Positions 1-43,624 of a DNA stretch of 43,624 bases are shown piece by piece. Below the pieces are notes generated by a model, which ran no database searches, was not told where the DNA came from, and saw only the letters and a list, made by a program, of their open reading frames with translations. The stretch's first letter is position 1. The number at the start of each line of letters is the position of its first letter. Source of the stretch: Alphaproteobacteria bacterium (lineage in GTDB: Bacteria; Pseudomonadota; Alphaproteobacteria; Rhodobacterales; Rhodobacteraceae); NCBI GenBank assembly GCA_009908405.1, contig JAAAPG010000020.1:1-43624 (forward strand). The letters run 5' to 3'. The position numbers and the translations under genes are program-made.

Positions 1-2205
1 GAGCTTGTCGAGCCCCAGGATATGCCGCGCATAGATCGCGTAAGGGTCACGGATCAGCGTTTCGATCTGGGTGACCGACAACCGGTCCGGGCGCAGCGGG
101 GGCGCGGGCGCGGGGCGCGGTGCGGGCGGGTCCGGCGGGACACTGCGCATATCCGCCTCGAACGCGTAGGACCGGTCCAGCCAGCGCGCGCCGCGCGCGC
201 GCATCGCTGCAAGCGCAGCCTCGCCACCTTGGGCCGGGAGACCCTGCAACAGGTTGGTCAAACGGTTCAGCCAACGCGCGGGCACCGTCTGCGCCTCCGA
301 ACTGCGGATCGCGCGCGACAGCACCACCCGCGGCGCGCAGATCGCCTGCTGAAAGTCATGCGCCGACAAACCGATCTGGCGGTCGGGCAGCAACAAGCCC
401 AGTTGCGCGCGCATGCTCCGGTTCAGCCATGGGTCAGGGTCCGGCACCTTGGGCCAAACGCCCTCGTTCAGCCCTGCGGCGATGACCAGATCCGCGCCTT
501 GCACCCGCGCTTCCAGCGTCCCCCAGATCATGATGTCGGGATGCGCCGTGACCGGCTCTCGCACCTCGCGGCCGGCGAAATATCCCGACAGCAGCGATTC
601 GTAGTCGAACGGGGTCAGATCGCCGCTTGCATCGGCCTCTGCGGTCAGGTCCATCATGGCGTTGCGGGCCTCAATACCTGCCGCCGCGTCCCACAACCCG
701 CCCGAGCCCGCCGTACCGGCACCCGCCGCCAAAGCCTCTGCCAAGGCAAGATGGTCGGTCAAAAGCTGGCGCAGCGGACGCGCAGACGGATCGGGACCAG
801 ACGGCAGGACACGGGCCAACCACTGCGCCCAATCCTTGCGCGGCCCGTCTTCGGGGGCGAATGACGCGAGCACCTGGGCGTCGGGAAACGGCACCGAATG
901 CTTGCGCAAGAACAGTTCCAGGTCCCGCGTGTGCAGAAGGTGTTCGCCACGCGCGTTGCCGCTATGCGCCAGCGGATGTTTCAGAAGCGCCAGCAGTTTC
1001 GGCAGGTCAAGCCGACGCACGAACATCTCGGCCACTTGCCGCAGGAACCGGCCCGGCGCGGACAGCCCCAACGGACGACCGGCACTGTCATCGGGGGTGA
1101 TTCCCCAGGCCTGAAGCGCCGCGGTAACCCGGCGCGTCAGATCGCGGTCGGGCGTGACCAGGGCGGCGCGCTGGCCCCGGCTGGCCGCGTCGAACAGGCA
1201 ATGCGCGATAGCCACGGCCTCTGCGCGGGGCGAGGGGGCCTCGATCAGGCTCAGCCCGTCTGTCGCGGCGGCCAGGTCGCCCAGGCCCGGCCCGTCGCGT
1301 AACCACTGGTCCGTCTGCGGTGCCGGGCGCAGCGCCAGTGACACCAGCTTGCCGCGCGGCAGCGCCGGGCTGTCGCACCATGGCCGGACATGTTTTGGTT
1401 CCATTTCCAGGGCTTGCAGCAGGGTATGAAACCGGTATTGCGGGTGATCTTCGGCCGCTGTCAGCGCGTCAAGCTGCGCCCATGCCGCATCGGGCATCTC
1501 AAAATCGAACCCCGGCAAGACCACAGCGCCTTGGGGCAGCCGCGCCACCGCCTGCATCAGCAGCGCCGTGGTCCCGCGCGACCCGGTGGACCCGACCACA
1601 AGGACAGGATCGGGGGGCGGGCTCTGCGCCCAAGACTCTGTCAATTCGACGACCTGCGCGCGCAAACGGCCCTCGGGATCGTTTGAATCCTGTGCGATCA
1701 CGGTTTCGGCCAGGCTCAGGAAGCGCTGCGATTGCGCCCAATGCGCGGCATGATTGCTCAGGTCCAGACGTTCGAAGCTTGAAAACGGCACGCCTTCGGC
1801 CTGCATTTCGGCAAATAGCCGCGCAAGGCTGTCGGCCAGGTCGAACACCGCGGCGCGCGGGGCCAGATTGGGCTGCGCGGCTTGCAGCGCGCCAACAAGC
1901 CGCGCCAATTCCAGCCGACGCCGCAACGGCGGGATGGCGGGCGCATGATGCGCCGCGCCATCAAACAGCAGCGGATCGCTCACAAGGCGGATGCGCGGCA
2001 ACACGGCCGGCCCGTGCTCGACAAGGCAGGCCCGTATTCGCCGGCGCATTCGGGCAGAATTCACAAGGATAGTGATCCGTGCGCGGGCCTCTGGCGGGGT
2101 GTCCGTTAACCGCGCCAGCAACCCGTCGGCGAACAATTTGGGAAAATCCGCGCCGGGTGGCAGGGCGAAAACCCGTGGATCACCTTGTGTCGGATCGAAC
2201 ATCAT
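1..2205 (-). CDS. addB: Double-strand break repair protein AddB (3' end runs off the window)
   Basis: Absent from the ORF track, presumably because no stop falls in the window. Hand-translated segments in one frame from ATG 2205: MMFDPTQGDPRVFALPPGADFP...ILVNSARMRR...VLPRIRLV...GSTGSRGTTALLM...TLIRDPYAIYARHILGL at the edge, all typical alphaproteobacterial AddB motifs. ATGA overlap with the tsaE stop. Confidence 0.93.
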   Translation of the reverse strand, partial: MMFDPTQGDPRVFALPPGADFPKLFADGLLARLTDTPPEARARITILVNSARMRRRIRACLVEHGPAVLPRIRLVSDPLLFDGAAHHAPAIPPLRRRLELARLVGALQAAQPNLAPRAAVFDLADSLARLFAEMQAEGVPFSSFERLDLSNHAAHWAQSQRFLSLAETVIAQDSNDPEGRLRAQVVELTESWAQSPPPDPVLVVGSTGSRGTTALLMQAVARLPQGAVVLPGFDFEMPDAAWAQLDALTAAEDHPQYRFHTLLQALEMEPKHVRPWCDSPALPRGKLVSLALRPAPQTDQWLRDGPGLGDLAAATDGLSLIEAPSPRAEAVAIAHCLFDAASRGQRAALVTPDRDLTRRVTAALQAWGITPDDSAGRPLGLSAPGRFLRQVAEMFVRRLDLPKLLALLKHPLAHSGNARGEHLLHTRDLELFLRKHSVPFPDAQVLASFAPEDGPRKDWAQWLARVLPSGPDPSARPLRQLLTDHLALAEALAAGAGTAGSGGLWDAAAGIEARNAMMDLTAEADASGDLTPFDYESLLSGYFAGREVREPVTAHPDIMIWGTLEARVQGADLVIAAGLNEGVWPKVPDPDPWLNRSMRAQLGLLLPDRQIGLSAHDFQQAICAPRVVLSRAIRSSEAQTVPARWLNRLTNLLQGLPAQGGEAALAAMRARGARWLDRSYAFEADMRSVPPDPPAPRPAPAPPLRPDRLSVTQIETLIRDPYAIYARHILGLDKL

Positions 2206-2687
2206 TGGGTCTGCTCCAGGCCAGCCAGCCGTGCGTGCCACCGTGGGTTCGTGCTGGCAAAGGTCAGCACGCGCGAATCGCCGTCGGGGGTCAGTTTCAG
2301 GTGAAGCGCGTCTTTTGGCACGAACCGCCCCAGCCGCTCCGGCCATTCGACAAGACACACCGCGCTGTCGAACGCCTCGAACAGGCCAAGCTCATCGCAT
2401 TCCCCGGCATCACCCAACCTGTACAGATCGGCATGGTAAATCTCGAACCTGCCCAGATCATAGGTCTGGATCAGCGTATAGGTGGGTGACGGAACATCTT
2501 CGTGGCGCCCCAACATGGCCAGGCGCGACTGGATCAGCGCCCGTGCGAAATGGCTTTTGCCTGCTCCGACAGGACCCGATAGCAGTATAACATCGCCCGG
2601 TCCAAGATCACCCCCCAGACGCCGCGCGATCAACGCGGTGGTGTCGGGCGACAGGCTTGTCAGGCGCAAGGCAGGATGAGACGTCAT
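2202..2687 (-). CDS. tsaE: tRNA threonylcarbamoyladenosine biosynthesis ATPase TsaE
   Basis: Walker A GPVGAGKS, VPSPTYTL, HADLYRL, LVEWPE; 161 aa. Confidence 0.96.
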   Translation of the reverse strand: MTSHPALRLTSLSPDTTALIARRLGGDLGPGDVILLSGPVGAGKSHFARALIQSRLAMLGRHEDVPSPTYTLIQTYDLGRFEIYHADLYRLGDAGECDELGLFEAFDSAVCLVEWPERLGRFVPKDALHLKLTPDGDSRVLTFASTNPRWHARLAGLEQTQ

Positions 2688-2776
2688 GATGCCAGATGTG
2701 CCACGCGCGCCAATCCGAAACCAGCCCTGTTTGACGAAAGGGCGCGCAGGGCCGCGCGCGTCACGCGGCGCGACGC

Positions 2777-4576
2777 TCAGGCTCGAGAGCGGCTGCCCGC
2801 GTGATGCACTACCCGCGATTTGCGCGACGCCGCGCTGGGAGCAGGGTGTTCCGAACCGTCTTTCTCCAACCCTGCCGATGGCGCAAGCGACTTGGGCCGA
2901 CGCATTTGCGCGGCCGAGGTTTCTGTCAGCAGATCAGGCGCAGCCAAGGCCTGGGCATGTGCCCGCATCTGCGTCACCGACCGCGCAGGTTGGTCGCCTT
3001 GGCGCTGAGCTGAAGCATGTGCGAGTCCCAAGTTGGCCGAATTCTCGCGTGACTTGCCTTGTACAAGCGGGCGAAAGGTAATCATGAGGCATTCCTGACG
3101 CAGCCAACGGGCATGGACCCCCAACGTGGTCCCGTCCATCAAGCAAACCGTTCCGGTCAGCACCCGCTGGCGGTCCGACATCTCTGCAAGCTGTGTCAAT
3201 TCAGACCAGAACTGCGTGGTCGCAGAGGTTCTGGCCCAAAGCGCCACGGCGTGGCGAAACCCGGTATCGGCCAGGTCATTGCAAGGGTTTTCGCCCCAAA
3301 TCTGGCTGTAGCGGTCGTTGCTGAGCAAGGTATCGCCCGCGCCGTTGAAGACCACGACCGCATCCTGCAACCCGTCGAACACGGCTTGGCCGATCTCGAT
3401 CTCGGCGCGCAGGTTGCGCACCAGCGCGGCATCCGAGGTGACATCCTCGAAGAAAAAGGCCAAGGCCCCGCCGGGCTGGGGACGTCCGCTAACCTGAAAG
3501 ATGCGCCCGGTATCCAGGCACCATTCTTCGCTGAACGAACCGATCTGCGCGGCGTGTTCCATTTCGGCCATGTCATTGCGCCAAGTCGCGAAGTCCTTGG
3601 GTTCAGGCAACATGCGCAGCTCACGCAATGTATAGAGAAACTGCTCAAGGCTGGGGCGCGCGGCCAGAAACAGCGGGTCAAGCCCCATCAGATCGACCAG
3701 CGCGGGGTTGAACACCTGCAAGCGCCGATCGCGGTCGAACAGGGCAAGCCCCGTCGGCAAAGACGCAAATGTCCGGGTCAAGACCTGCATCATCTCGCGA
3801 CGCGAGGTTTCGGTCTGCACCGTCAGGTCAATCGGCGTTGCAAAATGCAGCTGGCCGCTCGCATCAGGCGCTTGGGCGTGGCAGAACCAGGCGACATGGT
3901 CCGGCATTTCCAAAGACAGCCGTGAATGCTCATCGGGTTTTGCATCACCGAACAGGTTGGGCAGCGGCCATGTCAGCCCCATGCGCCCGGCATCGACAGC
4001 CAGATAGGCGTCTATGTAGGCGGCATTCGCCCAGATGACGCGGCCCGCATCGTCGACGCGCCACGACAGGACCGGCACATGACCAACCACGTCGCGCAGC
4101 GTGTCGAGCTCGTCGCGCATGGCTTCGAAGCTGAGGCGGTCCAGCGCGACAAGGGCACCTTCTGCGCGGGTATCAACCAAGCGCAGATGCGTCAGGCCGT
4201 TCTTGCGCGCGGCGTGAAGGACCAGCCCACTGTCATCATGGGATTGCAGTTCCAGCGTTCCGCGGGAGACCAGGTCGCGCAGGTCCTGCCGCAAGTCGGT
4301 GAACCGAGGTTCCAGATATTTCAGCAAATGATCGAGTTCTGGCGCTTTATTCGGGCTGGCCGCCATGATGGATGACAGCAATTGCCGCCCGCGGTCGGAA
4401 CTATCGACAAGATCTTCCTCACGGAACACGAAAACGGCGTCCTGCTCGGACACATCCTGCATTGCGGGCGCTTTGCCCGGCCGGGGGACAAACCCGAACA
4501 GCAGTAATGCGACCGCGCCACAGACAAGCAAACTGCTCGATACGATGGCGAGGCTTAGAATCAGCGCGTCTGGCAT
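2777..4576 (-). CDS. divL: Membrane-anchored multi-PAS protein without a kinase domain, Rhodobacter-type DivL-like
   Basis: N-terminal TM, PAS-like segments (LTRTFASLPTGLALFDRDRRLQVFNPALVDL, RMLPEPKDF, GRPQPGGALAFFFEDVT), no HisKA/HATPase, adjacent to tsaE, CtrA box upstream. Confidence 0.72.
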   Translation of the reverse strand: MPDALILSLAIVSSSLLVCGAVALLLFGFVPRPGKAPAMQDVSEQDAVFVFREEDLVDSSDRGRQLLSSIMAASPNKAPELDHLLKYLEPRFTDLRQDLRDLVSRGTLELQSHDDSGLVLHAARKNGLTHLRLVDTRAEGALVALDRLSFEAMRDELDTLRDVVGHVPVLSWRVDDAGRVIWANAAYIDAYLAVDAGRMGLTWPLPNLFGDAKPDEHSRLSLEMPDHVAWFCHAQAPDASGQLHFATPIDLTVQTETSRREMMQVLTRTFASLPTGLALFDRDRRLQVFNPALVDLMGLDPLFLAARPSLEQFLYTLRELRMLPEPKDFATWRNDMAEMEHAAQIGSFSEEWCLDTGRIFQVSGRPQPGGALAFFFEDVTSDAALVRNLRAEIEIGQAVFDGLQDAVVVFNGAGDTLLSNDRYSQIWGENPCNDLADTGFRHAVALWARTSATTQFWSELTQLAEMSDRQRVLTGTVCLMDGTTLGVHARWLRQECLMITFRPLVQGKSRENSANLGLAHASAQRQGDQPARSVTQMRAHAQALAAPDLLTETSAAQMRRPKSLAPSAGLEKDGSEHPAPSAASRKSRVVHHAGSRSRA

Positions 4577-4624
4577 TGTTCCAATCCCGTGATGACCTGT
4601 CTTCAGGTAGACTGGTCCAGATTG

Positions 4625-4640
4625 GTTAAGCTGACGTTAA
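4625..4640 (-). promoter_or_regulatory. CtrA-binding box upstream of the divL-like gene
   Basis: Minus strand reads TTAA-cgtcagc-TTAAC, an exact TTAA-N7-TTAAC, 49 nt upstream of the start at 4576. Confidence 0.8.
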
Positions 4641-4665
4641 AAAATGGTGCGAAAGCAGGGAAAGG

Positions 4666-5625
<960 letters not shown>

Positions 5626-5732
5626 TCAATTCGCGTCCTCGAAATGGAAAGCGCGGGGCAGTGTGGCCCGCGGTTTCGACGCGGTCATGCGCCTTCCAAC
5701 AGTGCCGGTTCCCAGCCTCGGATGAAACCCGG

Positions 5733-5758
5733 AACGCGCGCCGAAACCGGCGCGCGTT
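5733..5758. terminator. GC-rich hairpin between the convergent PG-binding and degP genes
   Basis: AACGCGCGCCG-aaac-CGGCGCGCGTT, perfect 11-bp stem 23 nt past the degP stop; U-tract weak. Confidence 0.6.
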
Positions 5759-5781
5759 GTCACATCATGTTGCGCTGCCGT

Positions 5782-7269
5782 TCATTCGTCCAGGCTGAGC
5801 GCCACGAAACGCGGGTCGCCGCCCCGACGCAACAGCACAAGAAGCGACTTGCGTCCGGCATCGCGCGCAGCGTCGGCCTGGTCCTGCAAGTCAGAGACGG
5901 ACGCCACGGGCGTCTGGTTCGCCTCTGTTACCAGGTCGCCCGGCAAAACCCCTTTGCTGGCTGCGTCGCTGTCGGGGTCCACCCCGCCGACGACCAGACC
6001 GCGCATCCCCGGCGGCAGGTCGAGTTCGCCGCGTATCGCATCGTTCAACGGCGCAAGGTCCATGCCCAGGTAGCTGGACGGTTCGGGGTCAGCGTTCGGC
6101 GCGTCAGGTGACGCCATGCTGGCCGTTTCTGCGAGTTCACGTTGCCCCAGCGTGACCGACAATGTCATCGGATCGCCATCGCGGAACACGACAACATCCA
6201 CGGCCCGCCCGACATCGGTATCGGCGACGCGCCGCACCAGCATATTGCTGTCTTCGACTTCGCCACCGTCGAATTCAAGGATCACGTCACCGGCCAGTAT
6301 GCCGGCCTCTTGCGATGGTCCATCCATCACGTCTGTCACCATCGCGCCGCGCGGATCATCAAGCCCGATTGCCTCTGCCATTTCATCGGTCACGTTCTGG
6401 ATGCGCACACCCAACCAGCCGCGCCGGGTGCTGCCGAATTCGCGCAACTGGTCAACCACGCCCGTCACCACATTGGACGACATGGCGAACCCGATCCCGA
6501 TGGATCCGCCGGTGGGCGACAGGATCGCGGTGTTCACACCGATGACCTCGCCATCAGTATTGAACAGCGGCCCGCCCGAATTGCCACGGTTGATGGCGGC
6601 ATCGGTCTGGATGTAATCGTCATAGTTGCCTTGCAACGCGCGACCGCGAGCCGAAATGATCCCGGCGCTGACCGAAAACCCCTGGCCCAGCGGGTTGCCC
6701 ACGGCCAGAACCCAGTCGCCGACGCGCGATGCCTCTGCATCGCCAAAGCCGACGAAGGGCAGGTCTGCGTCATGCTCGACCTTCAGCAGCGCGATATCTG
6801 TAGCGGGGTCCGTGCCGACCAATGTGGCATCCAGTTCCAGCCCAGAGAAAAACTCGACCCGGATTTCATCGGCCCCGTCGATGACGTGATTGTTGGTCAC
6901 CAAGAATCCATCGGGCGAGATGACGAACCCGGACCCAAGCGCCTGCCCCTGCCGCGGACGCTGCGGGCGGTTCGGGCCGCCGGGATTGCGCGGGTCGTCA
7001 AAGAAATCGCGGAAGAAATCCTCGAAAGGGGACCCTTCGGGCAATTGTGGCGCACCCTCCAGACGGTTTGCCACCGTGGTCGTCGTGGTAATGTTCACCA
7101 CGGCGGGGCTGACCCGCTCTGCCAGGTCGGCGAAGCTTTCCGGGCGCTCCTGCGCCATGAGCAAGGTGACTTGCGCCAAGGTCAGAACCAGCGCCAAGAC
7201 GGTCAATTTGACCAGCCGCAATGGCCCGGTGCTGTCCTGTTCGCGCGCTATCGCGACGGTGGAAGGCAT
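5782..7269 (-). CDS. degP: Periplasmic Do/DegP/DegQ serine endoprotease with two PDZ domains
   Basis: LVTNNHVI, TDIALLK, IQTDAAINRGNSGGPL catalytic triad motifs; RGWLGV PDZ; GAGGAG RBS. Confidence 0.93.
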   Translation of the reverse strand: MPSTVAIAREQDSTGPLRLVKLTVLALVLTLAQVTLLMAQERPESFADLAERVSPAVVNITTTTTVANRLEGAPQLPEGSPFEDFFRDFFDDPRNPGGPNRPQRPRQGQALGSGFVISPDGFLVTNNHVIDGADEIRVEFFSGLELDATLVGTDPATDIALLKVEHDADLPFVGFGDAEASRVGDWVLAVGNPLGQGFSVSAGIISARGRALQGNYDDYIQTDAAINRGNSGGPLFNTDGEVIGVNTAILSPTGGSIGIGFAMSSNVVTGVVDQLREFGSTRRGWLGVRIQNVTDEMAEAIGLDDPRGAMVTDVMDGPSQEAGILAGDVILEFDGGEVEDSNMLVRRVADTDVGRAVDVVVFRDGDPMTLSVTLGQRELAETASMASPDAPNADPEPSSYLGMDLAPLNDAIRGELDLPPGMRGLVVGGVDPDSDAASKGVLPGDLVTEANQTPVASVSDLQDQADAARDAGRKSLLVLLRRGGDPRFVALSLDE

Positions 7270-7326
7270 ATGTGAACTCCTCTTTCACTGTCATGATCTG
7301 CGGGGCCGGCCCGCAACCTGGAACAT

Positions 7327-7353
7327 AGATATGGCAGATCAGGGCAAACGCAA
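7327..7353 (-). promoter_or_regulatory. Candidate RpoH (sigma32) promoter of degP
   Basis: Minus strand TTG-N16-CCATATCT; palindrome TGAAAT-N3-ATTTCA at 7358-7372 lies immediately upstream. Confidence 0.5.
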
Positions 7354-7390
7354 TTCGTGAAATGATATTTCAACCAAAGGTGAGGGCGGG

Positions 7391-7594
7391 TTACGGCCCC
7401 GCGATCACGCCAGAGAGCGTTATCAACGCCACACCCAGCACTAGCGCCAACGCCCCGATCAGGCGGCGCGCGCTTTCGGGCAATTGCGCCAGCGCTTTCA
7501 ACAGGTCTTCTATGCGAGAAGGGGCCAGTGCGAACACCAGCCCCTCCAGAACGAGCACCGAACCCAGTGCCAGAACGAGCGTGGAAAATGTCAC
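7391..7594 (-). CDS. DUF2065 (YjeT-like) small membrane protein
   Basis: ALGSVLVLEGLVFALAP...RRLIGAL; conserved position after hflC. Confidence 0.88.
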   Translation of the reverse strand: MTFSTLVLALGSVLVLEGLVFALAPSRIEDLLKALAQLPESARRLIGALALVLGVALITLSGVIAGP

Positions 7595-7606
7595 GCCAGA
7601 CCGCCC

Positions 7607-8611
7607 CTAGTTGCCGATCATGTCTTCAAGCTCGCGGACCGACTCGGGCTCTTCCGGGCCTGTTTCCGGTATCCGCTCACGCCCTGCTTCCGGGTTTTCC
7701 TCCAACTCGCGGGCAAATGCGCGCGCATTCTCCAAGGCTTCACCACTCAGCCCGTCGGTCCGCAGGAAGTTGAAGAACTCGCTGTCCGGGCTGAGCACCA
7801 TGGTTGAATTTTCGCCGCGCAAGGCCGACGCATAGCTTTGCATGGACCGCGAGAAGGCGAAGAATTCAGCGTCAAGATTGTACGCATCCGCATAGATCCG
7901 GTTCCGCTCGGCATCCGCCTCGCCGCGTACGATTTCCGCGTCGCGCTGCGCGCTCGACACCAGCTCGGTCACGGTCCTGTCGGCCAACGCGCGCACACGC
8001 TGCGCCGCCTCGTTCCCGCGTGCCCGCTCGTCTGCGGCTTCACGCTCGCGCTCGGCGCGCATCCGGGCGAAGGTGGCTTCGAGGTTTTCTTGCGGCAGGT
8101 CGGTGCGGGTCAGGCGCACGTCAACCACCTCGATACCCAAGGATTCGGCCTGACGCCGCGCAAGGTCGCGAATCCGGTTCATCAGGCCGGTCCGATCCTC
8201 GGACAGAACCGCCGTCGACGGAACCGAGCCCAAGACCTCTCGGATCGACGCATTCATGATGCTTTCGATCCGACCCTGTGCACCGCGCACCCCGTCGAGG
8301 CCGACAGCCTCTCGGAAATCGGTCACGTCGGCAAGGCGCCAGCGCAAAAACGCGTCGACCACAAGGCGGCGGTCATCCAGCGGCGTCACCTCCAGCGGTT
8401 GGGTTTGCAAGCCCAGAATGCGCGCGTCATACCGCACAACTTCTTGGATGAACGGTATCTTGAACCCGAGCCCGGGCTCGTTGATTTCCTGCTTCACTTG
8501 GCCGAATTGCAGCACCAGCACGTTTTCGCGTTCATCCACGATGAACAGCGACGAAAACGCAAGTACCACGGCCACGGCAAGAACTGGCAGTAGAAGACCA
8601 GCTTTTTTCAT
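7607..8611 (-). CDS. hflC: FtsH protease modulator HflC
   Basis: SPFH domain (EPGLGFKIPF, RMRAEREREA, EFFAFSRSMQSY); start overlaps the hflK stop. Confidence 0.95.
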   Translation of the reverse strand: MKKAGLLLPVLAVAVVLAFSSLFIVDERENVLVLQFGQVKQEINEPGLGFKIPFIQEVVRYDARILGLQTQPLEVTPLDDRRLVVDAFLRWRLADVTDFREAVGLDGVRGAQGRIESIMNASIREVLGSVPSTAVLSEDRTGLMNRIRDLARRQAESLGIEVVDVRLTRTDLPQENLEATFARMRAEREREAADERARGNEAAQRVRALADRTVTELVSSAQRDAEIVRGEADAERNRIYADAYNLDAEFFAFSRSMQSYASALRGENSTMVLSPDSEFFNFLRTDGLSGEALENARAFARELEENPEAGRERIPETGPEEPESVRELEDMIGN

Positions 8612-9738
8612 CAGTTTGCACTCCTCTGGCGGCCCAGTTCATTCAGCGGCAGATAGGGCAGAACGCCGCTACCACCTTCGCCACCCGTCACATTGTCCAG
8701 AATGGTCAGGTTCATATCACCCAGCACCTGTTCCATGGTTTCCAGATACATCCGTTTGCGCGTCACTTCGGGCGCGTTCACGTATTCGGTGTAGACCGAC
8801 ACGAAGCGGCTGGCTTCACCCTGCGCGGTATTGACGACCTGCGCGCGGTAACCTTCGGCCTCTTCACGAAGCTGGGCGGCTTGCCCGCGCGCTTCGGCCA
8901 GAACGCGGTTGGCGTAGGCGTCAGCCTCTCGCTCCAACCTGTCACGCTCCTGCCGAGCGGTCTGAACATCACGGAAGGCGCTGATAACCTCTTCAGGCGG
9001 ATCGGCTTTGTCAAAGTTCACGCGCACCACGTTGATCCCGGCGCCATAGCTGTCCAGCAACCCCTGTACCGCGCCCTGAAGATCGGCGGCGATGGCGCCG
9101 CGGTCCCGGTTCAGAATAGGCGACAACTCGGTCCGGGCGATGATGTCGCGCATCGCCGATTCGGCCGAGGCGCGCACTGTTTCGCGCGGATCCGCCAGAT
9201 TGAACAGGAAGCGCGCGGGATCTGCGATGTTCCAGACGATCTGGAATTCGATATCAACGACGGCTTCATCACGGGTCAGCATCAAGCCGGTGTCAAGGCC
9301 GGACCGTCCGGTGCCCACTTCGGTCACACGTTCGGTCGTCACCTGAACCACTTCGTGACTGACCACCGGCCAAGGCGCGAAGTTGAGACCGGGGTTGCCA
9401 GTCTGGTAATACTGGCCGAACAACAATTCGACCGAGCGTTCTTCGGGCCGAACTGTATAAAATGATGCGAAGGCCCAGGCCACAACGAGCGCCACGAGGC
9501 CCAGCAATACGCCCCGCTTGCTGAATCCGCCGCCGCTACCGCCGGACCCGCCGCCGTTACCACCGCCGCGCCCCCCCATGAGGACGCGAAGCTGCTCTTG
9601 GCCCTTTTTCACGATTTCTTCGATCTCGGGAACCTGCTGGCCGCCATTACCGCGCGGGCCGTTATTACCGCCATCGCCGCCACGGTTTCCGCCGCCGCGG
9701 TTGCCGCCACCCCATGGCCCTCCGTTGTTTCCAGACAT
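8611..9738 (-). CDS. hflK: FtsH protease modulator HflK
   Basis: Gly-rich MSGNNGGPWGG N-terminus, SPFH domain, APEVTRKRMYLETM, GVLPYLPL. GGAG precedes ATG 9738 (alternative start 9753). Confidence 0.95.
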   Translation of the reverse strand: MSGNNGGPWGGGNRGGGNRGGDGGNNGPRGNGGQQVPEIEEIVKKGQEQLRVLMGGRGGGNGGGSGGSGGGFSKRGVLLGLVALVVAWAFASFYTVRPEERSVELLFGQYYQTGNPGLNFAPWPVVSHEVVQVTTERVTEVGTGRSGLDTGLMLTRDEAVVDIEFQIVWNIADPARFLFNLADPRETVRASAESAMRDIIARTELSPILNRDRGAIAADLQGAVQGLLDSYGAGINVVRVNFDKADPPEEVISAFRDVQTARQERDRLEREADAYANRVLAEARGQAAQLREEAEGYRAQVVNTAQGEASRFVSVYTEYVNAPEVTRKRMYLETMEQVLGDMNLTILDNVTGGEGGSGVLPYLPLNELGRQRSAN

Positions 9739-9773
9739 CTGGACTCCATTCATGATTTTGAGCGTTGCTTGAC

Positions 9774-9800
9774 AAGTGGGCTTGGAACCCGCGAATTCAA
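9774..9800 (-). promoter_or_regulatory. Candidate RpoH (sigma32) promoter of hflKC
   Basis: Minus strand TTGAA...CCCACTT (TTG-N17-CCCACTT) in the gor-hflK spacer. Confidence 0.5.
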
Positions 9801-9803
9801 CCC

Positions 9804-11168
9804 TTATTCAGGATGCGACCGAACCGGCTTGCGCATTGTGACCAGCTCTTCGGACATTGACGGATGCACCGCCAAAGTCGCGTCGAACTGTGCCTTCGTC
9901 GCGCCCATCGACACCGCGACACCGGCAAGCTGGATCATCTCTCCCGCGCCATCCGCGACGATGTGACACCCCAGCACGCGGTCGGTTTCCTTGCACACGA
10001 CCAGCTTCATGAGCGCGCGCGAATTGCGCCCGGCGAACAGGCTGTGCATGGGGCGGAACGCCGCGCAATACACATCTATCGGTCCCTGGTCGCGGGCCTC
10101 TTCTTCGGTCATCCCCACGGTGCCGAATTCGGGCTGGGTGAACACCGCTGTCGGGATCAGCCCATGGTCGAAATAGCGCGGCGTGCCGCCAAAGACCGTG
10201 TCGGCAAAGGCGTGCCCCTCGCGAATGGCGACCGGCGTCAGGTTGGCGCGGTTGGTCACGTCGCCGACAGCATAGATGGACGGGATCGCGGTCTGGCTGT
10301 AGCGGTCCACCGGGATCGCGCCGTCGCGGCCAAGCTCCAACCCCAGCTTGTCCAACCCCAGCCCGTCGGTATTGGGTTTGCGCCCGGTGGCGAACATCAC
10401 GGCGTCATAGGTGCCGTCATGGCCGGTGGTCGCCTTGACGAAGGTCTGGTCGCCCTCGGCGCGCATCTCGACCACGTCGGTGCCCAGATGAAGGTCCACG
10501 CCACCCGCCGCCATTTCATCGGCGATATGGCCGCGCGCTTCCTCGTCGAAGCCGCGCAGAATTTGCGCGCCGCGGTAGAATTGCGTGGTTTTCACGCCCA
10601 ACCCGTTGAAAATACAGGCGAACTCACTGGCAATATAGCCGCCGCCCACGATCAGCATGGATTTGGGCAGCCGGTCCATCAGGAAGACCTCGTTCGAGGT
10701 GAGAACGTTCTGGCCCCGCCATTGTTCCGGCACAACCGGGGTGCCGCCCGTCGCGATCAGGATATGCCGCGCGGTCACTTTGCGGCCGTCGGCCAGTTCC
10801 ACCGTATGCGGGTCATCCAGCGTGGCGCGACAGTCGAAGACGGTCACATTCGCGCCATCGAGCCCCTTGCGATAGGCCCCTTCCAGCCGGGCCAGTTCCG
10901 TGTCCAGCTTGGCGCGAAACGCGCCCCAGTCGAACGCGCCGATCTGCGCGTCCCAGCCATAAGCCTGCGCATCGGCCACGGCGCCCGGAAATTCCGACGC
11001 GAAAACCATCAGCTTTTTGGGCACACAGCCGCGAATGACGCAGGTGCCGCCCATGCGGTATTCTTCGGCCAGCGCGACCTTGGCACCGTGCTCGCTGGCC
11101 GCGATACGCGCGGCGCGCACCCCGCCAGAGCCGCCGCCGATGACGAAAAGATCGTAGTCGAAGGACAT
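9804..11168 (-). CDS. gor: Glutathione-disulfide reductase
   Basis: GGGSGG FAD motif, GGTCVIRGCVPKK redox disulfide, C-terminal HPSMSEE. Confidence 0.95.
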   Translation of the reverse strand: MSFDYDLFVIGGGSGGVRAARIAASEHGAKVALAEEYRMGGTCVIRGCVPKKLMVFASEFPGAVADAQAYGWDAQIGAFDWGAFRAKLDTELARLEGAYRKGLDGANVTVFDCRATLDDPHTVELADGRKVTARHILIATGGTPVVPEQWRGQNVLTSNEVFLMDRLPKSMLIVGGGYIASEFACIFNGLGVKTTQFYRGAQILRGFDEEARGHIADEMAAGGVDLHLGTDVVEMRAEGDQTFVKATTGHDGTYDAVMFATGRKPNTDGLGLDKLGLELGRDGAIPVDRYSQTAIPSIYAVGDVTNRANLTPVAIREGHAFADTVFGGTPRYFDHGLIPTAVFTQPEFGTVGMTEEEARDQGPIDVYCAAFRPMHSLFAGRNSRALMKLVVCKETDRVLGCHIVADGAGEMIQLAGVAVSMGATKAQFDATLAVHPSMSEELVTMRKPVRSHPE

Positions 11169-11177
11169 GCCGCCCCC

Positions 11178-11966
11178 TTATATATCGCCAAAAATATTGC
11201 TGTCTTCGGCCAGTTCGACCTGGCGATGACTAATCTGTGCAGACCCGTCCGACAGGTCGCGCAGCTCGACCGCGCCATCCGGGTGGCCGATGATGACCTG
11301 GTCCGCGATATCCACGAACAGCCCGTTTTCGACCACGCCGGGCACCTGGTTCAGCACCAGCGACAATTGTCGGGCTTTGCCGATCCGGCCCAGCGACAGG
11401 TCCAGGATGTAATTGCCTTCATCCGTCGTGTAGGGCGCATCGCCATTCATGCGCAGCGCGGTGCGGCGGTCCAGCACATCCATGCTGGCCAGGATTTCCT
11501 CTATCAGTGCCTTGGAGGCCTGCCAGCCAAACGGGATCACCTCGACCGGCAGGGGAAACGCGCCCAGCGCGCTGACCTCTTTCGCGGGGTCGGTGATGAC
11601 GATCATCTGGTCCGACGCGGTCGCCACGATCTTCTCGTGCAACAGCGCGCCGCCGCCACCCTTGATAAGCGTCAGTTCGGCATCGAATTCGTCGGCCCCG
11701 TCGATCGTCAGGTCCAGCCAGCGCGCTTCGTCCAGGCTGACCACGTTGATCCCCACCTCGCGGGCAAGCTGCGCGGTGCGGGCAGAGGTCGGCACGGCGA
11801 TAATGCGCAAGCCTTCGTGCTGCACCCGCTCGCCAAGACGACGCACAAGAAAGCTGGCGGTGGACCCGGTGCCAAGCCCGACGCGCATGCCGTCCTTGAC
11901 AAAATCGGCGGCACAATGGGCGCTGGCGTATTTGGCGCGGTCAATCGGGGTCATCTGGTCGGTCAT
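11178..11966 (-). CDS. rpiA: Ribose-5-phosphate isomerase A
   Basis: GLGTGST, DGADE, KGGGGALLHEKIVA, PGVVENGLF. Confidence 0.97.
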   Translation of the reverse strand: MTDQMTPIDRAKYASAHCAADFVKDGMRVGLGTGSTASFLVRRLGERVQHEGLRIIAVPTSARTAQLAREVGINVVSLDEARWLDLTIDGADEFDAELTLIKGGGGALLHEKIVATASDQMIVITDPAKEVSALGAFPLPVEVIPFGWQASKALIEEILASMDVLDRRTALRMNGDAPYTTDEGNYILDLSLGRIGKARQLSLVLNQVPGVVENGLFVDIADQVIIGHPDGAVELRDLSDGSAQISHRQVELAEDSNIFGDI

Positions 11967-12026
11967 GGCAGGCCCTCTTGGACGGTTTCACGGCGTTATA
12001 AGAGTTTTGCTGCCAAGGTTTAAGGG

Positions 12027-12413
12027 CTAATCGCCCACCCGTTGCAAGCTGCGCAGATATGCATCCAGCGCGACGATCTTCTCGGGCAGCTCGCGCGACA
12101 TGCCGCCGGGCAAGGACACCCGGGTCAATGGCCCGGTCAGCAGAAAACCGAATTGCGGCATCTGAACCCCGGCATAGGCCGTTTGCCCGCGCGCGTAGCC
12201 GTCCAGTTTGTCCAGCACCAACGCTTGCGGATAGCTGCCGCCCGCGCGCAGGGCCAAGCCTGTCAGGTCGGGCACGGTATCGCCGCCGGTTGCGTCCGCG
12301 CCATGACATTGCACGCAGTTTTGCGCAAACAAGCTGCGCCCGGCTTGCGGGCTGGTGGTCGGCGAGCAGGCCACAAGGGCCAAAAGCGGGACAAGGGCAA
12401 TGAAACGGATCAT
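12027..12413 (-). CDS. Monoheme cytochrome c lipoprotein (~128 aa)
   Basis: MIRFIALVPLLALVAC lipobox, CVQCH heme motif, PDLT, MPQF axial Met. Confidence 0.85.
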   Translation of the reverse strand: MIRFIALVPLLALVACSPTTSPQAGRSLFAQNCVQCHGADATGGDTVPDLTGLALRAGGSYPQALVLDKLDGYARGQTAYAGVQMPQFGFLLTGPLTRVSLPGGMSRELPEKIVALDAYLRSLQRVGD

Positions 12414-12542
12414 GCCATGACCCTGCCCGAAGACGCTGCGCCTGCCAAGGGGTCTTGTTTCGCTGCCGTCATGTCGTTTCCCGGAATTGAAAACATGCGC
12501 CAAGCCTGTAGCTTTGGGCAAATCATTCGCAAAAGGTGTGCC

Positions 12543-13913
12543 ATGTTTTTGTCGGTGTTCGACATGTTCAAGATCGGCATCGGCCCGTCCTCATCCCACA
12601 CGATGGGGCCGATGGTCGCGGCAGCGCGGTTTCTGGACCATCTGCGCGGCCTGCCCTTCGGGGTGGCGGGGCTGCGCGCCAGCTTGCACGGATCGCTTGC
12701 CTTTACCGGCGTGGGCCACGCCACCGACCGCGCGGTCATCCTTGGGCTGGCGGGGTTCATCCCGTCCGCCTATGACGCCACCCGCGCCGAGGCCGAGTTG
12801 ATACGAATCAAGGCCGAGGGCACGGTCGAGATCGAGGGCCTTGGCACCCTGCGCTTCGCGCCCGAGACCGACCTGGCATTCGACTACGGCCCGCCCCTGC
12901 CCGGTCATGCCAACGGGTTGCGGCTGATGGCGACCGACGCGCAAGGCGACGTGATCGCGCAAGAGGTTTATTATTCCATCGGCGGCGGTTTCGTCGTGAC
13001 GGAAGCGGAACTGGGCGCGGAGCCGCCCGCCCCGGCCGCGGACTTTCCCTATCCTTTCAGCACGGCGGCAGAGATGCTGGCGATGGCGCGCGCCTCTGGC
13101 AAAAGCATTGCGCAGATGAAACGCGCGAATGAACTGGCCCTGATGGGACCGAACGCGCTGGATGACGGGATACGCCGTATCTGGGCCGTGATGCGCGCCT
13201 GTATCGACCGGGGGCTGGACAGCGACGGCACCCTGCCCGGCGGGCTGAACGTGAAACGCCGCGCGAAAGCGATCCGCGAGGCGCTGGAACGCGAACGCGG
13301 TCTGAACCTGACCGCGCCGCATGTCATCAACGATTGGATCAGCACCTACGCGATGGCCGTGAACGAAGAAAACGCGGCGGGCGGGCAGGTCGTCACCGCA
13401 CCCACCAATGGCGCGGCGGGCGTGGTGCCCGCCACCATCCGCTACTGGCTGGACCATGTGCCCGGCGCGTCAGAGGCGCGGGTGGGCGAGTTCCTGTTGA
13501 CCGCCTCTGCCATCGGCGGGCTGGTCAAGCATAACGCGTCGATTTCAGGCGCGGAATGCGGTTGCCAGGCAGAGGTCGGCGCGGCCTCTGCCATGGCGGC
13601 GGCCGGGTTGGCCGCGGTTCTGGGCGCTTCGCCCGAACAGGTCGAAAACGCCGCCGAAATCGCGCTCGAACACCACCTGGGCATGACCTGCGACCCGGTC
13701 AAAGGGCTGGTGCAGGTGCCCTGCATCGAACGCAACGGTCTGGGCGCGATCAAGGCGGTCTCGGCGGCGTCGTTGGCCTTGCGCGGCGACGGCACGCATT
13801 TCATGCCGCTGGACAACTGCATCGAAGCGATGCGCCAGACCGGGGCCGACATGTCGGAAAAATACAAGGAAACCGCCTTGGGCGGGCTGGCGGTGAATAT
13901 TCCAAACTGCTGA
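12543..13913 (+). CDS. sdaA: L-serine ammonia-lyase, Fe-S dependent, single chain
   Basis: [56 protein letters not shown]. Confidence 0.96.
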
Positions 13914-14042
13914 ACTTGCTGCACTTTCCCCGATGGCGCAATTTTGGCCAAGGTCGTGTCATGCGTATTTTTGGCAAGATGAAATGGCTTTACGCCTTGC
14001 GCTTGACCGCCCTAATGTAGGGGGGGCAAGAAAAGGGCGCAG

Positions 14043-15014
14043 ATGGCAACGATCCGCAACATCCTGATCGTGGCGCAAGACGGGCGGCTGCAATACGAAG
14101 CACTTCTTTTTGCGGCCAGCCTGCGCCATTTCCCGGAAAACCGCAGCTTGCGGCTGGTCGTGGCCGAACCGCAACCGGGGCCGCTTTGGCCCGACGACCC
14201 GCGCATCAGCCGCCCTGCCATTCGCCGCGAATTGCGCGCGCTTGGCGCGGATATCGTGCCGCTGCACAACAGGGCCTTCGGGGCGCACTACCCGAACGGC
14301 AACAAGCTGGAAGCGCTGGCGCTGCTGCCCAAGGAGGAGCCGTTCGCGTTCTTCGACACCGACACGCTGGTGACCGGCCCGATTGCCGACGTGGTCGCCG
14401 GGCCACCCACGGCCTCACAACTGGTGGAACCCACCTGGCCGCGTGAACCATTATATGGCCCATCGCTGGCCGAGATCTGGGGCGCACTCTACGACCGGTT
14501 CGGGCTGGACATGGCCCCGACGCTGGACACCCGTTTCGGCGCGGATGACTGGCGGCGCTACCTGTATTTCAACGCGGGCTGGTTTACCGGCACCTGCCCG
14601 CACAGCATGGGCGCGCGCCTGCTGGACTATGCCGCACAGGTCGAACGCGACCCACCGCCGGAACTGGCCACGCAAACCCTGTTCCCGTGGCTGGACCAGA
14701 TCGTGCTGCCCTTGGCCATCGCGGCAGAGGGCGGCGGGCGGCGCGAGACCGGGTTGGACGGCGCGACATCGTTGCATTACCGCGCCTTGCCGGAAATCTA
14801 CGCCTATGGCCCGGACCATGCGGTTGACGTTCTGGAACAGGTCACCCGCGCCCCGCATTTGTGGGATATCTTCAACCAGTATGTGTCGTTCCGCCGCATG
14901 ATCTTCAAGGAAAACGGCCCTGCTTTGCGCCAGATCATGGAAGCAACCCAGCCGCAGTTCACATACTGGGCCCGCAAGAAGGCGATCATGGATGCGGGGC
15001 ATTGGGTGCGATGA
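14043..15014 (+). CDS. Hypothetical protein, possible GT-A-fold glycosyltransferase
   Basis: 323 aa with genome-typical codon usage; YPNGNK...AFFDTDT DxD motif after a hydrophobic strand, YFNAG, WLDQ and LHY resemble GT8-like motif order. Confidence 0.6.
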   Translation: MATIRNILIVAQDGRLQYEALLFAASLRHFPENRSLRLVVAEPQPGPLWPDDPRISRPAIRRELRALGADIVPLHNRAFGAHYPNGNKLEALALLPKEEPFAFFDTDTLVTGPIADVVAGPPTASQLVEPTWPREPLYGPSLAEIWGALYDRFGLDMAPTLDTRFGADDWRRYLYFNAGWFTGTCPHSMGARLLDYAAQVERDPPPELATQTLFPWLDQIVLPLAIAAEGGGRRETGLDGATSLHYRALPEIYAYGPDHAVDVLEQVTRAPHLWDIFNQYVSFRRMIFKENGPALRQIMEATQPQFTYWARKKAIMDAGHWVR

Positions 15015-15340
15015 CAGGACTGATGGAAGTGGAAGTGACCTGCCCGGACGAGGACAGCGCCCGCCAGATTGCCCGCGCAACGCTTGGCGCACGGCTGGTG
15101 GCCTGCGCCAATATCCTGACCGGGGTAGAAAGCCTGTTCCATTGGCAAGGTCAGATCGATTCGGAAAGCGAAACCCTGTTGCGGCTGAAAGCCCCCGCCG
15201 CCAATTTCGATACGATCTGCACGATCATCGCCGCGCACCACCCTTACGAGCTGCCTGCCATCACCGCCCTGCCCCTTGCCGCCATCGGCCCCGGCGTGGC
15301 CGATTGGGTGGCCACCGAATGTCAGGACGCGAAGACCTGA
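15011..15340 (+). CDS. cutA: Divalent-cation tolerance protein CutA
   Basis: ARLVACANIL, SLFHWQG, HHPYELPAI; ATGA overlap with the upstream gene. Confidence 0.92.
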   Translation: MTGLMEVEVTCPDEDSARQIARATLGARLVACANILTGVESLFHWQGQIDSESETLLRLKAPAANFDTICTIIAAHHPYELPAITALPLAAIGPGVADWVATECQDAKT

Positions 15341-15735
15341 TCGGCGCTGGCATAGCCCTTCACCTCTATCGGGTTGCCGGACGGGTCGCGGAAGAACATG
15401 GTCCATTGCTCACCCGGCTGGCCTTCGAACCGCAGGGTTGGCGGGATCACGAACTCGACACCCGCCACCCCAAGCCGGTCGGCCAGCGCGCGAAAACGCT
15501 CCGCATCCAGCACCAGCCCGAAATGCGGCATCGGCACCATGTGGTCGCCCACTTTGCCCGTGGGCGCGTTGGCGAAGGGTTCGCCCAAGTGCAGGCTGAT
15601 CTGGTGGCCGAAGAAATCGAAATCCACCCAAGTGTCCGTGCTGCGCCCTTCGGCACAGCCCAAAACGCCGCCGTAAAAGGCGCGGGCTTCGTCCAGGTCG
15701 GTGACGTGGTAGGCGAAGTGAAAGGGCATCGGCAT
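15322..15735 (-). CDS. VOC/glyoxalase family protein
   Basis: FHFAYHVTDLDEARAFYG, DFDFFGHQISLH, PHFG, FFRDPSGNPIEVK. Confidence 0.92.
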   Translation of the reverse strand: MPMPFHFAYHVTDLDEARAFYGGVLGCAEGRSTDTWVDFDFFGHQISLHLGEPFANAPTGKVGDHMVPMPHFGLVLDAERFRALADRLGVAGVEFVIPPTLRFEGQPGEQWTMFFRDPSGNPIEVKGYASADQVFAS

Positions 15736-15796
15736 GGGCAGTCCTCCGGGTTTGCCGAACGCTAACGGCGCGGGCCAAAACAGGCAAGCGCCCCTC

Positions 15797-15825
15797 TGGA
15801 CGCCCCGCGCCTGCAACCCTATAAG
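15797..15825 (+). promoter_or_regulatory. sigma70-type promoter for the ileS leader
   Basis: TGGACG-N17-TATAAG; expected start site about 6-7 nt downstream coincides with the A of ATG 15832. Confidence 0.65.
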
Positions 15826-15831
15826 GCGCGC

Positions 15832-15879
15832 ATGTTTCATATAGCGATCATCCAGCGAATTAGCGTCCCGGCACTCTGA
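15832..15879 (+). CDS. Putative Ile-rich leader peptide of ileS (MFHIAIIQRISVPAL)
   Basis: ATG TTT CAT ATA GCG ATC ATC CAG CGA ATT AGC GTC CCG GCA CTC TGA; 4 of 15 codons are Ile; its 3' end lies in a perfect 10-bp stem (15867-15876 / 15888-15897). Confidence 0.65.
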   Translation: MFHIAIIQRISVPAL

Positions 15880-15943
15880 CGCGCCCGGAGTGCCGGGTCA
15901 CGATTGCGCTTGCCCCTCCACAGTTTGCGAAAGATCGCCCAAG

Positions 15944-18817
15944 ATGACCGACTACAAAGACACCCTGTCCCTGCCCGAAACAGATTTCCCCATGCGCGCG
16001 GGCCTGCCTGCCCGCGAACCCGACTGGCTGGCCCGGTGGGAACGGCTTGGCATCTATGACCGCCTGCGCGCCAATGCCGAGGGGCGCAACCCCTTCATCC
16101 TGCATGACGGCCCGCCCTACGCCAACGGCCACCTGCATATCGGCCACGCGCTGAACAAGGTGCTGAAGGATTTCATCACCCGCAGCCAGCAAATGCTGGG
16201 CCGCGATGCGCGCTACGTGCCGGGCTGGGACTGCCACGGCCTGCCCATCGAATGGAAGATCGAGGAAAAATACCGCGCCGAGGGCTTGGACAAGGACGCG
16301 GTCGACGTGGTCGATTTCCGTCAGGAATGCCGCCGCTTCGCCGACCAGTGGATCGACGTGCAGCGCGACGAATTCAAGCGCCTTGGCATCACCGGGAAAT
16401 GGGACAAACCCTACCTGACGATGGATTACCACGCCGAAGCGGTGATCGCGGACGAGTTCATGAAGCTGGTGATGAACGGGTCTTTGTATCAGGGGTCCAA
16501 GCCCGTGATGTGGTCGCCGGTGGAAAAAACCGCGCTGGCCGAGGCCGAGGTCGAGTATCACGAGCATACGTCGCATACGATCTGGGTTCGGTTTGCCGTC
16601 GTGTCTGGGGACTTGAAAGGTGCCTCCGTCGTCATCTGGACCACAACCCCTTGGACCATCCCGCAAAACCGCGCGGTGTGTTTCGGCCCCGGCATCGCCT
16701 ATGGTCTCTATGAAGTGACCGAGGTGCCCGAAGGCGCAAAGCTAGAAGCGGGCGAAAAGGTCATCCTCGCCGATGCGCTGGCCGAAAGCGCATTCACGCA
16801 AGCCAAGGTCACGGCCCAGCGCCTGAGCGATGTGTCGGCGGATGAACTCGGCGCAATGATCCTCGCCCACCCCTTCCGGGGCGTGGCCGAAAACGGCGAA
16901 TGGGATTTCGACGTCCCCATGCTGCCGGGCGACCATGTCACCGACGAGGCGGGCACCGGGTTCGTCCACACCGCCCCCAGCCACGGCGATGACGACTATC
17001 AGATCGGCCTGAAACACGGCCTGCCGATGACCTATAACGTGCTGGAAGATGGCAGTTATCGCCCTGACTTGCCCATCTTCGGGGGCGAGGTGATCGTCAA
17101 GCCCGACGGCAAGGAAGGCGGCGCGAATGTGGCCGTCATCAAGCAACTCGCCTATGCGGGCAAGCTCTTCGCCAAGGGCAAGCTGAAACACAGCTACCCG
17201 CATAGCTGGCGCTCGAAAGCGCCGCTGATCTACCGCAACACCGCGCAATGGTTCGCCGCCATCGACAAACCGCTCGATGACGGCATGGGCGAGCATGGCG
17301 ACACGATCCGCAAACGCGCGCTCGAATCCATCGACCGGTTGGTGAAATGGACGCCCCAGACCGGGCGCAACCGGCTGTATTCCATGATCGAGAACCGTCC
17401 CGACTGGGTGCTGTCGCGCCAGCGCGCTTGGGGCGTGCCGCTGACATGTTTCGTGAAAAAGGGCGCGAAGCCGACCGACCCGGACTTCCTGCTGCGCGAC
17501 GAACAGGTCAACGCCCGCATCAAGGCCGCGTTGGAGGAAGAGGGCGCGGATGCATGGTATGTGAAAGGTTTCGAGGAGCGTGTCCTTGGAAACCTGCACG
17601 ACCCGGAAGCCTATGAGCAGGTTTTTGACATTCTGGACGTGTGGTTCGATTCCGGGTCAACTCACGCGTTTGTCCTACGCGACCGCGAAGATGGCAGCCC
17701 CGACGGGATTGCGGACCTTTACTTGGAAGGGACCGATCAGCACCGTGGTTGGTTCCATTCTTCCATGCTGCAAGCCTGCGCCACCAAGGGCCGCGCGCCC
17801 TATCGCGGCGTGCTGACCCACGGGTTCACGCTGGACGAGAAGGGCATGAAAATGTCCAAATCGCTGGGCAACACCATCGCCCCGCAAGAGGTGATCGACC
17901 AGTACGGGGCCGACATCCTGCGCCTGTGGGTCGCGCAATCGGACTACACGGCGGATTTGCGGATCGGCAAGGAGATCCTGAAAGGCGTGGCCGACAGCTA
18001 CCGCCGGTTGCGCAACACGCTGCGCTTCATGCTGGGCAACTTGGCCGGGTGGTCGGAAGACGAACGCGTCGCCCCCGCCGACATGCCGGACCTGGAACGG
18101 CTGATGCTGCACCGCATGGCCGAGTTGGACACCGTCGTGCGCAAGGGCTACGACGCCTATGACTTCCAGGGCGTGTTCCAGGCCTTGTTCAATTTTGCAA
18201 CAACGGACCTGTCGGCCTTCTATTTCGACATCAGAAAAGATGCACTTTACTGCGATGCGCCGGGCAGCCTGCGCCGCCGCGCCGCGCGCACGGTGCTGGA
18301 CCTGCTGTTCCACCGCCTGGTGACATGGCTCGCCCCGATGCTGCCCTTCACCATGGAAGATGTCTGGCTGTCGCGTTTCCCCGCGGATGATGACAGCGTG
18401 CATTTGCACGACATCCCGGCTACACCTGCCGACTGGCTGGACCCGGCCTTGGCCGAGCACATGAAAACCGTTCGGATGGTCCGCCGCGTCGTCACCGGCG
18501 CCTTGGAAGAAGAACGCCGCGCCAAGACCATCGGCGCCAGCCTGGAGGCCGCGCCTGTCGTGCACCTGACCGACACGCAGGCGCAGATCGTGACCGATCC
18601 GGAAACCTTCGCCGATCTGTGCATCACATCGGGCGTAACGCTGACAACCGACTCAGCGCCGGAAGAAGCCTTCAGCCTGGACGATGCGCCGGGCGTGGCC
18701 GTGGTCTTTGCCCGCGCCGACGGGCAAAAATGCCAGCGCTGCTGGAAGATCAGCCCGGATGTAGGTAGCCACGCGCACCCGGATACCTGCAAGCGGTGCA
18801 GTGACGCCCTCGGATAA
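15944..18817 (+). CDS. ileS: Isoleucine-tRNA ligase (type 1)
   Basis: DGPPYANGHLHIGH, GWDCHGLPIE, WTTTPWT, GTGFVH, KMSKS, C-terminal CQRC...CKRC zinc finger. Confidence 0.98.
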   Translation: MTDYKDTLSLPETDFPMRAGLPAREPDWLARWERLGIYDRLRANAEGRNPFILHDGPPYANGHLHIGHALNKVLKDFITRSQQMLGRDARYVPGWDCHGLPIEWKIEEKYRAEGLDKDAVDVVDFRQECRRFADQWIDVQRDEFKRLGITGKWDKPYLTMDYHAEAVIADEFMKLVMNGSLYQGSKPVMWSPVEKTALAEAEVEYHEHTSHTIWVRFAVVSGDLKGASVVIWTTTPWTIPQNRAVCFGPGIAYGLYEVTEVPEGAKLEAGEKVILADALAESAFTQAKVTAQRLSDVSADELGAMILAHPFRGVAENGEWDFDVPMLPGDHVTDEAGTGFVHTAPSHGDDDYQIGLKHGLPMTYNVLEDGSYRPDLPIFGGEVIVKPDGKEGGANVAVIKQLAYAGKLFAKGKLKHSYPHSWRSKAPLIYRNTAQWFAAIDKPLDDGMGEHGDTIRKRALESIDRLVKWTPQTGRNRLYSMIENRPDWVLSRQRAWGVPLTCFVKKGAKPTDPDFLLRDEQVNARIKAALEEEGADAWYVKGFEERVLGNLHDPEAYEQVFDILDVWFDSGSTHAFVLRDREDGSPDGIADLYLEGTDQHRGWFHSSMLQACATKGRAPYRGVLTHGFTLDEKGMKMSKSLGNTIAPQEVIDQYGADILRLWVAQSDYTADLRIGKEILKGVADSYRRLRNTLRFMLGNLAGWSEDERVAPADMPDLERLMLHRMAELDTVVRKGYDAYDFQGVFQALFNFATTDLSAFYFDIRKDALYCDAPGSLRRRAARTVLDLLFHRLVTWLAPMLPFTMEDVWLSRFPADDDSVHLHDIPATPADWLDPALAEHMKTVRMVRRVVTGALEEERRAKTIGASLEAAPVVHLTDTQAQIVTDPETFADLCITSGVTLTTDSAPEEAFSLDDAPGVAVVFARADGQKCQRCWKISPDVGSHAHPDTCKRCSDALG

Positions 18818-19070
18818 CGCGATCCGCGCGGCACTTCTGGCGCTGGCGCAGGCACGCGGGGTGGGCAAGAGCTTTTGCCCGTCCGAAGCGGCGCGCGACC
18901 TGTCGGATGACTGGCGCGCACTGATGCCTGCCATCCGCGCGGTCGCAAGCGATTTGCAATCCGAGGGACTGCTGGTCGCCACGCAAAGGGGCCGGACGGT
19001 ACATCCGGAACACGCGCGCGGACCGATACGGCTGGCGCTTGCATCTGGACCTGAACGCCCCCTGCCCTAG
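18801..19070 (+). CDS. DUF3253 domain protein
   Basis: KSFCPSEAAR..WRALMPAIRAVA...TQRG...RGPIRL; GTG start overlaps the ileS 3' end. Confidence 0.85.
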   Translation: MTPSDNAIRAALLALAQARGVGKSFCPSEAARDLSDDWRALMPAIRAVASDLQSEGLLVATQRGRTVHPEHARGPIRLALASGPERPLP

Positions 19071-19096
19071 CTTTGGCTGCAGCATCAGGAGGCGAT

Positions 19097-19762
19097 ATGA
19101 AACAGGCACTTGTCATCGGCGCATCGGGCGGGATCGGACGCGCGCTGGTCGCGGAGTTGCAGGTGAGGAACTGGCAGGTCACGGGCGTGTCGCGCAGCAA
19201 AGATGGTTTGGACGTCACCGACGCAGCCTCTGTCAACGCGCATTTGTCCGCGCTGAACGGACCGTTTACGCGCATCATCATCGCCACCGGCGCGTTGGAA
19301 ATCGGGCCGCATGGTCCGGAAAAGGCGCTCAAGCAGATCAGCCCAGACGCGATGGCCGCCCAATTCGCGCTGAACGCCACCGGCCCGGCGCTGGTGCTGG
19401 CGCATGCCGCGCGCCTGTTGCCGCGCGACGCGCCCGCCGTGGTGGCCACGCTTTCGGCGCGCGTCGGGTCGATCGGGGATAACCAGATCGGCGGTTGGCA
19501 CAGCTACCGCGCGGCCAAGGCAGCGGTGAACCAGATCATCCGGGGCGCCTCGATCGAACTGGCGCGCACCCACAAACATGCGGCTTGCGTGGCACTGCAC
19601 CCCGGCACGGTGGCCACGAAATTCACCGAGAAATACCTGGGACGCCATCCCGCTGTCGCCCCCGACCTCGCCGCCAAGCGGTTGCTGGACGTGATGGACG
19701 GCCTTGGCCCGGACCAGACCGGACGGTTTTTCGATTACGCCGGAAAGCCCGTGCCATGGTAA
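19097..19762 (+). CDS. SDR oxidoreductase, CsgA/C-factor-like
   Basis: GASGGIG, LSARVGSIGDN..GGWHSYRAAKAA, LHPGTVAT; GGAGG RBS. Confidence 0.92.
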   Translation: MKQALVIGASGGIGRALVAELQVRNWQVTGVSRSKDGLDVTDAASVNAHLSALNGPFTRIIIATGALEIGPHGPEKALKQISPDAMAAQFALNATGPALVLAHAARLLPRDAPAVVATLSARVGSIGDNQIGGWHSYRAAKAAVNQIIRGASIELARTHKHAACVALHPGTVATKFTEKYLGRHPAVAPDLAAKRLLDVMDGLGPDQTGRFFDYAGKPVPW

Positions 19763-21282
19763 ACTTGGTTCTGGTTCTGGGTGACCAGTTGTCGGACGGG
19801 CTGTCGGCATTGGCAGAGGCCGACAGCGCGACAGACGTGGTGGTGATGGCCGAAGTCGCCTCGGAAGCGAGCTATGTGCCGCACCACCCCAAGAAGATCG
19901 CCTTCACCTTCACCGCCATGCGCAAATACGCGGCGCATTTGCAGGCACAAGGCTGGCGGGTGGCCTACACGCGGCTGGATGACGCGGACAATGCGGGGTC
20001 CATCCCCGCCGAATTGCTGCGCCGGGCCGAGGAATTCGGCACCGACCGCGTACTTGTCACCGAACCGGGCGAATGGCGGTTGATCGCGGCCTTGCGCGAA
20101 TTACCGCTCCATCTGACCCTGCTGGAAGACACGCGTTTCATCTGCACCCATGCCGAGTTTGACGCTTGGGCCAAGGACCGCAAATCGCTGCGGATGGAAT
20201 ATTTCTACCGCGAGATGCGACGCAAGACCGGGCTGCTGATGGAGGGCGACAAGCCTGTGGGCGGCAAATGGAATTTCGACCACGACAATCGCAAACCCGC
20301 CAGCGGCGACCTGTTTCGCAAAGCGCCGCCACAAGCGCGGGGCGATGACGTGCTGGACCAGGTGCTCGACCTTGTCGAAGCGCGTTTTCCCGACAATTTC
20401 GGCACACTGCGCCCGTTCCAGTTCCAGACCGACCGCGCGGGCGCGTTGCGGGCGCTGGATCATTTCATCATCCACGCGCTGCCCGATTTCGGCACTTACC
20501 AGGATGCGATGCTGGCGGATGATCCCTACCTGTATCACGCCGTGATCGGGCTCTATCTGAATGCGGGGCTGCTGGACCCGCTGGAGGTCTGCGACCGCGC
20601 CGCCCGTGCCTATGCCGATGGTGACGCGCCCATCAACTCGGTCGAAGGGTTCATCCGTCAGATCATTGGCTGGCGTGAATTCATCCGCGGCATCTATTTC
20701 CGCGAAGGCCCGGACTATACCAGTCGCAACACGCTGGGGCATGACCGCGCCTTGCCCGCGCTGTATTGGGGGGCAGAAACCCGGATGAACTGCCTGCACC
20801 ACGCGGTCGGGCAAACCCGTGACTTGGCCTATGCCCACCACATTCAGCGGCTGATGGTGACGGGCAATTTCGCGCTGCTGGCGGGGGCAAACCCGGCGCA
20901 TGTGCACGAATGGTATCTGGCCGTCTATGCCGATGCCTATGAATGGGTCGAAGCGCCGAACGTGATTGGCATGTCGCAATTCGCCGACGGGGGCGTCGTG
21001 GGGTCGAAACCTTATGTCAGCTCCGGTGCCTATATCGACCGCATGTCCGATTACTGCAAAGGTTGTCATTACCGGGTCAAGGAAAAGACCGGCCCGCGCG
21101 CTTGCCCGTTCAACCTGCTGTACTGGCATTTCCTGATCCGGCATCGCGCGCGATTCTCGGGCAACCCGCGCATGGCGCAGATGTATCGCACCTTCGACCG
21201 CATGGACGACGCGCGGCGTGAAACCGTTCTGGCAGACGCCGATGCGTTCCTGCAAAAGCTGGATGCAGGCGAAACCGTTTGA
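19756..21282 (+). CDS. cryB: Fe-S bacterial cryptochrome/(6-4) photolyase (CryB/PhrB class)
   Basis: LVLGDQL, HHPKKI, MEYFYR, GGKWNFDHDNRK, YAHHIQRLMV; four Fe-S cysteines in MNCL, YCKGC, ACPF. Confidence 0.9.
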   Translation: MVNLVLVLGDQLSDGLSALAEADSATDVVVMAEVASEASYVPHHPKKIAFTFTAMRKYAAHLQAQGWRVAYTRLDDADNAGSIPAELLRRAEEFGTDRVLVTEPGEWRLIAALRELPLHLTLLEDTRFICTHAEFDAWAKDRKSLRMEYFYREMRRKTGLLMEGDKPVGGKWNFDHDNRKPASGDLFRKAPPQARGDDVLDQVLDLVEARFPDNFGTLRPFQFQTDRAGALRALDHFIIHALPDFGTYQDAMLADDPYLYHAVIGLYLNAGLLDPLEVCDRAARAYADGDAPINSVEGFIRQIIGWREFIRGIYFREGPDYTSRNTLGHDRALPALYWGAETRMNCLHHAVGQTRDLAYAHHIQRLMVTGNFALLAGANPAHVHEWYLAVYADAYEWVEAPNVIGMSQFADGGVVGSKPYVSSGAYIDRMSDYCKGCHYRVKEKTGPRACPFNLLYWHFLIRHRARFSGNPRMAQMYRTFDRMDDARRETVLADADAFLQKLDAGETV

Positions 21283-21322
21283 CGGGCTTGCCCTGTCGCG
21301 CGCGCTGACCTATCCCGGAGGG

Positions 21323-22435
21323 ATGAAAACACCGCGTTTCACGCCGCTTGTCGCTGATCTGCCTGCCACCGTGCCCTTTGTCGGGCCGGAAGCGCATATG
21401 CGGGCCAATGGAAGGCCCTTCAAGGCGCGGATCGGGGCGAATGAGAGCGGTTTCGGTCCGTCGCCCAAAGCAATCGAGGCCATGTGTGCCGCCGCCCCCG
21501 AGGCGTGGATGTATGGCGATTCGGAATGTCATGATCTGCGCGAAGCTCTTGCCGCGTATCATGGCGTGACCCCGGCCCATATCATCATCGGCGAGGGAAT
21601 CGACGGGCTGTTGGGGATGCTCGTGCGGATGCTGGTCGCCCCCGGCGACCCGGTTGTCACCTCTGACGGGGCTTATCCGACGTTCAATTATCATGTGGCC
21701 GGGTTTGGCGGTGTATTGCACAAAGTACCTTATCGCGACGACCACGAAGACCCCGGCGCGCTGCTGGCTCTTGCCGAAGAAGTTCACGCGAAACTGCTCT
21801 ATTTCTGCAACCCCGACAACCCGATGGGCACATGGCACAGCGCCCGCGTTGTCGAACGCATGGTCAGGGCCGTGCCCGATGGAACGCTGATGGTGCTGGA
21901 CGAAGCCTATATCGACGCCGCCCCGCCCTGCACCGCGCCGCAGATCGACCCGGATGATCCGCGCGTGATCCGGATGCGGACATTTTCCAAGCTTTTTGGC
22001 TTGGCAGGCCTGCGCGTTGGTTATGCTATCGGAGCGCCGCGGCTGATTGCGATGTTCGACCGAATCCGCAATCATTTCGGTATGGGGCGCGTGGCCCAGG
22101 CCGGCGCGCTGGCGGCATTGGCCGATCAGGCTTGGCTGGCCGATATCCAGGCCCGAGTCAGCGCAGCGCGCAACCAGATCGCGCAGATTGCCGCGGTGAA
22201 CGGGTTGTATGCCATACCTTCGGCAACCAGCTTCGTCGCGCTCGACACCGGTCGGGACGGAGAATTTGCCAAGGGCCTGGTCGATGGCTTGATGGCGCGC
22301 GACGTGTTCGTGAGAATGCCGTTTGTCGCGCCGCAAAACAGATGTATCCGTGTAAGTGCCGCACCGGATAATGAGCTTGTGGAGCTCTCGGCCGCTTTGC
22401 CCGAAGTCTTGGCACAGCTTTCGGACAGTCCCTGA
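21323..22435 (+). CDS. PLP-dependent aminotransferase class I/II (HisC-like)
   Basis: IGANES, NPDNPMG, LDEAY, RTFSKLFGLAGLRVGY. Confidence 0.9.
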   Translation: MKTPRFTPLVADLPATVPFVGPEAHMRANGRPFKARIGANESGFGPSPKAIEAMCAAAPEAWMYGDSECHDLREALAAYHGVTPAHIIIGEGIDGLLGMLVRMLVAPGDPVVTSDGAYPTFNYHVAGFGGVLHKVPYRDDHEDPGALLALAEEVHAKLLYFCNPDNPMGTWHSARVVERMVRAVPDGTLMVLDEAYIDAAPPCTAPQIDPDDPRVIRMRTFSKLFGLAGLRVGYAIGAPRLIAMFDRIRNHFGMGRVAQAGALAALADQAWLADIQARVSAARNQIAQIAAVNGLYAIPSATSFVALDTGRDGEFAKGLVDGLMARDVFVRMPFVAPQNRCIRVSAAPDNELVELSAALPEVLAQLSDSP

Positions 22436-22509
22436 CACGGGCTGAAGCGCGCAAAATCAAGGCCGGTGCCGCGCGCGAAAGCGAGACCCAAGCCACGCCA
22501 GAGGCCAGG

Positions 22510-23175
22510 TCAGACATCGCTCTGCGATGCCGGGTCTCTCAGGCCGACCGCATCATCGCTGTCGATGATATGGCCCCCTTCCAGTACCAGAAGCGTATGC
22601 CCTGCATCCGCCCGCGCCTCGACAACGCGCGCATAACCCAGAACCGGGTTGCTGGCCAGCTCGGTATCGCCACGGTAACTGACCATAGAAAAACTGTAGA
22701 GCTCGCCTTGTTGAATCGCGTCATTGTCAGGTGGAACCTCGAACGAAATCTCGGTCGCGTAGGGATCGACCGGATAGCGCCCGATTTCCGCGCCTGAACT
22801 GTCGGTAACCACAAGTTCGGCGCGATTGGCCCCCTCCACTTCCGGCGGCACCAACTGCAGCGGATCACCGTCGAAGCGGATAGGTGACGCACTCAGCACG
22901 TCGCGTCCGACCCAGGACGCGAGCTCGGACAGCCCCATGCGGTTCGCCAATCGCGATAGAAGTTGGTTGGTCTGCACCTGCTGTTCGACCCCGGAGAAGG
23001 TTGCCAGCTGCTCGGCAAAATCAGACGCCTCGATCGGTTCAAGCGGGTTCTGGTTCTGGATTTGCGCCGTCAGCATTGTCAGAAAAGTCTGGAAATCGCC
23101 CGGACCCACCGACGTATTTTCGGTTTGCGGCGTGCTCGGGCGTGACGTTGATGTCGGTGCGATCGGGTCCAACAT
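22510..23175 (-). CDS. flgD: Flagellar hook capping protein FlgD
   Basis: DFQTFLTMLTAQIQNQNPLEP...FAEQLATFSGVEQ. Confidence 0.93.
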   Translation of the reverse strand: MLDPIAPTSTSRPSTPQTENTSVGPGDFQTFLTMLTAQIQNQNPLEPIEASDFAEQLATFSGVEQQVQTNQLLSRLANRMGLSELASWVGRDVLSASPIRFDGDPLQLVPPEVEGANRAELVVTDSSGAEIGRYPVDPYATEISFEVPPDNDAIQQGELYSFSMVSYRGDTELASNPVLGYARVVEARADAGHTLLVLEGGHIIDSDDAVGLRDPASQSDV

Positions 23176-23216
23176 GGTCTTGGGTTCCTTCTGAGATACT
23201 TATGCCAGCCCGCGCA

Positions 23217-24644
23217 CTAGACGCGCAGATCCATGCCTGTTGTGGTTGGTTGCAACGACGGGGCGGGTAGCAGGTCGGTTTCCGGCTCAGGCATGGGACC
23301 TGTGACGCGCGCTATCTCGCGCGCCGCAGGGTGGCTTTGCCGATCTTCTCTGCCGTTCTGTTCGAATTGGAAGCTGGTGGAGTCGTGTCCAAGGTCTGAA
23401 AGTGCCCGCGCCAAGCTTGAGATATTCTTGCGCAGCAGATCCAACGTTTCCGGGCGCTCTGTTGCGATGGTTATCTGCAGGCCGGTCTCTGACGACTGCA
23501 GATATATCCGCACGCGCCCCAATTCTTCGGGCGCCAAGGTAATATCGAAACTGTCACGCGTGGCATTTGTAATTGCTTGCGCGATCTGGATGGAACTTGG
23601 TTGATGTGGCGCGGCTGTGGATGCCCCGCCGCCCGACGCGGAGGCGCCTATGCTCTGAGCCGCGATGCCGGACCCTGTCACCGTATCGGGAGCATCCCCC
23701 CCGTCGAGCAGAGCCGACCCCGTCGGATCGGCAGGCGACCTGCCTTCCTGCGCAGCCAGTATTGATGGTGCAATGGACGCGGCACCGCCGGGTCGAGGCG
23801 TGACCGGGGCGGATGCGTTTTGCAACCAAGCATTCGTGGCCAAAGCTGCCGTCTGCCCGCCCGGCTTGAAGCGGATTGTTGTGTTGCTTGGGTCCGCCCT
23901 TGTGGCGTGGGACAAGACAGCCTGGCTTGCGCCGAGGCCCATGCGGGCTGCAAGAGCCTGTGATGCCCCCCCAACCGGGGCCACGGCCGCCGGGTCGGCA
24001 CCATGTACATGCTGGCCCCGCAGCAGCGGAATCTCCGCTACCGGCCTTGCGATACCATTATCTGGCAGACCCGGTCGCGGCATCACCTGCGATGCCGCGA
24101 GCACGGTTGTTGCACTGGTCGGACCAGAGATGGTGCGTGTCAAACCCGACACTGCTGATACGCCCTCCACCGGCCCCATTGCCAATGCGCTTTTGCCGGC
24201 CAATCCTGATGCTGGCGACATGGACGTCCCCGGTGCCAGCGGCAGGTCGGACATATCTGAAAATTCAGCGCCCACCGTCGGCGCAGCCGGTCCGGTAGCT
24301 GTCGGTCGCCCGGCCGCAAACCAGAAAAGGTCAGGCATCTGCGGCAGGGCATCCGGCGAGGCGACCGACCCGGTCTGTTGCTGAGTCGTGTCAAGTCCGA
24401 CATGTATCTCGGTCATCGATGGGATCGTGTCTGGCTCAGTATCTGCTGCCACGGGCGTCGAATCATCCAGGGGCGGGTCGGTCATGTCTTGCCCAGGCCG
24501 AGGGCGTGCGGAGGCACTTCCAGCGGATTGCGCAAAAAAATTCATAAAGTCATGCCCTTGTCGCGCGCTCGTTGTGCCAGTCATAGGTGACGTGCGCGCG
24601 CTGCTCGGAACACCGGCTTCTGTTGGTACGCTCATATTGGGCAT
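23217..24644 (-). CDS. fliK: Flagellar hook-length control protein FliK
   Basis: Long Ala/Pro/Thr-rich region then ITLAPEELGRVRI...ERPETLDLLRKN; GGAGG precedes ATG 24644. Confidence 0.88.
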   Translation of the reverse strand: MPNMSVPTEAGVPSSARTSPMTGTTSARQGHDFMNFFAQSAGSASARPRPGQDMTDPPLDDSTPVAADTEPDTIPSMTEIHVGLDTTQQQTGSVASPDALPQMPDLFWFAAGRPTATGPAAPTVGAEFSDMSDLPLAPGTSMSPASGLAGKSALAMGPVEGVSAVSGLTRTISGPTSATTVLAASQVMPRPGLPDNGIARPVAEIPLLRGQHVHGADPAAVAPVGGASQALAARMGLGASQAVLSHATRADPSNTTIRFKPGGQTAALATNAWLQNASAPVTPRPGGAASIAPSILAAQEGRSPADPTGSALLDGGDAPDTVTGSGIAAQSIGASASGGGASTAAPHQPSSIQIAQAITNATRDSFDITLAPEELGRVRIYLQSSETGLQITIATERPETLDLLRKNISSLARALSDLGHDSTSFQFEQNGREDRQSHPAAREIARVTGPMPEPETDLLPAPSLQPTTTGMDLRV

Positions 24645-24679
24645 CGGAACCTCCTGTCGCCGAAGCTGACACAGACTAC

Positions 24680-24697
24680 TTACCGAATCTTTACCGA
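24680..24697. promoter_or_regulatory. TTACCGA direct repeat (CtrA-box-like) in the divergent fliK/flgJ promoter region
   Basis: TTAC-cgaatct-TTACC with 11-bp period; GAATC (GANTC) in the spacer. Confidence 0.45.
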
Positions 24698-24733
24698 CAG
24701 AGCGGATTGTGCGGAAAAGCGAAGGAGACATCG

Positions 24734-24994
24734 ATGCTACCAACCGTTGCGCACACCCTCCCACTCAATGCGCCACAAAAGCGGCTGGAAACCGCGGCAC
24801 GCGGGTTCGAAGCCGCCTTTCTGGCACAGATGCTGGCTGCCGCCGGCGCGGGAAAACCCGCGGATACATTCGGCGGCGGTATCGGCGAATCACAATTTGC
24901 CTCTTTTCTGCTGGATGCCCAAGCGCAGCACATCGCGCAGCGTGGTGGCGTGGGGCTGGCCGAAACAATCATCCGCCATTACGGGCAGTCATAA
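24734..24994 (+). CDS. flgJ: Rod-binding protein (short FlgJ-like, no muramidase domain)
   Basis: AARGFEAAFLAQML, FGGGIGESQFASFL, GGVGLAE; AAGGAG RBS. Confidence 0.82.
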   Translation: MLPTVAHTLPLNAPQKRLETAARGFEAAFLAQMLAAAGAGKPADTFGGGIGESQFASFLLDAQAQHIAQRGGVGLAETIIRHYGQS

Positions 24995-25005
24995 GGGGGA
25001 CACCG

Positions 25006-25344
25006 ATGACCAAAGTCTCGTTCAAAGACGTAAAAACTGTTCTAATTGATGAACATACAGCACTTATGTCCGGCGATTTTGACGCTTTGGAACGCGTGAC
25101 CATCCGCAAGGAACGCATGGCGTTGCACATGGACGAACTGGACCTGAGCGCCGCGGACATCCGGGAAATCCGATCGTTGTCAGAGAAAAGCGCCCGCCTT
25201 TTGGCGGTGGTGTCGCACGCGGTCACAGAGGCACGGATCTATCTGGCAGAGCGCCATAATCCTCCGGACACCCACGCATATGCCGCGAACGGCACGCGGC
25301 AAAAACTATCCGACACGTCCGGGACACTGGCACAGAAAGCCTGA
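25006..25344 (+). CDS. FlgN-like flagellar chaperone
   Basis: 112-aa helical protein (LIDEHTALMSGDFDALE...YAANG) between the rod-binding gene and flagellin. Confidence 0.65.
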   Translation: MTKVSFKDVKTVLIDEHTALMSGDFDALERVTIRKERMALHMDELDLSAADIREIRSLSEKSARLLAVVSHAVTEARIYLAERHNPPDTHAYAANGTRQKLSDTSGTLAQKA

Positions 25345-25420
25345 TAAGGCAGTGTTAACCACGCGATCAAAAACCCGGTATTGCATAATATTCAACGGGT
25401 TTTCTTCACGACTTTTCAAC
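25344..25420 (+). promoter_or_regulatory. Degenerate CtrA boxes upstream of flagellin
   Basis: ATAA-N7-TTAAC at 25344-25359 (1 mismatch) and TTCA-N7-TCAAC at 25405-25420 (2 mismatches). Confidence 0.5.
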
Positions 25421-25554
25421 TCCTTTGCGGTCAAGATAGCCATGTCGACAGGAGCGTCGGACGATCAAAATGATCGCATGCAGAATGCACTCAATCGCGC
25501 CGATGACGGCGCAACTTCCACATGTGCAAAATGCACTGAAAGAAAGGGATTATC

Positions 25555-26400
25555 ATGTCCAGCATTCTGACGAACAACAGCGCAATGGTGGCGCTGCAAA
25601 CCCTGCGCGGCGTCAACAAGGGTCTGGCGCAGACCCAGTCTGAAATCTCGACGGGCAAGTCCATTGCGACAGCGAAGGACAACGCCGCAACTTGGTCGAT
25701 ATCCAAGGTCATGGAGTCCGATGTCGCCGGCTTCAAAGCTATCTCTGACAGTCTCGGCCTGGGCAAAGCAACTGTGGGTGTGGCCTCCGCAGCGGCCGAG
25801 CAGATCGTGGGCGAACTGGATGAGATCAAGGGCCTCATCGTTTCGGCCCAGAGCGAGAACGTCGACCACGCCAAGATCCAGAACGACATCTCTGAACGAA
25901 CCGCCCAGATTACATCTATTATCGGTGCGGCGCAGTTCAACGGCGCCAATCTGTTGGCAGCGGATGTCGACGGGAATGGTGCCACCAGCTTCAGTGTTCT
26001 GGCCTCTTTGGACCGCGTTGGGACCGGGGCGCCGGCGGCCAACACGATCGAGGTCGACACAGTTAATTTCGAGACTAGTCTCGACTTCACTGCGAATTTG
26101 ACCGATATCACTGATACTGCCACAGCGACGACCGCGTTGGGTGAGATCGAGACCTTGATGCAAGCGGCTGTGACCGGTGCTGCGGCGCTTGGCGCGTCTG
26201 CCAAGCGGATCGAAAGCCAAAGTGAATTCGTCACCAACCTGACTGACTCGCTCAACTCCGGTATCGGTGCGCTGGTGGATGCCGATATGGAAGAAGCCTC
26301 GGCCCGTTTGCAGGCGCTTCAGGTTCAGCAACAGTTGGCAACGCAATCGCTATCAATCGCGAACCAGCAGCCGCAGAACATCCTCTCACTGTTCCGGTAA
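25555..26400 (+). CDS. fliC: Flagellin (281 aa)
   Basis: MSSILTNNSAMVALQTL, STGK, AQFNGANLL, LVDADMEEASARLQALQVQQQL, ILSLFR. Confidence 0.97.
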   Translation: MSSILTNNSAMVALQTLRGVNKGLAQTQSEISTGKSIATAKDNAATWSISKVMESDVAGFKAISDSLGLGKATVGVASAAAEQIVGELDEIKGLIVSAQSENVDHAKIQNDISERTAQITSIIGAAQFNGANLLAADVDGNGATSFSVLASLDRVGTGAPAANTIEVDTVNFETSLDFTANLTDITDTATATTALGEIETLMQAAVTGAAALGASAKRIESQSEFVTNLTDSLNSGIGALVDADMEEASARLQALQVQQQLATQSLSIANQQPQNILSLFR

Positions 26401-26410
26401 TTAACTCGGT

Positions 26411-26433
26411 ATGGGCCCCAGCCTGGGGCCCAT
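26411..26433 (+). terminator. Hairpin between fliC and flaF (terminator or mRNA-stabilising stem)
   Basis: ATGGGCCCCA-gcc-TGGGGCCCAT perfect 10-bp stem with only a short T run after it. Confidence 0.6.
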
Positions 26434-26471
26434 TTCCCGGACAACCCGGAAAATGACCAAGAGGATTTGAT

Positions 26472-26849
26472 ATGAACGCCCACACTCAGGCGATCGCGGC
26501 TTACCGCGCCCCAAGCGACCCGGGAAAATCTCCGCGTGCCATCGAATACGATCTGTTTGCCGAAATCACGTCGCGCTTGCGCCGAGCCGCATCCGCGAAA
26601 GACACGAACTTCCCGAAATTTGTCGAGGCCCTGGACGACAATCGCAAACTTTGGAGTGAACTCGCATTTGATCTTGCTGGTCCGGGCAATCTGTTGCCAG
26701 AGAGCCTGCGCGCTCAGCTTCTGGGCCTTGCCCAATTCACACTGAACCAGACCGACGCGATCCTGATGGGCAATGCACAGGCTGATACCCTGATCGATCT
26801 GAACATTGCGATCATGCGTGGCTTGAATGGTCAGGGGGGGGTGTCATGA
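26472..26849 (+). CDS. flaF: Flagellar biosynthesis regulator FlaF
   Basis: SPRAIEY, ALDDNRKLW, NLLPESLRAQL, LIDLNIAIMRGL. Confidence 0.93.
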   Translation: MNAHTQAIAAYRAPSDPGKSPRAIEYDLFAEITSRLRRAASAKDTNFPKFVEALDDNRKLWSELAFDLAGPGNLLPESLRAQLLGLAQFTLNQTDAILMGNAQADTLIDLNIAIMRGLNGQGGVS

Positions 26850-27250
26850 CCGGCTTGGTCATTCGACTTGCCCCGCGCGAGCGTGTGCTGCTGAACGGCG
26901 CAATCATCGAGAACGGGGACAAGCGCACGAGCCTGTCGATCAAGACACCCAATGCCAGCGTGCTGCGGCTACGCGATGCAATCCACCCGGATGATGCGAA
27001 GACGCCAGTCAAACGCACCTGCTACCTGGCACAGCTTATCCTGTCCGGGGATGCAACAGCAGACGACCTGCATACACCGTTGCTGCGCGCTGTCGAACAA
27101 CTGAGCCAGGTGTTTCGCGATCCTGACAGCCACCGCCACCTCGACGATGCCACCACCGCCGCTGTAAATGGCGAATATTACCAAGCACTCAAGGCATTAC
27201 GCTGCCTGTTGCCCAGAGAGGCGCGTCTTTTGTCCGCGCGCCAGGTATGA
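26846..27250 (+). CDS. flbT: Flagellar biosynthesis repressor FlbT
   Basis: GLVIRLAPRERVLLNGAIIENGD, TPVKR, YYQALKALR; ATGA coupled. Confidence 0.93.
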   Translation: MTGLVIRLAPRERVLLNGAIIENGDKRTSLSIKTPNASVLRLRDAIHPDDAKTPVKRTCYLAQLILSGDATADDLHTPLLRAVEQLSQVFRDPDSHRHLDDATTAAVNGEYYQALKALRCLLPREARLLSARQV

Positions 27251-28050
27251 GCTTCCAGCCTGTCATACCCCTTGGTGGCGTCGCCGGATGGGAATTTCTC
27301 AAGCGCACGCGAGACCGGCAAGAACAGAGCTTTGTCGCCAGTCCAATCATGACGCAAGCGACCGGGTCATTCGGCGGCACTTTTTCGAAAATTCGCTCCG
27401 CCGCGGAACTCGTCGAAAACCGGCAGGCTCTGAAGGTTGTTCTTGGTGCGTTCGGCTTGCAGGATGATCTCAACAATCGAGCCTTCATCGGCAAAGTCAT
27501 ATCCGATGGGATCAGCCAGCCGGATGCCCTGGCCAACCGTTTGGCGGACAAACGATACCTTTCGCTCGCTCGGGAACTTGCGCACCTTGCGCCGGGCGGG
27601 AGCGGGATCGCACCGCCCGGGCTGGCGGACAGTCTGGTAAGCCGGTATCAAGCGAGTGAATTCGAGATTGCAGTCGGCGATAGCGAGGAGAATATGCGTT
27701 TTGCCCTCGCGTACGCACGAAGAATGCCCGAAATCGCAGGGGGGGGGCGCTCCGACGCGGCGCAATGGTTCGAGATATTGGGTGATCCGCCAACACGCCG
27801 TGTGATTGAAACCGCGTTGGGATTACCGGGTGAGTTCGCGGCGCTCGATATCGACGAGCAGATCGTGCGGCTTAAAGCGGCAGCAGGGACGAAATTCGGA
27901 GTCACCAAGGCTGCCGATTTCGCGGGCCCAGACATGATTGAAACCGTCACAAAGCGTTTTCTGCTCATGGACCAATTGCGACAGAGTCAGGCAGCCATGA
28001 GCGGTGCCTCAGTGGCACTTACGTTATTATCGCAAACCGGTATTGATTGA
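27247..28050 (+). CDS. DUF1217 flagellar-cluster protein
   Basis: MSFQPVIPLGGVAGWEFLKRT, LGAFGL, ANRLADKRY, TALGLP, DIDEQ; follows flbT. Confidence 0.88.
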   Translation: MSFQPVIPLGGVAGWEFLKRTRDRQEQSFVASPIMTQATGSFGGTFSKIRSAAELVENRQALKVVLGAFGLQDDLNNRAFIGKVISDGISQPDALANRLADKRYLSLARELAHLAPGGSGIAPPGLADSLVSRYQASEFEIAVGDSEENMRFALAYARRMPEIAGGGRSDAAQWFEILGDPPTRRVIETALGLPGEFAALDIDEQIVRLKAAAGTKFGVTKAADFAGPDMIETVTKRFLLMDQLRQSQAAMSGASVALTLLSQTGID

Positions 28051-28314
28051 GCTTCCGGCGCAGCAAGGAAAACCATACTGCCGCGACTATACGGGCCCAG
28101 GCTGTCACGCGGCGCTTGGTTCGGTGCTGACGATCCTCAGTTCCGTGGCGCGATTTGCCATCGTGTTCATTCCACCGATCAGCCGCGCGGGCCGAGGCCG
28201 GTCCTGTCAGCACATAGCCTCGTGACTAGGCGTGACAGGTGGACGCAAAAGCCAGCCGCGCTGTCCGCACGTTCACCAATACGGCCTGTTATGCCCGGTC
28301 TTGGACCACCTGTT

Positions 28315-29412
28315 TCAGGCCAGACGTTCTCCCGTTTCGGGGGCGAAGTAAGACGCTTTTGACAAGTCGAAACCAACATCCAGGTTTTCACCGGCACGCG
28401 CCACTGTGTCCGCCGAAAGGCGCGATGTGACCTCTTTGCCGCCCAACCGCGCGACCACATAGGTATCCGCCCCGGCGGGTTCGACAACATCGACACGGAC
28501 GGCCCCGCCTTGCAGCGTTTCACCCGCGCGGGCGGAGGCTTCATGCATGTCCTCTGGGCGCAAGCCAAGCAGAATGTCGCCGGTCAGCCCGGCATGACGG
28601 GGCTCGTGCAGACGCAAGGGGTCCGCGCCCTCGCGCGCGATCTCGATCACGCTGCCCTGCCCGTTCGGCGTGGCGCGGGCCGGGATCAGGTTCATGGCTG
28701 GGCTGCCCATGAAATCTGCGACAAAGGTGTTGGCGGGCCGCGTGTAAATCTCGTGCGGCGTGCCGATCTGCTGGATGATGCCGCCTTTCATGACCACGAT
28801 CTTTGTGGCCAGTGTCATCGCCTCGATCTGGTCATGGGTGACGTAGACCATCGACGCCCCCAGGTCCTGATGCAGGCGCTTGATCTCGGTGCGCATTTCG
28901 ACGCGCAGTTTCGCGTCAAGGTTCGACAGCGGCTCGTCGAACAGGAACAAAGCCGGGTCACGGACAAGCGCGCGGCCCATGGCAACCCGCTGGCGCTGAC
29001 CGCCCGACAGTTGCCCCGGACGACGGTTCAGAAGCGGTTCGATCTGCAATTGCCGCGCGACCTCGGCCAATTTCGCCGCTTGCGTCGCCTTGTCCACGCC
29101 ACGCACCTGCATCCCGAAAGTGATGTTCTTCGCCACGCTCATCGTGGGGTAAAGCGCGTAGCTTTGGAACACCATGGCGATGTTGCGGTCCTTGGGGCTG
29201 ACCTGTGTCATGTCCCGGCCCGCGATACGGATCGCACCACCGGTGATCGGCTCCAACCCAGCGATGCAGTTCAGAAGCGTGGATTTGCCACAGCCCGACG
29301 GGCCGACAAGCACCAGAAACTCGCCCTTGTCGATGCTGACATTGATGTCTTTCAGGATCTCTGTCGCGCCGAAGCTCTTGAACAGGCGGTCGACCTCTAG
29401 AATGTGGGACAT
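28315..29412 (-). CDS. Carbohydrate ABC transporter ATP-binding protein (MalK-like)
   Basis: GPSGCGKST, LSGGQRQRVA, FDEPLSNLDAKLR, YVTHDQ. Confidence 0.95.
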   Translation of the reverse strand: MSHILEVDRLFKSFGATEILKDINVSIDKGEFLVLVGPSGCGKSTLLNCIAGLEPITGGAIRIAGRDMTQVSPKDRNIAMVFQSYALYPTMSVAKNITFGMQVRGVDKATQAAKLAEVARQLQIEPLLNRRPGQLSGGQRQRVAMGRALVRDPALFLFDEPLSNLDAKLRVEMRTEIKRLHQDLGASMVYVTHDQIEAMTLATKIVVMKGGIIQQIGTPHEIYTRPANTFVADFMGSPAMNLIPARATPNGQGSVIEIAREGADPLRLHEPRHAGLTGDILLGLRPEDMHEASARAGETLQGGAVRVDVVEPAGADTYVVARLGGKEVTSRLSADTVARAGENLDVGFDLSKASYFAPETGERLA

Positions 29413-29416
29413 GGGA

Positions 29417-30307
29417 TTAACCTTTCACAGAGCCTGCGGTCAGGCCGCGAATGAAGTATTTTCCGGCGACGACATAGACAAGCAAGGTCGGCAAGGCGGC
29501 GATGATCGCGGCGGCCATGTCGACATTGTAGGCTTTGACGCCGGTGGTGGAGTTGACGATGTTGTTCAGCGCGACCGTGATGGGCTGCGTGCCCGCCTGG
29601 CTGAAGGACACGCCGAACAGGAAATCGTTCCAGATCTGGGTGAATTGCCAGATAACGGTCACGACAATGATGGGCAGCGACAGCGGCAGGAATATGGACC
29701 AGAAGATGCGGAAGAACCCTGCCCCGTCGATTTTCGCGGCCTTGGTCAGTTCCGCCGGGATGGTCACGTAATAGTTGCGGAAAAACAGCGTGGTAAAGCC
29801 GATCCCGTAAATGACATGCACGAAGATCAGCCCCGGAATGGTGCCCGCGATGTTCAAGATGCCCAAGGTCCGCGCCATGGGCAGCAGCACCACCTGGAAC
29901 GGGATGAAGCAGCCGAACAGCATCAGCGCGAAGATGACGTTCGCGCCGCGAAAGTTCCATTGCGCCACGACATAGCCATTCATCGCGCCCAGCACGGTCG
30001 AGATCATGACGGCCGGCACGGCCAGCATGACCGAGTTCCAGAAATAGGGCCGCAACCCTTCGCATTGGATGCCGGTGCAGGCGCCGGACCACGCGGTGCG
30101 CCACGCGTCGAAGGTCACTTCGCGCGGCAGGGCGATCAGGCTGCCCGTGCGGATTTCTTCCAGGCTTTTCAACGAGGTCGTCACCATCACGAAAAACGGC
30201 AACAGATACCACACGGCGAACACGGTCAGCATCAGGTACAGTCCCCAGCGCAGCGCGATTTTCAGCGCGCGCGACTGGGTTGGGGCGGTTTGGGTTGCAT
30301 CAGTCAT
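29417..30307 (-). CDS. Carbohydrate ABC transporter permease (MalG-like)
   Basis: Multiple TMs, KAAKIDGA EAA loop, FTQIWNDFLFG. Confidence 0.94.
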   Translation of the reverse strand: MTDATQTAPTQSRALKIALRWGLYLMLTVFAVWYLLPFFVMVTTSLKSLEEIRTGSLIALPREVTFDAWRTAWSGACTGIQCEGLRPYFWNSVMLAVPAVMISTVLGAMNGYVVAQWNFRGANVIFALMLFGCFIPFQVVLLPMARTLGILNIAGTIPGLIFVHVIYGIGFTTLFFRNYYVTIPAELTKAAKIDGAGFFRIFWSIFLPLSLPIIVVTVIWQFTQIWNDFLFGVSFSQAGTQPITVALNNIVNSTTGVKAYNVDMAAAIIAALPTLLVYVVAGKYFIRGLTAGSVKG

Positions 30308-31169
30308 GTTTCGCCCTCAATTCGGAATAGAGGTAAGGCACCACGATGGCGAAGACGATCATCATCATGACCATCGCACTGGAGGCCGCCTGCCCGATAT
30401 CGCCGCGCGAAAACGCCATGGCATACATGTAGGTCGCGGGCAGGTCGGTGGCGTAGCCCGGCCCCCCGCCGGTCAGCGCGATGACCAGGTCGAAGCTCTT
30501 GATCGCCAGGTGCGACAGCACGATGAAGGCGGACAGGAAGATCGGTGCCATGCTCGGTATGATGATGGCCGTATAAATGCGGTGGGTCGGAATGCCATCG
30601 ACCTGCGCGGCCTTGATGATTTCGCCATCCACCGACCGCAGCCCTGCCAGAAACAGCGCCATCACGAAGCCCGACGCTTGCCAGACGCCCGCGATGACCA
30701 CGGTGTAGATGGCCATGTCGGGATCGGTGATCCAGTCGAAGGTGAAGTTGTCGAACCCCCAGCCGCGCACCATGGATTCCAGGCCAAGGCCGGGGTTCAG
30801 CATCCATTTCCACGCCGTGCCGGTCACGATCAGCGACAGCGCCATCGGGTACAGGTAGACGGTGCGCAACACGCCTTCGGTGCGGATTTTCTGGTCCAGG
30901 AAAATCGCCAGCAGCAGGCCCAGCAACATGGCAATTCCGATGAACAACACGCCGAACACGAACAGGTTGTTGAGCGCGACCTCCCACCGGGGGGAGGCGA
31001 AAAGCCGTTCATACTGGATGGGGCCGACCAGGTCGTAATTCGGCAGCAGGCGCGAGCGGGTCAGGCTGACCCAGGCCGTCCAACCGATGAAGCCGTAGAC
31101 GAAAAGCAGGGCCGCGATGAAACTGGGTGCCAGAACGAGCTTCGGCACATGGCGTTCAAGCCATTGCAT
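30300..31169 (-). CDS. Carbohydrate ABC transporter permease (MalF-like)
   Basis: MQWLERH start; YLYPMALS, KAAQVDG, KSFDLVIALTGGGPG. Confidence 0.94.
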   Translation of the reverse strand: MQWLERHVPKLVLAPSFIAALLFVYGFIGWTAWVSLTRSRLLPNYDLVGPIQYERLFASPRWEVALNNLFVFGVLFIGIAMLLGLLLAIFLDQKIRTEGVLRTVYLYPMALSLIVTGTAWKWMLNPGLGLESMVRGWGFDNFTFDWITDPDMAIYTVVIAGVWQASGFVMALFLAGLRSVDGEIIKAAQVDGIPTHRIYTAIIIPSMAPIFLSAFIVLSHLAIKSFDLVIALTGGGPGYATDLPATYMYAMAFSRGDIGQAASSAMVMMMIVFAIVVPYLYSELRAKHD

Positions 31170-31270
31170 GGGAAGCCTCCCTTCATGTGGGGAACGGGGC
31201 GACGCGACACGTCGCCAGCGGCGAGGCCGCCGCAAGGATGGGCCGGGCAGAACCGCCCGGCCCGGTTGGC

Positions 31271-32515
31271 TTACATGGAGTTGGCGACCGCGTCTGCCAG
31301 CATTTGCACAGCGTCGTCAGAGGACATGTCGCTGTTGAAATGCGCGGTCACGACATCGGTGATCGCCCCCGCCTGCGCACCACGCAGCGCCATGCCATGT
31401 GCGTAGGACGGCAGCAGCGAACCCGCTTCGGACGTGGCGGCCATGTCATTGGCCGAAGTCACGGCGCAGCTGTCGAACTCGTCCAGCGCAACGTCGCTGC
31501 GCACCGGGATGGACCCCTTGTTCAGGTTGAACACTTTCTGGAAGTTCTCGCCCACGATCAGCTCTGCCAGCAGGGCCTGACCATCCTGCGCGTCCTCGCC
31601 CTCGACCTCGAACATGGCAAAGCTGTCGACATTGTACAGGTAGCCGTCACCGGGGGTCGATGCACACAGGAAATCCTCGCCCGGCACCTGGCCGGCAGCA
31701 AGGAATTCGCCCTTGGCCCAGTCGCCCATGATCTGGAAGGCGGCTTCGCCATTCATGACCATCGCGGTGGCAAGGTTCCAGTCACGCCCCGAGAAGTTGT
31801 CATCGACATAGCCGCGCATGGTGCGCATCTGGTCGAAGGCGGCTTTCATCGTGTCGGATGTCAGCGCATCCATGTCGAGGTCGATCAGCGCCGAGCGGAA
31901 GAATTCCGGCCCGCCCAGACCCAGCACGACGGTTTCGAACACGGTCGCGTCCTGCCACGCTTGGCCACCATGCGCCAAGGGCGTGACGCCCGCGGCTTGC
32001 AGCTTGTCGGCGGCGGCGTTGAATTCGTCCCAGTTGCCCGGCATTTCAATGCCGTGCTCGTCCAGGATGGCCTTGTTCGCCCAGACCCAGTCCACGCGGT
32101 GCACGTTCACGGGCGCGGCGCACCATGTGCCCTCGCACTGCATATGCCCGGCGATGGAGGCGGGCAGGATTTCCGCCCAGTTTTCGGCCTCTGCCACGGC
32201 AGAGATATCGGCCAGAACGCCTTCTTCGTACCATTCCTGGATGGCCGGGCCTTTGAGCTGCACGGCGGTCGGCGCATTGCCCGACAGCACGCGGGCGCGC
32301 AGCGCGGTCATGGCCGCGTCACCACCACCACCGGCCACGGGCATGTCGGTCCATTCACCGCCACGGCTGGCGAATTCTTCCTGCAACACGGCCACGGCAC
32401 GCGCTTCGCCGCCAGAGGTCCACCAGTGCAGCACTTCGGCTTGCGGTTCGGCCAGCGCAGCACCGGCCACGCAGAAAGACGCGACAGACGTCGCAAGAAT
32501 CGTTTTCATAGTCAT
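31271..32515 (-). CDS. Sugar ABC transporter substrate-binding protein (glucose/mannose type)
   Basis: Signal peptide; EVLHWWTSGGEA, PVNVHR, GDWAKGEF, KGSIP motifs as in Pseudomonas-type glucose-binding proteins; GGAGGA RBS. Confidence 0.9.
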   Translation of the reverse strand: MTMKTILATSVASFCVAGAALAEPQAEVLHWWTSGGEARAVAVLQEEFASRGGEWTDMPVAGGGGDAAMTALRARVLSGNAPTAVQLKGPAIQEWYEEGVLADISAVAEAENWAEILPASIAGHMQCEGTWCAAPVNVHRVDWVWANKAILDEHGIEMPGNWDEFNAAADKLQAAGVTPLAHGGQAWQDATVFETVVLGLGGPEFFRSALIDLDMDALTSDTMKAAFDQMRTMRGYVDDNFSGRDWNLATAMVMNGEAAFQIMGDWAKGEFLAAGQVPGEDFLCASTPGDGYLYNVDSFAMFEVEGEDAQDGQALLAELIVGENFQKVFNLNKGSIPVRSDVALDEFDSCAVTSANDMAATSEAGSLLPSYAHGMALRGAQAGAITDVVTAHFNSDMSSDDAVQMLADAVANSM

Positions 32516-32629
32516 GAGCATCCTCCCAGATGGTTGGCGGGACATCCGCCAGACGCGGCAACCATGACGCAACCCATGCACCCCGCGCAACGCCCATATG
32601 AACCTGCATTGACCGATTTTCGCGCCGAT

Positions 32630-32646
32630 TGTTACAGGCTGTTACA
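32630..32646. promoter_or_regulatory. TGTTACA direct repeat, candidate OmpR-family operator
   Basis: TGTTACA-ggc-TGTTACA with 10-bp period in the divergent SBP/response regulator spacer. Confidence 0.6.
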
Positions 32647-32702
32647 AAACCCGCGCGCTTGGTGCTAAACCGAATTCATTCGCGGCTTGGAGGAGAGCGC
32701 AG

Positions 32703-33431
32703 ATGACCATTCCCCGCCTGTTGGTGGTCGATGACGACACGGATATGTGCGCGATGATGGTCGGCTGGCTGCAACGCAACGGCTTTTTCGTGGCGGGGGT
32801 GCAGGATGGCGCGGGCGTGGTGCAGCAAATGGCGGCGGGCCGGGTGGACCTGATCTTGCTGGATGTCATGCTGGGCGATGAAAGCGGGCTGCGTATATGT
32901 CAGCAGTTGCGCCAAGAGCATGACGTGCCGATCATCATGGTCTCGGCGCTGTCGGCCGATGACAACCGCATGGCGGGGTATCGGTCTGGGGCGGATGATT
33001 ACATCGCCAAACCCTTCAACCCGGACCTGCTGGTGGCCCGCGTGCGCGCGGTGCTGCGGCGCACCCGGCGCGCGGCGTCGCTGGCCTATCGGCGGCAAGC
33101 GCGGGTCTACCGCTTCGCGGGCTGGCGCTTCGACACCCGAGAGGGCAGCGCCCACGCGCCCGGCGGGTATCAGGTGGCGCTGTCGGCGCGCGAGCGGCAA
33201 TTGTTGCAGGTGTTTCTGGCGAACCCGGAAATCCCCCTCTCGCGAGAGGAAATTGCCGAAGCGATGGACGTTCCGGGCGAAGGCGCGGAGCCCGCCGAAG
33301 GCCGCGCCATCGACATGCTGGTGGGCCGCCTTCGCAGCAAGATCGAGGACGCGCCGAAAGACCCCGTGCTGATCCGCACCGCGCGCGGGGTGGGCTACGT
33401 GCTGGCCTGCCCGGTCGAGGCAGACGCATGA
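32703..33431 (+). CDS. OmpR-family response regulator
   Basis: LVVDDD, LLDVML, GADDYIAKPF, winged helix RAIDMLVGRLRSKIE...TARGVGY. Confidence 0.95.
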   Translation: MTIPRLLVVDDDTDMCAMMVGWLQRNGFFVAGVQDGAGVVQQMAAGRVDLILLDVMLGDESGLRICQQLRQEHDVPIIMVSALSADDNRMAGYRSGADDYIAKPFNPDLLVARVRAVLRRTRRAASLAYRRQARVYRFAGWRFDTREGSAHAPGGYQVALSARERQLLQVFLANPEIPLSREEIAEAMDVPGEGAEPAEGRAIDMLVGRLRSKIEDAPKDPVLIRTARGVGYVLACPVEADA

Positions 33432-34858
33432 TCCGCAGCCTGCGCGGCTGGGCCAGCCTGTGGATACTGGCGGCCATGGGCGCGGGCGTGCTGGCGGCGT
33501 GGCTGTGGCTGTCCTCGACCGCGGCCTGGCGCGATCACCTGGACCGCGCGGCGCGGACCGGGCGCGATCTGGCGGCGTCGGTTCTGTTGGGCGCGCCTGT
33601 GCCCGGCGACACGCGGCTGGTGCCGTTGGGGCGCGCAGATCCCCCTCCCGGCGCGGATGCGGCCGGGATGCGGTCCTCGGCGCGCATCACCGCGCTGGCC
33701 TTTCGTCAGTCCCGCCCGGATGCCGCGGGCGCGCGCTTGCAGGTGCAGGTGGTCAGCCCGACCCTGCAATACCCGGTGGCCGATCTAAGTGCAGCGGGTG
33801 CGTATGACGGGATGGCGGCGCTGTCGCGCAGCCTTGCGCGGCTATGTTCCGACCCTGTCCTGTTTCTGCGTGCCGATAATGGCCCGTGGTGGCGGGCGGA
33901 AAGCCCGCTTTGGTCTTGTGCCGCGCAACCGCGCGACTGGCGGATCGCGGCGTTCTTGTTGGCCGGTGTGGCACTGATGGCCCTGCTCAGCCATGCCGCC
34001 GATATGACCGCCGGGTTCCGCGATTTCGCGCGCGGCCTGGCCACGCGCCGCCGCCCCGGCGAAACCGCCGATCTGGCGCTGACCGGCCCGGACGAATTAC
34101 GCGCCACGATCACCGCCGTGAACGGCTATCTGGCCGACGAGCGCGCGCGCCTTTCGCGCCGCGCCATGGTGCTGTCGGGCGTCAGCCATGACCTTGGCAC
34201 GCCGGCCACGCGCCTGCGCCTGCGCGCGGCCCTGATCGAGGATGCCGCTCTGCGCGCCCGGTTCGAGGAAGATCTGGACCGCATGGGCGCGATGATCGAG
34301 GAAGTCCTGACCTTCACCCGCGCCGAGATCGCCGCCGAGGGCGTGCGCGAGTTCTGTTTAGCCGCTTTGACCGAAGCGGTGGTCGATGATTACCGCGATA
34401 CGGGCCGCCCGGTGGGCATGACACTGGCCGCCCCCGCCAGCATGGACACGGCGCAAACCGTGTTCGCGCTTGGCCGCCCGCGCCGCATGGCGCTGCCGGA
34501 AACGCGGCGGCTGCTCTTCATCGGTCGTCCCCTTGCGCTGGAACGCGCACTATCGAACCTGATCGAGAATGCGCTGAAATACGGTCGCCGCGCCGATATC
34601 ACCCTGCGCGCCGATTCCGCACGCGTGGTTCTGGAAGTGCAGGATGCGGGCCGCGAGCTGGACGCCGAAAGCCTGCGCCGCCTGACCGACCCGTTCCAGC
34701 GCGGCGACAACACGACAGATGCCGATGGCACGCCGATTTCGGGCTTTGGCATGGGCCTGAGCATAGTCGCGACCATCGCCGCGCAGCATGGGGGCGAGCT
34801 GGAATTCGAACAGCGCCCCGACGGGTTGTGCGCGCGGCTGGTCCTGCCGCGCGGCTGA
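33428..34858 (+). CDS. Sensor histidine kinase
   Basis: Two TMs, SHDLGTP H-box, NLIENALKYG, GFGMGLSIV; ATGA coupled to the regulator. Confidence 0.93.
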   Translation: MIRSLRGWASLWILAAMGAGVLAAWLWLSSTAAWRDHLDRAARTGRDLAASVLLGAPVPGDTRLVPLGRADPPPGADAAGMRSSARITALAFRQSRPDAAGARLQVQVVSPTLQYPVADLSAAGAYDGMAALSRSLARLCSDPVLFLRADNGPWWRAESPLWSCAAQPRDWRIAAFLLAGVALMALLSHAADMTAGFRDFARGLATRRRPGETADLALTGPDELRATITAVNGYLADERARLSRRAMVLSGVSHDLGTPATRLRLRAALIEDAALRARFEEDLDRMGAMIEEVLTFTRAEIAAEGVREFCLAALTEAVVDDYRDTGRPVGMTLAAPASMDTAQTVFALGRPRRMALPETRRLLFIGRPLALERALSNLIENALKYGRRADITLRADSARVVLEVQDAGRELDAESLRRLTDPFQRGDNTTDADGTPISGFGMGLSIVATIAAQHGGELEFEQRPDGLCARLVLPRG

Positions 34859-34860
34859 GT

Positions 34861-35718
34861 TTACCGGTCTTGCGACGCAAGGAACCCGATAATGTTGATC
34901 CGCTCCTGTTCGTCGCTGACGCCGGGATACGCCATGCGGTTGCCGGGCAGGTAGTCATCCGGGTTAACCAACCATTCGTTCAAGCGTTCCGGGGTCCAGA
35001 CGCCCTCTGCCTCCATCAGGGCATCCGAATAGCGCCAGTCGCCAACGGCGCCGATATCGCGCCCGACAATGCCGACAAGATGCGGTCCACCGCCGTTGCG
35101 CTCGTTGTCGTATTGGTGGCAGGCAGAACACTGGCGGAATGCGCTTTCGCCCGCGTCGATATCGGCGCTGGCCAGCAGCGTCGCCCCGGCCATCGGGTCG
35201 GCGGCCGGGGCGTCGGCCTGCGCGACCTCGGTCTCGGTCGTGTCAGCGTCTGGCGCGGCGGCTTCGGTGCTTTCCGACGCGTCCTCTACCGTGGTGTCGG
35301 CTTCGGCGGTTTCGGTGCTTTCCGACGCGTCCTCTACCGTGGTGTCGGCTTCGGCGGTTTCGGCGGCGTCGCCAACCGCTTCCGCTTCGGCGGTTTCCAC
35401 CTCTGCGGCAGGCTCTTCGGCTGTCGGCTCTGCCTCGGCGGTTTCCGCGGTTTCGACAGGTGTTTCGGTCGCGGGCTCTTCTTCGGCCATCTCCATGTCA
35501 GCCGAGGAGTCGTCCCCGGTTTCGGCGCTTGCCATGTCGACGCGTTCTTCCGCGTCGGGCGCGTCCGCGACCTGTTGCGCAGGATCGCGGGGTGCACCCT
35601 CGCTGAAACTCTGGATTGTCACGAGCAGCAACAACAGCGCGAGGCCGCCGAAGGTTCCGACGCGCAGCAATTTGTCGGCAGGGCTCATCTTGTCGATCGG
35701 GTCTTGGCTTGGGGGCAT
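34861..35718 (-). CDS. Membrane-anchored class I cytochrome c (cytochrome cy/CycM-like) with a long acidic linker
   Basis: N-terminal TM, about 140-aa Glu/Ala/Thr linker, CSACH, GPHLVG, PGNRMAY. Confidence 0.88.
   Translation of the reverse strand: MPPSQDPIDKMSPADKLLRVGTFGGLALLLLLVTIQSFSEGAPRDPAQQVADAPDAEERVDMASAETGDDSSADMEMAEEEPATETPVETAETAEAEPTAEEPAAEVETAEAEAVGDAAETAEADTTVEDASESTETAEADTTVEDASESTEAAAPDADTTETEVAQADAPAADPMAGATLLASADIDAGESAFRQCSACHQYDNERNGGGPHLVGIVGRDIGAVGDWRYSDALMEAEGVWTPERLNEWLVNPDDYLPGNRMAYPGVSDEQERINIIGFLASQDR
35263..35358. repeat. Perfect 48-bp tandem duplication (2 copies) in the cytochrome linker
   Basis: TTCGGTGCTTTCCGACGCGTCCTCTACCGTGGTGTCGGCTTCGGCGGT at 35263-35310 and 35311-35358; encodes a 16-aa unit TAEADTTVEDASESTE. 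Confidence 0.97.
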
Positions 35719-35813
35719 TTGATCCTCTGGTTCTCAGTTCGAAAATTAGACGCAATCAGTGATCTAAGTGTTAAGGCCAACAAGTAAACTTGGCCCGAAC
35801 ACCAGAACGCCGT

Positions 35814-36806
35814 TTAACCGTTCACGTCGACCACGACACGCCCCTTGACCTGCCCTTTCAGGATGTCCGCACCAAGTTGCGGCAGGTCTTGCAGGCGCGC
35901 AGGCTGGATCATCGCCTCCAGCTTTTCCATCGGCAGGTCGGCGGCAATGCGCCGCCACGCACGCAGGCGGTTGTCATAGGGTTGCAGCACGGAATCGATC
36001 CCCAGCAGGTTCACGCCGCGCAGCAGGAAGGGGACCACGGTTGCAGGCAGGCCCGCGCCCCCGGCCAAGCCCACCGCCGCCACCGAGGCGCGGTATTTCA
36101 TCTGCCCCAGCACCCGCGCCAGCATCGCGCCGCCGACAGCATCGACGCACCCGGCCCATGTTTCGGATTCCAGCGGGCGCTTGACGGTTTCGTTCAGATC
36201 ATCGCGCGGAACGATGGTCGTTGCGCCCAGATCGCGCAGGTAGCTTTCGGTTTCGGGCCGCCCGGTGACGGCGGCGACCTCGTGCCCCAAAGCCGACAGG
36301 ATCGCAACGGCCACCGACCCGACACCGCCCGCAGCCCCCGTGACCAGCACGGGGCCGTCGCCCGGTTTCAGCCCGTGATCTTCCAAGGCCATGACGGCCA
36401 GCATGGCCGTAAAGCCCGCCGTGCCCACGGCCATGGCCTGCCGCGCCGTAATGCCGTTCGGCAAGGGAACCAGCCAGTCGGCCTTGACACGGGCCTTCTG
36501 CGCGTAGCCGCCCCAATGCGCCTCGCCCACGCGCCAGCCGGTCAGCACCACGGCATCGCCGGGCGTGTAGCGCGGATCGTCGGACGCTTCGACCGTGCCC
36601 GCGAAATCAATGCCCGGCACATGGGGGTAGTTGCGCACCAAGCCTCCGCCCGGCCCGATGCAAAGCCCGTCCTTGTAATTGACCGTGCTGTAGTCCACCG
36701 CGACCGTAACCTCGCCCGCGGGCAGGCGGTCCTCGGTCATGTCCTGCACGGCGGCCTTGGTGGTGCCATCTTCCAGCTTCTCGACCACGAGCGCCTTGAA
36801 TGTCAT
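35814..36806 (-). CDS. acuI: Acryloyl-CoA reductase AcuI (YhdH-family MDR oxidoreductase)
   Basis: STVNYKDGL, VPGIDFAG, GWRVGEAHWGGY, TGAAGGVGS, PFLLRGVNLLGIDSV. Confidence 0.88.
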   Translation of the reverse strand: MTFKALVVEKLEDGTTKAAVQDMTEDRLPAGEVTVAVDYSTVNYKDGLCIGPGGGLVRNYPHVPGIDFAGTVEASDDPRYTPGDAVVLTGWRVGEAHWGGYAQKARVKADWLVPLPNGITARQAMAVGTAGFTAMLAVMALEDHGLKPGDGPVLVTGAAGGVGSVAVAILSALGHEVAAVTGRPETESYLRDLGATTIVPRDDLNETVKRPLESETWAGCVDAVGGAMLARVLGQMKYRASVAAVGLAGGAGLPATVVPFLLRGVNLLGIDSVLQPYDNRLRAWRRIAADLPMEKLEAMIQPARLQDLPQLGADILKGQVKGRVVVDVNG

Positions 36807-36989
36807 TTACGCGTCCTTTCCTGTTTGCCGCAAAGCCTAATCCAGCCCCTGCCCCGTGACCATGCCCGGCTTGCAGATTTTTCCGGCAGCGTCCGATGCC
36901 CGGCGCACCAATACAGGATTTCCCATTGTGACGCGCGCGAATTTCAGACTTAACTGCGCGAAACTGCCCTCGCATGTCAAAGGCCCTGC

Positions 36990-38765
36990 ATGAGCTTCGA
37001 GCAGATCTTCGTCCTTCTGGTTCTGGCAGCCGTGCTGTTCAGCTTCTTCAAGGAAATCTACCCGCCGGAAGTGACTGCCTTGGGGGCATCGGCGGCAATG
37101 CTTGTCACCGGCATTCTGCCCACGACCGACTTTCTGCAAGTCTTCGCCTCGCCCGCGCCGATCACCATTGCGATGATGTTCATCCTGTCGGCGGCGCTGG
37201 AACGCACCGGCGTGCTGGACATCCTGGGCGGATGGATGCGCACGCACGCGCGCGGGTCATACCTGCGGGCGATGTTCCTGATGATGGGGGGGGCGATGGC
37301 GGCGTCAGCCTTCATGAACAATACGCCTGTCGTCATCCTGTTGACGCCGGTCATGATCTCGGTTGCCGGCTCCGTGGGCGTCGCACCGTCACGCATGCTG
37401 ATCCCGCTGTCTTACGCGGCGATCATGGGGGGCACGCTGACGCTGGTGGGCACCTCGACCAATATCCTGATGGGCGGGGTTGCCACGGATGCAGGCCAAC
37501 CGCCGCTGACCATGTTCGAAATGACGCTGCCCGCGTTGCTGATGGCCTGTGTCGGCATATCCTACATGGTCTTTGCGGGGCGGTTCCTGCTGCCGGACCG
37601 GACCTCGATGGCGTCCATGCTGGGCAAGGAAAGCAAGCGCAAGTTCATGGCGCGGCTGCTGATCCCGGCCGGGTCCACCTATATCGGGCAAACGCTGGCG
37701 GACCTGCCGTTCAACAAGCGCTCGGCGCGGGTGCTGGACGTGGTGCGCGGAGAGGTCTCGTTGCGGCGCAAGCTGGATGACGTGGTGCTGGAACCGGGTG
37801 ACCGCGTGGTCATAAAAACCGATACCGGCGAGATCCTGGGCCTGAAGGAAGACGGCGAGATCGAATTCCGCGACATGGCCGACAGTGGCTTTGCCCCCGT
37901 CACCGCCGACCGCACCATCACGATGGAAGCCAGCATCGGCCCCAATTCGCATTTGCGCGGCCGCCCGATCAAGGATCTGAAATTGCGGCGTCGCTACGGG
38001 GTGTACCTGATGGCGGTGCACCGGCAAGAGCGCAATATTTCCGACGAGGTGCAGGACCTGCGCCTGCAATTCGCCGACACGCTGCTGCTGGAAGGGCCAC
38101 CCGAAGGCATTCAGCGCATGATCGAGGATGGCGGCGTCGTCAACCTGTCCGAGCCCTCGGACCAGCCCGTGCGGCGCGGCAAGGCCCCGATCGCCATCGG
38201 CACGGTGCTGGCGGTGGTCGCGCTGGCGGCGCTGAATGTCATGCCCATCGCCGGGCTGGCGGTGGTGGGCGCGGTGGTGGTCATGCTGACCCGCTGCGTC
38301 GACCCGGAAGAGGCGTTCGACGCCATCGACTGGCGCATCCTGTTCCTGATCTTCGGCATGCTGGGACTGAGCATGGGCATGTCCAGCACCGGCACGGCCG
38401 AACTGATGGTGCAGCAGATCGTCGGCCTGGTGGGCGGGTTCGGGCCGCTGGCCATTCTGGCGGCGGTCTATGTGCTGACCAATGCGCTGACCGAAATGGT
38501 GTCGAACAATGCCGTGGCGGTGCTGGTCGGTCCCATCGTGATCGCGCTGGCGCTGCAACTGGGCTACGACCCGCGCCCGTTCATCATTGCCGTGATGTTC
38601 GCGGCCTCTGCCAGCTTCGCCACGCCCATCGGGTATCAGACAAACACGTTTGTCTACAGCGCCGGGGGCTACAAGTTCACCGACTTCCTGCGCGTGGGCC
38701 TACCGCTGAACCTGCTTTACGCGGCGATGGCGGTGGGTGTGATCCCGTTGTTTTTTCCGTTTTAG
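36990..38765 (+). CDS. SLC13-family permease with two TrkA-C domains
   Basis: SAFMNNTPVV, GGTLTLVGTSTN, central soluble region, FATPIGYQTN. Confidence 0.92.
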   Translation: MSFEQIFVLLVLAAVLFSFFKEIYPPEVTALGASAAMLVTGILPTTDFLQVFASPAPITIAMMFILSAALERTGVLDILGGWMRTHARGSYLRAMFLMMGGAMAASAFMNNTPVVILLTPVMISVAGSVGVAPSRMLIPLSYAAIMGGTLTLVGTSTNILMGGVATDAGQPPLTMFEMTLPALLMACVGISYMVFAGRFLLPDRTSMASMLGKESKRKFMARLLIPAGSTYIGQTLADLPFNKRSARVLDVVRGEVSLRRKLDDVVLEPGDRVVIKTDTGEILGLKEDGEIEFRDMADSGFAPVTADRTITMEASIGPNSHLRGRPIKDLKLRRRYGVYLMAVHRQERNISDEVQDLRLQFADTLLLEGPPEGIQRMIEDGGVVNLSEPSDQPVRRGKAPIAIGTVLAVVALAALNVMPIAGLAVVGAVVVMLTRCVDPEEAFDAIDWRILFLIFGMLGLSMGMSSTGTAELMVQQIVGLVGGFGPLAILAAVYVLTNALTEMVSNNAVAVLVGPIVIALALQLGYDPRPFIIAVMFAASASFATPIGYQTNTFVYSAGGYKFTDFLRVGLPLNLLYAAMAVGVIPLFFPF

Positions 38766-38910
38766 GGAAAGCAGCGTACACGAACATCATGTCGGCTTAG
38801 AGCCCACTCCGACAAATACTGCGAAGGCTTCAAAAGACCGCTATGGTGAGAGATCTGGCGACTGCGGCTGATCATACAGCCCAAAAGAAGTGCGATGAGG
38901 AACAGTTGAA

Positions 38911-38937
38911 GCCGTGCCTGCCAGAGGCAGACACGGC
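38911..38937. terminator. Hairpin downstream of the VOC gene
   Basis: GCCGTGCCTGCC-aga-GGCAGACACGGC, 11 of 12 positions paired. Confidence 0.5.
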
Positions 38938-38962
38938 GCAGAAGCCATGAAAAATTAAGGTG

Positions 38963-39343
38963 TTACCCAATTCCTCTGGTCAAATCCTGAGCAAGCATCA
39001 ACGCATTGCCGTCGGGGTCGTAGAATGTCGCGGTCTTGACCATGCCCTCGACGACATCCGTCTCGCCATCAAATTTGACTCTGGCCTGCTCCAGCTTCTG
39101 CCGAGCCGCATCCAGATCAGCGACCCCAAAGACGGGCACACAGTTGCCGGGTGCTGGCTTGGTATGCTCGCCAAGACCAATGACGACGCCGGGCGTGTTC
39201 GTCCGAAGCTCGGACCAGCCTGCTTCATCGGCATGGTAGAGAAGCTCAAATCCCAGCATGCTTTCGTACCATGTTGCACTTGCATGGCGATCTGTGACCG
39301 ACATGGCGATGGTGATGTTGTGATCCAAGGCAACGAGTGACAT
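38963..39343 (-). CDS. VOC/glyoxalase-bleomycin resistance family protein
   Basis: VTDRHASATWYESMLGF, FGVADLDAA, FYDPDGNALML; AAAGGA RBS. Confidence 0.9.
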   Translation of the reverse strand: MSLVALDHNITIAMSVTDRHASATWYESMLGFELLYHADEAGWSELRTNTPGVVIGLGEHTKPAPGNCVPVFGVADLDAARQKLEQARVKFDGETDVVEGMVKTATFYDPDGNALMLAQDLTRGIG

Positions 39344-39382
39344 GGGCTTTCCTTTTTAATGAAAATATACTAACTATACTTT

Positions 39383-39925
39383 ATGGACATTGAGCTGTTT
39401 GTCAACATCACTTCCAGGGCTTGGGCGATACCCATATTGTCGAGCCTGCATTCGGGTGTCGCCGGGCGGCAAGCGCCCCTCCTGTCTGCGACGGGCGCAA
39501 GCAGGACAGCCTTTGCACAAAGCATGGATCACCTGATCGAGCTGGGCTTGCTTGAACGAAATCCGGGTTACGGTCATCCGCTGCGCCCGGAATTCCGGCT
39601 TACAAGCCTGGGAAAGTCGGTCGCGGCCATCGCCGACAAAATTCGCGATGTTTCGACAGAAGAAGATTGGCCATTGCTGCGCCGGTCATGGACCTTGCCG
39701 GTTCTGATCTCACTCTACAGGCCCAGCCACTTCAGCGACATCAAGCGACACCTGCCGATGATTACGGATCGTGCGCTGTCTCAGTCTTTGAAATCAATGG
39801 AAGCAAGGAACTGGGTTTGCCGCAGCGTGGACGGGGCCGCTCGCCCGCCTAGATCCATTTATAGTGCGGTGAACACTGGTGGCGTGATCAGTCAGGTCAT
39901 TGCACCCGAAATCGTTCTAAGCTAG
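39383..39925 (+). CDS. HxlR-family winged-helix regulator, apparently two tandem domains
   Basis: RAWAIPILSSL...LLERNPG..PLRPEFRLTSLGK followed by RSWTLPVLISL..HFSDIK..ITDRALSQSLKSME...PPRSIY. Confidence 0.82.
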   Translation: MDIELFVNITSRAWAIPILSSLHSGVAGRQAPLLSATGASRTAFAQSMDHLIELGLLERNPGYGHPLRPEFRLTSLGKSVAAIADKIRDVSTEEDWPLLRRSWTLPVLISLYRPSHFSDIKRHLPMITDRALSQSLKSMEARNWVCRSVDGAARPPRSIYSAVNTGGVISQVIAPEIVLS

Positions 39926-40033
39926 CCGAACCGGCCCTCATTGACAGTTGATGGAAGTGGGAAAGCCCGCGAAAGCGGCCATTGAACTGGGCGGTGCCAA
40001 TGGCAACTCCGTCCCGCTTATCCGCCCTTCCAC

Positions 40034-41530
40034 CTAACTCCGCGCGCCCATCAACCGCGCAATCGGCACGTAATCATCCGTCATCATCACGGTCGTATCG
40101 CGTGCCACCAGATCGCGGATGGACGCGGCATCCACCCGCACCAACTGTCGCGGTTCCGGGTGCAGGTGTGTGAACCGGCTGACCGGCGTCGGGGCGTCGC
40201 CCGCGACCATGATGAACACGCGGCGGTCCTCTGACGGGTCGTGCAGCGGGTCGGCCCAGACCTCGACCACGTCGAACTCTGCCTGCGCGGTGGCGACGAC
40301 AGAGGCCAGCGCCTCCAGCCGGTCCATATGGTCGATCACGTTCATGATATACGCCCCGCCGGGGTTCAGCCGGTCCTTCACAAGGCCGAAGAATTCGCGT
40401 GTTATCAAATGCTCGGGCACCGCGATATCGGTGAAGGCGTCGCCGATCACCACGTCATAGGTCGTGTCCGACAGGGTCAGAACCCGCCGTGCATCGGCAT
40501 GGATGATGGTCGCGGTTGCGGGGTCGAACCAGAACTTTTCGGCAGCTATGCGCGTCACCTCCGGGTCCATCTCTGCCACGGTCACGTCCACGGGTGCCTT
40601 ATGCGCCGCCCAGGCACGCGGCAGGGCGTAATTGCCACCGCCGATCAGGAAGGCCTGCCACGCGTCGCGCCCGTCCATCCGCAGCCGGGCCAGCCCATCC
40701 AGCATCATGGCATGGGCGGTCAGCATGGCGCGGGGCGCGTCCCCGGCGGACATGCCGTGGACAAGATGGTCCAGCACCATCAACCGCTCTGGCCCCACGG
40801 GCGATTGTTCGACCACGCGAATGCAGAAATAGTTGCTTTCCACGGTGCAGGGGTCGGGGCGCGACAGCGTGGCCCCGGCCAGAACCAAGGGCACCAACGC
40901 GGCCACACCGCCTTGCACCAGCCAGCGGCCCAGCCCCTGCGCGGCCCAGAAACTGTGCAGCGCCAAAGCCGCATAGACCACCGTCACCACCACCAGCGTG
41001 CCCGTGCTGCCCAGCCAAGAGATAAAGAGGAACCCTGCCGCGAGCGTGCCAAGGATTGCCCCCCAAGCGCCCGCCGCGAACATCGCGCCCAGCGCGCGGC
41101 CCGCACGGTCGGGATGGCGCAGCACCGCGACATGGCTGAGGATGGGCGCGGGGATGCCCGCGAAGAAGGACGGCAGGAAGAAGACCAGCGTGGTCAGCAC
41201 CACGATCACGGCCACCGGGTGGTCGAGCGTGGTGATAACCGGCCCGGCCAAACCGCGCAGCAAGAACAGCGCGCCGCCGGTGGTCAGCGCCGCCGCCAAA
41301 AGTGCCCAGCCATTCGCGCGCAAGGCGCGGTCGGGCGGCAGTTCCGCCAGCCGCCCGCCAACCCAATGGCCCGCGGAGAACCCCGCCAGCACCACCGCGA
41401 TGATCGAGGTCCACGTGTACAAAGACATGCCGACATAGGGCGCCAACATCCGCCCCGCGACAATTTCCACCACTAAGCTTGCGGCGGCAACGGTGGCCTG
41501 CACCGCGATCAGAACCCAAAGCTTGTGCAT
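40034..41530 (-). CDS. Fused membrane domain / spermidine-synthase-like SAM-dependent protein
   Basis: EIVAGRMLAPYVGMSLYTWT TM region; IGGGNY, AEMDPEV, DARR, YDVVIGDAF, MTDDYVP. Confidence 0.88.
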   Translation of the reverse strand: MHKLWVLIAVQATVAAASLVVEIVAGRMLAPYVGMSLYTWTSIIAVVLAGFSAGHWVGGRLAELPPDRALRANGWALLAAALTTGGALFLLRGLAGPVITTLDHPVAVIVVLTTLVFFLPSFFAGIPAPILSHVAVLRHPDRAGRALGAMFAAGAWGAILGTLAAGFLFISWLGSTGTLVVVTVVYAALALHSFWAAQGLGRWLVQGGVAALVPLVLAGATLSRPDPCTVESNYFCIRVVEQSPVGPERLMVLDHLVHGMSAGDAPRAMLTAHAMMLDGLARLRMDGRDAWQAFLIGGGNYALPRAWAAHKAPVDVTVAEMDPEVTRIAAEKFWFDPATATIIHADARRVLTLSDTTYDVVIGDAFTDIAVPEHLITREFFGLVKDRLNPGGAYIMNVIDHMDRLEALASVVATAQAEFDVVEVWADPLHDPSEDRRVFIMVAGDAPTPVSRFTHLHPEPRQLVRVDAASIRDLVARDTTVMMTDDYVPIARLMGARS

Positions 41531-41596
41531 AGCCACTCCCGATGCTGTCGCGCCACGTTAGGGCCTGCCATTGGCCAAGACAAGCGAGCGCGGCAC

Positions 41597-42007
41597 CTAG
41601 TCCATCCACGGCGCGACATGGGCGATATCGTCGTCGGACCAGCCGAAATGATGCGCCAGTTCGTGCAGGTAGACATGCGCGACAAGGTGGCCGAGCGAAA
41701 TGTCGCCGCGCGCCACCCACTCGTCCAGTATCGGACGGCGGAACAGCCAGATCGTGTCCGGCCCCAGCGCCTGCCCGCCCAGCTTTTCGGGCAGGGGCGT
41801 GCCGTCGTAAAGCCCGGTCAGTTCGAACGGGTCGGCCACGCCCATCTCTGCCAGCACCGCCTCGGGGGCGAACTCGACCACCTGTACGGCGACCGAACTG
41901 GCATGGGACGCGAACGGCTCCGGCAACTCCGCGATCGCCGCCGAGACAAGCGCCACGAAATCGGCGTCAGACGGGGGCAGGCTATCGGTCCATGGGGTAT
42001 CGCGCAT
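41597..42007 (-). CDS. Zincin-like metallopeptidase (Zincin_1/DUF1025)
   Basis: PFELTGLYDG, IWLFRRPIL, HELAHHFG; start MRDTPW at 42007. Confidence 0.88.
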   Translation of the reverse strand: MRDTPWTDSLPPSDADFVALVSAAIAELPEPFASHASSVAVQVVEFAPEAVLAEMGVADPFELTGLYDGTPLPEKLGGQALGPDTIWLFRRPILDEWVARGDISLGHLVAHVYLHELAHHFGWSDDDIAHVAPWMD

Positions 42008-42073
42008 CCCCTTGGTCTTGCACGCGCGCGGCGCTTGTGAAAGAGGAAAGCGGATGAAAAAGGGGTTTTCACC

Positions 42074-43405
42074 ATGTCCAGCATCGTCACCCGCTTCGCG
42101 CCCTCGCCCACCGGTTACCTGCATATCGGCAACCTGCGCACGGCGCTGTTCAACTACCTGATTGCCCGCAAACAAGGCGGCACCTTCGTGTTGCGGCTGG
42201 ATGACACCGACCCCGAACGCTCCAAGCAAGAATATATCGACGCGATCCGGTTCGACCTGGAATGGCTGGGGCTGGAATGGGACCGCGTCGAGCAGCAATC
42301 GAAACGGCTGGACCGCTACCACGACGCCGCCGACAAGCTCCGTGCGGACGGTCGTTTCTACGAATGCTTCGAGACCCCGACAGAGCTGGACCTGAAACGC
42401 AAGAAGCAACTGAACATGGGCCGCCCGCCGGTTTATGACCGCGCGGCACTGGCGCTGAGCGGCACCGAGCGCGACGCGCTGCGTGCCGAGCGCGATGGCT
42501 ACTGGCGCTTCAAGCTGGACCAGTCCCGGATCGAATGGGACGATGGCATATTGGGGCCGCTCTCGATCGACGCTGCCAGCGTGTCCGACCCGGTGCTGAT
42601 CCGCGCGGATGGGCAGGTGCTGTATACGCTGGCGTCCGTGGTGGATGACACGGATATGGGGATTACCCATGTCGTGCGCGGGTCCGACCATGTCACGAAC
42701 ACCGCCACGCAAATCCAGATTATTCAGGCACTTGGCGGTCACGTCCCCAGTTTCGCCCATCACTCGCTGCTGACCGGCCCGCAGGGCGAGGCGCTGTCGA
42801 AACGACTGGGCGTGCTGTCCTTGCGTGACCTGCGCGACCAGGGCGTGACGCCGAATGCGCTTTTGTCGCTGATGGCGCGGCTTGGGTCCAGCCAGCCGGT
42901 GGAATTGCGTGCGTCGCTCGACGCGATCGCCGCGGGGTTCGAGCTGTCGCATTTCGGCACGGCACCGACGAAGTTCGATTCCGAAGACCTCTGGCCCCTG
43001 ACCCGCGCCGACCTGCAAGCGCGGCCCTACGGCGCTGTCGCCGAGACGATCCGCGCGCTTGGCGTGCCCGACGACCTTGCCCCGCCGTTCTGGGAGGTCG
43101 CGCGCGAAAATATAACCACGCTGGATGACTTGTCGGACTGGTGGGCACTGTGCCGCGACGGGGCCACGCCGGTTATCGCGGATGAGGACGCGGCGTTCAT
43201 CGCCGAAGCCATGACCCTCTTGCCGCCCCCGCCCTATGGCCCGACCGCGTGGAAGGACTGGACCGATGCGGTCAAGGCCGCGACCGGGCGCAAGGGCAAG
43301 GGGCTGTTCATGCCGTTGCGGCTGGCGCTGACAGGGCAGGCACGCGGCCCGGAAATGGGCGCGCTGATGCCGCTGTTGCAACAGGTGCCGGCGCGCGACA
43401 CATGA
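42074..43405 (+). CDS. gltX: Glutamate-tRNA ligase
   Basis: TRFAPSPTGYLHIGN, LRLDDTD, HVVRGSDH, ALSKR, LFMPLRLALTG..GPEM. Confidence 0.95.
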   Translation: MSSIVTRFAPSPTGYLHIGNLRTALFNYLIARKQGGTFVLRLDDTDPERSKQEYIDAIRFDLEWLGLEWDRVEQQSKRLDRYHDAADKLRADGRFYECFETPTELDLKRKKQLNMGRPPVYDRAALALSGTERDALRAERDGYWRFKLDQSRIEWDDGILGPLSIDAASVSDPVLIRADGQVLYTLASVVDDTDMGITHVVRGSDHVTNTATQIQIIQALGGHVPSFAHHSLLTGPQGEALSKRLGVLSLRDLRDQGVTPNALLSLMARLGSSQPVELRASLDAIAAGFELSHFGTAPTKFDSEDLWPLTRADLQARPYGAVAETIRALGVPDDLAPPFWEVARENITTLDDLSDWWALCRDGATPVIADEDAAFIAEAMTLLPPPPYGPTAWKDWTDAVKAATGRKGKGLFMPLRLALTGQARGPEMGALMPLLQQVPARDT

Positions 43406-43624
43406 GCCTGCGCGCCGTCCTGTCCATGTGGCTGGTGTTGGCGACCGTGACGCCCGCATCAGCCCAATCGTGGACCGAGCGGAAATGCACGCTTTACGCG
43501 GCAGCGCTGGAGGATGCGCTGCAACTCCTGGGGCACGACGGGATCAGCGGCGGGTTTCTGGATGAAAACGCGGCGTTCATCGCCCAAGGCTGCACCGAAC
43601 GCGGGCGCATCTGCCCGCAGTCGG
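43402..43624 (+). CDS. Hypothetical secreted protein, truncated by the window edge
   Basis: ATGA overlap with the gltX stop; MSLRAVLSMWLVLATVTPASAQ signal-like start; frame open to the end of the window. Confidence 0.65.
   Translation, partial: MSLRAVLSMWLVLATVTPASAQSWTERKCTLYAAALEDALQLLGHDGISGGFLDENAAFIAQGCTERGRICPQS

Follow-up and report, generated by a model that had tools for sequence, protein, structure and literature searches.

The leader peptides trpL, ilvL and pheM (pheM-pheST) of E. coli are the classical transcription attenuators, and tnaC and mgtL are leader peptides whose attenuation depends on Rho. Among other synthetase genes, leader-peptide attenuators have been predicted for leuS and trpS of Streptomyces, and ileS carries T-box riboswitches in Firmicutes and Actinobacteria, the actinobacterial ones acting on translation initiation (available part of PMC1262725). 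In mycobacteria, as the accessible portion of the preprint describes, leaderless polycysteine sORFs control several operons, and ribosomes stalled on them block an RBS-sequestering structure (Canestrari et al., bioRxiv 10.1101/834739). The closest described counterpart is CCNA_03934 of Caulobacter crescentus, an "ileS leader CDS" of 14 codons that is ribosome-mapped, leaderless and bears a 5' triphosphate, and that ends 78 nt before ileS (Schrader et al. 2014, PMC4117421). Its RNA density is given as 829 and 1185 RPKM, against 138 and 148 for ileS (PMC4117421); for an ORF of 45 nt situated at a 5' end, RPKM is a noisy measure.

Here we analyse the leader of ileS in the window, i.e., the whole stretch of 43,624 nucleotides under study (Table 1). 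The ileS product matches TIGR00392 with 805.6 bits (cut-off 621.4) and is the only match in the assembly. The positions that the preliminary description gave for the promoter, the ATG, the ORF, the stem and the start of ileS are all confirmed on the sequence. Four of the 15 leader codons are Ile (ATA at 15841, ATC at 15847 and 15850, and ATT at 15859), so that all three Ile codons are used as it had stated, and ATA is indeed rare, making up 6.4% of the Ile codons of the genome; CGA makes up 4.4% of the Arg codons. The ATG lies 6 nt past the -10 box and is preceded by no Shine-Dalgarno sequence. The promoter scan did not call this promoter, since it accepts only -10 boxes that end in T, and this T is absent from most alphaproteobacterial promoters according to the available text of PMC7703639. 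On the + strand, no intrinsic terminator was found between 15300 and 16200, and no U-tract follows the stem, as first described. At gathering score Rfam gives no match in the window, and the best E-value of a second search is 7.5, with unrelated families. Each of 24 public RNA runs contained at most 7% of the words of the window.

Table 1. Features of the ileS leader and their positions in the window.
Feature	Position	Strand	Remarks
Predicted housekeeping promoter	15797..15825	+	-35 TGGACG (15797-15802), 17-nt spacer, -10 TATAAG (15820-15825)
Leader ORF MFHIAIIQRISVPAL	15832..15879	+	Predicted leaderless; ATG 15832; stop TGA 15877-15879; 15 codons
Auxiliary Ile codons ATA, ATC, ATC	15841..15852	+	The outer helix takes its 5' strand from here: GCGATC (15844-15849)
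Invariant core CGA ATT A (Arg-Ile, then an A-starting codon)	15856..15862	+	Putative P-site/A-site pair of the waiting ribosome
Hairpin H1, CCCGG...CCGGG base, 12 bp	15867..15897	+	Contains the uORF stop; begins at +12, counted from the C of CGA
Pyrimidine-rich spacer	15898..15921	+	Candidate stretch for Rho loading; GCGCT (15906-15910) is a potential partner of AGCGT (15862-15866)
Anti-leader segments AGTTTGC (15922-15928) and GATCGC (15933-15938)	15922..15938	+	Predicted partners of the Ile-codon segment; a weak SD-like GAAAGA sits among them
ileS, isoleucine-tRNA ligase, 957 aa	15944..18817	+	Putative target of the leader; TIGR00392

The combination of a leader ORF and a hairpin before ileS is spread across the class Alphaproteobacteria. 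In its strict form the element occurs at 157 of 241 alphaproteobacterial ileS loci, and the proposed survey of Rhodobacteraceae upstream regions finds the Ile-enriched short ORF conserved, with the strict element at 62 of 70 loci; in the order to which a Parvularculaceae genome belongs, 26 of the 29 genomes examined carry the element. Outside Alphaproteobacteria the pattern turns up no more often than expected by chance (8 of 90 genomes, and 9 for the reversed control), and none of the three matching loci inspected there is leader-like. The homologous leaders support the earlier picture of a conserved, Ile-enriched and probably leaderless uORF without an intrinsic terminator. From Met to the invariant Arg, Ile accounts for 18.4% of the residues of ileS leaders, against 4.6% genome-wide, with Val at 2.6%, Leu at 6.5%, and Lys, Asn and Tyr each below 1.5%. 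A -35-like hexamer stands exactly 17 nt ahead of TATAA in 62 of the 71 genus and family leaders that bear TATAA, the distance from -10 box to ATG is 6-7 nt in 69 of 80 leaders, and an SD-like word is found in 2 of 156. At least five T in the 8 nt after H1 are found in 6 of 153 homologues.

The run of Ile codons, first taken to be the sensor, does not hold as its conserved part; what is invariant is a single CGA-AUU-A context with the hairpin 5 nt further on. The GC hairpin begins exactly 5 nt past the AUU codon in 157 loci, the other peaks in the Ile-to-hairpin offset (2, 11 and 14 nt) being in-frame Ile codons and each remaining offset accounting for at most two loci. An ATG in frame with AUU is found in 156 of 157 homologous leaders (11 and 15 for the other two frames), although the number of codons ahead of the invariant Ile ranges from 6 to 28. 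The codon between CGA and the hairpin is ATT 177 times, ATC once and ATA never. Among 156 leaders, CGA precedes ATT in 150 (Arg in 152), an A follows it directly in 153, and Pro stands at +3 in all, which is partly imposed by the search pattern; the G two bases upstream of AUU is retained even in the AGC, GGC and CGC variants. This Ile is the only one in 19 of the 156. The uORF ends within H1 in 151 of 153 leaders and, in one leader (L265), directly after Arg-Ile, so that the peptide past Arg-Ile is dispensable there. Distances from uORF to ileS are spread over all three frames, on which ground frameshifting or read-through into ileS was rejected; tRNA T-loop mimicry and an RNA polymerase consensus pause were dropped by eye, the required bases not being conserved. 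The window has a single copy of the motif CGAATTA-N4-CCCGG, none of 100 shuffles has any, and in-frame CGAATTA is found a single time among the 727,900 codons of the genome.

The hairpin had been described as a perfect 10-bp stem with the stop codon in its loop. Its ten Watson–Crick pairs stand, but the fold continues with U-G and G-C to 12 pairs, which takes the UG of the stop into the stem. This fold has a predicted energy of -23.5 kcal/mol (z -4.7, with 0 of 200 shuffles equally stable), and 97.3% of the cells are paired over 61 aligned leaders. Most of the family has a second hairpin, H2, with compensatory changes downstream of H1. Consensus folds yield H1 and H2 only, and no downstream refolding that would mark a conserved antiterminator differs consistently between a ribosome at AUU and one at the stop, in folds whose ileS starts were wrong at roughly 27 of 155 loci. 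H1 resembles the pausing stem-loops of dnaX and HIV gag-pol in its stem of about 12 bp and in its first base at +12 from the P-site codon, a position from which stem-loops hinder A-site tRNA binding in vitro, as the available parts of PMC7282821 and PMC8861025 report. Unlike those elements, the ileS leader lacks a slippery site, which CGA AUU does not provide, and conserves no second reading frame; its pause would serve to make amino-acid sensing sharper and not to cause frameshifting.

Like the classical attenuators, the element places a short leader with cognate codons ahead of a synthetase gene; unlike them, it is probably leaderless and has neither a U-tract terminator nor a conserved antiterminator. 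The ilvI leader of the source genome has the classical layout, so that the contrast lies within one cell. With the T-boxes of ileS, as described in the available part of PMC1262725, the element shares its target gene and its likely signal, but it matches no T-box in Rfam, and sensing would use the translating ribosome. The mycobacterial attenuators, to the extent that the preprint is available, have counterparts here in an sORF that is probably leaderless, in a predicted pairing of the RBS region that a stalled ribosome would prevent, and in the use of one element by several operons. They differ in relying on runs of the cognate codon; in the ileS leaders the invariant part is a single CGA-AUU pair with a hairpin at +12, and the RBS duplex is limited to some lineages. 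CCNA_03934 is very probably the orthologue of the leader ORF, by position and size. It had been said that no experimental description was known for ileS in the family; the ORF was already mapped in Caulobacter, but in the available part of PMC4117421 it serves as a negative control only, with no analysis of conservation, codons or mechanism. No ileS leader appears among the rows listed in an S. meliloti Ribo-seq supplement or in a uRBS supplement.

How the leader might act on ileS is suggested by its pairing with the start region. The three outer helices drawn by eye are all present in the minimum-energy and centroid folds of 15832-15946 (z -3.7, 1 of 200 shuffles). Codons -6 to 0 were paired with the 32 nt upstream of the ileS AUG, and a duplex was called for each leader at z < -1.65. 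In the genus, 13 of 15 leaders, which are close kin and not independent cases, pair their Ile-codon segment with the initiation region (mean -14.0 kcal/mol, against -7.6 kcal/mol shuffled), with a peak in the last 20 nt before the AUG, and the outer helix keeps its pairing among species while its register and letters vary. The proposed pairing is supported, as a prediction, in the genus but is not general: only weak signs of it exist in the family (14 of 62 leaders), it is absent from Rhizobiaceae-like leaders (0 of 14), and an SD-sequestering duplex across the whole class was rejected. In the suggested search for covarying stems, RNAalifold on the genus alignment chose another partner for GCG over the leader-RBS pairing, and within the inner RBS helix no pair changes on both sides. 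Folding with a ribosome on the leader had also been suggested: in the genus, predicted accessibility of the ileS start is 0.35 for naked RNA, 0.59 with a stalled ribosome and 0.56 with the 5' segment shuffled (0.48, 0.52 and 0.48 in the family). A waiting ribosome is thus predicted to uncover the ileS start site in the genus.

It is very likely, in our view, that the element senses charged Ile-tRNA via the translating ribosome. The fuller reading, in which the leader gauges Ile-tRNA and, in the genus, the waiting ribosome is predicted to free the ileS start site, we put at a probability of roughly 0.55. The transcript would begin on the AUG and a 70S ribosome would translate the leader, a step that has been demonstrated in Caulobacter for its ileS leader ORF. 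Once CGA occupies the P site and AUU the A site, the geometry places H1 at +12, at the mRNA entry channel, where it would be expected to slow tRNA binding at AUU, such that a single Ile codon could report the supply of Ile-tRNA; up to three further Ile codons just upstream may assist the invariant AUU. When Ile-tRNA is plentiful, ribosomes would leave the leader and, as folding and conservation predict, the 5' segment would pair with the anti-leader segments and close the initiation region, the untranslated mRNA then likely being lost to Rho or decay. When Ile-tRNA is scarce, the waiting ribosome would cover 15832-15866 and block the outer helices, and ileS would be translated. The sensor appears to be common to the class and the output step seems to vary by lineage, with start-site release, Rho and RNase E as candidate outputs. 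A search of the published literature found no starvation experiment on the ileS leader.

With the same sensor, the main output could instead be Rho-dependent termination before or early in ileS, where Rho would load onto the unoccupied leader and the C-rich spacer when no ribosome waits; we consider this unlikely. The near absence of U-tracts after H1, the compensated H2, the Rho gene of the genome and the 6- to 8-fold fall in Caulobacter RNA density from leader to ileS would all suit it. Over the 40 nt that precede the ileS RBS, C outnumbers G in 62 of 62 leaders of the family and in 14 of 15 of the genus, against 50% of 772 genome controls, but 74% of 66 ileS loci without the element are C-rich as well. 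A ribosome at AUU leaves the spacer uncovered, and the sign is wrong in copies whose uORF continues through the spacer. In addition, folding with the ribosome at the stop yields no extra unpaired C, and exposure of a Rho site through melting of H1 is not supported by folding; the ileS starts used in these folds were wrong at roughly 27 of 155 loci.

Somewhat less probable still is an output through mRNA stability, in which the waiting ribosome shields a GA-AUU site that, single-stranded beside the hairpin, would otherwise be cut by RNase E and start decay of the ileS mRNA. Sensing of Ile alone leaves the ratio of AUU (177) to AUC (1) unexplained because the same tRNA reads AUC; an RNase E site would account for it and for the retained G two bases upstream. 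Its sign is right in every layout (the stop after Arg-Ile of L265, a stop in the hairpin, a long uORF, a ribF tail), and the genome has an RNase E/G family gene. The consensus, worded RNWUU, is however too loose to require CGA, and cleavage needs no reading frame. For the family, folding predicts an unpaired AAUUA (about 0.8), in a profile whose ileS starts were wrong at roughly 27 of 155 loci, but the genus site is predicted to be partly paired. RNase E prefers a U two bases after the cut and, in R. sphaeroides, cuts AU near start codons (available parts of PMC10503654 and PMC6238624); no ileS row of RNase E sites was found in three supplements of PMC6238624.

That the pause is real and its signal is something other than charged Ile-tRNA seems improbable. 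Candidates are slow decoding of CGA, t6A-dependent decoding where two codons in a row begin with A, an arrest peptide of the form R-I-x-x-P, and a protein binding CGAAUUA and the CCCGG stem. The constancy of the Arg, of the A-starting next codon and of the Pro (in part a product of the search pattern) would fit them, and the 33 tRNAs found in the genome include tRNA-Arg(ACG) but no tRNA-Arg(UCG). Copies at genes other than ileS contain few Ile codons besides the invariant one (19 of 256 residues), and some of these copies stand before AAA_33 genes, which have no known link to Ile. Against such signals stand the specific enrichment of ileS leaders in Ile, with all three codons, the association with ileS, cimA and ilvA, the dispensable residues of L265, and the stems of ribF-tail copies, which differ in sequence from those of ileS leaders. 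That ORF and hairpin arose by chance, or that the hairpin stabilises constitutively and regulates nothing, is highly improbable: hairpins are frequent in GC-rich DNA and 8 of 70 family loci have no strict element, but frame, spacing and codon invariance hold across the class and in-frame CGAATTA is rare in the genome. The constancy of spacing and frame refutes the chance form.

If the leader is a gauge of Ile-tRNA, it would be a natural use of pausing by entry-channel hairpins, hitherto studied in vitro for frameshifting, and pausing at a single codon would sharpen amino-acid sensing. The searchable literature gave no account of the means by which Alphaproteobacteria adjust IleRS and Ile synthesis to demand, and the element offers a precise, class-wide and easily mutated candidate for such control, present in model species. 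Within the source genome, no similar leader was seen at pheS, trpS or the candidate leuS/valS and serS genes, and thrS is cut by a contig end; none of the 38 candidates from a genome scan for short leaderless ORFs was convincing, and the filter of that scan excluded the ileS leader itself.

The same module stands at other genes. It precedes operons of a small ACT-like gene and citramalate synthase in all four genomes of one family, an operon of an ACT-like gene and biosynthetic ilvA (genome G187), a threonine ammonia-lyase-like gene (G201) and a ribF-ileS operon (G207). We tentatively propose that a portable single-codon sensor, CGA-AUU with an entry-channel hairpin, runs an Ile regulon (ileS, cimA, ilvA, the ACT-like gene and others) with lineage-specific outputs and repeated origin in ribF tails. 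The ACT-like protein, with no homologue in the source assembly and no solved relative by sequence, belongs to an uncharacterised family that is thereby tied to isoleucine metabolism. In four families the module is embedded in the last codons of ribF, a sign that a leader peptide may be supplied by the end of a normal gene; if so, an ordinary enzyme gene would serve as the leader of the gene that follows it. Among the long-form ilvA genes of 151 genomes, one of six carries the element.

The gene downstream of the leader is ileS, as the preliminary description proposed, and every sequence element listed there was found at its given position on re-reading. IleS relatives with organism names (about 75–81% identity) come for the most part from Rhodobacteraceae. 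The hairpin and all three outer helices, previously paired by eye, are present in the predicted fold of 15832–15946 (z −3.7), and no Rfam family matches.

Conservation was followed in 18 loci upstream of ileS from 17 genomes of the genus, 70 loci of the family (29 best matches, 40 picked down a ranking of 130 genomes, and one more), 76 of the class (one per family, drawn mainly from the higher scorers among 135 matches) and 77 from named organisms, with three duplicates dropped; these samples are biased to IleS near the query, and related sequences are not independent. One of 25 class matches (L145) was a wrong site and was dropped; the true site adjoins it. With the element defined by the hairpin alone, an ATT ends exactly 5 nt before the hairpin in 18/18, 62/70, 25/76 and 52/77 loci, respectively, and any other offset shared by more than two loci corresponds to an in-frame Ile codon. 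Within 25 codons, the Ile reading frame has an ATG in 156 of 157 loci, compared with 11 and 15 for the alternative frames, and 6 to 28 codons precede the Ile. The core reads CGA ATT A, followed by four free positions and then CCCGG, with CGA in 150 and the A after ATT in 153 of 156 leaders. Between CGA and the hairpin stands ATT in 177 cases, ATC in one and ATA in none, although ATC makes up 75% of Ile codons in the window genome. Twenty-six of 29 further genomes carry the element in an order that holds a Parvularculaceae genome, and the pattern matches 17 of the 31 class genomes scanned; in other classes 8 of 90 genomes matched, versus 9 for a reversed control. The element is a real, class-wide, ribosome-read leader. 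In the window genome, the sole other motif match lies inside rho, lacks a hairpin and is a chance match of a kind seen again in other rho genes.

We put the probability that the leader senses charged Ile-tRNA at roughly 0.85–0.9. The leader ORF had been described as Ile-rich; residues between Met and Arg are indeed enriched in Ile (18.4% versus 4.6% genome-wide), with no enrichment of Val or Leu there, but 19 of 156 leaders have a single Ile. Taking CGA (15856) as +1, AUU occupies +4 to +6 and the hairpin begins at +12. According to two reports, stem-loops placed at +12 impair the binding of tRNA to the A site in vitro, an effect gone two bases further, and a stem of 11–12 bp is suggested as optimal (PMC7282821, PMC8861025). 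By analogy, the hairpin of the ileS leader may likewise hinder A-site tRNA binding. The essential part of the leader is narrowed by natural variants, namely the stop directly after Arg-Ile in L265 and the ORFs before an ACT-like gene, 7 of 19 of which reach into the matched domain.

The leader ORF is predicted to be leaderless: 62 of 71 leaders have a −35-like hexamer exactly 17 nt 5′ of TATAA, the −10 box is 6–7 nt from the ATG in 69 of 80, and a Shine–Dalgarno-like word precedes the ATG in 2 of 156. In L069, L070 and L083, AAG occupies the usual position of the leaderless ATG and an ATG follows directly, giving a 3-nt leader. In one paper, Caulobacter crescentus CCNA_03934 is a ribosome-mapped, 14-codon ileS leader CDS, recorded as leaderless and 5′-triphosphorylated; its RNA is 6- to 8-fold and its ribosome density 6- to 10-fold higher than those of ileS, values that are noisy on such short ORFs (PMC4117421). 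By position and size, CCNA_03934 is very probably the orthologue of the leader ORF described here. In the literature searched, outside which most subscription journals lie, this Caulobacter mention was the only one found for ileS leaders, and CCNA_03934 appeared in that paper alone.

Scanning 151 genomes of the class for the pattern turned up 110 matches, spread over 69 of them. Two genomes flagged as unpublished, G185 and G393, count solely towards the number searched, and no conclusion depends on them. Sixty regions, holding 61 matches, were fetched; two are ileS leaders. CGA is present in 30 of the other 59, and 25 of those 30 (24 loci, chosen by eye) resembled the element, with an in-frame ATG in 24 of 25 and one each in the other frames. 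An ACT-like gene (profile built from 13 of 16 loci) leads to citramalate synthase in 4/4 genomes of one family and to biosynthetic ilvA in G187. Citramalate synthase and the ilvA product are the first enzymes of the two isoleucine routes, so these operons provide codon-independent evidence for Ile sensing. Against it count five other long-form ilvA genes with no element within 520 nt, and the ACT copies that mostly lead to DUF4743 or unnamed genes. We know of no isoleucine link for the AAA_33 P-loop genes. The comparative attenuation surveys of Vitreschak (2004) and Lopatovskaya (2010) reportedly include ilvA, and not ileS, among predicted alphaproteobacterial targets, so an earlier prediction of the ilvA copies is possible. 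The ACT-like protein, for which no solved-structure relative was found, is possibly an isoleucine-binding regulator.

The leader resembles leader-peptide attenuators, most closely the mycobacterial leaderless type, and is not a T-box. Unlike classical attenuators and the ilvI leader of the window genome, it has no intrinsic terminator, in line with the earlier description. Release of the ileS start site is the probable and best-supported output in the window's genus. In 13 of 15 distinct leaders there, the segment holding the Ile codons shows complementarity to the 32 nt 5′ of the ileS AUG, the signal lying in the last 20–30 nt, and modelled accessibility of the initiation region rises from 0.35 (naked) to 0.59 when a ribosome occupies AUU (0.56 if the 5′ segment is shuffled instead; 0.30 and 0.48 for the window itself). 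The proposed pairing is predicted in the genus, but is weak in the rest of the family (14/62) and absent from Rhizobiaceae-like leaders (0/14). The outer helix shifts in register and letters between species, no two-sided change was found in the inner helix of genus leaders, and the suggested RNAalifold check did not select that helix. Rho-dependent termination and RNase E decay remain live rivals; both proteins are encoded in the window genome. In the rest of the family, H1 is followed by another hairpin, which shows covariation, and by a spacer rich in C. Ile-tRNA sensing and start-site release together, in the genus, stand slightly above even odds.

In loci that have ribF directly 5′ of ileS and no separate leader, CGA ATT A occurs within the last ribF codons in four families, with a hairpin 5–6 nt later whose stem letters differ from CCCGG. 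It is in frame in 22 of 23 occurrences among 96 ribF-adjacent loci, which include enriched follow-up families, a few loci with stand-alone leaders and one likely duplicate; in-frame CGAATTA occurs once among the 727,900 codons of the window genome. In two genera, CGA and ATT are the sole Arg and Ile ribF columns fixed on rare codons (12/12, 5/5). A role of these tails in ileS control is argued against by promoter-like sequence between hairpin and ileS in one genus (6/6) and L292, and, in the other, by a CCCGG stem two codons later that competes with a weaker stem at +12. L320 carries the motif at another ribF position. In L282 an Arg-Ile-Thr-Gly-Thr stretch is duplicated, and the hairpin-adjoining copy alone was scored.

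Features and loci (L, upstream region; G, genome; C, contig; G000, window genome)
Feature	Location	Strand	Remark
Hairpin H1	window 15867-15897
Glyoxalase-family gene	window 15322-15735	-	divergent; longest ORF call begins 15840 and would overlap leader antisense; start at 15735 more likely
Chance match in rho	G000:C74:11614-11629	-
Classical attenuator before acetolactate synthase large subunit	G000:C124, ~170 nt upstream of 1894	+	MRNALVIVVGKTRMGR, then GC hairpin with T-run
Two ileS copies, leader before each	G018 (L004, L028)		one leader has a lone Ile codon; a true duplication or bin contamination (assembly 88-90% complete, 3% contaminated) may explain the pair
Variant	L265		ORF stop directly after Arg-Ile
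Variant	L146		stop after Arg-Ile-Thr, different stem
Variant	L073		Arg-Thr replaces Arg-Ile
Variant	L103		single AUC case
Variant	L223		Bartonella genome, decayed Arg-Met version
Element before small ACT-like gene	16 loci		ACT_12 clusters in atlas at 0.93-0.95
ACT-like protein	L389:233-547 and 18 other loci		recurs behind the leader; adjoins cimA, ilvA, ileS or DUF4743
ACT-like gene directly before ileS	L101/L418
Element before AAA_33 P-loop gene	L349, L360, L391, L403		four families
Element before threonine ammonia-lyase-like gene	one locus
Element before ribF-ileS operon	one locus
Element before unnamed genes	two loci
Two complete tandem elements	L390/L408 (G203:C11:64975 and 65175)		before unnamed genes and aldolase-like gene
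ribF-tail CGA ATT A with hairpin	L277-L283, L292, L318-L320, L123, L325-L340
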